Assembly (NCBI RefSeq): GCF_963921235.1
Contig: NC_086108.1
Coordinates: forward strand, 17,236,001-17,300,000
DNA: 64,000 nucleotides
Source of the DNA: Mobula hypostoma
Taxonomy: Eukaryota
Reading direction: 5' to 3'
The translations under genes and the position numbers were made by a program. Below, piece by piece: positions 1 to 64,000 of the stretch; positions within the stretch are counted from its first letter, which is position 1, and each line of letters opens with the position of its first letter. Below the pieces are notes generated by a model that was not told the origin of the DNA, did no database searches, and worked only from the letters and a program-made list of their open reading frames with translations.

Positions 1-680
1 CTCTGGGGGTTCATCTGGTCCAGGTGATTTGTTTCTCTTTACACCTGCTTTTCAAGCACCTCCTCCCTAGTAATAGCAATTGCAAGCACTCTGCCCCCTG
101 ACATACTCAAACTTCTGGCATACACTCTCCAACACTGGTGTCTTCCACAGTGGTACAAAATACTTATTCAGTTTGACTGTCATTACTATCCAAAACTATT
201 ATCTCTCCAGTGTCATTTTTGCAGTCTTAATATCTGCTCTCACTACTTTTATTCTTAATATCTGAAACAAAACTTTTGGTATTCCCTTGCTATTGTTGGC
301 TAGCTTACCTTCATATTTCAACTCCCACCCCCATTATGGCTTTTTTAGTTGGTTTTCATGTTTCCAATATTCTAACTTCCCTCCAAATTTTGCTCTATTA
401 TATTCCATCTTCTGCTTGCATGTTGGCTTTAACTTGTCAGCCTATGTTATCTTGCCTTTGGAATACTATGTTGGGATGTATGTATCCTGCAGCCTTTGAA
501 TTTCTCCCAGAAATTCCAGCCTTTGCTGCTCTGCCATCATCCCTGCTAGTGTCCCCTTCCAATCAACTTTGGCTGGTCTCAATAATTCCCTTGCTCCACT
601 GTAATACTGATACATCTGACTACTTTAGCTTCTCCCTCTCAAATTGCAGGATGACCACAGCCCATATTTCCAACTGATTA
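1..680 (-). mobile_element. Degenerate CR1 LINE ORF2 fragment (endonuclease-RT linker)
   Basis: Start (ctgggggttcatctggtccaggtgat) matches the KSPGPD-encoding segment of other CR1 copies (e.g. 8211-8240); no intact frame. Confidence 0.6.
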
Positions 681-1117
681 TCCTCCTGAATCCAAGATTC
701 CACCATTTTGTTTTTGTATTGTCAAATGTGTTCAGGGCTTGGTGTTTCGAAGATGTAAATCAGCCTTTGGGTTGGTGAGCCTGAAAGTTGAGTTAAGTGT
801 AAATTGTTCAGAAGAGCAAGAGTTGGAGGCTGTCCATTTAGGAGTTAAGTATGCCTTTTTTTTGTAATAAAACCTGGGCAGAATCTGCCCTGGCTTAGAG
901 TTGATTATTTGAACAGACAGAAATGAGGCTAAGTGGATGTGAATGAGCTGGAGTAATTCAATGAAATAACATGTTTCTGCTTTGAGGGGAGCTGCGTTTC
1001 CTCACTTTTCAGCAAACTGGGGTTTAATCCTGACCTCTGGTGAAAGGGTATCTAGATTAGGGCAGCAGAGTGGTATAGCTGTTAGACCTGCTGCCTCACT
1101 TCTACAATAAACTTGAA

Positions 1118-1620
1118 GGTTCAAAGTAAGTTTACTCTCCAAGTATGTATATGTCACTAAATACTACCCTGAGATTCATTTTCTTGCAGGTATTCATGGT
1201 GGAACAGAGTGCAATGAATTAATAGAAAAACCACACAGACTGAGAAATTGTGCAAATGCAGAATTAAATAATAATAAATAAATAACACAATGTGAGTTGT
1301 AAAATCTTTAAAAGTTAGTCAAGAGGTTCTGTTCAATGATTGACTCAGTTTTGTGTTAAGTGAATATGTCCATGCTGATTCAGGAGCCTGACAATTGAAG
1401 GGTAGGACATAACTTCTTGAACCTGGTGGTGTGTACCTAAGGCTCCTGTACCTCCTTCCCGATGGCTGCAGTGAGAAGAAAGCTAGTTGGGACAGTAGGG
1501 GTTCTTGGATGGATGCTACTTTATTGTGGATGTGCTCAATGGCGGGGATGGTTTTCTGTGATTAACTTGGCTGTATCGGCCACTGTTTTTCTGTTTTTGG
1601 GCATTGGTGTTTCTATTCCA
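1118..1620 (-). mobile_element. Rex1/Babar-type LINE, 3' end fragment
   Basis: 1118-1190 is a diverged reverse complement of the 3' UTR of the Rex element at 6195-6265 (gaaaatgaatctcagggtagta...ctttgaac). Confidence 0.6.
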
Positions 1621-1784
1621 ACCAATCAAGATACTGACCTTGGCACTATCTGGAGTTCACATGTAACTGAACTTACCCCAGGATTTGCATCCAATCAGTT
1701 AACAGGCTTGGCAACTTGGAGCTACAGGGTGTATGTGGGTGGCAGGAGAACAAATGGTGGTTTGTGGGAGCTTGCATCATCTTC

Positions 1785-2075
1785 TGGTGAGCTCATGGGT
1801 TTCTGATAGATGCTCTGGTTTCTTTCCCACATGCCAGAGATGTGGAAATTAATTGCACACTGTAAATAGTCTCCCAGTGTGCTGGTGAGCCTAATTTCGG
1901 GGGGGGGGGGGAGTGTGGTGAGGTGTGAGAGCAGATGATGGCAATGTAGAATTTGTGTAAATCAGGTTCCCAACTTATTTCATGCCATGGACCCCTATTA
2001 TAAATGGATATTTGATAGTTAGCATAGATTTGATGAATTGACTGGTCTATTTCTGCACTGTATTTCTCTCTGGGT
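1785..2075 (+). mobile_element. Degenerate V-SINE (HE1-like) with CR1-type tail, containing a micro-MITE remnant at about 1962-2000
   Basis: tgggttt..gatgctctggtttctttcccaca core shared with 43907-43945. Confidence 0.5.
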
Positions 2076-3189
2076 TATAATTGATCTTGGTATGCCCTAG
2101 ACATGAGATCAATAAAATATGTGAATTGTATTTCACACAAGGAAATAAGTTAGCTAATTTTGACATAGTGTAATTCTGACAGCACTGAGAAGTGATCAGA
2201 TTTCCTTGATGCTTGGTTGGGGGGGGGGGTTGTACTGTAAATCCTGGTTTTCCCAATTTTATATTATCACTTACTGCCTTGCAGTGGGAGGAAATCAGCT
2301 GATTTGAGTACTCAAAGAAAGTTCCTACCAGTGTTGGTGACAACCATGCTGGCAAGTGGGGGTTTCTGAAGGTTTGTCTCAGCCACTGGTTCCCTCTGCT
2401 CCAGGTTTCAGTCAGGACTGTGCACTTCATTCCCTGGATGGGGACTACATCTGCTGTCCATAACCTACTCAATGACACAGGTTTATTCAGCAGGATCAAA
2501 GTAATTGGGATTCCCCCCCAAACCACCGTGCCCCTATGTGTGTCAAGAGAGGGAACATCTGACACTTGACTATGCCCAGTTCTAGCAGTAAAAACTGAGA
2601 TCCTATTTTCCAATTTTGGCGGCTGGTCAAAGGCTCAAGTTTTGCCGAGGCTCTGTGGTGCTCAATACCACTGTTGGGACTTGTTTACTATGACTAACTG
2701 CTGTCAGGAATGGCTGAGGATTCATATTCTCCTGCCCATCCAGTCTCTGATCAGGTTCATACATGTGGGGAGTCAGCTAGATACAGGTAGCTCTGATTAT
2801 TTGTATATGACTGTGGACATTGCAAAGTCAGTATTAATTCCCCTTTTGGTGCTGGTGGAGAGTTACAGAAGTGGTTACAGTGCAGATAAACTCAACACTA
2901 TTCGGTAAGAAATTCCAGGGTTCCAGTCTAAAGTCTCTTTTCAAGTCAGCACAGTAAGGGAATTTGAAATGGGTAGTTCTCTGTACTTCCTGGCGCTAGT
3001 GGAGTTTGCATGTTTGTGTGTACTGTTTAAGTGTTGCTGCAACGTATCTTGTTGATTGCCCTGCACTTGTATTGGGAGAAATGTGCACAAGGAGGGGGCC
3101 AGAGATGGCCAGGCAGCCAATTTATTATTCACTCTCAACACCATTCTCTTGCCTTGTAACCTTTAACGCTTACTGCATTATAACTTGTC

Positions 3190-3908
3190 AGCCATTGCTT
3201 TAAATATACACAATGACTGGTCTCCACAGCTGTTGGTGGCAATGAATTCCACAGATTTGCCATTCTCCTCTTGGAGGGGCATTATTTTATTCTGAGTCTA
3301 TGCCCTCTTATCCTAGACTTTCCCCACTACTGGAAACATTCTCTCCACATCCACTGTATTCAGGCCTTCTTCTGGGGATTTACCATGTGAAATGTAGTTT
3401 ATGATCTTATGAATTATCACATGATCACATCACATTGTTATATCACAATATTACATAATGAAATGTATTTAAAATCACACTTAAAGAATTATGGTTATAT
3501 CTTGTGTAATACTGGAGGCTGCTTACTTGTTTAGCAGTCTCATGTGTGCCACTCTGTTAAAGGGCTTCTGAAAATTCAAATAAATAACATCCTTTTACTC
3601 CTGCCTGTAACTTCCTCAAAGAATTTCAACAGATTTATCATCAACATCTCTTAAGGAAACTATGCTGACTTTTGTTTATTCTATTGTACCACCAAGTACC
3701 CTAAAACCTCGTCCTTAATAATGGGCTCTAACATTTTACCAACCACGAGAAAGACAGTCTATGATTTTCTGCCTTTTGCCTCCCTCCTTCCTTAAAGAGT
3801 GAAGTGACATTTGCAATTTTCCAGTCCTCTGGAACTGTTCCTGACTGGTGATTTTTGAAACACTGCTAGTGCCTCTATAATCTCTTCAGCTACCTCTTTT
3901 AGAACCCT
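3190..3908 (-). mobile_element. Degenerate CR1 LINE fragments (RT and 3' part)
   Basis: 3760-3908 resembles 8055-8210 (DWKIANVTPLFKKG..NYRP region); 3190-3370 resembles 6830-7020. Confidence 0.7.
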
Positions 3909-4765
3909 TTCCAAAAACAGACTTTATTTATGATTTAAAAAAAACATATATACGAAGGAAGAAACAATGCGAAATTAAAACTTGTACATTTGAGGACAGC
4001 ATATTTAATGGAAACATTAAAGAGAAAAGGCACAAGCAAACATAGCAGAATTGCCACTCGTGTAGTTCCTTGGGGTGATACTACCTTCGCTTGTTTGAGG
4101 AGCTTTCGCCCACCTAATTCGGCCCCTTCATTTGTGGTAGCAGAAGGTGTCTATACAGTGGTCCACACCAGAGTCTGTACTGTTGCGTATATGCACGCCT
4201 GCAGCCTGGAGTGTGCCAGCCTACAGCATGCCCTTCAGATGTCTCACTGTGCTGCAGACCAAAAAGCATCTTTCTCTGAATTGATGACCTTCCAGTAGCA
4301 CTTAATGTTCGTCCTGGTGGGCATCCCTGGAAGCAGTCCTGAAGGTAAAGGGGATATTGGATCAGATGGGCCAGTTACCGAAGAGCACGGTTTTGTTCTT
4401 CCTGGCCCCAAATGCCATCTCGAGTTAGTGGTAGATGCTGCTCAACCCATGAACTGACCGTGGATCCAAGCAGAAGATGGCAACATTTTTCTTGCATAAG
4501 TGGGGTTTTGACTTGTGTGCCTGCATTGCCTGGTAGCATCTTCCCACTTATACTTGCGGCCTTCCTGATGGATGAGCAAAGGGTTCTTTGTAGCATACAT
4601 ACAAGACCGGAGAGTGGACGACCCTGCCTGATCCCTGACTTGATGGGAAAGCTATCTGACTCCCACCCATTAATTTGAACTGCACCATGAGAGTCAGTGT
4701 GGAGGAGCAAGATCCAATTTCTGATTCCCTTCCCAAGATCCTTTTTGGAGAGCATGCCCATCATT
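3909..4765 (-). mobile_element. Tx1/L1-clade LINE, internally deleted RT plus 3' end
   Basis: ORF 4375..4764 reads AVQINGWESDSFPIKSGIRQGRPLS...LPGNAGTQVK, typical of Tx1/L1 RT (SGVRQGCPLSP). KDAxW-like C-terminal remnant near 4260; AATAAA on the minus strand near 3924-3929. Confidence 0.8.
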
Positions 4766-5044
4766 TATTATTTTGTACATCATTATTGCACATTATTGCA
4801 AATTGATAAATAATATTATTAGTTAAGTCTGCACACTGCTGACTTTAGATGTTTTTTAAATGTTGCTGCTCTAACAAAAGAATTTCCCCCTCAGCAATAA
4901 AGTATTTATTATTATTATTATTTGTGATATCCTGTTGAAAACTTTCTCCTTGTCTGAGCATCCACCCCTCTGACCTGCGCACAGGTTCTTGAATTGTGTG
5001 TGACCGTCTGAGATTTTCCAGCCTGATGTCCTCCTTTTCCTGCT

Positions 5045-6267
5045 TCTGCTACATACATCAGGATGCTGTTTATCAATTATAGCTCAGCATCCAATACCAT
5101 TATCCCCTCAAAACTAATCAATGAGCTCCAAGATCTGGCTTCAATCCCTCCTTGTGCAATTGGATCCTTGATTTCCTCACTTGCCGACTCCAGTCAGTTC
5201 AGTTCGGCAAAAACATCTCTACAATCGCCATCAGCACTAGTGCACCACGGTTGTGTGCTTAGCTCTCTGCTCTACTTGATTTACACCTATGACTGTGTGG
5301 CTAAGTACAGCTCCAACACCATATACAAGTTTGCCGATGACACCACTGTTGTGGGCTGTATCGAAGGGGATGAATCAGCATACAGGAGAGAGATTGAAAA
5401 CTTGGCTGAGTGGTGTCATAACAACAACCAATGTCAGCAAGGCTAAGGAACTGATTGTAGACTTCAGGAGAGGGAAATTGGAGGTCCATGAGCCAGTCCT
5501 CATTGGAGGATCAGATGTGGAGATGGTTAGCAACTTCAGTTTCCTGGGTATTACTATTTCAGAGGACCTGTCCAGAACCTAGTACGTAAATGCAATTGCG
5601 AAGAAAGCGCCACAAGTGCTTTTATTTCCTTAGATTTAGAGATTTGGCACAATATCAAAACCTTTGACAAACTTCTATAGATGTGTAGTGGAGAGTGTAT
5701 TCACTGGCTGCATCTCTGCCTGGTATGGAATCACTAACTGCCTTTGAACAGAAAATCCCACAAAATGTAGTAGATTCAGCCCTGTATGTCATGGGTAAAG
5801 CCCTCCCAACCATTGAGAACATCTACATGAAATGCTGTCACAGGAAAGCAGCATCCATCATCAGAGATCCTCACCACCCAGTTCATGTTCTTTTCTTGAT
5901 GATACCATCAGGTAGAATGTACATGAGCCTCAGGACTCACACCAACAGGTTCAAAAACTCCACAACCATCAGGCTCTTGAACAAAAGGGGATAACGACAC
6001 TCAGTTGCCCATCCATTGAGATGTTCCACAATCAATGGACTCACTTTAAGGACTCTTTATCTCATTATTTCATGTTCTCATTATTTGTTATTTATTTATA
6101 TTTGCATTTGCACAGTTTGTTGTCTTCTGAACCCTGGTTGATATTTCATTGATCCTGTTATAGCTGCAATTCCTTGGATTTACTGAGTATGCCTTCAGGA
6201 AAATGAATCTCAGGGTAGTATGTGGCGACATATATGTACTCCAATAACAAAATTTACTTTGAACTTT
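5045..6267 (+). mobile_element. Rex1/Babar-clade LINE, 5'-truncated, frameshifted RT
   Basis: ORFs 5063, 5289 and 5695 give [54 protein letters not shown] and RDPHHP..TNRFKNS, followed by a 3' UTR. Confidence 0.9.
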
Positions 6268-6675
6268 GTTTATTGATGATAATAATGCTGTCAGCCAGAG
6301 ACACTGCAGTATACTTCCAGAAGATCCAGAGTCATCTAATCCCACAGAAGCAGGTGCAACTCTGCTGATAAGTGGTCGCTTCGAGGAGTTTCATTTATGG
6401 CAAGGGAATGGATGGAACTAGTTGGCACCTCAAGGGACAGTGGCTAATCCAGGCTCTCCTGCTTATTGTTGTCCAGCACCCTAGTCTGGAAGACTGAGCC
6501 TGCCTACGGTATATTGTTGCACAAAGTTATGCTAGAGTGAATGAAGAGGTGAAAGAAACTAACGATAGTTAAAATGGTGTATTGGGACTGAGAGGACATA
6601 ACTCCCAAGGTCCTGTAATCCCCAGGATCTATGACTTTAAAGTGAATAGGCTGGTTGTTATCACCAAAAAATTTG

Positions 6676-8430
6676 ACCATAAGATATAGGAGCAGAATTG
6701 GGTCATCTGGCCCATCGAGTCTGCTCCGCCATTCAATTACAGCCGATCCTTTTTTTTCTCCTCCTCAACCCCAGTTCCCAGCCTTCTCCCCGTAACCTTT
6801 GATGCCATGTCCTATCAAGAACCTATCAATCTCTGCCTTAAATACACCCAACGACCTGGCCTCCACAGCTGCATCAGGCAGCAAATTCCACAAGTTCACC
6901 ACCCTGTGGCTAAAGAAATTTTCTACATTTCTGTTTTGAAAGGGCACCCCTCTATCCTGAGGCTGTGCCCTCTTGTCCTAGACTGTCCCACCATGGGAAA
7001 CATCTACTCTCTCTAGGCCTTTCAACATTCGAAAGGTTTCAATGAGATCCCCCCCTCATCCTTCTGAATTCTAGTGAGTACAGACCCAGAGCCATCAAAC
7101 ATTCCTCGTATTGATAACCCTTTCATTCCTGTAATCATCCCTGTGAACCTGTCCTGGTCCTTCAATTCCAACACATTTTTTTCTAAGGTGAGGGGCCCAA
7201 AACCGTTCACAATATTCAAGATGAGGCCTCACTAGTGCCTTATAAACCCTCAGCATCACATCCTTGCTCTTGTGTTTTAGACCTCTTGAAATTAATACTA
7301 ACATGGCATTTGCCTTCCTCACCACCTACTCAACCTGCAAGTTAACCTTTAGGGTGTTCTGCACAAGGACTCCTAAGTCCCTTTGCATCTCAGATTTTTG
7401 GATTTTCTTCCTGTTTAGAAAATAGTCCGCACATTTATTTCTACTACCAAAGTGCATGACAATGCATCTTCCAATGTTGCATTTCATTTGCCATTTTCTT
7501 GCCTATTCTCCTAATCTGTCTAAGTCTTTTTGCATCCTACCCGTTTCTTCAACACTACCTGCCCCTCCGCCAATCTTCGTATCATCTGAAAACTTGATAA
7601 CAAAGCCATTTATTCTATCATCTAAATTATTTATGTACAGCATAAGAAGAAGTGGTCCCAGCACCAACTCCTGGGGAACACCACTGGTCACTGGCAGCCA
7701 ACCAGGAAAGGATCCTTTTATTCCCATTTGCTGCCTCCTACTAATCAGCCAATGATCTAACCATGTTAGTAACTTTCCTGTAATACCAAGGGCTCTTAAC
7801 TGGGTAAGCAGCCTGTGTGTGACACCTAGTCAAAGACCTTCTGAAAGTCCAAATATGCACAATTCACTGCACCCCCTTTACCTATCCTGCATGTAACCTC
7901 CTCAAAGAATTCCGACAGGTTCATCAGGCAATATTTTCTCGGAAGGAAACCATGCTGACTTTGCACTATCTTGTCCTGTGTCACCAAGTACTCCATCACG
8001 TCATCTTTAACAATTGTCTCTAACATCTTCCCAACCACTGAGGTCAGCTAACTGATCTATAATTTCCTTTCTGCTGCCTTCCTCCTTTCTTAAAGAGTGG
8101 AGTAACATTTGCAATTTTCTAGCCCTCTGGCACCATCCCAGAGTTCAATGCTTTTTGAAAGATCATTACTAATGCCACCACAATCTCTAATGCTACCTCT
8201 TTCAGAACCCCTGGGGTTCAGTTCATCTGGTCCAGGTGACTTATGTACCGTTAGGTGTTTTAGCTTTTTGAGCCACTTCTCTCCTGTAATTGTAACTACA
8301 CCCACTTCCCTTCTTTCACACACTACAACATCAGGAATACTGCCAGTGTCTTCCACAGTGAAAACTGATGAGAAATACTCATTTAGTTCATCAGCCATCT
8401 CCTTGTCTCCTGTTATTATTTCTCCTGCCT
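6676..8430 (-). mobile_element. CR1 LINE, 5'-truncated (related to the 38034-41129 subfamily)
   Basis: ORFs with ELNEYFSSVFT, KSPGPD, YLDFQKVFD, VTSGVPQ, KFSDDTKIGG and LVRPHLEYC; 3' tail gaccataaga at 6676. Confidence 0.95.
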
Positions 8431-9365
8431 ATCCAGAATTAGTAGATTCTAGTGTGGTTCAGATAGACTGGAAAGTTGAAACTCTAACCTCATTACTTAA
8501 CAAAAGAGGAAGAAAGAAAGTAAAGAACTATAGACAAGGTAGCATGCTATCAGTTGTAGAAAAAATAGTGGAATCAATTATTTAAGAAATGCTAACAGGA
8601 AAATTGGAAAATAATGAAAGACTGGGCAAAGTTGAGATGGATTTATGAAATAAATCTGTTAGAATTTCTTGAGGATGTAATTAGCAGAATAGCTGAAGAC
8701 AAACCAGTTGATGTGTGTATCTGGACATTCAAGGCCTTTAATAAGATGCTATACAAAAGATTATCGCAGAAAATTGGTGTGCAGAATATTGTGGGTATTT
8801 TACTGAGGAGGACTAAGGAATAGTTAATGGACAGAGAATAGAGAGCAGGAATATATGGGTTAATGGGGTGGGCAGTGATCACAGTCTGTTGCAGGAACTG
8901 GTGCTGCTCACAATTAATATGAATGATTTGAGTGAGAAGATCAAGTGTAATATATCTAATTTTGGTTTATCGTCGACTGAGAGATTAAGCTAGGATTTAG
9001 AAGAATGCAAGGGCATCTCAAAAAATGTACAGAATTCTTTTCGGGTTAACAAAGTGTATATGGAGTTGATGTTTCCTCGTGATTGGGTAGACTTGAACCA
9101 GTGATCACAGTGTCAAGATAATGAGGTTCTCTGAGATAAACAGAAATTTCTTCACCCAGAGGTTGATAGATTTTTGGAAGTCTCTGCATATGGGTTGTAG
9201 AGGCTAAGTCACTTAAGACACAAGATAGATCAATCAATTTTTAAATACTAAAGTCAAGGACTATGGGCTGAGTATAGGAAAGTGACATAGATGCCTATTG
9301 TTGTGAAATGCCAAAATGGGTGAGAGGGCTTGAGAAGTTTATTTTTGATTCTAATATTATGTTCT
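8431..9365 (+). mobile_element. Old CR1 RT fragment; its upstream part probably lies at about 6570-6675, split by the CR1 above
   Basis: DWKVETLTSLLNKRGRKKVKNYR and NLLEFLEDVISRIAEDKPVDV; decayed 3' tail at 9340-9365. Confidence 0.75.
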
Positions 9366-9519
9366 TTTTAAAATTACACAACATCTCTCCTAAAAGCACC
9401 GAGGGGGTGCTTCATCATGTGCACTAGAGTCATGCACGAAGATGGTTCACCAATTAAAAACAATCATACTAGGAATTGCTGTTAGATCAAATTCTTATTA
9501 TCCAGTTTAATAGAAAGTG

Positions 9520-10810
9520 ATGGAAGGGCAATAATTAAGCAGCCAGTTTGTCAAGTATGAGAGGGAGAATCCTTCATTGTTTGATGATCGATGAGGGTGG
9601 AGCAGTGGATGTTGTCTACATGGATTTTAGTAAGGCATTTAATAAGGTCCCTCATGATAGTCCCATTCAGAAAATTAAGTGCACAGAATCCACAGTAATG
9701 TTGTTTTTTGTATTCATAACTCGCTTGCCCATAGAAGATAGAGGGTAGTGATCAATGCGTCTTATCAGGCTGGAGGTCTTTTCAAAGGATATATTGGGAT
9801 CTTTGCTGTTTGTGATTTATATAAATGACCTGGATGAAAACATGGAATGGTGGATTAGTAAATTTGCGAAGTCATAAAGATTGGTGAGATTGAGAATAGA
9901 AGATTGGCAAAAGATAGAGTGGGATCAGTTCCAGATACGTGCAGAGAAATGGCAAATGGAGTTTAATCTAACCGAGGGTGAGGTGTTGCAGTCTGGGACA
10001 TACAGTACTCTGCAAAAGTCATATATAGGAGGGAGCGGGTAGCACCAGAGAGACATTCAATAAACCAATATATGGAGTCAAGTTATCTTGCCTGGTGTCT
10101 CAGGGCTGGGTGTGTCTGCACCTGCACCACCTCCACCCCTGGCAATCCTTCTCTGCCACCTGTCGCACTCCACTCCAGCAGTACTCCACTCTTGCCATTC
10201 TCAACATCCTTTGCTCCCACCAGATTTACGAGCTCGCTCTCTGCTCCACATTGACAAATACAGCACTATGTGGAAGTCTTAGGCACCCTAGCTATATATA
10301 GATTTGTAATATTGCATTCATTTCCTGTCACCTCATTCGAACAAGCGTGTGAAGGCTTTGGAGAGGGTGTTGCAGAGGTTCACCAGGATGCTGCCTGGAT
10401 TAGAGAGTATGTGCTATAAGGAGAGGTTGAACAACCTGATTTGTTTTCTCTGGAGTGGTAGGGCAGAGGGGAGATCTGATAGAGCTTTATCAAAATGATG
10501 AGAGGCATAAATAGAGCATCTGTTTTCTTAAAGTTGAACTCTAATACCAGAGGGCATGCATTTGAGGTGAGAGGGAGAAAGTTCAATGTGTGCAGTAAGT
10601 GTTTTACACAGGGATTGGTGTGCACCTGGAATGCGCTGCCAGGGTTGTGGTGGAGGAAGATACAACAGAGGCTTTTAGATTGGCACATGAATATGTAGAG
10701 AATGGAGGGATATGGATAATGTGCGGATAGAAAAGATAGGTGCTATTAGTGTAAGTAGTTTGGCTTAATGTTTGGCTGAAGAGACTGTTCCTGTGTAGTA
10801 CTGCTTTATG
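9520..10810 (+). mobile_element. Old CR1 RT and 3' fragment, interrupted at about 10001-10300
   Basis: [22 protein letters not shown] in ORF 9548 and TRGHAFEVRGRKF in ORF 10495. Confidence 0.8.
10001..10300. mobile_element. Possible non-autonomous Tc1/mariner-type DNA element
   Basis: Two related TA+CAG-starting motifs (tacagtactctgcaaaagtc at 10001; tacagcactatgtggaagtcttaggcac at 10259) flank non-CR1 sequence that interrupts a CR1. Confidence 0.35.
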
Positions 10811-11689
10811 CTCAATGTTAATCTCATCATCTGCCTGGAGGAAGTTACAGTGATAGGGAGAGGTAATTGATGGAAATTTTAAAGCTGTCATGTTGCTGTC
10901 CTGGGAGCCAACATTGATCTCTGAGTACAAGGAACTGTTGTGAGAGAGTTTAACTCATTTTGCTTGAGCACAGGATTATGAATATATAAGTCTGGAGGTT
11001 GATCTGGTGAGCTCCAGGCAAGTCCGGGGCAGAGACACAATATTACTCTTTTCCTTTCAGCTGGAGGATAATGCATGATTTTGTCAGAAGCATTCAGCAA
11101 TCTGTATTATTCTGAGGAACTCCCATGTAAGTCATCAGCACTTAGCAAACAGTACACCTTTGTGGCCTATCTGACTTTCAAATGTGTAATTCAATCCAAT
11201 GTAGACATTCTCATATTTCCAGAGCAAGTGTTGATATTCCAACCTAAAAATTTAAATCTACCCTACTTCTGAGGGTTATTGTTCTTCTTGCACAGGGAAG
11301 CATGGGGATCAACTGAGGTCAAGACTGCTGTATGCTGAATGGTTAAATAGTTCACATGCACTGACATTTCTTGTACTTCAACCTGTCTGCACTTTGTCCT
11401 TACTTTTGTCTTGCCCAGACTTATCCTTTCGTCCCACTTCCAAAACAGGTCAGGCAGGAAGCTTTCCTGTATGGATTTGCCATTTAGCAGGAGGTTGGGG
11501 AGAAAGAATGCAGCTTTTGGAATTCTTTCTGCATTACATATTTCAGCTCAGGAAATCAACCCCAGATTTTGGACTCTGTGACTGCCAATTATATTGCATA
11601 GTTTACTAACTCCTCTGTTAGGCAACTGTAAGCTCTGCTGTTAAGGTAGTGCAGTGGAGGAACCCTGGTGGGGCACAGTCATTTTTGAA

Positions 11690-12165
11690 CATTGAAGGCT
11701 GTATGCATGATTCTGGAAAGAAAGATTTGTGTGTGTGTTTGTTTGTCTTTTCTGTGTAAACATTGTGAATTTCGTGTGTGTTGTAATTTGTGTGTGTGGT
11801 GTTCATGTTTTGACAATTGCAGTCCATATCTGTAATATTTATTTGTTGTATGGGAAAGCACGTGTGCAGTAAATGTGCATTTGGTAGTATAGAGTGTATG
11901 TGTGGTCTGGGTATAAATGGCTCAGTGTATATATTGGTCTTTGCATCTCCCTGTATGTGATGTGTGGTGTGTATCTGATTCCAGTGTCGATTGCTCTTAT
12001 TTGTATGTGATATACTGTATGTCAATGTTTTGTGTCTGACTGGTATGCTTCTGGGGCATTTGTACATATGTGCAGGTTTTGATTATATTTGCGGTGTTAA
12101 TATAATTGTGCATCTAGGGTATGCTTGGTACCTGCATGTGTTTTTTGTGTGTATGTGTTTGGGCA
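11690..12165 (+). repeat. Degenerate TG-rich low-complexity tract (similar tract at 14740-15010)
   Basis: Dense tgtg/tgta/ttgt words; antisense ORFs are H/T/N-rich artefacts. Confidence 0.7.
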
Positions 12166-12344
12166 TTGTCAGCAGTGCCTTTAATAGCACAGGTGATGAA
12201 GTCATTAATGTTAACAAAAACTTTACCACAAGATCAAAGTTCAGTGTGAAAATTCTCAAGGGGAACTTTTCTCACACAGTGCCTCGCAGAAAGCCTGTTG
12301 ACCCCCCCAGTCAACAGGAGTGATTTTATTAAATGGACTACTGT

Positions 12345-12640
12345 AAGGTTCATCATAATTGATACTTGTGAAGGGACCCTTGGCTTCCTCACCAAGAGAA
12401 CCAGGACAAGTTGATGAAAAGATCCTGACATTGGAGAACTAATTATTTGCAAAGGCAAGACATTTTTTTGGACCAGAAACTGCACCAATTCATCTCTATT
12501 GGAAACTGAAGGCAAAGGTCTCACAGAAAATCAGTGAGCTAAAGCACAGATGGATAAAGCACAGGAGGTTCAGCAGCTCATTAACAACCATGAATTGTCG
12601 TAGAATTTTCAACCCTGTTAAAGCTATCTGTGGCCTTGAC
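12345..12640 (+). mobile_element. Old RTE-clade LINE fragment (endonuclease-RT linker)
   Basis: Decayed CEGTLGF..R.QD..DE.DPDI and LKAKV..ELK..EVQQL..VKAICG, matching the RTE/BovB linker pattern. Confidence 0.55.
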
Positions 12641-12879
12641 AGTGCAAAATTCGTCCAGAGTGAAAAAGCTAAAGTTTTGAATTTCCTCCAAAGCACTGTG
12701 TTGTAACTGGTTTTAGACAGCTTTATTTTATGTAGAGTGTTTTGGAATCATTTATTTGATGGTGCAACTTTACTGTTACAAGCTACATGCAATTGTCTAA
12801 CCAAATTAAACTATAAACTAAATCAGTGTTTCCAAAGCAAAAAGCATACATTGCCACTTTCCTCAAAGCTATTATGTCA

Positions 12880-13715
12880 CCTGATTTCCTGATAATCTCC
12901 TCAAAATGCTGTATAAAATTGATTAGACACAACCTACCACACACAAAGCCTTGTTGACTACCCCTAATCAGCTTCTATCTATCCAAAAACTTGTATAAAC
13001 TGTCCTTTAGAATAACTTCCAATGATTTACCCACTTCTGACATCAGGCTCACCAGCCTATAATTTCCCAGCTTATTCTTAGAACCTTACTCGAACAACAG
13101 AACAGCAATATCTATCCTCCAGTCCTCTGGGACCTCACCTGTAGTTAAGGATGTTTTAAATACCTCTACTAAGGCCCCAGCAATTTCTGCACTAGTCTCC
13201 CACAAGAACCAAGGGCACACCTTGTCAGGCCTTGTGGACTTATCCACCCTAATTTGGCTCAAGACAGCAAGCATCTCCTGTTCTGTAATCCAGATACAGC
13301 CGATGACCTCACTACTGATGCTAAAAAATCCATTTAATATCTCCCCCATCTCTTTTGGTATAGACCACCATGCTGATATTCAAGTGTACAAATTTTGTCC
13401 CTTGCTAATTTTTTACTCTTACTGTAGAAGTCCTTGGGATCCTCTAACACTTGATCTGCCAGAACAATCCCATGTCTTCTTTTAGACCTGTTGATTTCCC
13501 TCTTAAGTGTTCACTTGCATTTATTATACTCTGCAAATACCTCATTTGTTCCTTGCTGCCCATACCTCCTATCACCTCCTTCTTCGTCTTAACCTGCGCC
13601 TTAATGTCCTGCAAAAACCAAGGTTCCCTAAACATATTATCCATACCTTTCATTCCATCTCTGAACTCCCAATGTTTCATTTCTGAAGGTCTCCCACTTA
13701 CCAAGTTGTTTCTTG
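12880..13715 (-). mobile_element. CR1 LINE internal fragment
   Basis: IRVDKSTRPD..GEVPEDWRI (ORF 13086) and REPWFLQDIKAQVK (ORF 13444). Confidence 0.8.
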
Positions 13716-13750
13716 TAGTCACGTGTCGAGCAGTTACCAAGCATCTGGAC

Positions 13751-13831
13751 CAGGGGTTCCCAGATGGGGGCCCATGGACCGCTCAGTTAATGCCAGAGGT
13801 TCATGGCATAATAAAAGGTTGGGAACCTCTG
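13751..13831. mobile_element. hAT-like micro-MITE (81 bp)
   Basis: Terminal inverted repeats (TIRs) caggggttccca / tgggaacctctg; same family as 43458 and 18310; no clear TSD. Confidence 0.65.
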
Positions 13832-13834
13832 ATG

Positions 13835-13980
13835 TTCTGTATGGAGGGTAGATATGAATTGGCAAGAGTTGTTGGGGACATGCCAAATTTCTTTAGCCTC
13901 CTGAAGAAGCAAAGGTGTTGGTGAATTTTCTTAGCCACGTCATCAACTTGGTTGGACCAGGATAGGCTGTTGTTGAAGCT
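13835..13980 (-). mobile_element. Rex1/Babar RT C-terminal fragment
   Basis: LSWSNQVDDVAKKIHQHLCFFRRLKKFGMSPTTLANSY in ORF 13801..14046. Confidence 0.7.
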
Positions 13981-14114
13981 CTGTAAAGCCCTGTGAACCC
14001 CTGTGACTAAAGAGCTCCTCCCTGAATCAGTGTGGATTCTGTCCATCTAGAGGCAGAGTGGAGTGGATTCTATCTACAAAGCAACTCCAAGAGGGAACAG
14101 CTCCAGGCACATGG

Positions 14115-14460
14115 AGTCACATACATGGCCTTTATCAACCTCACTAAAGATTTTGTCTCCAGCAACAGGTTGTCAATTGAACACCCTCCTCGAAGTTAGC
14201 TGCCCTCAGAAATGTGGCCCATTTCATACTTATTTCATGCCATAGTCCTAAACAACAGTTCTACCACAGAGCCAATCTCAGAAAAGACCTGTGTTAGATA
14301 AGTCTGACACTTTTTCAATCTTTCTTGTTGCAGTGCTGCAACTCACCTCCACTGTATTTCTTCTTGAAGTAGAACTGATCTCCAGAACCGATAGGAACCT
14401 GCTCAATCTGAGGCGACCATACCTTAAAACTAAGAACACCCAAACCTCAATTCATCTAAT
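14115..14460 (+). mobile_element. RTE-clade LINE RT fragment
   Basis: YMAFINLTKDF, SCPQK and TFSIFLVAVLQLTS..EVELISRTDRNLLNLRR..KTK, matching RTE RT (YRTDGKLFNLRRL). Confidence 0.75.
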
Positions 14461-16010
14461 AATCTGTCCATTTCAATGTTGTTAAACTTAATGACATGGT
14501 GTCTTTAACAAAAGAATTACAAAGATTCACAGCCCTCTATGAGATGAACTTCCTTCTCAACTCAGTCTTAAGTGGGAGACCAATTATTCAAAGTCAATCT
14601 GCCCTCATTGTAGAGTTACCTAATAGGGAAGACATTTTCTCAGCATCTGTTCTGTCAAGTCTACTTAGAATCTTACATATTTCAATAATACATCTCTTGT
14701 TTACTCATTTTCTGGTGATTCTTGTGAAAGCCTGTATTTAGTGATGGTAAGGGGTGTTTTGATATCTGTGTTTGTATGGTTTTTATTATATTTATGGATG
14801 AATTGATGCCCCTTGATGTGAAGCCTGAAAGAACGCTTAGATGTGTTTGTGTGCTATGTGTGATCCATTATAGGTGGAGATGTATATGTGTAGGGGGAGT
14901 ATGTGTACATTTAAGGGTGTGTTTTGGATGTCTATCTGTGTGTCAGTGGGCGTTTTATGAATTTTGCAATTTTTATATTGTGTGTTTTAAGTGTGTCATA
15001 TTGGGAGAAGTACAAACAGGCAAAATTCAGGTCAGTTATGGAGGAGATCAGAAGGAATTATTCAGTAATTTTGGAAGTTCCTGTCATCAGGAATGAGAAT
15101 TATTCAAGTGCAATTACTTGTACAGTACTTGCACAATTATCCAGTGTTGTGCTGGTATCTGGTGATATTTGCCTGTTTGTTTGGACCACCCCGTTATCTC
15201 AGTAGGTGGTGGTGGTGCATTAGAGAGTCACATGACATAACCAGCACTTCATCTGCACTGAGCGAAGTTGTTGTAGTCAGATAGTGTGAGGATGTGACTT
15301 CTTGCTTGCGTTGTGTGAGTGTATTGGGTGTGGGGCCCCTAAATTGTCGATGTGGAGCAGAGTGGAAGGAACAAAAGTAGCTGTGTGACAGTAGTTAGTA
15401 ACACTTGCTGCCAGTTAAGCTGTGCTTTGGAGAAAGGATAATTAATATAGAGCAGAGTTTTCCAATGATTGAGTGAGCAACTGGATCAAAGCCAAGTATG
15501 TTTTCTTGGAATTATCTGCTTTGCTTTCAGAATTTCTCTCCTCTCCCCCCATTAGTTATTATGCATTCAACAAGACATTAACTGTTCTGGAATATAGCTG
15601 GTGCCACTCCAGCTACTTCTGATCCACAGTTGTGTGTGCTAGTGAACTGTTAAAGTCACCACAAACCCATGCTTTAGACTGACACCTACTCCTATATTTA
15701 CTCTAAAGGCTGGAGTCACAGGGTTAGGAGCAAGTGTTATGCATGGAAACAGGAATATCTAGATCCTGTGTATCATTTTAATTCAATTGCACACATGGTC
15801 TTCCTATCTTTTGTAGTCTCCTTATCGACTTTGCAAGTCTGTACGCTCCCCAGGACAACATAGATTCTGTTCTCGAAGCAAGTGCAAACCAGTATAACAT
15901 AGCTGCACACTTAGGCTGAAGCATTTAGTACATTTGTGAAATTGTTTCTGATTTTGAGTTCATTTACAAGTTATGAGAGACCTTTATGATCCATCTGTAA
16001 TTTCCTTGAA

Positions 16011-16732
16011 GGTATTAATGGTAAGACTCTTGGCAGTGTGGAGGATCAGAGGGATCTTGGGGTCCGAGTCCATAGGACACTCAAAGCTGCTGCGAATGTT
16101 GACTCTATGGTTAAGAAAGCATATGGTGCATTGGCCTTCATGAATCGTAAGATTGAGTTTAGGAGCCAAGAGGTAATGTTGCAGCTATATAGGTCCCTGG
16201 TCAGACCCCACTTGGAGTACTGTGCTCAGTTCTGGTCGTCTCGCTATAGGAAGGATGTGGAAACCATAGAAAGGGTTCAGAGGAGATTTACAAGGATGTT
16301 GCCTGGATTGGGGAGCATGCCTTATGAGAATAGCTTGAGTGAACTCGGCCTTTTTTCCTTGGAGCGACGGAGGATGAGAGGTGACCTGACAGAGGTGTAC
16401 AAGATAATGAGCGGCACTGATCCTATGGATAGGCTTTCTCCCAGGGCTGAAATGGCTAGCACGTTTTAAGGTGCTTAGAAGTAGGTACGGAGGAGATGTC
16501 AAGGGTAAGTTTTTCAAGCAGAGAGTGGTGAGTGTGTGGAATGGGCTGCCGGTAGCGGTGGTGGAGGCGGAAACAATAGGGTCTTTTAAGAGACTCCTGG
16601 ATGGATACATGGAGCTCAGAAAAATAGAGGGCTATGGGTAACCCTAGGTAGTTCTAAGGTAAGGACATGTTCGGCACAGTATTGTGCGCTGAAGGGCCTG
16701 TATTGTGCTGTAGGTTTTCTATGTTTCTATGT
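16011..16732 (+). mobile_element. CR1 LINE 3' end, (TTTCTATG)n-tail subfamily
   Basis: ORF 16038 EDQRDLGVRVH..LVRPHLEYCAQFWS..RRRMRGDL; tail ttttctatgtttctatg. Confidence 0.95.
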
Positions 16733-16904
16733 ATAGTGAACTAACATGATAGTCCTGGTAAAGGTATGGCAGTACTCTTCAAAGAAGAGTTGGTTGGGTC
16801 CCCTTATTCATCGGCCATTTGACACATGAGATGGCAGAGATTGGAATCTTCAGCAACAAACAATCTGCTAGAAGAACTCAGCAGGCTGAGCAGCATCTGT
16901 AGAG

Positions 16905-17470
16905 GAAGTAAGCTGGAATTGGTTTATTATTGTCACATGAACAGAGTTCAATGCCTGCCATGCAAATTGATTTTACAGATCAAATTATTGATGGGAGAAG
17001 GGTTGAGAGAAGTTGTTCGGGGTGGGTGGGGCCTTTGATTTTACTGGCTGCTTTACTGAAGCAGCGAGAAACCTGGACAGAGTTCGTAGAGTGGAGGCTG
17101 GCTCCTATGATTTGCTGAGCTGTGACCACACCAACTTGGGTGTGTTCAAGATAGCAAACTGTGCAAATATGAAAGTAAATAATAATAATCAAATAAAGAA
17201 TAAATATTAAGAACATGAGATAAAGAGTCCTTGAGAGTGAGTCCATAGGTTGTGAGAATAATTCAGTGACGGCGCAGGTGAAGCTGAATCAACTTATCCT
17301 CTTTGGTTCAAGAGCCTGATGTTTGAAGGACAATAACTGTTCCTGATCCTGGTGGTGTAGGTTGTAAGGCTCCTGTTTCTTCTTCCTGATGGCAGCAATG
17401 AGAAGAGAGCATGCCCTAGGTAGTGGGGGCCTCTGATGATGAGTGCTGCTTTCTTGTGACAGTGTTTCAT
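16905..17470 (-). mobile_element. Rex1/Babar 3' fragments; a short PLE-tail piece precedes them at about 16822-16905
   Basis: KAASKIKGPTHP..LLP motif; 3' UTR similar to the reverse complement of 6040-6120. Confidence 0.6.
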
Positions 17471-18234
17471 GTAAAAAAGGATGGCAAGCCTTTGGAATGA
17501 ACTGCCAGAAATAGTGGTTCAGGTGGACATATTAGCAAATTTTAAAAACCATCTTGATAAGTACGTGGATAGGAGAGGTTTAGAGGACCATAGATCAAAC
17601 ATTGACGATGGAACACAATTGACATGGACAAGTTGGGCCAAAGGACCTGTGTCTGTACTGTTTGGCTGTATGACTGTAGAGTGATTTAAACCACTGAAGG
17701 TTGGTTTCTGAGATTGGGGGTGGGGGCTCGCATTTAGGTAGCGCCTTTTGACCACTTCTGGTTGAAGTGGTTATGTCCTTCTCCTTTGCACTATCATCCT
17801 GGATTTGCTGGGGATAAGGATGGGTGAGCTCATGGAACCTTGTCCATTGCTATTCATGACTGGACGTGGCAGGTCTATGCAGAGCTTTGATCTGGTACGT
17901 TGGCGGCGGGATCACTGAGGTGTTGAATGCACATTGCTGTCACTGTTTGACATACGTGCAGCTTGTTTGGTTGATGCCTCACCTGAAGTCATCTGGTGCT
18001 GTTCCTGTGTTGCCCTACACTCCCCGTTCAATCATTATTGGTCCCCTGGCTTGCTGGTGATGGTAGTTTGAGGTCTATACCAGTCTGTCGTATTAAGTAA
18101 GGCAAAGTGTTTCTGCTTTGGATTCACAGCATACCATTTCTGGCCCATTTGATTTGCATGGTTTGCTCTGAATTTATTCCATTTGGAGCAGTGTTACACA
18201 ACAGAATGGAGGGAAGCCTTGTATGTTGGTGATA

Positions 18235-18550
18235 GTTATGGAGAGATACAGCATGAAAACAGGCTCTTCACCCTTCGAGTCTACACTGACCATCAACCAG
18301 TTGCTACACCAGGTGTTCCCAGCCTTTTTTATGCTGTGGACCCCAGTTGGGAGCTCCTGCGTTACACTAATCCTACATCCCCCCATTCTCATTAAATTTT
18401 CTTGCTTTCTACCACTTTTCCACACACTGGAGACAAGTTACAACCTGCATGTCTTTGGAATGTGGGAGCAAAGTGGAGCATCCAAAGGAAACGCACGCAA
18501 TCACAGTCAAATGCAAACTCCGCACAGAAAGCACCGGAGGTCAGAATCTC
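18235..18550 (-). mobile_element. V-SINE (HE1-like) containing a micro-MITE
   Basis: gtctttggaatgtgggag..gagcatcc..gaaac core and gagatacagcatg tail, shared with 57335-57580. Confidence 0.6.
18310..18359. mobile_element. hAT-like micro-MITE (50 bp)
   Basis: caggtgttccca...tgggagctcctg, flanked by tgctacac / cgttacac (6/8 TSD). Confidence 0.6.
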
Positions 18551-19147
18551 TAGCATTGTGAGTCAGTGGTTGTTCCTGCAAAATAGTCCAAGACTTTAAA
18601 GTTGAACTAGATAATTCACAAAAAGGACAGTGGAAATCTGGGAGTTTCTCTTCCAAAACATTATTGAGGATGGTGGGAAGGGGTACCAGAGTACAACTGA
18701 AACTTTCCAGTGAGATTGCTAGATTTTTGTAAAGGTATTAAAGGTTACGAAAATAAGGCAGGTAAGTAGGGTTAAGATACAGGCCAATCATGATCTCACT
18801 GCATGTGGAAGAGATTGAAAGGGCTGAATGGCCTCCTGCTGTTCCAGCTTCACATTGGTTGGTCGTGTCCATTAACGTGATCTGCTGTGTTCACATTAAC
18901 ATAACACACTCCATTTTACTTATTCCTCCAATGGCGTGCCCATTTGGTGGTGTGCATCACATTAACCTCTAATCCCTGGGGTGGGTTAACAACCACACTG
19001 CAGTTGAGAAGGATGATAATGAGGCCCATGTGAAACCCCTGGTTCAGCAAGTAACAAAGTGAAAACCAAAACCTCCTGGTTAGGAAAACATGGGGGTTGG
19101 TGGGACAGCTGCAGGTATTTCCAGACAGAGTCATGGTGGGAAATGGC

Positions 19148-19208
19148 TTATTTATTTATTTTGAGATAGAGCGCGGAACAAGCTGTGCCATTCAGCAGCC
19201 CATCGATT
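19148..19208 (-). mobile_element. V-SINE 3' portion; remainder at 27026-27240
   Basis: tttatttattttgagatagagc.. matches the SINE tail at 57337. Joining 19208 to 27026 reconstitutes the sequence seen uninterrupted at 43970-44080 (reverse complement). Confidence 0.65.
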
Positions 19209-20328
19209 CATAGAACAGTGCAGCGCAGTACAGGCCCTTCGGCCCACAATGTTCTGCCGACCCTCAAACCCTGCCTCCCATATAACCCCCCACCTTAAAT
19301 TCCTCCATATACCTGTCTAGTAGTCTCTTAAACTTCACTAGTGTATCTGCCTCCACCGCTGACTCAGGCAGTGCATTCCATGCAGCAACCACTCTCTGAG
19401 TGAAAAAACCTTCTTCTAATGTCCCCCTTGAACTTCCCACCCCTTACCTTAAAGCCATGTCCTCTTGTATTGAGCAGTGGTGCCCTGGGATAGAGGCGCT
19501 GGCTGTCCACTCTATCTATTCCTCTTAATATCTTGTCTATCCTCTATCCTCCTCTCATCCTCCCTCTCTCCAGAGAGTAAAGCCCTAGCTCCCTTAATCT
19601 CTGATCATAATGCATACTCTCTAAACCAGGCAGCATCCTGGTAAATCTCCTCTGTACCCTTTCCAATGCTTCCACATCGCTCCTGTAGTGAGGCGACCAG
19701 AACTGGACACAGTACTTTAAGTGTGGCCTAACCAGAGTTTTATAGAGCTGAATCATTACCTCGCGACTCTTAAACTCTGTCCCTCGACTTATGAAAGCTA
19801 ACACTCCATAAACTTTCTCATCTACCCCATCTCTGCTCCTTCACACTTGCAACTATCCTGCCATTTACTTTGTCCTCTACCTTGGAATTCGTCCTTCCAA
19901 AATGTACCACCTCACACTTCTCCGGGTTGAACTCCATCTGCCACTTCTCGGCCCACTTCTGCATGTTATCAATGTCTCACTGCAACCTGTGATAATCCTT
20001 TACACTATCCACAACACCACCAACTTTTGTGTCATCTGCAAACTTGCCAACCCACCCTTTTACTCCCACATCCAGGTCATTAATAAAAATCACGAGAAGT
20101 AGAGGTCCCAGAACTGATCCTTGTGGGACACCACTAGTCACAACCCTCCAATCTAAATGTACTCCCTCCACCACGACCCTCTGCTTTCCACAGGCAAGCC
20201 AACTCTGAATCCACCTTGCCAAACTTCCCTGGATCCCATGACTTTCTGAATAAGCCTTCCGTGTGAAACCTTGTCAAATGCCTTACTAAAATCCATGTAG
20301 ATCACATCCACTGCACTACCCTCATCTA

Positions 20329-20880
20329 ATACTCACAATATGCTGGAGGAACTCAGTAGGTCAGGCAGCATCCGTGGAAAAGATCGGTCGATGTTTTGGG
20401 CCGGAACCCTTCATCAGGACTGTAGAGGGAAGGGGCAGAGGCCCTATAAGAGGGTGGGGGGAGGGTGGGAAGGAGAAGGCTGGTAGGTTCCAGGTGAAAA
20501 ACCAGTAAGGGGAAGGATAAAGGGGTGGGGGAGGGGAGGCAGGGAGGTGATAATTCCCTCCCCCTCCCTTCCCCTATCCCTATTTCACTCTGCCTCCTTC
20601 CCCAGCTGCCTATCACCTCCCTCATGGTTCCGCCTCCTTCTACTACCCATTGTGTTTTCCCCTATTCTTTCTTCACCTTTCCTGCCTATCACCTTCTCCT
20701 TCCCACCATCCTCCCACCTTCTTTATAGGGCCTCTGCCCTTTCCCTCTACAGTCCTGACGAAGGGTTCCAGCCCGAAATGTCGACCGATCTTTTCCACGG
20801 ATGCTGCCTGACCTGCTGAGTTCCTCCAGCGTGTTGTGTGTGTTGCTTTGACCCCAGCATCTGCAGATTATTTTATGTTT
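20329..20880. mobile_element. PLE-derived insertion made of two head-to-head inverted terminal-repeat copies
   Basis: 20333-20480 is the reverse complement of about 20690-20840; TSD actaccctcatcta (20315-20328) / actacccccatcta (20881-20894); resembles the 3' end of the PLE at 50860-51050. Confidence 0.9.
20752..20785 (+). ncRNA. Minimal type I hammerhead ribozyme motif; a mutated antisense twin lies at 20387-20420
   Basis: gtc-CTGACGA-agggttccagccc-GAAA-tg-TC-gac: catalytic core, ggg/ccc helix II and gtc/gac helix I. Confidence 0.7.
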
Positions 20881-21361
20881 ACTACCCCCATCTATATGCC
20901 TGGTCACCTCCTCAAAGAACTCCATCCAGCTTGTTAGACAGGACCTGTCCTTCACAAAGCCATGCTGACTGTCCCTGATCAGACCATGATTCTCTAAATG
21001 CCCATAGATCCTATCTCTAAGAATCTTTTCCAACAGCTTTCCCACCACAGACGTAAGACTCACTGGTCTATAATTACCCAGACTATTCCTACTACCTTTT
21101 TTGAACAAGCAGACAACAATTCGCCTCCCTCCAATCCTCCGGTACCATTCTCATGGACAACGAGGACATGAAGATCCTAGCCAGAGGCTCAGCAATCTCT
21201 TCCCTCGCCTCGTGGAGCAGCCTGGGGAATATTCCGTTAGTCCCCGGGGACTTATCTGTCCTAATAGAAACATAGAAACATAGAAAATAGGTGCAGGAGT
21301 AGGCCATTCGGCCCTTCGAGCCTGCACCGCCATTTATTATGACCATGGCTGATCATCCAAC

Positions 21362-24300
21362 TCAGAACCCAGCCTTCCCTCCATACCCCCTGACCCCTGT
21401 AGCCACAAGGGCCATATCTAACTCCCTCTTAAACATAGCCAATGAACTGGCCTCAACAGTTTGCTGTGGCAGAGAATTCCACAGATTCACCACCCTCTGT
21501 GTGAAGAAGTTTTTCCTAATCTCGGTCCTAAAAGGCTTCCCCTCTATCCTCAAACTGTGACCCCTCGTTCTGGACCTCCCCAACATCGGGAACAATCTTC
21601 CCGCATCTAGCCTGTCCAATCCCTTTAGGATCTTATACGTTTCAATCAGATCCCCCCTCAATCTTCTAAATTCCAACGAGTACAAGCCCAGTTCATCCAG
21701 TCTTTCTTCATATGAAAGACCTGCCATCCCAGGAATCAATCTGGTGAACCTTCTTTGTACTCCCTCTATGGCAAAGATGTCTTTCCTCAGATTAGGGGAC
21801 CAAAACTGCACACAATACTCCAGGTGTGGTCTCACCAAGGCCTTGTACAACTGCAGTAGTACCTCCCTGCTCCTGTACTCGAATCCTCTCGCTATAAATG
21901 CCAGCATACCGTTCGCCTTTTTCACCGCCTGCTGTACCTGCATGCCCACTTTCAATGACTGGTGTATAATGACACCCAGGTCCCGTTGCACCTCCCCTTT
22001 TCCTAATCGGCCACCATTCAGATAATAATCTGTTTTCCTATTTTTGCCACCAAAGTGGATAACTTCACATTTATCCACATTAAATTGCATCTGCCATGAG
22101 TTTGCCCACTCACCCAACCTATCCAAGTCACCCTGCATCCTCTTAGCATCCTCCTCACTGCTAACACTGCCACCCAGCTTCGTGTCATCCGCAAACTTGG
22201 AGATGCTGCATTTAATTCCCTCATCCAAGTCATTAATATATATTGTAAACAACTGGGGTCCCAGCACTGAGCCTTGCGGTACCCCACTAGTCACCACCTG
22301 CCATTCTGAAAAGGTCCCGTTTATTCCCACTCTTTGCTTCCTGTCTGCTAACCAATTCTCCACCCACACCAATACCCTACCCCCAATACCGTGTGCTTTA
22401 AGTTTGCACACTAATCTCCTGTGTGGGACCTTGTCAAAAGCCTTTTGAAAATCCAAATATACCACATCCACTGGTTCTCCCCTATCCACTCTACTAGTTA
22501 CATCCTCAAAAAATTCTATGAGATTCGTCAGACATGATTTTCCTTTCACAAATCCATGCTGACTTTGTCCGATCATTTCACCGCTTTCCAAATGTTCTGT
22601 TATCACATCCTTGATAACTGACTCCAGCAGTTTCCCCACCACTGACGTTAGGCTAACCGGCCTATAATTCCCCGGTTTCTCTCTCCCTCCTTTTTTAAAA
22701 AGTGGGGTTACATTAGCCACCCTCCAATCCTCAGGAACTAGTCCAGAATCTAACGAGTTTTGAAAAATTATCACTAATGTATCCACTATTTCTTGGGCTA
22801 CTTCCTTAAGCACTCTGGGATGCAGACCATCTGGCCCTGGGGATTTATCTGCCTTCAATCCCTTCAATTTACCTAACACCACTTCCCTACTAACATGTAT
22901 TTCACTCAGTTCCTCCATCTCACTGGACCCTCTGTCCCTTACTATTTCTGGAAGATTATTTATGTCCTCCTTAGTGAAGACAGAACCAAAGAAATTATTC
23001 AATTGGTCTGCCATGTCCTTGCTCCCCATAATCAATTCACCTGTTTCTGTCTGCAGGGGACCTACATTTGTCTTTATCAGTCTTTTCCTTTTTACATATC
23101 TATAAAAGCTTTTACAGTCCGTTTTTATGTTCTCTGCCAGTTTTCTCTCATAATCTTTTTTCCCCTTCCTAATTAAGCCCTTTGTCCTCCTCTGCTGAAC
23201 TCTGAATTTCTCCCAGTCCTCAGGTGAGCCACTTTCTCTGGCTAATTTGTATGCTACTTCTTTGGAATTGATACTATCCCTAATTTCTCTTGTCAGCCAC
23301 GGGCCACTATCTTCCTTGATTTATTCTTTTGCCAAACTGGGATGAACAATTGTTGTAGTTCATCCATGCAACCTTTAAATGCTAGCCGTTGCATATCCAC
23401 CGTCAATCCTTTAAGTGTCATTTGCCAGTCTATCTTAGCTAATTCACGACTCATACCTTCAAAGTTACCCCTCTTTAAGTTCAGAACCTTTGTTTCTGAA
23501 TTAACTATGTCACTCTCCATGTTAATGAAGAATTCCACCATATTATGGTCACTCTTACCCAAGGGGCCTCTCACGACAAGATCGCTAATTAACCCTTCCT
23601 CATTGCTCAAAACCCAGTCCAGAATAGCCTGCTCTCTAGTTGGTTCCTCGACATGTTGGTTCAAAAAACCATCCCGCATACATTCCAAAAAATCCTCTTC
23701 CTCAGCACCTTTACCAATTTGGTTCACCCAGTCTACATGTAGATTGAAGTCACCCATTATAACTGCTGTTCCTTTATTGCACACATTTCTAATTTCCTGT
23801 TTAATACCATCTCCGACCTCACTACTACTGTTAGGTGGCCTGTACACAACTCCCACCAGCGTCTTCTGCCCCTTAGTGTTATGCAGCTCTACCCATATCG
23901 ATTCCACATCTTCCCGGCTTATGTCCTTCCTTTCTATTGCGTTAATCTCTTTTTTAACCAGCAACGCCACCCCACCTCCCCTTCCTTCATGTCTATCCCT
24001 CCTGAATATTGAATATCCCTGAACGTTGAGCTCCCATCCCTGGTCACCCTAGAGCCATGTCTCTGTGATCCCAACTATATCATAATCATTAATAACAATC
24101 TGCACTTTCAATTCATCCACCTTATTACGAATGCTCCTTGCATTGACACATAAAGCCTTCAGGCGCTCTTTTACAACTCTCTTTGCCCTTTTTAATGCTT
24201 GCCCTGGATTTGTCGGCCTGCCACTTTTACTTTTCTCCTTTGTACTTTTTGCTTCTACGCTCACTTTACACCCCTCTGTCTCTCTGCACTGATTCCCATC

Positions 24301-24375
24301 CCCCTGTTGTGAACTAACCTCCTCACGCCTAGCCTCTTTAATTTGATTCCCACCCCCCAACCATTCTAGTTTAAA
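21362..24375 (-). pseudogene. CR1-A ORF2 (APE endonuclease plus RT), one nonsense codon and one 1-nt deletion
   Basis: NARS, ITETWL, YRPP, MGDFN and SDH, then [18 protein letters not shown] and FADD. Stop at 24049-24051 is in frame with ORF 23293..23970; frameshift near 23303; then open 23302-21362. Confidence 0.95.
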
Positions 24376-25301
24376 GTCACCTCAGTAGCCCCCGCTAATC
24401 TCCCTGCCAGGATATTGGTGCCCCTAGGATTCAAGTGTAACCCGTCCTTTTTGTACAGGTCACGCCTGCACCAATAGAGGTCCCAATGATCCAAAAACTT
24501 GAATCCCTGCCCCCTGCTCCAATCCCTCAGCCACGCATTTATCCTCCACCTCATCGCATTCCTACTCTCACTGTCGCGTGGCACAGGCAGTAATCCCGAG
24601 ATTACTACCTTTGCGGTCCTTTTTCTCAACTCCCTTCCTAGCTCCCTATATTCTTCTTTCAGGACCTCATCCCTTTTCCTACCTATGTCATTGGTACCTA
24701 TATGTACCACGACCTCTGGCTCCTCACCCTCCCACTTCAGGATATCTTGGACACGATCAGAAATATCCCGGACCCTGGCACCAGGGAGGTAAACTACCAT
24801 CCGGGTCTCTGGACTGCGTCCACAGAATCGCCTATCTGACCCCCTTACTATCGAGTCCCCTATCACAACTGCCCTCCTCTTCCTTGCCCTACCCTTCTGA
24901 GCTACAGGGCCAGACTCTGTGCCGGAGGCAGGGCCACTGTCGCTTCCCCCGGGTAAGCTGTCCCCTCCAACAGTACTCAAACAGGAGTACCTGTTGTTAA
25001 GGGGCACAGCCACCAGGGTACTCCCCATCACCTGCCTTTTCCCCTTCCCCCTCCTAACCGTGACCCACTTGTCTGCCTCCCGTGGCCCCGGCGTGACCAC
25101 CTGCCTTCCACTCCTCTCTATCACCTCCTCGCTCTCCCTGACCAGACGAAGGTCATCGAGCTGCAGCTCCAGTTCCGTAACGCGGTCCCTTAGGAGCTGC
25201 ATCTCGATGCACTTGGCGCAGATGTAGACGTCCGGGAGGCTTGGAGACTCCAGGGCCTCCCACATCCGACACTGAGAACAGCAAACTGCCCTCACAGTCA
25301 T
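24366..25301 (-). CDS. CR1 ORF1 protein (311 aa): Cys zinc finger, coiled coil, SGNH/GDSL esterase
   Basis: From ATG at 25301: MTVRAVCCSQC..CAKC, heptad LRDRVTELELQLDDL, then VIGDSIVRG, LPGA, HIGTNDI, DGLHLN; open to TAG at 24366-24368. Confidence 0.92.
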   Translation of the reverse strand: MTVRAVCCSQCRMWEALESPSLPDVYICAKCIEMQLLRDRVTELELQLDDLRLVRESEEVIERSGRQVVTPGPREADKWVTVRRGKGKRQVMGSTLVAVPLNNRYSCLSTVGGDSLPGGSDSGPASGTESGPVAQKGRARKRRAVVIGDSIVRGSDRRFCGRSPETRMVVYLPGARVRDISDRVQDILKWEGEEPEVVVHIGTNDIGRKRDEVLKEEYRELGRELRKRTAKVVISGLLPVPRDSESRNAMRWRINAWLRDWSRGQGFKFLDHWDLYWCRRDLYKKDGLHLNPRGTNILAGRLAGATEVTLN

Positions 25302-27025
25302 AATGTATTTTAACAACTCCAACACCTCCTCTCCCTTAATCTCAACATGCTCCAGAACATCAATCTCACTCATATTGTCCTCACTGTCATCAAGTTCCCT
25401 CTCTTTGGTGAATACTGAAGAGAAGTATTCATTGAGGACCTCTCTCACTTCCACAGCCTCCAGGCACATCTTCCCATCTTTATCTCTCACTGGTCCTATC
25501 TTCACTTTTGTTCTTCACATAATTGAAGAATGCCTTGGGGCTTTCCTTTACCCTACTCGCCAAGGCCTTCTCATGCCCCCTTCTTGCTCTCCTCAGCCCC
25601 TTCTTAAGCTCCCTTCTTGCTACCCTATATTCCTCAATAGACCCATCTGATCCTTGCTTCCTAAACCTAATGTATGCTGCCTTCTTCCACCTCACTTGTC
25701 ACCCATGGTTCCTTCACCCTACCATTCTTTATCTTCCTCACCGAGACAAATTTATCCCTAACATCCTGCAAGAGATCCCTAAACATTGACCACATGTTCA
25801 TAGTACATTTCCCTGCAAAAACTTCATCCCAATTCACACCCACAAGTTCTAACCTTATAGCCTCATAATTTGCTCTTCCCCAATTAAAAATTTACCTGTC
25901 TTCTCTGATTCTATCCTTTGCCATGATAATGTTAAAGGCCAGGGAGCAGTGGTCACTGTCCCCCAGATGCTCACCCACTGAGAGATCTGTGACCTGACCT
26001 GGTTCGTTATTTAATACTAGATCTAGTATGGCATTCCCCCTAGTCGGCCTGTCAACGTACTGTGACAGGTATCCGTCCCGGATACACTTAACAAACTCTG
26101 CCCCGTCTAAACCATTGAAACGAATCAGATGCCAATCAATATTAGGGAAGTTAAAGTCACCCATGATAACAACCCTGTTATTTTTGCACCTTTCCAAAAT
26201 CTGCCTCCCAATCTGGTCCTCGGTATCTCTGCTGCTACCAGGGGGCCTATAGAATACCCCCAATAGAGTAACTGCTCCCTTCCAGTTCCTGACTTCCACC
26301 CATACTGACTCAAAAGAGGATCCTGCTACATTACCTACCCTTTCTGTAGCTATAATAGTATCCCTGACCAGTAATGCCACCCTCCTCCCCTTTTTCCCCC
26401 TTCTCTATCCCTTTCAATGCACTGAAATCCAGGAATATTGGGAATCCATTCTTGCCCTGGTGCCAACCAAGTCTCTGTAATGGTCACTACATCATAATTC
26501 CATGTATGTATCCAAGCTCTCAGTTCATCATCTTTGTTCCTGATACTTCTTGCACTTTAGCCCTTCTACCTTACTACCTTTACACCCTTTATTCTGTTTC
26601 TCTTTCATCAAAGCCGCTTTATATTTTAGATCTGGCTTTACTCCATGCACTGTACTTGCACTTCCTGCATGACCTTTATCCTCCTCCACCTCACTATCTG
26701 CTCTAACACTCTTGTTTCCCTCCCCCTGCAAATCTAATTTAAACCCCCCAGAGCAGCACTAGCAAACATTCTCATAAGGTTGTTAGTCCCCCTCCAGTTC
26801 AGGTGCAACCGTCCCGTTGGAACGGGTCCCACCCTCCCTGGAACAAGGCCCAATTGTCCAGAAACATGAAGCCCTCCGTCCTCTACCAACTCCTTAGCCA
26901 CGTATTTAGCTGCATTATCTTCCTATTTCTAGCCTCACTAACACGTGGCACGGGGAGCAATCCTGAGATTGCAACCCTGGAGGTCCTGTCCTTCAACTTT
27001 GCACCTAACTCCCTAAATTCTCTTT

Positions 27026-27240
27026 ACTCCTAACCTAATCACAGGACAACTTACAATGAACAATTAACCCAATAACCAGTATATCTTTGCACTGTGGGAG
27101 GAAACCAGAGCACCCAGAGAAAACCCACGCACACATGGGAAGAACGTACAAACTTTCTTACGAAGGATGCTGGAACGGAACTCTAACTCTGACACCTCGA
27201 GCTGTAATAGCGTCGCACTGACTGCTCGCTGCTGTGGTAT
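27026..27240 (-). mobile_element. V-SINE 5' and central portion (split by CR1-B)
   Basis: tgtgggaggaaaccagagcacccagagaaaaccca core, as at 43900-43945 (reverse complement) and 57450-57480. Confidence 0.8.
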
Positions 27241-27469
27241 CCTATGACTTACAGTTTGGAGATTAGTGTCATCACAATTTTGTAAATTCAGCAGTCAAAA
27301 TTTGTGCACCACATGGTCCCACAACCCTTTTATAATAAAGAGTAAGTAGTTCTGTTTGTTGAAGGATAAATATTATCCAGGATACTGGTGGGAGGTCCCT
27401 TCTGTGAGATATTTTTTCAATTTTCTGTGGCCTCTAATGCCAATTTGGTTTAATATTTGTTTTCTTTGG

Positions 27470-28749
27470 AGCAGTGGACACCTGACAGAAATACATAAGA
27501 TTATGTAAGGCACCTCACCCTGACACACCTAGAAAACAAGGACACTTATGTCAGAATGCTGTTTCTGGATTTCAGTTCAGCATTCGACACATTTGTCCCA
27601 CATACCTCGGTGAACAAAATACTTCTCCACTGTGCAACTGGATGTTGGACTTGCAAACAAATAAACCTCATACAGTCATGATGCACAACTATTCCTCCCT
27701 CCCCATCATTCTCAGCACAGGTGACCATCAAGGCTGTGTGCTGAGCTCACTACTGTATACTCTACTCACACATGACTGCACGGCCAATCATCTGAGTAAT
27801 CACATTGAGAAGTTTGCTGATAACACGACACTGGTGGGGCTCATCACTAGTAACAATAAGATGACCTACAGGGAGGCAGTGGAAGAGCTCAAGGTCTGGC
27901 ACCAGGCAAATGACATCTTCCTCAATATCAACAAGACAAAGGATATGTTTATTGACTTCTGAAGAATTCGCACCACTCACACCCTCTTTACAACAGTGGC
28001 ACAGCAGCGGAAACAGCAATTTCTAACTCCTGGGAGTGCACATCACATACAACCTCTCACAGTCCCAGAACACATACTACACAGTCAAGAAAGCTCATGA
28101 ACACCTTTACTTTCTGAGGAGGCTGAAGGGAGTTGGACTTTACACATCAATGCTCACATCATTCTGTAGATGCACAGTAGAGAGTATCCTAATAAGCTGC
28201 ATTGGTGCTCGGTTTGGAAGCTGCACTGTGGTGGACAGGAAGGCTCTACAATGGGTAGTGAAAATTGGCCAATACATCACTGGCTCAGGCTTCCCCACAA
28301 TCAAGGACATATATTCAGAAAGGTGCTAGAAAAGGGCCCATGAAGGATCCCACCCACCCTGCTAGTGGACAGTTTGTCCCACTCTTATCAGGGAGGAGGC
28401 TATGTAGAATCCATGCCAGGATCACCAGACTGAAAAACTGTTATTTTCCCCAATCTGTAAGGCAGATCAACACCTCCATCTAGTAATCTACCCCGCCACA
28501 GCCCCCACCGCCTCTACTTCATTATTTCCCATCAGTACAAGCATTTCTGTGCCTAGTATCAGTTTATAGATATGCAATCAATCTGTGTATATAAGGCATC
28601 TTATGTATTTATATTTATTGTGTTTTTTTTATATTGTGTTCTTTATCTTATAATTTTTTTTGTGCTACATTGGATCTGGAGTAACAGTTATTTCATTCTC
28701 CTTTGCACTTGTGTACTGGAAATGACTTTAAACAATCCTGAATCTTGAG
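27470..28749 (+). mobile_element. Rex1/Babar LINE RT fragment with 3' UTR and aatcttg-type tail
   Basis: [45 protein letters not shown] and TRLKNCYFPQ. Confidence 0.9.
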
Positions 28750-28914
28750 ATGGAGTAGAAAATTGGGACTTTTTTCCCAGGGTGGAAATATCTAATACGA
28801 AGGGCAATGCATTTAAAGTGAGAGGAGGGAAGTTCAAAGGGCAAGTTTTTTACTCAGAGAGTGGTAGGTATCTGGAATGCGCTGCCAGACATGATTGTGG
28901 GAATATGATGGATA

Positions 28915-29367
28915 TAGTCATAGTCATAGTCATACTTTATTGATCCCCGGGGGAAATTGGTTTTCATTACAGTTGTGCCATAAATAATAAATAGTAATAA
29001 AACCATAAATAGTTAAATAGTAATATGTAAATTATGCCAGTAAATTATGAAATAAGTCCAGGACCATCCTATTGGCTCAGGGTGTCTGACCCTCCAAGGG
29101 AGGAGTTGTAAAGTTTGATGGCCACAGGCAGGAATGACTTCATATGACGCTCTGTGTTGCATCTTGGTGGAATGAGTCTCTGGCTGAATGTACTCCTGTG
29201 CCCAACCAGTACATTACGTAGTGGATGGGAGACATTGTCCAAGATGGCATGCAACTTAGACAGCATCCTCTTTTCAGACACCACCGTGAGAGAATCCAGT
29301 TCCATCCCCACAACATCACTGGCCTTACGAATGAGTTTGTTGATTCTGTTGGTGTCTGCTACCCTAA
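28915..29367 (-). mobile_element. Young, strongly 5'-truncated Rex1-type LINE with (TGACTA)n tail, inserted in a CR1 3' fragment (28750-29490)
   Basis: Open C-terminus LDNVSHPL..RCNTERHMKSFLPVAIKLYN; (tagtca)3 at 28915-28932. Confidence 0.85.
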
Positions 29368-29614
29368 GTGGCTATTAGATAGGTGCATGAATGTCTAAAG
29401 AATAGAGGGATATGCACATTGTGTAAGCAGGAAGAATTAGTTTAGTATTTAATTAGTTCAGCACAACATTGTGGGCCGATGAGCCTGTAGTGTTTTACCT
29501 CAAATAACATGTCTGAGAACAACACCTTTGAGAATTCAGCTCTTCCCCAGCACTGGATTATGTGGCATGTTGCAAGGCAAGAATAGTTCTCACTGACACA
29601 CAGCACAAGAGCCG

Positions 29615-30080
29615 AAGTCAAAACTGAGTTGATTGTCAGATATACTCTGTGATTGTATGCACAGATGCAATGAAAAATGTACTTAAAATAGCATCACAGG
29701 CTCATTGCTTTGGAGACACAACATTCATAAATAAAACATGAATTAAACATAAATTATACAAGATTGCACACGGAACAAAAACAAAAGTCCTTTGTAGTGA
29801 AATGTAGTCATTGTGTTGCCATACTGAGGATTAAGATTGTGCAGGTTGATTCAAGAACTGAATAACTGGAGGGAAGTACAGTAGCCGTTCTTGAAACTAG
29901 TGGTGTGGGACTTCAGGCTTCAGTATCTCCTGCCCAATGTTAGCCTTGAGGAAATTCCATGTTCCAGATACTAGGAATCTTTGATGATAGATGTTGCCTC
30001 TCTGAGGCAGCGCCAGATGTTGATACTTTTGATGGTGGGGTGGGATGTACCCGTACGTGTGATGTACTGGGCTGTGTCTG
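29615..30080 (-). mobile_element. Old Rex1/Babar 3' fragment
   Basis: ttcttgaa..tggtgtgggacttcaggct motif shared with 1416-1450, 35595-35640 and 59570-59610. Confidence 0.6.
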
Positions 30081-30084
30081 TGTA

Positions 30085-30800
30085 TGTGTCAAAGCTGCTT
30101 GAATTGAGAAGGAAGAGCAGTTGGGTATGAGTAGGCAGAAGAATGGGTTAAAGGGGAAGTGTGAAAATGAGAGTGTGTACAGGAACTGAGTAAGGTATAA
30201 TCTTTTCATAATGTTCCAGAGAGGGTGAAGGTAAAAGTGGGAGAGAGGGAGCATGAGGGAAGAGTCTGGGAATGGAATAAGAAACTGAGGAAAAAGGAAT
30301 TAAAGAACCAAAAAAATCTGCAGGTATTGGAATTATGAAATAAAAGTAGAGAATGGAGAAACAGTTGACATTACAGGCCATCTAGTATTCTGAGGAGAAA
30401 AGGCCCTGAAAAAGGAATTGAAGGAGTGAGGAAGAAGGAGAAGGAGAGAGAACTGGAGAGATACTTGAAATAGGGCATCTGTGGGAGTGAAGGAAGGGAA
30501 TAGATGGGTGTAGAATGGTGGAGAAATAACAGGAAGGAAATAATTAGGAAGAAAGAAAGACGGAAGAGAAGAGGCAGTAGGACTGTAGTACACAAATGGT
30601 AGTGTATTGCCGTGGGTCAGGAGTGGTAAGCAGTAGGAATGAGGGGAAAGAAAGGAAGGAATGGGGGCAGAGTAGAACAAGTGAAAAAGAACAAAAGAGA
30701 GTCTCAACCAAGAAACACTGGATGCAGTAAGCTGACAGCTATTACTAGAGGAAAACAAAGTAAGATGCAGCGAGAACTAGAATATTTGAAAATGAAGGAG
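30085..30800 (+). repeat. Purine (GA)-rich low-complexity tract
   Basis: Strong A/G strand bias; antisense ORFs are F/L/S/P-rich artefacts. Confidence 0.7.
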
Positions 30801-31294
30801 TATTCGGCTCGTAGCATTTGAAGGGGTTGTTCAGCGTGTTCTGAGGAGGACTAGACTTTCCCCCTAGAAAGTGTCTAACTCCATGAAATGAAGCAGGAAA
30901 TCCATATCTAGATTTACTGCTTGATGTGAGATGAAAAAGTGGCAAATGAATGGGCCCAGTCATCTGGAGACATTCATTCATTGCGTGAAATGGAAGTGCC
31001 TTGCTTCTGAAAAGCCTGTTTATTCTATACATACTAATTAGATACTTGTGAGCAGAGATGTATGGTGATGTTGCTATGTAGTTTAAGGGGCAATCCTTCT
31101 TGGCTGGCATCCAGAACCACGACCTCTGTGGGCGGTGCTGGTCAGTCACCAGCTCCTACACACTGCATAGGCAATTGTTATTGAAGGAATATTCCCAGTT
31201 GTGGGACTGCAATGGAGCAGCAAAAAAAGCAGAGTGGGGAGAGTGAAGGAATGCAGCCACTCCAAGAAGATGTCCTGCCCATGATGCCTGTCGA

Positions 31295-33330
31295 GGAGGC
31301 AATGGTGCAATGGTATTATCATTGGATTAATAACCCAGAAACTCAGAGCAAAGTCTTGGGGATAGGACCAATCAAGTGTGACAGTGGAAAAATGTGTATG
31401 GAACCGGAGGAGGTGGCAGAGGTATTAAGTGAATACTTTGCTTCAGTATTCACTACAGAAAAGGATCTTAGTGATGACTTGCAGCGGACTGAAAAGCTTG
31501 AGCATGTACATATTATGGAAAAGGATGTGCTGGAGCTTTTGGAAAGCATCAAGTTGGATAAGTCACCGGGACTAGACAGGATGTACCCCAGGCTACTGTG
31601 GGAAGCGAGGAAGGAGATTGCTGAGCCTCTGGTGATGATCTTTGCATCATCAATGGGGATGGGAGAGGTTCCAGAGGATTGGAGGGTTGCGGTTGTTGTT
31701 CCATTATTTAAGAAAGGGCGTAGAGGTAGCCCATGAAATTATAGACCAGTGAGTCTTACTTCAGTGGTTGGTAAGTAGATGGAGAAGATCCTGAGAGGCA
31801 GGATTTATGAACATTTGGAGAGGCATAATATGATTAGGAATAGTCAGCATGGCTTTGTCAAAGGCAGGTCGTGCCTTATGAGTCTGATTGAATTTTTTTG
31901 AGGATGTGACTAAATCCATTGATGAAGGTGGAGCCGAGGATGTAGTGTATATGGATTTTAGCAAGGCATTTGATAAGGTACCCCATGCAAGGCTTATTGA
32001 GAAAGTAAGGAGGCATGAGATCCAGAACTGGCTTGCCCACAGAAGGCAAAGAGTGGTTGTAGATGGGTCATATTCTGCATGGAGGTCGGTGACCAGTGGT
32101 ATGCCTCAGGGATCTGTTCTGGGACCCCTACTCTTCGTGATTTTTATAAATAAACTAGATGAGGAAGTGGAGGGATGAGTTAGTAAATTTGCTGATGACA
32201 CAAAGGTTGGGGGTGTTGTGGATAGTATGGAGAGCTGTCAGAGGTTACAGCAGGACATTGATAGGATGCAAAACTGGGCTGAGAAGTGGCAGATGGAGTT
32301 CAACCCAGATAAGTGTGAGGTGGTTCATTTTGTTAGGTCAAATATGATGGCAGAATCTAGTATTAATGGCAAGACTCTTGGCAGTGCGGAGGATCAGAGG
32401 GATCTTGGGGTCCGAGTCCATAGGACACTCAAAGCGGCTATTCAGGTTGACTCTGTGGTTAAGAGGGCATACAGTGCATTGGCCTTCATCAATCCTGCGA
32501 TTGAGTTTAAGAGCTGAGAGGTAATGTTGCAGCTATATAGGACCCTGGTCAAACCCCACTTGGAGCACTGTGCTCAATTCTGTTCAGCTCCTGACAGGGA
32601 GGACATGGAAACCGCTGAAAGGTTGGAAAGGAGATCTACAAGGATGTTGCCTGGATTGGTGAGCATGCCTTATATAGGTTGAGTGAAGTCAGCCTTTTCT
32701 CCTTGGAGCGACGGATGGTGAGAGGTGACCTGATAGAGGGGTACAAGATAATGAGAGGCATTGATTGTGTGGATAGTCAGAGGCTTTCTCCCAGGGCTGA
32801 AATGGCTAGCACGAGAGGGCATAGTTTTAAGGTGCTTGGAAGTAGGTACAGAGGGGATGTCAGGGGTAAGTTTTTTGTGCAGAGAGTGGTGAGTGCGTGG
32901 AATGAGCTGCCGGTGGCGGTGATGGAGGCGGAAATGATAGGGTCTTTTAAGAGACTCCTGGATGGGTACATGGAGCTCAGAAAAATAGGGTGCTATGGGT
33001 AAGGCTAGGTAGTTCAAAGGTAAGTACATGTTCGGCACAGCTTTGTGGGCTGATGGGCGTGTATTGTGCTGTAGGTTTTCTATGTTTCTATGATAGGGTT
33101 CAAATCTCATCACAGCAGCTAGTGAAAAATTCAAATTCTGGGATTCAAAAGGTTTAATGATAGCCATAATCAGCTATTGCAAGGACATATCTGGTTCACT
33201 AATGCTTGACCTGGTCTGGCCTACATGTCTCTGAAATGCCAGCTAACATGGTCTCGCAAGCCAACCTGTTGTAATAAACCACTAAAAAAATACAAGGAAA
33301 TAAACTAGATGGATCGTCCAGAATTGATCC
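31295..33330 (+). mobile_element. tRNA-headed SINE-like repeat (31295-31366 plus 33092-33330) split by a CR1
   Basis: A-box-like tggtgcaatggt at about 31303 and B-box ggttcaaatc at 33097, rejoined across TSD gatagg (31361-31366 / 33092-33097). Confidence 0.6.
31367..33091 (+). mobile_element. CR1 LINE, 5'-truncated, (TTTCTATG)n subfamily
   Basis: [39 protein letters not shown] and TRGHSFK; tail ttttctatgtttctat; 6-bp TSD. Confidence 0.95.
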
Positions 33331-33344
33331 ATGTTTCTAGTATT

Positions 33345-34240
33345 TGTTTATGCCTGCAATTATCCCCTGCCTGAGCAAGGACCTAGACCCATTGGAATTT
33401 GCCTGCTGCTGCAGATGGTCCACAGTGGATGCAGTCTCACTGGCTCTCCACTCTTCTTTGGAACACCTGAACAGCTGCAAGATATATATTGGGCTACATT
33501 TTAACAATTACAGCTTGGCAACAACACCATCATTCGCTCAGTACAAATAACCAAGCTTCAAAACCTAGGCCTCTGTACCTCCATCTACAACTGGATTCTT
33601 GCCTTCTATATTGAGAGTTGGTGTGGGTCGGTAATATCACCTTCTCCTCACTGACTCTTGATAGAGGTGCACCTCAAGGTTTAATGCTTAGCCCTCTGCT
33701 CTATTTTCCCTACACTCATTACTGTGTGGGTAAGCACAGTTCAAATTTGTCGAGCATTGCTGTTGGCAGAATCTCAGATGGCCATGAAGAGGCTTACAGG
33801 AGCAAGATCGATCAGCTGGTTGAATGGTGTCAAACAAACTCACACTCAACATCATCAAGACCAAGGATTTGCTTGTGGACTTTAGGAAGAGGAAGTCGGG
33901 TGAGCACACACCAATCCTCATTCAGAGATCAGCGGTGGAAAGGGTGAGCAGCTTCAGGTTCCTGGGTGGTAACATCTTCAAGGACTTATCCTGGACCAAA
34001 CATATTAATGTAATCACAAAAAAGGCATGCCACCGGCTGTACTTCATCAGGACTTTGAGGAGATTAGATATATCACCAAAGATTCTTACAAATATTTACA
34101 GATGTATGGTGGGAGCAACACAGCCTTTATTTGGAAGCTCCAATGCATAAGGTTGCAAGAGGATGCAGAGGGTTATAGAGTCAGCCAGCTCTTTCATGGG
34201 CAGACCCACCCCAGTCTCAAAAGTATCTTCAAGGTATCGA
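33345..34240 (+). mobile_element. Old Rex1/Babar RT fragment
   Basis: DLDPLEFA..STVDAVSLALH, GAPQGLMLSPLL, KTKDLLVDFRK and RLYFIRTL. Confidence 0.85.
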
Positions 34241-34254
34241 GGAACAGAAGGACT

Positions 34255-35365
34255 TGATGATGGTAGCACAGATCCCTAATAATGATAGCACAGCTAAATA
34301 AGATGGTGAAGAAGGCATATAGGATGCTAGCCTTCATTAGATGGGACATTGAATAAAAGAGCATGGAGATCACAGTTCCACTTCATAAAACTGGCAGGGC
34401 AACAGCTGGAATATTGTGTGCTATTCTGGTTGCCATACTACAGGAAAGATGTGACTACTCTAGAGAGGATGCAGGGGTAATTTAACAGGATGTTGCCTGA
34501 GATGGATCGTTTCAATTATGAAGAGGGATTGAGTGGGCTGGGTTTGTTTTCATTGGAACAGAGGTAGGATCTGATAGAGGTATACAAAATTGTGAGAGGC
34601 ATAGATGAAGTGGGTAATAAGAAACTTTTTCCCAATAGTAAGGTGTCTAAGATCAGAGGTCCTGGGTTTAAAGTGAAGAGTAAGAGGATTTGAGGGGGAA
34701 AAAACTTCAGTCAGAGTATGGTTACAATCTGGACCTTGCTGGCTAGAGGGAGAGACTCACAAAAGTATTTGGAATTACAGAGACATAGAAAACTATCTAT
34801 TGTTGGTAAATGGGATTAGGATGGATGGTTGACAGGGACACTGTGGGCCAAAAAGGCCATTTCTATCCCATGTTAATGTATGATTCCATAGATTTATTCA
34901 GTGATTCAGCCTCTACAACTCTATAGGGTAGCAAATTTCAAAGATTCACAACCCTCTTGAGAGAAGAAATTCTTTGTTGTCTTTTCCTTAAACGGCTAGC
35001 CATTTATTCTGAAACCATGCCTCATCAAGGGGAAATTATCCTCCCATCACTTACCCTCTCAAGCACTTCAGAATTTTGTGTTTCAGTAAGATAACTTTCT
35101 CTTCTGAACTCCTCTGAGTCTAAACTGAATCTCTTTTAAATGTTCCTTAAAGGACAATCAGTTCATCCTAGGAATCAACCAAGTAAACCTTCTCAGAAAT
35201 CTCTAATGCAAATACATCTCTCCTTATATAGATGTAGAGAGGTGCCCAGCAAAGTCCTAAAATGATTTTTAACTGTTGTACTGCAGCCCCTTTGCAATAA
35301 AGTTCAACATTCTAATGGTCTCCTAATTACCTGCTGTTCCTGCACACAACCTGTTAAATTTTTTG
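34255..35365. mobile_element. Two old CR1 3' fragments (+ 34255-34885; - 34890-35365, probably continuing at 36300-36620)
   Basis: ctggaatattgtgtgctattctgg (LEYCV.FW) at 34406; caaagattcacaaccctct at 34939. Confidence 0.65.
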
Positions 35366-35369
35366 TCCT

Positions 35370-36300
35370 GGGTACAAGTTTGGTTATGTACAGTACAATG
35401 AAAATCTTGCGACATCAGAGACACACAGCAATATAAATTATACAAGACAGGGAAATGAGAGTAAAAAATATGCAAAAACAAGACCTTAGTGCAAAGGAAA
35501 AGACAGACAAGTCCATGGTAGTGCAAGAGTTCGTTTGTAGTGAGGTAGGGTAAGAGTTGTGCAGGTCAGTTCCTAATGGATGGAGGAAAGTAGTTATTCA
35601 TGAACCTGGTGGTGTGGGATTTCAGGGTTCTGTACCTTCTGCCCATGGTACTAGTGAGAAAAGGGCATGACCTTGATGATAGATACTGCATTCTTGAGGC
35701 AGCACCTTCTGTAGATGTTGTTAATGGTGGGAGGGCTGTGCCCGAGATAGACACATGTGCCCATGTTCACTACTTTCTGCAGACTTATGCATTCCTATCC
35801 ATTGGATTTGCAGTACAGGCCATGATGTCAGGATGCTTTAAACAGTGCATCTATAGACATTTGTTAGAATACTTGGTGACATGCCAAATCGCACTCAGAT
35901 TCTTAAAATGGAGAGGCACTGGCCTGCCTTCTTCTTGATTCATCTATGTGCTGGACAGGTTATTGAAGATGTTAATGCCCAAGGATTAGAAGCTGCTTTC
36001 TTTCTCCACCTTTGACTTAACAATGAAAGCTGGCACATGTTTTTCCCTGTCTTTAGTCTTTGAGTTTGTTGACATTAAGTGTGAGATTGTGGCACCACTC
36101 AGCCAGATGTTCTAACTCACTCCTGTATGCTGACTCATCATCACCCTTGATTCAGTCAACAATGGTGCCATTGGTGAATTTATAAATGATGTTGGAGTTG
36201 TGCTTAGCCTCACAGTCATGGGTGTAAGGAAAGTAGAGCAGGGAGCAAAGCACATAAGGTCAACGGGGAGGAGATGTTGTTTGACTCATACTAATTGAGG
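35370..36300 (-). mobile_element. Old Rex1/Babar RT and 3' fragment
   Basis: MGRRYRTLKSHTTRFMNNYFP in ORF 35566..35754. Confidence 0.75.
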
Positions 36301-36949
36301 TCCAATATTTCTGTGTTTCATCTATGAAGGTATGCAGACCCTCTGTACAGTGGCATTTTTAAACTATATAAGAATACTCTGTTTTCTAATCATCCTATTA
36401 AAGTGGAAAATCTCACATTTTCTCACATTATACTTCATCTGTCAATTTAATCTTTCCATTCAATATCCTTTTGAAAGTTCTTTGGTTCCTCCCCAGAACA
36501 TGCTATCCCACCTATCGTTATATTGTGGTAAGTATGGATTTAATACTCTCACACCCTCATCTAAGTCATTCATAAATTTTGCATTTAGTTTTAGACCCCA
36601 GCACTGTTTTCTACAGTTACCTGAAAATAAACCATGTATTAGAGACAAGTTGGCAACAAATTTGATCCAAAACTAGAGTGAAAACAATCGAAGGGCAATG
36701 ACTGATGAGAGTATTTGTAATTAAGAGCCTGATTACCGGTGGAGTCGCACAGCTATCTCTTGCTTTTTGTACTACATTGCAATGACTTAGTCCAAACAAT
36801 AGGATCATGGTGTAGATATTTATGAATCATATAAACAAGAAGCTTTAACCTTTGGAGCTGCAGACCCTAGTTTGCAGTTAGGAGTAAGCGTTGTCACTCT
36901 TGTTCAATCCACTCAGACACAATGGTCCAAATGGCTTCTTTATGTGTGA

Positions 36950-37080
36950 ACAACAGGAATTCTGCAGATGCTGGAAATTCAAGCAACATACATCAAAGTT
37001 GCTGGTGAACGCAGCAGGCCAGGCAGCATCTATAGGAAGAGGCGCAGTCGACGTTTCAGGCCGAGACCCTTCGTCAGGAC
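36950..37080 (-). mobile_element. 131-bp PLE-derived retroposon: hammerhead motif plus PLE 3' tail
   Basis: Perfect 13-bp TSD tctttatgtgtga (36937-36949 / 37081-37093); homologous to 50917-51050. Confidence 0.92.
37047..37080 (-). ncRNA. Minimal type I hammerhead ribozyme, intact core
   Basis: Minus strand gtc-CTGACGA-agg-gtctcgg-cct-GAAA-cg-TC-gac; predicted cleavage between 37050 and 37049. Confidence 0.78.
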
Positions 37081-38033
37081 TCTTTATGTGTGATACATTT
37101 TCTATGATTCATTAAATTCCTTGTATCCTGACTCTGCCTAATTCTGGTACATGCTGAGGCACCACCTCCAATGTTGTAACATTAGACCATAAGATATAGG
37201 AGCAGGTCAGAGAAGGTTCACTGGACTAACACTTAGAATAACAGGAATGGGTGAATTTTCTTGAGCGAAAATTGGATAAACTGGGTTTGTATCTACTGGA
37301 TTTGAGGGAAACATGTAAAATCCTGAGAGGTCTTGATATCCTGAGAAGGTGAATACAGTGATGATGTTTCCAAATGTGTGAGAATCTATGGTGAGGAACT
37401 ATTGTTTACAAAGAAGCGATCCACACAAAACTTGTTTATAGTTCAAATACAACTGATAGACTACAGAGAAAGCAAGTTGTTTTGTTTAAAACTGGTGACA
37501 GAATGGGTGGGTTATGGGGTGAGAAAATCGGCAATAAAGATGACAAGATCACTTTGGATTTGAAGTGAGGCAAGCTGTCACACCTAGAGTTGGAAGGCTG
37601 GAGTGGAGACACTCCACAGCAACTAACGCACATCTAATCTCTGAACCAGGCCGACCATCACCAATCCAGAATTTCGCTGACCATCCATTAGTCATCTTGA
37701 CCAACTAATAGTAACGATAAAATTTGTCTCCTAGAATGGGATTACCATCAGACTACCATCTATATTGCCTCTCAGCCACCTTCCACGCCTGCTCCATATA
37801 ATCTGAATGGACTTGCTGGATCCTAGAATATAAATAGAGTTTCAGTCGTACTGGGGAGGAATGTAAATGGCTTAAGTTGGAGTATTCCTGAAGGAAGATG
37901 CCATAGGAAATGGTTGAGGCAGATACAATAACAATTTTTAAAATACAGTTGGACAGGTCCATGGATAGGAAAGGCTTAAGAGGTTTGTGAAGTAAAAGAA
38001 TCAGGATATATATTATATACATTTCTTTGACAT

Positions 38034-41000
38034 TAAGACCATAAGACCATAAGACAAAGGAGCAGAAGTAGGCCATTCGGCCCATTGAGTCTGCTCCGCC
38101 ATTTTATCATGAGCTGATCCATTTTATCCTATTTAGTCCCACTGCTCTGCCTTCTCACCATAACCTTTGATGCCTTGGCTACTTAGATACCTATCAATCT
38201 CTGCCTTAAATACGCCCAGTGACTTGGCCTCCACTGCTGCCCATGGCAACAAATTCCATAGATTCACCACCCTCTGACTAAAAAAATTTCTTCGCATTTC
38301 TGTTCTGAAAGGGCACCCTTCAATCCTGAAGTCATGCCCTCTCGTACTAGACTCCCCCATCATGGGAAACAACTTTGCCACATCCACTCTGTCCATGCCT
38401 TTTAACATTCGAAATGTTTCTATGAGGTCGCCCCTCATTCTTCTAAACTCCAAGGAATACAGTCCAAGAGTGGACAAACGTTCCTCATATGTTAACCCTC
38501 TCATTCCCGGAATCATTCTCGTGAATCTTCTCTATACCCTCTCCAACGTCAGCACATCCTTTCTTAAATAAGGAGACCAAAACTGCCCACAGTACTCCAA
38601 GTGAGGTCTCACCAGCGCCTTATAGAGCCTCAACGTCACATCCCTGCTCCTATACTCTATTCCTCTAGAAATGAATGCCAACATTGCATTCGCCTTCTTC
38701 ACTACTGACTCAACCTGGAGGTTAACTTTAAGGGAATCCTGTACGAGGACTCCCAAGTCCCGTTGCATCTCAGAACTTTGAATTCTTTCCCCATTTTAAT
38801 AATAGTCTGCCTGTTTATTTTTTCTGCCAACGTGCATAACCATACACTTTCCAACATTGTACTTCATTTGCCACTTCTCTGCCCATTCTTCCAATCTATC
38901 CAAGTCTCTCTGCAGACTCTCCGTTTCCTCAGCACTACCGGCCCCTCCACCTATCTTCGTATCGTCAGCAAACTTAGCCACAAAGCCATCTATTCCATAA
39001 TCCAGATCGTTGATGTACAATGTAAAAAGAAGCGGCCCCAACACTGATACCTGTGGAACACCACTGGTAACCGGCAGCCAACCAGAATGGGATCCCTTTA
39101 TTCCCACTCTCTGTTTCCTGCCAATCAGCCAACGCTCTATCCACGTATGTAACTTTCCCGTAATTCCATGGGCTCTTATCTTGTTAAGTAGCCTCATGTG
39201 TGGCACCTTGTCAAACGCCTTCTGAAAATCCAAATATGCAACATCCACTGCATCTCCCTTGTCTAGCCTACTGGTAATTTCCTCAAAAAATTGTAATAGG
39301 TTTGTCAGGCAGGATTTTCCTTTAAGGAATCCATGCTAAGTTCTGCCTATGTTGTCATATGCCTCCAGGTACTCTGTAACCTCATCCTTGACAATCGACT
39401 CCAACAACTTCCCAACCACCGACGTCAAGCTAACAGGTCTATAATTTCCTTTTTGCTTCCTTGCCCCCTTCTTAAATAGCGGAGTGACATTTGCAATCTT
39501 CCAGTCTTCCGGAACCATGCCAGAATCTATCGACTTTTGAAAGATCATTGCTAATGCCTCTGCAATCTCCACAGCTACTTCCTTCAGAACATGAGGGTGC
39601 ATTCCATCTGGTCCAGGAGATTTATCGACCTTCAGCCTATTCAGCTTCCTGAGTACTTTCTCTGTCGTAATTGTGACTGCGCACACTTCTCTTCCCTGCC
39701 ACCCTTGAGTGTCCGGTATACTGCTGATGTCTTCCTCGGTTAGGACTGATGCAAAATACTTGTTCAGTTCCTCTGCCATCTCCTCATCTCCCATTACAAT
39801 TTCTCCAGTATCATTTTCTATTGGTCCTATATCTACTCTCACCTGTCTTTTACTCTTTATATACTTGAAAAAGCTTTTAGTATCCTCTTTGATATTATTT
39901 GCTAGTTTCCTTTCATAGTTAATCTTTTCTCTCTTAATGACCTTCTTGGTTTCCTTTTGTAAGGTTTTAAAAACTTCCCAATCCTCTGTCTTCCCACTAA
40001 TTTTTGCTTCCTTGTATGCCCTCTCCTTTGCTTTAACTTTGGCTTTGACTTCTCTTGTCAACCATGGTTGCATCCTTTTTCCACTCGAAAATTTCTTCTT
40101 TTTTGGAATATACCTGTCTTGCACATTCCTCAATTTTCGCATAAACTCCAGCCACTGCTGCTCTGCCGTCTTTTCCGCCAGTGTCTCTTTCCAGTCAACT
40201 TTGGCCAGTTCCTCTCTCATGCCACTGTAATTTCCTTTACTCCACTGAAACACCGACACATCAGATTTCGGCTTCTCTTTTTCTAATTTTACAGTGAACT
40301 CAATCATGTTATGATCAGTGCCTCCTAAGGGTTCCTTCACCTCAATCTCTCCAATCACCTCCGGTTCATTACACAATACCCAATCCAGTACAGCCGATCC
40401 CCTAGTGGGCTCAACAACAAGCTGTTCTAAAAAGCCATCTTGAAGACATTCTACAAATTCTCTCTCTTGAGATCCAGTGCCGACCTGATTTTTCCAATCT
40501 ACTCGCATGTTAAAATCCCCCACAATTATCATAACACTGCCCTTCTGACAAACCTTTTCTATTTCCAGTTGTAATTTGTAGTCCACATCCCTGCAGCTGT
40601 TTGGAGGCCTATAAATAACTGCCATCAGGGTCTTTTTACCCCTGCTATTCCTTAGCTCAACCCATAAAGATTCTGCACCTTCCGATCCTATATCACCTCT
40701 TTCTAACGATTTAATATAATTTCTTAGCAATAAAGCCACGCCTCCCCCTCTGCCTACCTTCCTATCCTTCCGATACACCGTGTATCCTTGGACGTTCAGC
40801 TCCCAGAGACATGCATCCTTTAGCCAGGTCTCAGTGATGGCCACAATATCATACCTGCCAATCTGTAGCTGTACAACAAGATCATCCACCTTATTCCTTA
40901 TGCTGCCTGCATTTAAGTACAACACCTTAAGACCAGTATTTGATACTTTTTGCTTTGATTTCACTGCAACTTTATTGCACTTCAACTCATCCCAATGGCT

Positions 41001-41129
41001 ACACATTTGCCCCATCATCTGCCTGTCTTTCCTGACATCTTTACTGCTCACTATCTTAGATTTATTTCTGTTATCCCCTTCCTCTGCTCTATCATTCCGG
41101 TTCCCATCCTCCTGCCAAATTAGTTTAAA
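38034..41129 (-). mobile_element. CR1 element C, complete ORF2 span plus 3' UTR, truncated at the ORF1 stop
   Basis: Tail (taagacca)n at 38034-38055; homology ends at ...tagtttaaa 41129. Confidence 0.97.
38133..41129 (-). pseudogene. CR1-C ORF2 (APE plus RT), 999 codons in one frame with three premature stops
   Basis: ORFs 39336..41165, 38796..39248, 38532..38768 and 38133..38516 share a frame; stops at 39336, 38796 and 38532; APE and RT motifs present. Confidence 0.95.
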
Positions 41130-42337
41130 TGTACCTATTGAAGAATATGGGGCAAACATGGACAAATGGTATTAACTTGGATGGGCATTTTGGTCGGCAC
41201 AGACCAGATGGGCTGAAGGGCCTGTTCTGGACTGAATGACTCCATGACTCAAAGTTTTAAACACACATCCCTCTGTCCCTGAGACCTACCATAGTCCACC
41301 CAGTAGGTTTGTTCCTGTAGTTCCCTTAACTGTCAATTAGCCTTTATCTCCCAATGATCAATATTATTAAAATCATTAAAGAATAAAAAGTACACATTTT
41401 ATTACATTATTTTTCTTGAAAGCAGCAGTTTTTAGATTACACTATAATTCCTGAAGCCTCTGGGTAAAGTCTTGAACAGCTGGGATCTTCCAATGTAACT
41501 TCAGATTGTGGAGGATTTGTCAAGTGGCAAGAACAGGCATGATGTGGCTGCAGACAATGCAGTGGCTGAGATCAGAAGCAGGCAAGTCCCAGCATGTCCA
41601 CTGACTGTACGGATCCCCACACTCACTGCCTGTGTGATCGAGTTCAGAGCAGACTGCATTCCACAGACCAAACCACAGATGGTGTGAGGCAACATTATAA
41701 TCAGTGAGACCTGCAGAGTACGCATGACTTTAATGTCAGTTATTTTGGGACAAATACTTTAAAAATGCACATACTATCCCTGCACATGGGTCTGTAACAT
41801 GATTACTGGAGGCTGCGAGCCTCTCTCACCTGGCTGCCACTCATGAACAGTGTCCCTGAGTGAGAATCTGTTATAGCCCACAGGAAAGTCTGTTATAATC
41901 AGTGCAAAATCCATTTGTAATCCTATGGATGGGTTTGGTGGTAGCTGATATTAGATTATGGTACCTGACACATCCACTAAATATGTGCAACATGCCCTGG
42001 GGGGAATTGGGGAGAGAGTATGTGACAGTGTGTTTCATTGTTTGATATCCTTTTTCTGGAGCCACAACCAGCGTTGCTATAATCATTGTGATTATTATAA
42101 CTTATAATCAGTCTCTGTATTATAATCAGTTTGGGGCAGACATAGCCTTTTCAACTTTGCACTATGGTTGCTATTTAATCCTTCTAGCCCCGAAAAAAAT
42201 GATTTCTGCACCTGAGCTCTGTTGTACTGTCGCTTCAGATAAAGTGCAAAGGACCCTTGTCAGCCTTTAAATATTATTTTAAATTCGCTGAAAAAAATCT
42301 GGCTATGTAAGAACATAAGTAGGAGCAGAAAATCATG

Positions 42338-42455
42338 AGTACAAGAGATTCTGCAGATGCTGGAAATCCAAAGCAACACACACAAAATACTGAAGGAACT
42401 CAGCAGGTCAGGCAGCATCTATGGAAATGAATAAACAGTTGACATTTCAGGCTGA
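42338..42455 (-). mobile_element. Short PLE-derived tail copy, truncated within the hammerhead, inside a CR1 3' fragment (42305-42660)
   Basis: ctgcagatgctggaaatcc..gaactcagcaggtcaggcagcatctatgg..gttgacatttcaggc. Confidence 0.85.
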
Positions 42456-43163
42456 GCAGAAGCAGCCTGCTAGATACTCGCTAGCCTGACCTTGGCTTCG
42501 TCCACTCTCCTATCTGTTGAATAGTTGAATGGTTCTATTTCTACAGCTCTCACAGGTAGAGAATTCCAAAGATTCATGACTCTTTCTCAGAAAGAATTCT
42601 TCTTCATCCCAACCTGAAGCAATCACATTGTCAGACTGTGGTTCCCAATTCTAGACTTCCCTAAGAGGGTGTTAGATGATCTGGAGTGTGAATAGCTGGT
42701 GCAGCCCCTTTAAGGATTCAGGACCGTCATATTTTCGGCACCAAGAATTAAGTACTTAAAGAACACCTGGACAGAGCCTCAGTGCCCATTCGTAAGCCAG
42801 AGATATCATCTAATGTTTTGTTTTGTGTTCAGTTCTTGATCCATGTCTCAATCCTAGCCTTGGATACTCCAGCACTTGGGTCCAAACCATCCTTGTCAAG
42901 AACTTTCTTAACGCTGAAACACTTCCAGTGCAAGAATATCACTTCTTAGATACAGCACTCCAGGTGTGATATCATCAATGGCCTGTACAGGTGAAACCAG
43001 GCCTCCCTACTTTGCAATGGAGGTGAATGGTAAGTGTCCTTTTCTCCCCCCAGGGTAGTGGAGTCTAAAAGTAGGGAACAGAAGTTTAAGATGAGAGGGA
43101 AATGATTTAAAAAGGACCTGAGGGGAACATTTTCAAGAGAATATGATGGGTATGTGGAATGAG

Positions 43164-43363
43164 AGCTAGCTGGTACTGTAGTGGCATCAGCACTGGACTT
43201 CAAAGCAGATGGTCCTGAGTTCAAACCCAGCTGGATCCCAACCTGGGCAGCAGCAGTATCTGTGCGGAATAAAAGCCTGCAAATCTTCTTCCATATCTTG
43301 CCGTAGTGACTCAATGGTCCATGAGGTCACGAAGAATCGGAATCCACTGAACAAAAACAACAA
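43164..43363 (+). mobile_element. tRNA-derived SINE with RTE/BovB-like 3' tail
   Basis: A-box-like tactgtagtgg, B-box gagttcaaacc, tail gtccatgaggtcacgaagaatcgg..actgaacaaaaacaacaa; TSD atgtggaatgag / atatggattgag (10/12). Confidence 0.75.
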
Positions 43364-43457
43364 ATATGGATTGAGGTGTCAGAGGAAATGGTACATATGG
43401 GTACAATTACAATTTATAAAACATTTGGACAGATACATGGATAAGAAAGGTTTAGAT

Positions 43458-43515
43458 CAGGGGTTCCCAACCGAAGCTTCACGGAGCGTGGCATGAAAAA
43501 GGTTGAGAACCCTTG
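43458..43515. mobile_element. hAT-like micro-MITE (58 bp)
   Basis: TIRs caggggttcccaacc / ggttgagaacccttg; 8-bp TSD gtttagat / gtttagag. Confidence 0.8.
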
Positions 43516-43841
43516 GTTTAGAGGGATTTGGGCCAAATGGGACTAGGATTAGTTGGCATGGTTGAGTTGGGCTGAAGTGCCTGTTCCATTTTGTATAATT
43601 CTATGACTTCAATGGTTGTAAAGCCTGGCAACATATCTCAAGCTGTTCTGCAGATCTAGTCTTTACTGTCATTATTACATAGTCTATTCTTTTAAATGTA
43701 AATTCTCTGACTGTAAAGAATTACTACACTTTATCCTGTATTCTTTTGTTTTTCTTGTACTACCTCAATGTATTGATGTGATGAAATAATTTAAAACAGC
43801 GTTTTTCACTGTACCTCAGTACAGGGCAGTATTGTACTGTA

Positions 43842-44092
43842 GTGGTTGGTACGGGTTTATTTCCTGCTGCTACCTGTAAGGAGTTTGTACGTTTTCCTAT
43901 GACCACATGGGTTTCCTCTGGATGCTCAGGTTTCCTCCCACGGTCCAAAGACATACCAGTTGGTAGGTTAATTGGTCATTGTAAATTGTCCAATGATTAT
44001 ACTAGGGTTAAATTGGGGATTGCTGGGTGGTGCAGCTCGAAGAGCTGGAAAGGCCCATTCCATGTTGTATCTCAATAAAAATATAAAATAAA
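43842..44092 (+). mobile_element. V-SINE (HE1-like) with CR1-type tail
   Basis: ggagtttgtacgtt..tgggtttcctctggatgctcaggtttcctcccac..gttgtatctcaataaa. Confidence 0.85.
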
Positions 44093-44387
44093 CAGTTGAA
44101 AATAATAAATGAATGTACCTTACAATTCTTGGAATGGTAAACCATGTGCACAGTTTGACAGCATTTCCTTCCAGCACAGTGTACATGGCAGCAGTGTGAG
44201 CCATTTGTAAGCTGCCATCAGCAGATCACCCATCTTCTCAAACCCAACGATTATTACTTCCTAGAACAAAGACAGCAAAACACAGGAATGCCACCATCAA
44301 ATTTCTCTCCAAGTTGGGGACCAACTTGACTAGGAATTAACCCACCACTCCTTTCCATACATGCAGCTTTTTGATTTCCATCACTCC

Positions 44388-45408
44388 ATTTGATAAGGTA
44401 CCCCATGCAGGCTTATTGAGAAAGTAAGGAGGCATAGGATCCAAGGGGACATTGCTTTGTGGATCCAGAACTGGCTTGCCCACAGAAGGCAAGTGGTTGT
44501 AGATGGGTCATATTCTGCATGGAGGTCAGAGACCAGGGAGCCTCAGGGATCTGTTCTGGGACCCCCTCTCTTCGTGATTTTTATAAACGACCTGAATGAA
44601 GAAGTGGAGGGATGGGTTAGTAAATTTGCTGATGACACAAAGGTTTGGGTGTTGTGGATAGTGTGGAGGGCTGTCAGGGCTTACAGCAGGACATTGATAG
44701 GATGCAAAACTGGGCTGAAAAGTGGCAGATGGAGTCCAACCCAGGTAAGTGTGAGGTGGTTCATTTTGGTAGGTCAAGTATGATGACAGAATAGAGTATT
44801 AATTGTAAGACTCTTGGCAGTGTGGAGGATCAGAGGGATCTTGGGGTCTGAGTCCATTGGACACTCAAAGCTGCTGTGCAGATTGACTCTGTGGTTAAGA
44901 AAGCATATGGTACATTGGCCTTCATCAGTCATGGGATTGAGCTTCGGAGCCGAGAGGTAATGTTGCAGATACGTAGGACTCTGGTCAGACCACACCTGGA
45001 GTACTGTGCTCAGTTCTGGTCACCTCACTATAGGAAGGATGTGGAAACCATAGAAAGGGTGCAGAGGAGATTTACAAGGATGTTGCCTGGATTGGGGAGC
45101 ATGCCTTAAAAGAATAGTTTGAGTGAACTCGGCCTTAGTCAGGGGCTTTTTCCCAGGGCTGAAATGGTTAGCACAAGAGGGCACAGTTTTAAGGTGCTTG
45201 GACGTAGGTACAGAGGAGATGTCAGGGGTAAGTTCATTACGCAGAGAGTGGTGCGTGCCTGCTTGGAAAGGGCAGTGGTGGAGGTGGATACGATAGGATC
45301 TTTTAAGAGATTTAAGGGTGACCCTAGGTAATTTCTCGGTTAGGACATGTTCGGCAAAGCTTTGTGGGCCGAAGGACCTGTATCGTGCTGTAGGTTTTCT
45401 ATGTTTCT
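44388..45408 (+). mobile_element. CR1 LINE, 5'-truncated, (TTTCTATG)n subfamily
   Basis: [14 protein letters not shown] and LVRPHLEYC; TSD atcactcc (44380-44387 / 45409-45416). Confidence 0.95.
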
Positions 45409-45567
45409 ATCACTCCTTTTCTTGATTAAAACCAGACCGATTGTAGTTCAGTGGACCCAGAGGAAGGCTGCTCACTCCACTCCAGCTTCACATGAGCATC
45501 TAGAAATGGACAAGAGACAATAGCCTTACCATCATAGATCACAACTAGTGAGCAGATTACAAAAAGC

Positions 45568-45696
45568 CGAGAATTTCTGCAGATGCTGGAAACCCTAGCA
45601 ACATATACAAAACGCTGGTGGAACCCAGCAGGCCAGGCAGCATCTATGGAAAAGAGTAAACAGATGATGTTTCAGGCCCAGACCCTTCATCGAGAC
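45568..45696 (-). mobile_element. Short PLE-derived copy with decayed hammerhead at its 5' end
   Basis: ctgcagatgctgg..ggcagcatctatgg..tgtttcaggcccagacccttcatcgagac. Confidence 0.85.
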
Positions 45697-45762
45697 CTTA
45701 AGGACTAAGAAAAATATTAATTCTCAGCAGTGAGTAGGAGAATCAGATAGAAGGCTGACTGA

Positions 45763-47851
45763 ATAGAGAACATAAAACATAAAAAACCTACAGCACAATA
45801 TAGGCCCTTTGGCCCACAAAGCTGTGCTGAACATGTCCTTACCTTAGAACTACCTAGGCCTTCCCATAGCCCTCTATTTTTCTGAGCTCCATGTACCTAT
45901 CCAGGAGTCTCTTAAAAGACCCTATCATTTCCACCTCCACCACCACAGTTGCCGACAGCCCATTCCATGCACTCACCACTCTCTGCATAAAAAACTTACC
46001 CCTGACATCTTCCTTGTACCTACTTTCAAGCACCTTAAAACTATGCCCTCTCATGCTAGCCATTTCAGCCCTGGGGAAAAAGCCTCTGACTATCCACATG
46101 ACCAATGCCTCTCATCATCTTATACAGCTCTATCAGGTCATCTCTCATCCTCCGTCACTCCAAGGAGTAAAGGCCGAGTGCACACAACCTATTCTCATAA
46201 GACATGCTCCCCAATCCAGGCAACATCCTTGTAAATTTCCTCTGCACCCTTTCTATGGTTTCCACATCCTTCCTGTAGTGAGGCGACCAGAATTGAGCAC
46301 GGTACTCCAGGTGGGTCTGAACAGGTTCTTATATAGCTGCAACATTACCTCTCGGCTTTTAAACTCAATCCCACAGTTGATGAAGGCCAATGCACCGTAT
46401 GCCTTCTTAACCACAGAGTCAACCTGCACAGCAGCTTTGAGTGTCCTATGGACTCGAACCGCAAGATCCTTCTGATCCGCCACACTGCCAAGAGTCTTAC
46501 CATTAATACTATATTCTGCTATCATATTTGACCTATCAAAATGAACCACCTCACACATATCTGGGTTGAATCCCATCAATGTCCCGATGTAACCTCTGAC
46601 AGCCCTCCACACTATCCACAACACCCCCAACCTTTGTGTCATCAGTAAATTTATGAACGCATCCCTCCACTTCCTCATCCAGGTCATTTATAAAAATCAC
46701 GAAGAGTAGGGGTCCCAGAACAGATCCCTGAGGCACACCACTGGTGACTGACCTCCATGCAGAATATGACCTGTCTACAACCACTCTTTGCCCTCTGTGG
46801 GCAAGCCAGTTCTGGATCTACAAAGCAATGTCCCCTTAGATCCCGTGCCTCCTTACTTTCTCAATAGGCTTGCATGGGGTACCTTATCAAATGCCCTGCT
46901 GAAATCCATATACACTACATCTACAGCTCTACCTTCATCAATGTGTTTTGTCACATCCTCAAAAACTTCAATCAGGCTCGTAAGACATGACCTGCCTTTG
47001 ATAAAGCCATGCTGACTATTTGTAATCATATTATGCCTCTCTAAATGTTCATAAATCCTGCCTCTCAGGATCTTCTCCATCAAATTACCAACCACTGAAG
47101 TAAGACTCACTGGTCTATAATTTCATGGGCTATCTTTACTCCTTTTCTTGAATAATGGAACAACATCCACAACCTTCCAATCCTCCGGAACCTCTCCCAT
47201 TCCCATTGATGATGCAAAGATCATCGCCCAGTGTCTCAGCAATCTCCTCGCCCACTTCCCACAGTAGCCTGGGATACATCTCGTCCAGTCCTGGTGACTT
47301 ATCCAACTTGATGCTTTCCAAAAGATCCAGGACATCCTCTTCCTTAATATCTACATGCTCAAGCTTTTCAGTCCACTGCATGTCATCCCTACAATCACCA
47401 AGATCCTTTTCCTTAGTGAATACTGAAGCAAAGTATTCATTAAGTAACTCTGCTATCTCCGCCGGTTCCGTGCACACTTTTCCACTGTCACACTGATTGG
47501 TCCTATTCTCTCACGTATTACCCTCTTGATCTTCACATACTTGTAGAATACCTTGGGGTTTTCCTTAATCCTGTCCGCCAAGGCCTTCTCATGGCCCCTT
47601 CTGGCTCTCCGAATTTCATTCTTAAGCTCCTTCCTGCTAGCCTTATAATCTGCTAGATCTCTATCATTACCTAGTTTTTTGAACCTTTCGTAAGCTCTTC
47701 TTTTTTTCTTGACTAGATTTACAACAGCCTTTGTACACCACGGTTCCTGTACCCTACCATCCTTTCCCTGTCTTATTGGAATATACCTATGCAGAACCTC
47801 ATGCATTCCTTGAACATTTGCCACATTTCTTCTGTATGTTTCCTTGAGAAA
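45763..47851 (-). mobile_element. CR1 LINE, 5'-truncated, same subfamily as 44388 and 31367
   Basis: Multiple RT ORFs 45854-47824; TSD gactga (45757-45762 / 47852-47857). Confidence 0.95.
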
Positions 47852-48511
47852 GACTGAGTCTGGTAGAATGTGCTTTGCAAACTATGCTTAGAGGCAACAA
47901 CCTTCTTAACTTGGAATCTATAATCTGAGTTTCAGTTAACAATATGAGATAAATAGAATGGGTTAGGCTGCTCAGGAACATATGAAGACACGTTTTGTAA
48001 GATAAATCCTATACTACTTTGAGTACAAACTTTTCCTCTAAAATTTCTTAAGCCTTACTTTGTTGCAAGAAGATTTTTAATCTAGTGAGATTTGAAATGG
48101 GTAAATTCAAAACTAAAAGGTGTGATTTCATTATCCAGCAGTTTATTTTTAAGTTTGTGCTTATAGCTGTGTTTACATTGTACATGAATCTTATCACATC
48201 TTCTTCAACTCACCCCACTGACAAAACTGAAATATTTTAAAGGTTGGAAATCTAATTTTAGCAATATGTACTGGAAATACTCCACATGATGGCCAGTGTT
48301 GTGTGGAGAGTAAAGCAGAGATATAACAGCTGCAGAGTTTTAATAAATAACCATTGACCAGACAACTTAACATTGATTTGCTCAAATAGTTGCTGTCTGA
48401 TTATATGGGCCTTTACTGTTTTTATTTTATGAAGCATTTTTGAGATATGATTGAAGTAAGTCGGGGGGTGGGGTGTGCGGTGAGGAGGAGAAGTTAAATG
48501 ATAGAAGTGTG

Positions 48512-49133
48512 TGTAATGTCCTGGTTCATATTTTTACTGTTATGTTGTATTTCATTTGGCAATCCTGTAAGAGCAGTTTGTTCTGTTTTCAGTTTGTTTG
48601 GGTTATTGTTGAAGATAAGAGATGAGAAAAAATGTTGGCATCCAATTAGGATGGTTGAATTAAGGGGAGGTTTCTCTGAAGAGAGACACTAATGTTGGGC
48701 TTGGAGCTTTTGTTCAAGAGGAGATGAAAAGGGAAGACGCAGGAGAGAAGGGGTGGTAGGATTCGACCTGGAGTGGGACTGTGTTTCGACAAAGCCAGAG
48801 GCGAGATTGATTGAGGATCAGTGACTGTGGAGAAACTTTGAGCTCCAACTTGTGCACATTTGACTGTTTCATTAAAATGGACCCTTTTTTTTATTCTTTT
48901 CTTTACTAAACCTTTAGTCAAATTAAGATTCATAAATATAACCTTTTAATCATATGCGGTGTACTGTCTATTATTTTGTGGCACTAATTTGTAACAGGGT
49001 AGCAAATTACACAGCATCCACTCAAACAGGGGTTTGGGGTGGGAGAGCACCTCAATCCTCAATCTCACGAGTTTAGCGGGGCCGGAGGTTGTCTTCCCTA
49101 GACTTCCGCAGCCAAGGAAACCAGGGGGTTTCA
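48512..49133 (+). mobile_element. Solo LTR (Gypsy/ERV-like), 622 bp
   Basis: TG...CA ends, imperfect 15-bp terminal inverted repeat (tgtaatgtcctggtt / aaccagggggtttca), 4-bp TSD tgtg / cgtg, no coding remnant. Orientation is tentative. Confidence 0.7.
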
Positions 49134-49199
49134 CGTGCAAGGCAAAAAGAAGTGATAATAGAACAATATTCTCTATTGTTCTGAATGTGTTGCCTCCAC

Positions 49200-51057
49200 T
49201 CTCTGCACCCTCATCCAAACACCGTCAAACCCTCAGACAAAGGGGGTGCTGTTGTCATGTAGCAGACTGACCTCTACCTTGCTGAGGCCTGGAGGCAACT
49301 CTCAGACACCTCTTTATACCTGCCCCTCAAGGAGGACCTCACTCCACACCATCAGAAACTGAGTCTGACACCATCACTAACCTCATCCACTTTGGAGAAC
49401 TCCCAACCATTGCTACCAAATTCATAATTCCCTTACCCTGCACTGCTCACTTCTACCTCCTACCCAAGATCCATAAACTAGACTGTCCTGGCAGGCCCAT
49501 TGTCTCTGCCTGCTCCTGCCCCACTGAACTCATGTCCTAATATCTCGATTCCATTCTATCTCCATTGGTTCAGTCTCTTCCCACCTAGGTACACGACTCT
49601 TCTCATGCTCTCGATCTCCTTAGTAATTTTTAATTCCTTGGCCCTGACCGCCACATCTTTACCATAGATGTTCAGTTCTATCTATCCCCCATCAAGAAGG
49701 CCTCAATACTTCTTTCTTGACAAAATAACCAACCAAACCCCCTTCACCACCACCCTCCTCCATCTGGCAGAACTGGTTCTCACCCTGAATGAGTTTTTCA
49801 TTGGCTCCTCCCATTTTTTCCAAACTTGAGAGGTAGCCATGGGCCTGAGCTATGTCGGTCTCTTTGTTGACTATGTAGAATAGTCTATGTTCAAAGCCCT
49901 CTTTGGTTATATTCCCCAACTCTTCCTCTACTACATTGACGACTGTATTGGTACTGCTTCATGAACCCATGCTAAGCTTGTCAATTTTATCAATTTTGCC
50001 TCTAGCTTCCACCCTGCCGTTAATTTCAGTTGTTTCTTCTCTGACACCTCCCTCTCCTTTCTCATCTCTCTGACTTTATCTCTGGAGACAAACAGTCAAC
50101 AATATCTTTTACAAACCTACTATTCCCATGGTTATCTGGTTATCTCGACTTTATTTCTTCCCACCCTATCTCCTGTAAAAATGCTATTCCCTTTTTTCAG
50201 TTTCTTTGCCTCCGCCACATCTGTTCTCATGTTGCAGCTTTCTATTCCCTCCTCTATTGATACTGCCCTCACCTGCATTTCCTCCATTTCCTACACATCC
50301 GCGCTCACCCTATCTTCCTGCTGCCTCAATTGCGATAGAGTTCCTCTTGTCCTTACTATTACCCCATTCACAACTTCTGCTATCTTCAAAGGGATCCCAC
50401 CACTAAACATATCTTTACCACCCCCTCCCCTTCTGCAGGGACTGCTCCCTCTTTGATTCCCTTGTCTGTTTGTCCTTCCCCACTAACCTCCCTCCTGCCA
50501 CTTATCTGTGCGAGTGGCCCAAGTGCTACACCTGACCATGGGGTCATCTACTGAGTCCAGTTCTCCCAGTGCGACCTCCTCTACATTGGTGAGCTCTGTC
50601 ATGAAATGGGGGACTGCTTCATTGAGCACCTGCACACCATCTGCCACAAGTGAAACTTCCTGGTGGCCAAACATTTTAATTCCAATTCCCATTCTAGTTC
50701 TGATGTGTCGATCCATGGCCTCCTCTTGTGCCATGATGAGGCCACTCTCAGGCTAGAGGAGCAGCACCTTATATTCCATCTGGGCACCTGATGGCATGAG
50801 AATCGATTTCTCCAGCATTTGGCCTTTCGTATCCACTTGGCTTCACCTATTACCTTCCAGCTAGCCTCTTTCCTCTCCCCCCACCTTTTTATTCTGGCAT
50901 CTCCCCACTTCTTTGTCAGTCCTGAACAAGGGTCTTGGACCAAAACATCGATTGTTTACTCTTTTCCAGAGATGCTGCCTGGCCTGCTGAGCTCCTCTGG
51001 CATTTTGTGTCTGTTGCTATGGATTTCTAGCATCTGCAGACCTTCTCATGTTTGTGA
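49200..51057 (+). mobile_element. Penelope-like element, decayed RT plus GIY-YIG endonuclease plus 3' repeat
   Basis: VKPSDKGGAVV..DLYLAEA.RQLSD, FYLLPKIHK.DCPGRPIVS, FTIDV, YIDD (49930), GVIY..LLYIGE (50540-50595); decayed hammerhead at 50917-50955. Confidence 0.92.
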
Positions 51058-51084
51058 TCTTCCATTCTAGTTCATGCAATAACG

Positions 51085-51930
51085 TATTTTAATTCACTTT
51101 TCAGGTAGTGGGTATCACTGTGAAGATCAGCATGCATTGCTCATCTTTAATTGCCCCTGTGGTGAGCTGTCTTCTTGGACAGCTGCAGATCCTTTGGTGA
51201 AGTTGCTCCAAGAACATCGTAGGAGAGGGAGTTCCAGGATTTAGATCCAAAGATGAGGAAGGGCCACTGATTATTTCCAGGTCAGGATGGTATGTAACTT
51301 AGAGATGAACTTACAGATTGTAATGTTCTTTTACTTGCTGATCTTTCCTTCTTGGTGGTAGATGTCATGAGTTTAGGAGATGCTGATGAGTAGCATGGGT
51401 GAACAACTGCAATGAAGATTTGTAGGAGAATACACTGCGGTCAGTGGGCACGAGTGGTGCCCTGAATGAATGGGTGGTGGATGGAATATCAATCGTGGGT
51501 TACTTTGTCTAGAAGGAGTCATCCACACAACTGGTAAGTATTCCAGTACACTCCCGACTCGTACCTTGGGGAAGGTAGAAAGGCTTTAATGGTGTCAGAA
51601 GTTAAGTTACTGGCCACAGGGGAATCAGCTTCTGACCTGCTCTTGTAACTACAATATTTAGACGGCTGGTCCATTTTAGATTCTGGTCAATGATGATCTC
51701 TAGGATGTTGATAGTAGCGCAGCTGGTAATGGCAAGGCCACTGCATATCAATGGCAAGTGCTTTTCTTTGGAGATGGCCATTGCCTGGTACATCTGTATG
51801 CCATCATATCAGCTCATGTTAAATGGTGTTTACTTCTTGATGAATCCATGGAGCTGTGAATGGAATTGGATATTGTGCAGAGATAGTGATGGAGATGTCT
51901 GGCACATCATATCTAAGGTCTGATTCTGTG
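51085..51930 (-). mobile_element. Old CR1/L2-group LINE 3' fragment; related pieces at about 17690-18200 (-) and 44200-44355 (+)
   Basis: TINILEIIIDQNLKWTSRLNIVVTRAGQKL (ORF 51602), like the post-RT LGVTIDxxLxW motif. Confidence 0.65.
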
Positions 51931-53349
51931 AATGCAACAAAGGTATGTTTTGATTGGTGGGGCAGTTGCCTCAAATCAGATATTGGTCCCCAGATATTCA
52001 GAAGGAGGATTTTGGAAGGTTGTCAATAAAGGCACATCTGCAATCTGTTTGTTGCCCAATCTCCATTCAATTTTAATTGCATTTCTTCCCCAAAACTATA
52101 CAGTGAATAAAACTGCATTACAATTATATTCGTTCACTATGCCAGCCCAATGTAGACAGCAACATGTGTGCACAGACACCACATCTGCCATTGGCCACCT
52201 GATAAGTCAATCTTCACAGTGTGCTGCGCTTTCAGTTTGTGACAGGAAAACAGATGGTTCCTCACCCTATTGGATGGCTCTTGACTGTCAGTCAAGCTAG
52301 CCGCGCCCCCTCAAGTCATTTTATAACTTGTAAATAAAGTTGTTTCGTACTTGCTGTAATGTCCTGAAGTCTGCAGGCAGTTTTGGAAGGTTGACAAAGC
52401 CCGTGACAGCATTATTTGCAGAACCAATTTTAACATTAGACATACACATAGCACAAAATGCATCTGCTGCTGTAAATCTTTTTCTAACTTTCATCTTGAC
52501 AGGTTGAGTGGCATGATTAGGTAATTCCTGGTAAAAGCTTGGCCTCACCTGGAGTGTACATTGCCCCCCAGATTACATCTTGGTGAAGGTGAGGAGAAAT
52601 AACAGACAGATTAGAAATACAGAGCATTGAGAACAGAAAAGAAGCAACAGATACTAGATTACAGGGTTGGCTATTTATAGACTCTTGTCTCCAGGTACAA
52701 TATTTCCTTGGTCACTAGGGGAAACCAGGCTAGCAACAACTAGGAGTAACTGGAATGTTGGGTCTGTTGCCATGGGGATAATGCTTATATTCCGCAGTTG
52801 TTGGAAATGCTCAGCCAGATGATTTGAGAACTCAATCCCTTTGGGAGGAGAAGAAATTCTTTGAACTAGAGAGGAAGAAATGTTTGACATAAACACAGGA
52901 GTCCTTGGGCATAATTCTATAGGGAATGGAGACATTTCATCAAATTTCATGGTTTTCATAGTTTTGAGAAACCTATCTTCTAATACAGTTATCGATTCAG
53001 CTGGGGTGGAGGGACAGGAGCTCTAGATTTATAACTGAAGCTAATGCTTCTATCTGAAAGCCACAGATTACTAATTGCATTCTATAAATTCCAAATAAGG
53101 AGAAAGCATAATTTTGGTACAGGACTGTGTGTTTCTACTGTGCTGATGTTAAGTTTTACAGGGTTTGATAAGTTTCTGATGAGAGATTGCAGGGTTTCGA
53201 GTGGAAATCTTGGCTTCTAAGGATTGGGCTGTAGGGTTTTTGCTGGCTAAACAGAGGTAGTGTTGTTGCTCAGAACTGTTGTGGATTAGGAATGGGGATA
53301 CATCCAACCAGTCACCAGCAAAATAAGAATCTCTGCAGTGATGGGTCTC

Positions 53350-53670
53350 CTCTCCACAGGCACCCATCCTCCTCCTCCACTTTCCTTCAATTTTTCATCT
53401 CCCCACAATATTTTTCTGCCTCCCCCAATCTCATCCCTCTGTCTCCTCTGCTATCTCCCCTCTTCACTCTTCAGTTCTGGCACCCTACTCTTTCTCCTCC
53501 AGTAAATAACATTCACAAAATCTTCTCCCTTTTCCTGATCTCTCCATTCTTCTGTCTTCTCCTTCAATCTCTCCATATTGAGGCCCCTTCCTTCATTCTT
53601 AATTTCTCTCTTCAGTCCACCTGCACACAATTTCCCCTCTCCCTGCTGTATCCCAGCCTGAACCTTCATC
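53350..53670 (+). repeat. Pyrimidine (CT)-rich low-complexity tract
   Basis: Strong C/T strand bias. Confidence 0.65.
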
Positions 53671-53859
53671 TTCTGCTGGCTCTCAGGCTGAAGTCTAATG
53701 CTGCAGGATGCTATCTGATAGGTTATACGTTTCTCGGTGGCACCTGACCTCACAACTGCTCCCAACTTGTCACTCTCTCTCTCTGGCCTTGAGTCAACCA
53801 TTGATACAATCTCTGTTGCCTTTCAGGACTAGTCATTCTTTATGTTGAGTTTGTGAGAC

Positions 53860-56430
53860 AGTGTTTGGAATATTGTGTTCCATTTTGATCACACTACTAT
53901 AGGAAGGATGTTAATAAAATGGAAAGAGTTGTGGAGAAAGGTTGAGCAATTTCGAACTTTAGAGTGTAAGAGAATGAGAGGTGATTTTATAGCTGAATAT
54001 AAAATCAAGGGGAACAGAGATAGGGTTTAGGTAGAAGAACATAGATAAAATGCACCCAAACCTTTTTTCCTGGGGTTGTGGAAACAGGGCCTAGAGGTTA
54101 AAAGTGAGAGGAGAAAGGTTTGATAGCAATATGAGCTGTAACTTTCTCCCCCTAGATTGGTCGATATATGGAATGAACTGCCAGTTGAAGTGGTTGAAGC
54201 AGGTACATGAACAACATATCAAAGATACTTGGACAAGGTACATGAATAGGAAAGGTTTAAAGGAATATGAGCCAAACATGGGCAAATAGGACTAGCTTAG
54301 ATGGATATCTTGGTTGGCATGGATCAGTTGGGCCAAAGAGCCTGTTTCTGAACAGTAGTAGTAATGAATCCATGAGCAGCCTATTAATTGCTTACTGAGT
54401 AGCAATTACCCAGTAAGGGTAATTGGGGAATTTCTTATTCGGTCTTCTGCCTAGCCCTAAATTATGGACTCAATTTGGGTGGTTGGTATATTCTAAGATA
54501 TAACGTAATGTTCGCAGTTTTATCTGGTACAGAGCTACAGAGAGCTCAGGGTTGCTACAATCTTTTTTTACGTTTCCTTCTTTATGTTAAATGTTGCATT
54601 TCAGATCTTTGCAAAAGTAAGTACTGGTGAGGTTCCAGCTGAGGATCTCCTCACCAATGTTGTTTTCAAGAGCAGAAGGGAAAGCAGAACAGTGCCAGCC
54701 AACAGCCCCTGTCTACAAACAGCTGCAGAGTGGAAATTCCCCCATTTGGTTAGGTACGTCATCCAGATGGTGGCTTCTAATCCCAACAGAACCAACCAAT
54801 GAAACAACGTAACTATAAATATAGGTCAGAAGTTGGACAAACTTGGGTTGTTTTCTCTAGAGTATCCAAGGCTTAGGAAAGACCTGATAGAAGTTAAAAT
54901 TATGAAAGGCAGTCAGAATCTCTTTTCCCAAGGTAGCCATGTCAAATATGAGAGGATTTGTATTGAATATGCAAGGGAGAAAGTTTTGTTACTTAAAATG
55001 TGGTAGGTGCTATGAATGGCTGGACAGGGGTGATGGTGGTGGAAGCAGATATGATCGTGGTGTTTACAAAGCTTTCATATGAAGAGATTGGAGGGATTTG
55101 GATCATGTGCAGCCAGAAAAGATTTAGTTTAATTTGGCATTTCCTGTACTGTACCATCCTATGTTCTATGTACATAATTATGCAGAGAACAGGGAGAGGA
55201 TATGGCCATTGTTCAGGTAGAAGAGATAAAGTGACATTAGCTTAATTAGTTGTTACAACATAATGGGTGGAAAGGCCTGTTCTGTGATGAATTAGGATTT
55301 AATCTAGTTATTTGAAAAATAAAATACTTTAAAATAATTAAGCATTTTAAAGTAAAATAAAGCAAAATAATTTAAGAAGGGATAGTATCTTCTTTGTCTT
55401 TACCTGGTTATTTTCTTTAAAATCTCTGTAGGTTCACAGATTTTGTGGCCTCTTGAGAAGTCCTGGAAGACTTCCAGTGTGAGGCCAATAATGGAGAGAG
55501 CTGATACATTTGACCATTGGCAGGCGTCAGCTGGACCAGACCCAAACTTTCATCTGAAAGGCAACAGTGCCAAAGACTGCAGGATTTGATTAGTACGTGT
55601 CCATATGAAGCTCCTCGGTGTCAGGTGCCAACTGAAGACCATGTTATACATGGTGTGTTGTGGTTGCATGCACACATCTACCTTGGAGGTCTCGGGAGAG
55701 CCAGAAATTTTCATTAATTACTAGAGTTGTTTGGATTAATTGTTAGAATTCCCACAATGTTGTCAAGGATATGATGGATTCCATAGAGAAGTTAGCATTG
55801 ATGCATAACAGCCTCATTAACTGTTGCACGTCAGAACATAGAACATACCACAGGAACAGGCCCTTTGGCCCCATGATGTTGTGCTGAACTAATTCAATTA
55901 ATAATTAAACACTGAACTAAATTAATCCTTTCTACCTATATAATGTCCATGTTCCTCCATTCTCTGCTCATTCATATGCCTATTTGAGAATATCTTAAAT
56001 GCCTCAAAAGTATTTGCCTCCACTACCACATTTTGCAGTACATTCCAGACACCCCAGTGTCTGTGTAAAAACATTGTCCTGTATATCTTTTCTCCTTCAA
56101 TGCATGCCCTCTAGGATTAGACATTCTGATCCTGGGAAAACATATTGGCTGTCTAATCTGGTTATGCCTCCCATAATATTATAAACTTCTATCAATCTGT
56201 TTGTCCAAGCTCTTCCTATAGCATATGCCGTGTGCTCCCTATACAAGCAGCACCCTAGCAAACATCTTTTGCACCCTCTTCAAAGCCTCCATGCCCTTTC
56301 TATAATTGGTCAACCAGAAATGAATGTACATTAATGTACATGGCTTAACCAGAGTTTTATAAAGCTGCAACAGAACTTGCTGACTCTCGAACTCAGTGCC
56401 TCGACTGGTAAAGTCAAGCATGCCATTTGT
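53860..56430. mobile_element. Three separate old CR1 3' fragments (+ 53860-54370; + 54825-55290; - 55833-56430) with unique sequence between
   Basis: ttggaatattgtgttccatttt (LEYCV.F); LQLYKTLVKP in ORF 56239; tail agaacatagaacata at 55833. Confidence 0.7.
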
Positions 56431-57334
56431 GCAGCCATTTTCAGGGAAAAATTTGAGTAATTTACCAAAACCATGTGCCTCTCAGCAACTCTGTTGACTG
56501 GGCCTATACCACCAGCTAATAATCTGCTCTCATATCATTGAATGGTGTAGAGAATAACATGACACTGTTTGCAAACATCTGGATTTAAACATGCTTTACT
56601 TTACTCAGATTAGAATATTGAACAGGTCACTTGTAATCTGGAGATTACTTGTGCATTTGTTTACATGAAAATAGTTATGATTTGGTATTGAAAAATATAT
56701 TACCAGAATTGTGGTAAACTTATTATCAGCATTGTATTGCTATTTATAAGATGTTTATCTCTTTTGGCTTAACTCCCACATGAGTCAATCCACCACCACT
56801 CCAAAGTCCCCACTTCATTCTGGGAAGCAGCTGTAGCTTGGAATAGGCTCTGCCCAAATATGTTTGGACAAGATACTCCTTCAGAATTTTCACACAACAG
56901 AACTCTTTCATCTAGGGGTAGAAAGTCGCAGGCCTTCATTGGAAGGACAAGGGAATTTAGAATTTGAGCCATCTATGTTTGATTTTCCTTACTTACGTGA
57001 AGCTTCCCTTCCCAAGTTTTGTAATTTACTCCTGCTGCACAACCTGCCCAGATGTTTGTGTTGCTTTCATCTGTCCCCTTGTACATGATCCCACCTCCCA
57101 GCCCCAGCCTCATTTATTTTTAGATTAACCATTGGCACTTGGTCCTTAGCCTCCAGTATTTCCTGCCTATTTTTTTCCAAATTGCTATCTTTTCAATTTG
57201 AACAATTTCCCAGGGGCTGTGAGACCTCCTCCTCTATGCGCTAGATGACCAGCTGTCTAGGAACTTGCCCACTGTGCTATCAAAATGTCATGCCAACATA
57301 GCAGCCATAGTGGTAGTTTTGAGAACGTCGCCCA

Positions 57335-57580
57335 ATTTATTTATTTATTGAGATACAGCATAGAGCAGGCCTTTCTGGCCCTTCGAGCTGTGCTGCCCAG
57401 CAATCTCCCTAGCCTATTCATGGGTCTATTTACCAATTAACCTACCATTTGGGAGGAAATCAGAGCACCCAGAGGAATCCCATAGGAAGAACATATAAAC
57501 TCCGTACCGGCAGCAGCAGGAATTGAACCGGGGTCACCTGTGCTGCAAAGCGGTGTGCTAACCACTATGCTACTGTGCCA
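57335..57580 (-). mobile_element. V-SINE (HE1-like), near complete
   Basis: tRNA-like head on the minus strand (ggcacagtagcatagtggttagcac..ggttcaattcc), V-domain-like core and CR1-type tail with (TAAA)n. Confidence 0.85.
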
Positions 57581-57884
57581 CCTCACTCATTTTCTCATTT
57601 GAATAACTACAATAAGGCCTGGACTGGGAATGTAAACGTCTCTGAGTTCCGGAGGTATGATAGTGGAGCAATGTTCCTGTCTCTCACTTACCTTGGAGCA
57701 GGCCACGAGAGCTCGGAATTTCCAGATTTCTGTCGCTGACAGAGTGAGAGCTTGGCTCGATGTTGAGGAAGTTCAGGTACTAACAACATGTTGGAGGAAG
57801 ATCCAGATTCCCACAAGGATCTGTTGTATAGAGGTCAATAAAAATATCCAGAAGGCCTCAGACAGAGCTGCGCTCTGACCTCCG

Positions 57885-58696
57885 TTGAGGTGGTGGCTCA
57901 ATTTTAGTTGATTTTTAGTGATCTTGGGTTCATGGGGACAGAGAGGGGAAATTAGGGGTGAGGTTAGTGTTTTAGGGACAGGGATGTGGAGGAATTAGAG
58001 AACAGGGTCAGAAGTCATAAGTATCTACACTGCATTGGAAGGACGGCAATTCAGATGTGGGACACCTGTGGACTGGGCCAGAATGTCCACCTGCATTTTG
58101 GGCTGATAGACCAGTGTGGATGAAGGCTGGTGGCTCCCTCAGGGTCAGTGAGTTGACGACGGGTTCTGGAGTTGGAGTTCTGTGCAGGTAGGAGGAACAA
58201 AGTCCGATGACCCCTTGCGTTAGTGAATTGGTGAGACTGGAGTTTGAGGCCTGGTCGTCAGGGTCCCATCATCCGCAAGTCAGAAGTTCACAGCCCGAGA
58301 GTCAAATTGGAAGTCTGGAAGTTGAAGCCTATTGGCTGGAGCCCCAGGTCAGTAAATCTCTGTGCCCACTGGGGTAGTCAAAGGCCCAATGTCTATGTGT
58401 CCGGTCTGAATCAGAGTTCACTGGAGCTGGAGGCTGAAGAAGATGGCTGTCTTGGGGTTCGAAGACTCTGTGTGCATGGGGAGTGGGGTGGAAGGCAGGA
58501 ATGGGTATTGTTTTGCTGTAGTTGATTTGTTGCTTGTTGTGTTCTGTCTTGTTCTGCTGAACATTGTGGACATGTTATGTTGGCACTGGAAGGTGCAGCA
58601 ATACTTGCAGGCTGCCCCCAGCAAAGCCTCAGATGTGTTGGTGTTGTATGTTTCAATGTACACATGATAAATAAAATTAAGTCTTGAATCTTGAAC
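57885..58696 (+). mobile_element. Putative non-coding retroposon with Rex-type tail (5' boundary uncertain)
   Basis: Ends gtacacatgataaataaa..agtcttgaatcttga, like the Rex tail at 28710-28749; body has no RT motifs. Confidence 0.4.
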
Positions 58697-58699
58697 TGA

Positions 58700-59240
58700 G
58701 AAGTGACAAAGCCTTAAAGCAAATTGCTGAATTTCTAAAGCCTGTCAGGCAGGGCATGTGACAAATTCACAACTACATGCCAGGGACCCCAGGAGCATCT
58801 CTCATTGGGACTGCCTTCTAGAAAGGAGACAAAGCCAATAGCAGGAACTGAAGAATGTTCTCTCTGCTGTCTGCCATTAGCCAGGAACTTCCCACCCCTT
58901 TGACCAAGGAGCTTCTCCCCAAAACCATAGCTTGGGCTTTACCCAATGCGAAGCATAAAGGACGTGATCGTTAGCACCCATAACTCCAAGATAAACGTAG
59001 GAAACAACATCAACCACTGCACATGGGCTTTTGTGGCCTCACGTAATGTTTGATTTCACCAGTCAAGTGTGGGTGGGGACTCCTTCTCAGACTTGGCCAC
59101 CCGCTGAAACAGATCTGCAACATTTTTGCATACAACCTGTTATTCGAACTGGTGACTACACAGCAAGCAGCGCAGACTTGGGTCAGATGAAGCTGCTCAT
59201 TTGCCCAACAATTTTATCAATTATTGTCACCTCTTCTCTA
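58700..59240 (+). mobile_element. Old RTE-clade LINE RT fragment
   Basis: KGDKANSRN..SLLSAI, ELLPK..PMRSIKDVI..LQDKRRKQHQPLHM, matching RTE QLQEKCREQ..PLYMAF. Confidence 0.7.
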
Positions 59241-59277
59241 ACAAACTTCCTGCTAGAGTGGAGGCAATCTGCAGGAC

Positions 59278-59880
59278 AAAGTCCAAATTGAGTTTATTGT
59301 CATCTGCATAAGTACATGCATAAACAGATGTGATGAAAATCCTACCTACAGCAGCAACATAGGCACCAAGCATCCGATACACAACATCCACAAGGATTAC
59401 GTAAACTAACATTGTTCATTTTACAAAATTATTCAAGAATGAACATAATTAGAACACAGAAAGCCCAAAGTCCTCTGTACTGTAAATTGATCATAGTGGT
59501 TATAGTGTTGTTATATTGAGGCAGTGTTTAGGGATTTGCTGGTTACTTCAAGAACTGAAGGGGAAGTAGCTTTTTTTGAACCCAGTGGAGTGGCGCTTCA
59601 GGCTTTATAACCTCCTGTTGATGGTAGCTGGGAGAACATGGTACATCCTGGAAGGAGCGGATCTTTGACAACAGATGTGGCCTTCTTGAGGCACTACTTC
59701 CTGTAGATACTATAAATGGTGGGGAGGGATGTTACAATAATGTATTGAGCTGAGTCCACTGCTCCCTGCAGCTTCTTACATTCCTGCACATTTAAATTGC
59801 AGTATTAGACCATGATGTAATCAGTCAGGCCATTTTCAGTAGTTTGCCTGTAGAAGTTTGTTAAAATATTTGGTGACCAT
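59278..59880 (-). mobile_element. Old Rex1/Babar 3' fragment
   Basis: Colinear with 29615-30080 and 35370-35880. Confidence 0.65.
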
Positions 59881-59946
59881 AATACCTTAAGACATAGGAG
59901 CAGAATTAGACTGTTCAGCCCATTGATTCTGCTCCACCATTTGATT

Positions 59947-60495
59947 TACACATAGTGGCTACTTTATTAGGTACTTCCTGTACCTAATACCCTCTACCTA
60001 ATAAAGTGGCTACTTTATGTTCTTCATGATCTTATGCTGCTGTACCCATCCACTTCAAGATTTGATGTGTTGTGCATTCAGGGATACTCTTCTGCACATC
60101 ACTGTTGTAACATGTGGTTATTTGAGTTACTGTCACCTTCCTGTCAGCTTGATCCAGTCTGGCCATTCTCCTCTGACCTCTCTCATTAACAAGGTATTTT
60201 CACCCACAGAATTGCTGCTCGCTAGATGTTTTTATTTTGTTTTTCACACCATTCTCTGTAAACTCTAGAGACTGTTGTGTGTGAAAATCCCAGTAGATCA
60301 TCAGTTTCTGAGATACTCAAACTACTCCATCTGGCACCAACATGGTCAAAGTCACTTAGATCACATTTACCCCCATTCTGATGTTTGGTTTGATAAACAA
60401 ATGAACCTCCTGACCACGTCTACGTAGTTTTATGCATTGAGTTGCTGCCATGTGATTCACTGATTAGATATTTGCATTAACAAGCCACTGTACTG
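59947..60495 (-). mobile_element. Non-autonomous Tc1-family transposon retaining the transposase N-terminal HTH region
   Basis: Minus strand VGARWSSLSISETDDLLGFSHTTVSRVYREW..VNERGQRRMARLDQADRKVTVTQITT..LKWMG; TIR-like palindrome agtggctactttattaggtac / tacctaataaagtggc at 59955-60015. Confidence 0.85.
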
Positions 60496-61024
60496 ATACT
60501 GGATGCCCTCTTAAGGACATCTGCTCTTCCCAGTACTGCAGCATTTTCCTACTCCATCCTGGCAACCTGCCTTCTGCCCTCCCTATCTATTCTGGACACC
60601 TTGTATATCTGACAGTTTATAATGCATATATCACACCCAGTCCTGTCCGTTTGCCAGGGGAAAGCTGCCTAACTTTGTTATCTGATAACCAAATATTACC
60701 TTCTACTATATGTGGGGCGTGGAAACAGAGAATCTGGGAAGACTCAAGTACAATGAAAATACTCCTGAACCAAGCAGTCACGCCCCACCACTTATCAATG
60801 GAACAAGCGTGACATCAGAGTTGCAAGTGAGAATGGCTTTACAGCACGCTTCTGAGAGAAGTGCCAGAGGAAATAGGTGGGCTCCAGTTAGTATTTTTGG
60901 CAGCTTTATAAATACAGGAGCATAGACTGCCTCGCATTTAGCAGACTGCAGCTTCAAGCAGGCAATTCAAAATGGATTAGCCCAGGCTCTGTTCTGTGGA
61001 GTTAGTCAGTGAGTGCTCAGGGTA

Positions 61025-61850
61025 GGGGAAACCTAAGGGAACTAAAGAGGTGGACAGATAAGTGGCAAAATGGATGTGTACAATATTAGAAATAAGAAGA
61101 GCTCAAGTGGGAGAACGTGGTGAGTATAAGGAGGACTTGTGGAACAGAAAGGTGAGAAAAGATTGTGTCAGGGAATGGTGAAAGGGAGGAAGAGAGTGAC
61201 AGATAGGAACTGATGGGAAGGAAGCAAAGGTCACCAAAAGAAAGAGAGAAGAAGATGGTAGAGGCAATGAGTAGAAAGGGCAGAGCAGAGAGAGGAAAAG
61301 GAAGACAATGTCAGGGGACAGCAGCAGGTGGAAAGAGATATTGAGACAGAAAGAGTGATAGAGGAGAGAGAAAGAATCACAAAGGCATGAGATAACGAGA
61401 GTGAGTGAAAGGAGGAGAAAAACAGAACAAGGCAATGAACAAGAGAGACAGGCAGGTACAGAGCAGAGCAGAGTTATAGTGTTAAGGAATGGAGAGAAAA
61501 GCAAAAGGCGAGTGAAAACGAAGAGGATTCAGAGTGATATGGATTAGGTGAGAAAAAGACAAGAATGAAAGTGACCTCAATGGGCACAGGGAAGAGGAAG
61601 AAGTCTGCATGCTTGAACTTGGGTGTGGGGGTATTAGAAAGAGGATTTGAGTGATGGGGAGAGAGCTACTGGGATGCAATGTGTGAGTCTAGAGGGAGTG
61701 ATTTCATGGGGTGTACCGTCTGAGTGAGAGGAATAGTTCATGTGTGTGTGAATGGGGGGTTGGTTTATTTCATGGGATGTAGTGTGTTTTAGTGAGTGTT
61801 AATGGGCTATAGGGTGAAGCATGTATGAGAAACTGTAATGTGATGGGTTA
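61025..61850 (+). repeat. GA-rich tract followed by TG-rich tract
   Basis: Purine-biased 61025-61680, then tgtg/gtga-rich sequence to 61850. Confidence 0.65.
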
Positions 61851-63108
61851 ACTCACCTGCTGGTCGAACACCACTTCCACCATGCTGGTCACTGACTGGC
61901 CCATTCAAGGGACACGGCAGCTCTCTCCCATTGTTGTGCTTTCACGCCATGGCACCAACTTCCATTTTCAGGCACCCCTGGATGCTCTGTTTCTTGTTGC
62001 CAGGGGCTTCCTTCAGACTGGGTCATGACCAGGCCTGAAGAACCACCGGGAAAACGTGCTGCAGTTAGGAAGCCATGGGTGCACACTTAGAGAAGTACCT
62101 GTTTGTTGAATGTTTAGCTTTGCAGTTGTATAACTTGGTGGGGGAGGGAGTGGCTGGAGGGGTGGTTAATGAAGTACGTGTTTGAGTTAGAATTGTTATT
62201 GAATATTTAGTGTCCTATTTTTGTAACTTAGGGAGCTTAGATGAGCACTTGTTTGACTTAGATGCTTGGTTGAGTGCGTCACTTTTTTGTAAATAAATAT
62301 CAATGTGCTTACTTGCAAATTCAGTTTTTTCTGTCCCATTTACTGAATCTGCGAATTTGCTTTCACATAACAGAGGCAGAGTCAGGCCAGGTATAAGAGA
62401 ACTGATTGTTATATAAAAACTGCAAACTTTCAGTTTTTCTTTTGTCATTGTTCTTTATTTCTGAAGAACACAAGTAGTGATAACGAAGCATAGGATATCG
62501 TTATTGTAATTACACCAGCAATCCATATCTGCGTCTTTTTCAAAACCACTGTCATGTTCTTACAATATGTATATTCCAACATGATTAGTCTTTGCACAGT
62601 TTAGTTTACACAAAAGCCATTCCTTCCCCACCCCGATTAGATTTATCTTTTCCACTGTGTGTTTGGCTTTGGGTTGGGAGAGAAAAAACTTTCCCACAGA
62701 TAGAAACACATTGTATTTGTACTGATACCTGGAAATCCAAAGGTAATTTTTAAGTGTTAGTCAGACCAGATTTCATACTGAGCTAATATTGTTGATTTGG
62801 CTGACCTATCATGACTGTTACATTCCCGACCCCACCCATCCACTGACAGATGTGAGATCCTCAGCGGAAGCCAATGCCTCATTCAGCAGTCACACGGTTT
62901 CCTTCCCATTCATTTTAGTAGAAGTGGTCAAGCAGGTTTCTACCCAGAATAGGACACCCTCCCTGTTCTGATCTTCCTCTCTGTTTACCTCCACCCATTT
63001 TCCCTCTCATTCTCACATCCTGGCAGAGAGAACTTTCAGCTGCCCAGTTCTGCTCAGCCAACAGAACTGCTTCTAGTTGCATTCCTTACCAATAGCAGCA
63101 GTTATCAC

Positions 63109-63320
63109 AAACACAAGAGACTGTGCAGATGCTGGAAATACAGAGCAACGCACACAAAATGCCAGAGGAACTCGGCAGGTCAGGCAGCATCTATAGATAA
63201 AAATAAAGAGTTGATACTTTGGGCCAGAACCCCTCATCAGGACCTGATGAAGGGTCTCAGCTCAAAATGTTGACTCTATTTCTCTGACCTGCTGAGTTGG
63301 TCTAGCATTTTGTGTGTGTT
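63109..63320. mobile_element. Palindromic PLE-derived insertion, two tails fused head-to-head at the hammerhead core
   Basis: tcatcagg-a-cctgatga centred on 63242; TSD gcagcagttatcac / gcagtagctatcac (63095-63108 / 63321-63334). Confidence 0.85.
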
Positions 63321-63343
63321 GCAGTAGCTATCACTCTGTTTTT

Positions 63344-64000
63344 GACACAAGAGACTGCATATACTGGAATTTGGGGTAGCAAACAATATAGGTCAGGAAG
63401 CCTCTGTGGAAGTTTTGGGTGGAGATCTTGCATCAGAACTGAGAGGGTAGAGGGGAGGTAGCCATCATAAAGAAGTGAGAGGGAGGGGTGCAGGCTGGTA
63501 GGTAAAAATATGAGATGGAGCTAGGGGAGGGAGTAGTTAGAGACAAGAAGTTAGCAGGCAATAATAGGAACTAGGTAAGTGAGGGATGATGGGAAATTCA
63601 ACCAGATGGTGTAGGGGTCAGGAAAGGTATGCCAAAGGAGAAGAAAACAAGGCAGATAAGTCTGTGAGTGAAGGGAAGGTGGAACCAGATGGGGAAGGAT
63701 GCTGTCCGGATACTCGGGGGTGGCGGGGGCCGGGGGTAGAATGGAAAAGCTGAACAGAAGGACAGAGACCATAGGTGGATTGATTGGAGTGGAATAGGAA
63801 TACAGGGTTACCTGAAATGTTCAGACCATTGGGTTTAAAGGTGAAATATGAGGTGCCATTCTACTAGTTTGTGTTTGGCCTCACTGTGGCAGTGGAGAAG
63901 GCTGAGGACAAGCAGGTGACTGTGGGAATGAGGGTTGGGGGGCGGGTGGGATTTGAAATGACATGGCACCAGAAGCTCAAGCTGGCTGTTTATCACTTTG
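63344..64000 (-). mobile_element. Old Penelope-like element 3' portion, running off the window
   Basis: 63845-63900 (gaaatatgaggtg..ggcctcactgtggcagtggagaaggc) resembles the reverse complement of 50715-50780; PLE tail at 63344. Confidence 0.7.

Follow-up and report, generated by a model that had tools for sequence, protein, structure and literature searches.

A comparative case for programmed −1 ribosomal frameshifting at the ORF1/ORF2 junction of vertebrate CR1 retrotransposons

From sequence comparison, a strong case can be made that vertebrate CR1 retrotransposons use programmed −1 ribosomal frameshifting at the junction of their two open reading frames, and we think it quite probable that this is how an esterase-APE-RT fusion would be made. 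If so, this would account for how the dominant retrotransposon of vertebrates produces its reverse transcriptase. A gag-pol-like fusion would set the ratio of ORF1p to ORF2p and tether a lipid-binding esterase to the endonuclease-RT, and annotating ORF2 from its first Met would be wrong for whole families. The text consulted of PMC13343379 describes CR1 as the main retrotransposon in most vertebrates, and the translation of LINE ORF2 has two worked cases, both of them reinitiation, in the parts of PMC2881922 and PMC3708506 drawn on here.

In the proposed mechanism, a minority of ribosomes likely slip one base back at the heptamer T_TTA_AAC, which ends ORF1 directly before its stop codon, and read on into ORF2. 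Following the general model of −1 frameshifting, the tRNA-Leu and tRNA-Asn would slip in tandem from UUA AAC to UUU AAA, and the slipped ribosomes would continue through a linker of 39 to 90 codons to APE and RT. The remaining ribosomes would stop at once and release free ORF1p, giving a gag-pol-like ratio with ORF1p in excess. The pause might come from the adjacent stop codon together with a downstream G-rich box (G5-N2-G3), which could conceivably bind a protein or fold into a two-tier G-quadruplex in place of a pseudoknot. If only the P-site tRNA slipped at the stop codon, conservation of the U_UUA half of the heptamer would not be required.

CR1 copies in the window and their families in the ray genome

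The window, the whole 64,000-nucleotide stretch of DNA analysed here, contains three CR1 copies with the candidate junction (CR1-A, CR1-B, and CR1-C; Table 1), and all three heptamers lie at the minus-strand coordinates and in the phase given in the preliminary description. CR1-A has the makeup of a vertebrate CR1 LINE, with an SGNH esterase ORF1 and an ORF2 containing APE and RT, and its 3′ end, like that of the metagenomic locus L166, consists of short tandem repeats with no poly(A). Esterase ORF1, APE-RT ORF2, and short-repeat 3′ end are likewise those of the canonical vertebrate CR1 in the consulted text of PMC13343379. Homologues of ORF1 were found in sharks, coelacanth, frogs, turtles, squamates, and a bird, the closest named one to CR1-A being from a devil ray (96%).

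Table 1. Junction features and associated reading frames of the CR1 copies in the window.
Feature	Position	Strand	Description
CR1-A ORF1	24369..25301	-	311 codons from ATG; SGNH esterase C-terminal (PF13472, E 8.6e-17)
CR1-A slippery heptamer T_TTA_AAC	24369..24375	-	Final 7 nt of ORF1
CR1-A ORF1 stop TAG	24366..24368	-	Adjoins heptamer
CR1-A G box, candidate stimulator	24349..24358	-	G5-N2-G3 position, +11..+20 from heptamer end
CR1-A −1 frame from heptamer	24052..24375	-	AUG-less linker, APE NARS and ITETW, TGA end
CR1-A remaining ORF2 (APE then RT)	21362..24048	-	PF14529, PF03372, PF00078
CR1-A 3′ terminal short tandem repeat	21264..21286	-	
CR1-B heptamer T_TTA_AAT + TAG	26734..26743	-	Heptamer itself 26743-26737
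CR1-B G box	26717..26726	-	
CR1-C heptamer T_TTA_AAC + TAA	41120..41129	-	Heptamer itself 41129-41123
CR1-C G box	41103..41112	-	One G unlike family majority
CR1-C ORF2 in −1 frame, APE domain	39336..41129	-	597 codons open from heptamer

ORF1 of CR1-A ends in ...EVTLN*, which places the heptamer in X_XXY_YYZ phase. ORF2 of this copy had been described as having no in-frame AUG ahead of the APE motifs NARS and ITETW, and this was borne out: the −1 frame runs open for 108 codons that include both motifs (the NARS Asn codon is at 24144 on the minus strand) and contain no Met. Its identification as ORF2 holds through NARS and ITETW and fails directly after ITETWL, where this copy has a TGA; the remaining ORF2 is split between 23293-24048 and 21362-23320. 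The reading FKLEW across the junction is correct as a conceptual −1 frame, but a tandem slip would keep Leu-Asn and enter the −1 frame at the third codon. For CR1-B, the site and its phase stand as described, in a decayed copy that has AAT where the family majority has AAC, whose −1 frame stops after 71 codons, and in which NARS is found in another frame. CR1-C retains the heptamer and −1 frame attributed to it but no ORF1, being 5′-truncated exactly at the heptamer; its family relatives do show ORF1.

CR1-A begins exactly at its ORF1 ATG (25301), with the 5′ UTR missing, and at this position its start has a few bases in common with the target. The copy (25303-21264) appears to be inserted in ORF2 of another CR1, probably CR1-B (26743-20689, minus strand), because ORF2-like sequence halts just before the CR1-A ATG and resumes past its 3′ repeat. 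Given this insertion, a 382-codon open frame at 24366-25514 is best read as an accidental in-frame joining of part of an ORF2 to CR1-A ORF1.

TTTAAAYTAR occurs 3 times in the window against 0.83 expected, a count reached in 4 of 100 shuffles. The count alone is therefore marginal, and the weight rests on position, since all 3 matches sit at CR1 junctions. Because the window copies are damaged, testing had to use families. Pooling of ray-genome loci gave 187 junction candidates out of 200 once duplicates were removed, with the motif intact in 58/61 copies of family A, 17/19 of B, 31/37 of C, 23/38 of D, and 5/7 of E; family B was found with a DNA query spanning the junction and family C with one beginning at the heptamer, a sampling bias in both counts. 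A check free of this bias, in which 60 evenly spaced 10-kb stretches were searched with queries lacking the motif, yielded 8 junction candidates, comprising 5 with TTTAAAC and a stop, 2 with decayed forms, and 1 with the junction deleted.

T_TTA_AAC_TAG is present in all 30 of the closest copies in family A, the window copy among them. The −1 frame is open to the end of the locus (502 codons) in 21 of these 30, and in 20 of the 21 the first Met is codon 207. The family includes two subgroups that differ by 27 nt in the length of the AUG-less linker, with 231 nt (31 copies) or 258 nt (16 copies) between heptamer and APE Asn codon. It is very young and high-copy: at least 27 places, drawn from 84,623 first-look candidates, are 100% identical across the last 104 ORF1 residues.

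Codon choice, reading phase, and start codons

The heptamer was compared at the codon level in 17 lineages (9 from the ray genome and 8 amniote-like, the latter so named for their likeness to bird and reptile proteins), each represented by one natural copy, with a median ungapped ORF1-tail identity of 0.38. The terminal Leu is encoded by TTA in 16 of the 17, compared with 10% of Leu codons in ORF1 tails, and the seventeenth carries a TGA mutation. The terminal Asn is AAC in every lineage (background 33%), and the first heptamer base is T in every lineage (background 25%), even though the codons supplying it encode six amino acids (Thr, Ala, Gly, Asp, Cys, and Ser). Conserved residues nearby vary in their codons, with Asp encoded by GAC in 7 and GAT in 8 and the first Leu of the DGLHL motif by 4 codons. 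An invariant T under six amino acids, together with the bias toward TTA and AAC, argues for constraint on the RNA and not on the protein. Binomial p-values would overstate the independence of these lineages, since they share ancestry.

This count leaves out ten single copies that carry local indels or damage; 5 of them have TTTAAAC near the projected ORF1 end, and 5 do not (L074, L079, L106, L139, and L168). L165, which has a one-base offset, was restored for the analyses of 18 lineages. The stop codon after the heptamer varies among TAG, TAA, and TGA, and an added T or A inside the heptamer occurs in 1 of 162 copies. The expectation that CR1 lineages would keep the heptamer in preference to synonymous Leu-Asn codons was thus upheld. 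The mutant C_UUC_AAC suggested earlier as a control changes Leu to Phe, and a synonymous Leu codon would be cleaner.

A metagenome scan recovered 41 loci, most of which end near the ORF1 end; 20 reach the projected end and 15 extend past it. T_TTA_AAC followed by TAG, TAA, or TGA was found in the amniote-like loci L162, L164, L165, L166, L169, L172, L173, L178, and L189, and TTTAAAC also in L163, L184, L179, and L190, while it was not seen in L168 and L176 of the same scan. The −1 frames from the heptamer extend for 953 codons in L166 and 994 codons in L165. In supplementary table 2 of PMC13343379, a motif search of the first 400 characters of each consensus, which shows presence and not frequency, placed the motif at the apparent ORF1/ORF2 junction in the CR1 consensuses of alligator, crocodile, bowfin, bullfrog, chimaera, coelacanth, stingray, sawfish, catshark, and dogfish; 4 of the 20 TAG/TAA matches lay off the junction (two in 5′ regions, one in a Crack, and one in an L2 element).

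In all 12 lineages that allowed measurement (six others did not), the spacing between heptamer and APE Asn is divisible by 3, across nine linker lengths of 117 to 270 nt, so that, as had been proposed for the window copies, no lineage measured uses a phase other than −1 for ORF2. Besides the two family A distances, the modal values are 201 nt in B (14/14), 216 nt in C (16/20), and 204 nt in E (3/4), and the single copies F, J, L162, L164, L165, L166, and L169 also have multiples of 3. In the old family D the majority sequence keeps the phase and single copies scatter (3/6). The linkers contain 0 to 1 stops in the −1 frame versus 3 to 10 in the other frames.

A conserved AUG before the APE domain was sought and none was found. 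No in-frame ATG precedes TETW in 43 of 44 open copies of family A and 8 of 13 of family B, and the linkers of both contain only out-of-frame AUGs. The PF03372 match in family A ORF2 covers residues 90-277 and the first Met is codon 207, so a protein started there would lack the N-terminal half of that APE match. Among the majority sequences, Met occurs before TETW at no position in A or B, at 39 in C, at 16 and 60 in D, and at 4 and 20 in E. The preliminary description had cautioned that the CR1-C linker has AUGs, which is correct and extends further than stated, to family E and several amniote-like copies: ray families C, D, and E have an in-frame AUG ahead of the APE domain, as do one J copy and all 5 amniote-like copies that could be measured.

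These codons bear on the main alternative, termination-reinitiation, in which ribosomes would restart at an AUG or near-cognate codon near the ORF1 stop and produce free ORF2p. This is the accepted mode for SART1 (UAAUG; PMC2881922) and L1 (PMC3708506) in the parts of those papers considered, elements that resemble CR1 in having a bicistronic LINE RNA and an ORF2 dependent on ORF1 translation, and PMC3708506 argues in the same part for keeping ORF1 functions separate from ORF2p. Some CR1 lineages are SART1-like in having an AUG at or near the stop: a TAATG stop-start overlap in the −1 frame, with the heptamer intact, occurs in L263 and its relatives (family E) and in L178, and an in-frame ATG lies 2 nt past the stop in L162, L164, L165, and L166. 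Families A and B offer a near-cognate in-frame TTG at codon 5-6. SART1 and L1, however, yield free ORF2p, whereas CR1 has no conserved start and a conserved slippery heptamer. The stop-adjacent AUG is absent in A, B, C, D, L169, and L173; the first in-frame AUG falls at codon 4, 5, 16, 23, or 39 or nowhere; the AUG that comes first downstream of the stop in family A is in another frame; and the heptamer is retained even in lineages that have an AUG. Reinitiation predicts neither the invariant T under six amino acids nor the TTA and AAC codons, and we regard it as unlikely. Where in-frame AUGs do precede APE (C, D, E, J, and the five amniote-like copies), it is viable as a second or sole route, and family E and L178 possibly have two routes to ORF2 in one element.

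A search of longer proteins for natural single-ORF fusions scored 8000 candidates and turned up 3 gene-model chimeras, all unrelated, a result that weighs little in either direction. The in-frame ORF1-ORF2 reads P0036, P0051, and P0058, found among matches of near ORF1 length, were set aside as apparent gene models or individual mutated copies.

The downstream G box and comparison with known systems

The linkers had been thought unalignable beyond the junction; their first 20 nt do align and share the G5-N2-G3 box at +11 to +20. G occupies +11 to +15 in 17 to 18 of 18 lineages and +18 to +20 in 16 to 18 of 18, and positions +4 to +10 are variable. The G run is made up of the last base of one codon (Lys, Gln, Leu, Arg, or Ser), a GGG codon, and the opening base of another (Glu, Asp, Gly, Val, or Cys), and because it spans codons of variable amino acids it is best read as a nucleotide motif. 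The GGG codon is present in 17 of 18 lineages, and 40% of linker Gly codons are GGG. In family D the exact G5-N2-G3 spacing is found in 1 of 23 copies, the box there being G6-T-G3, one base earlier.

Classical −1 frameshift stimulators are stem-loops or pseudoknots 5 to 9 nt downstream. Pseudoknot-free folding of the 18 lineages found no conserved stem-loop 3′ of the heptamer (z −1.1 to +1.7), and a search for long-range pairing of the G box found no common partner in 7 long elements, the best partners lying at unrelated places; a classical stimulator is therefore missing. In 6 of the 18 lineages the fold of lowest energy has a two-tier G-quadruplex over the box, and G4Hunter scores overlap the G-rich ORF1 background. 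According to the part of the 2016 review PMC5009743 considered, no natural G-quadruplex frameshift stimulator was known, which makes the G box a candidate new type of stimulator. A bird-type hairpin with a CCAGGC/GCCTGG-like stem lies at about +25 to +50 after the stop in L164, L169, and L173, too distant for a classical stimulator, and does not occur in the ray families.

A bolder formulation is that jawed-vertebrate esterase CR1s, and probably elements beyond them with swapped heptamers, would make RT only as a −1 fusion, by a structure-free shift driven by the G box (G-quadruplex- or protein-activated) and kept since sharks and birds diverged. We offer it tentatively, the balance of probability lying somewhat against it.

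The coronavirus 1a/1b frameshift site is also U_UUA_AAC, and retroviral gag-pol likewise uses a −1 shift. The CR1 junction resembles these in heptamer class, phase, an upstream structural ORF, and a polymerase ORF in the −1 frame; it differs in that no conserved 3′ hairpin was found, the zero-frame stop is immediate, and the element is a cellular LINE. In the arterivirus PRRSV, a short linear motif, CCCANCUCC, 11 nt 3′ of the shift site acts in protein-stimulated frameshifting (PMC5009743, part considered). Its likeness to the CR1 box, which begins at +11, is one of position only and serves as an analogy, the PRRSV motif being C-rich and protein-bound whereas the CR1 box is G-rich and known from sequence. 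Among APE-type non-LTR elements, TRE5-A and TRE3-A of Dictyostelium depend on −1 frameshifting to express ORF2, according to the consulted text of PMC5911963. They are two-ORF LINE-like elements as CR1 is, but belong to another clade, and no esterase ORF1, heptamer, or stimulator is described for them in that text; CR1 has one invariant heptamer and stop across vertebrates.

A frameshifting proposal for CR1 was not found in the full-text literature searched, a coverage outside which the founding CR1 papers fall, and UUUAAAC was not found among the matches listed for one of the queries. The review PMC5009743 makes no mention of CR1 in its first 300,000 characters. In the 2026 survey PMC13343379, the main text has 0 matches each for frameshift, start codon, translation, and overlap, and the supplement text has 0 for frameshift.

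It is also conceivable, though highly improbable, that Leu-Asn is needed by the esterase and that TTTAAAC, the stop, and the G box form an RNA or DNA signal for packaging, RNA processing, splicing, or polymerase slippage, ORF2 then being expressed in some other way. The terminal Asn is indeed invariant in an alignment of 34 proteins, and the G box has no structure tying it to translation; a requirement of the protein, however, cannot dictate which synonymous codon is used or which base ends a variable one, and a non-translational signal leaves the fixed −1 phase unexplained. In distant relatives, Gly or Lys also takes the place of the Leu, which is what other heptamers would give. Since the TAA and TGA lineages have no AG, a splice acceptor is unlikely, and slippage in the template RNA should, assuming cis preference as in L1, pass the extra base to new copies, yet the added base described above is confined to a single copy. 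In contigs of four putative-RNA runs, which cannot show expression, neither a heptamer indel nor a sense-strand splice-like joint was found among the matches listed. The part considered of the Suh 2015 supplement (PMC4316615) gave 3′-end matches only.

Protein ends of related and distant esterase ORF1s

At the protein level, 83 of 120 ORF1 homologues end in [LIV]N. A residue whose codons cannot end in T (K, E, Q, M, or W) precedes this pair in 2 of the 83, compared with 35/83 and 37/83 at the next two positions. The frameshift reading can be followed into a distant set of 134 new 50%-cluster representatives, 89 of which end no more than 45 residues from the DGLHL motif. C-terminal tripeptides fitting X_XXY_YYZ were found in 52 of these 89, versus 2-10 of 89 at offsets 1 to 7, and comprise 41 LN, 8 GN, and 3 KN ends; LN was favoured among the distant matches because the search profile included the terminal residues. 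The remaining 37 of 89 do not fit a terminal heptamer. K, E, Q, M, or W precedes LN in 0 of 41, and Gln, whose codons can end in G and not in T, precedes GN in 6 of 8. The ends Q-G-N and S/A-K-N match, as proteins, what G_GGA_AAC and A_AAA_AAC require. Heptamer swapping may therefore have taken place among the distant esterase ORF1s, as judged from their protein sequences. A quick tree of the esterase core (144 columns) puts the proteins ending in GN and KN in a group separate from the vertebrate LN ones; it does not fix the number of heptamer switches. DNA of the GN- and KN-ending elements was not found in viral contigs or in the supplement text of PMC13343379.

A search of prokaryote genomes gave only 2 weak matches, and a search of the PDB no match to the APE region. 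P0021, listed under Pseudomonas aeruginosa, is a CR1 ORF1 of shark type, and L202 is a weak match in a 506-base contig of a Providencia assembly; both are likely contamination with host DNA.

Nine distant proteins (P0179, P0193, P0199, P0200, P0239, P0244, P0245, P0246, and P0255) have [RTS]-K-N at the usual end position and run on for up to about 12 residues, as A_AAA_AAC with a later stop would at the protein level. Another five (P0111, P0118, P0190, P0191, and P0219) end in G-F-R, F-F-R, or G-F-C, ends that could reflect U-rich heptamers one codon ahead of the stop.
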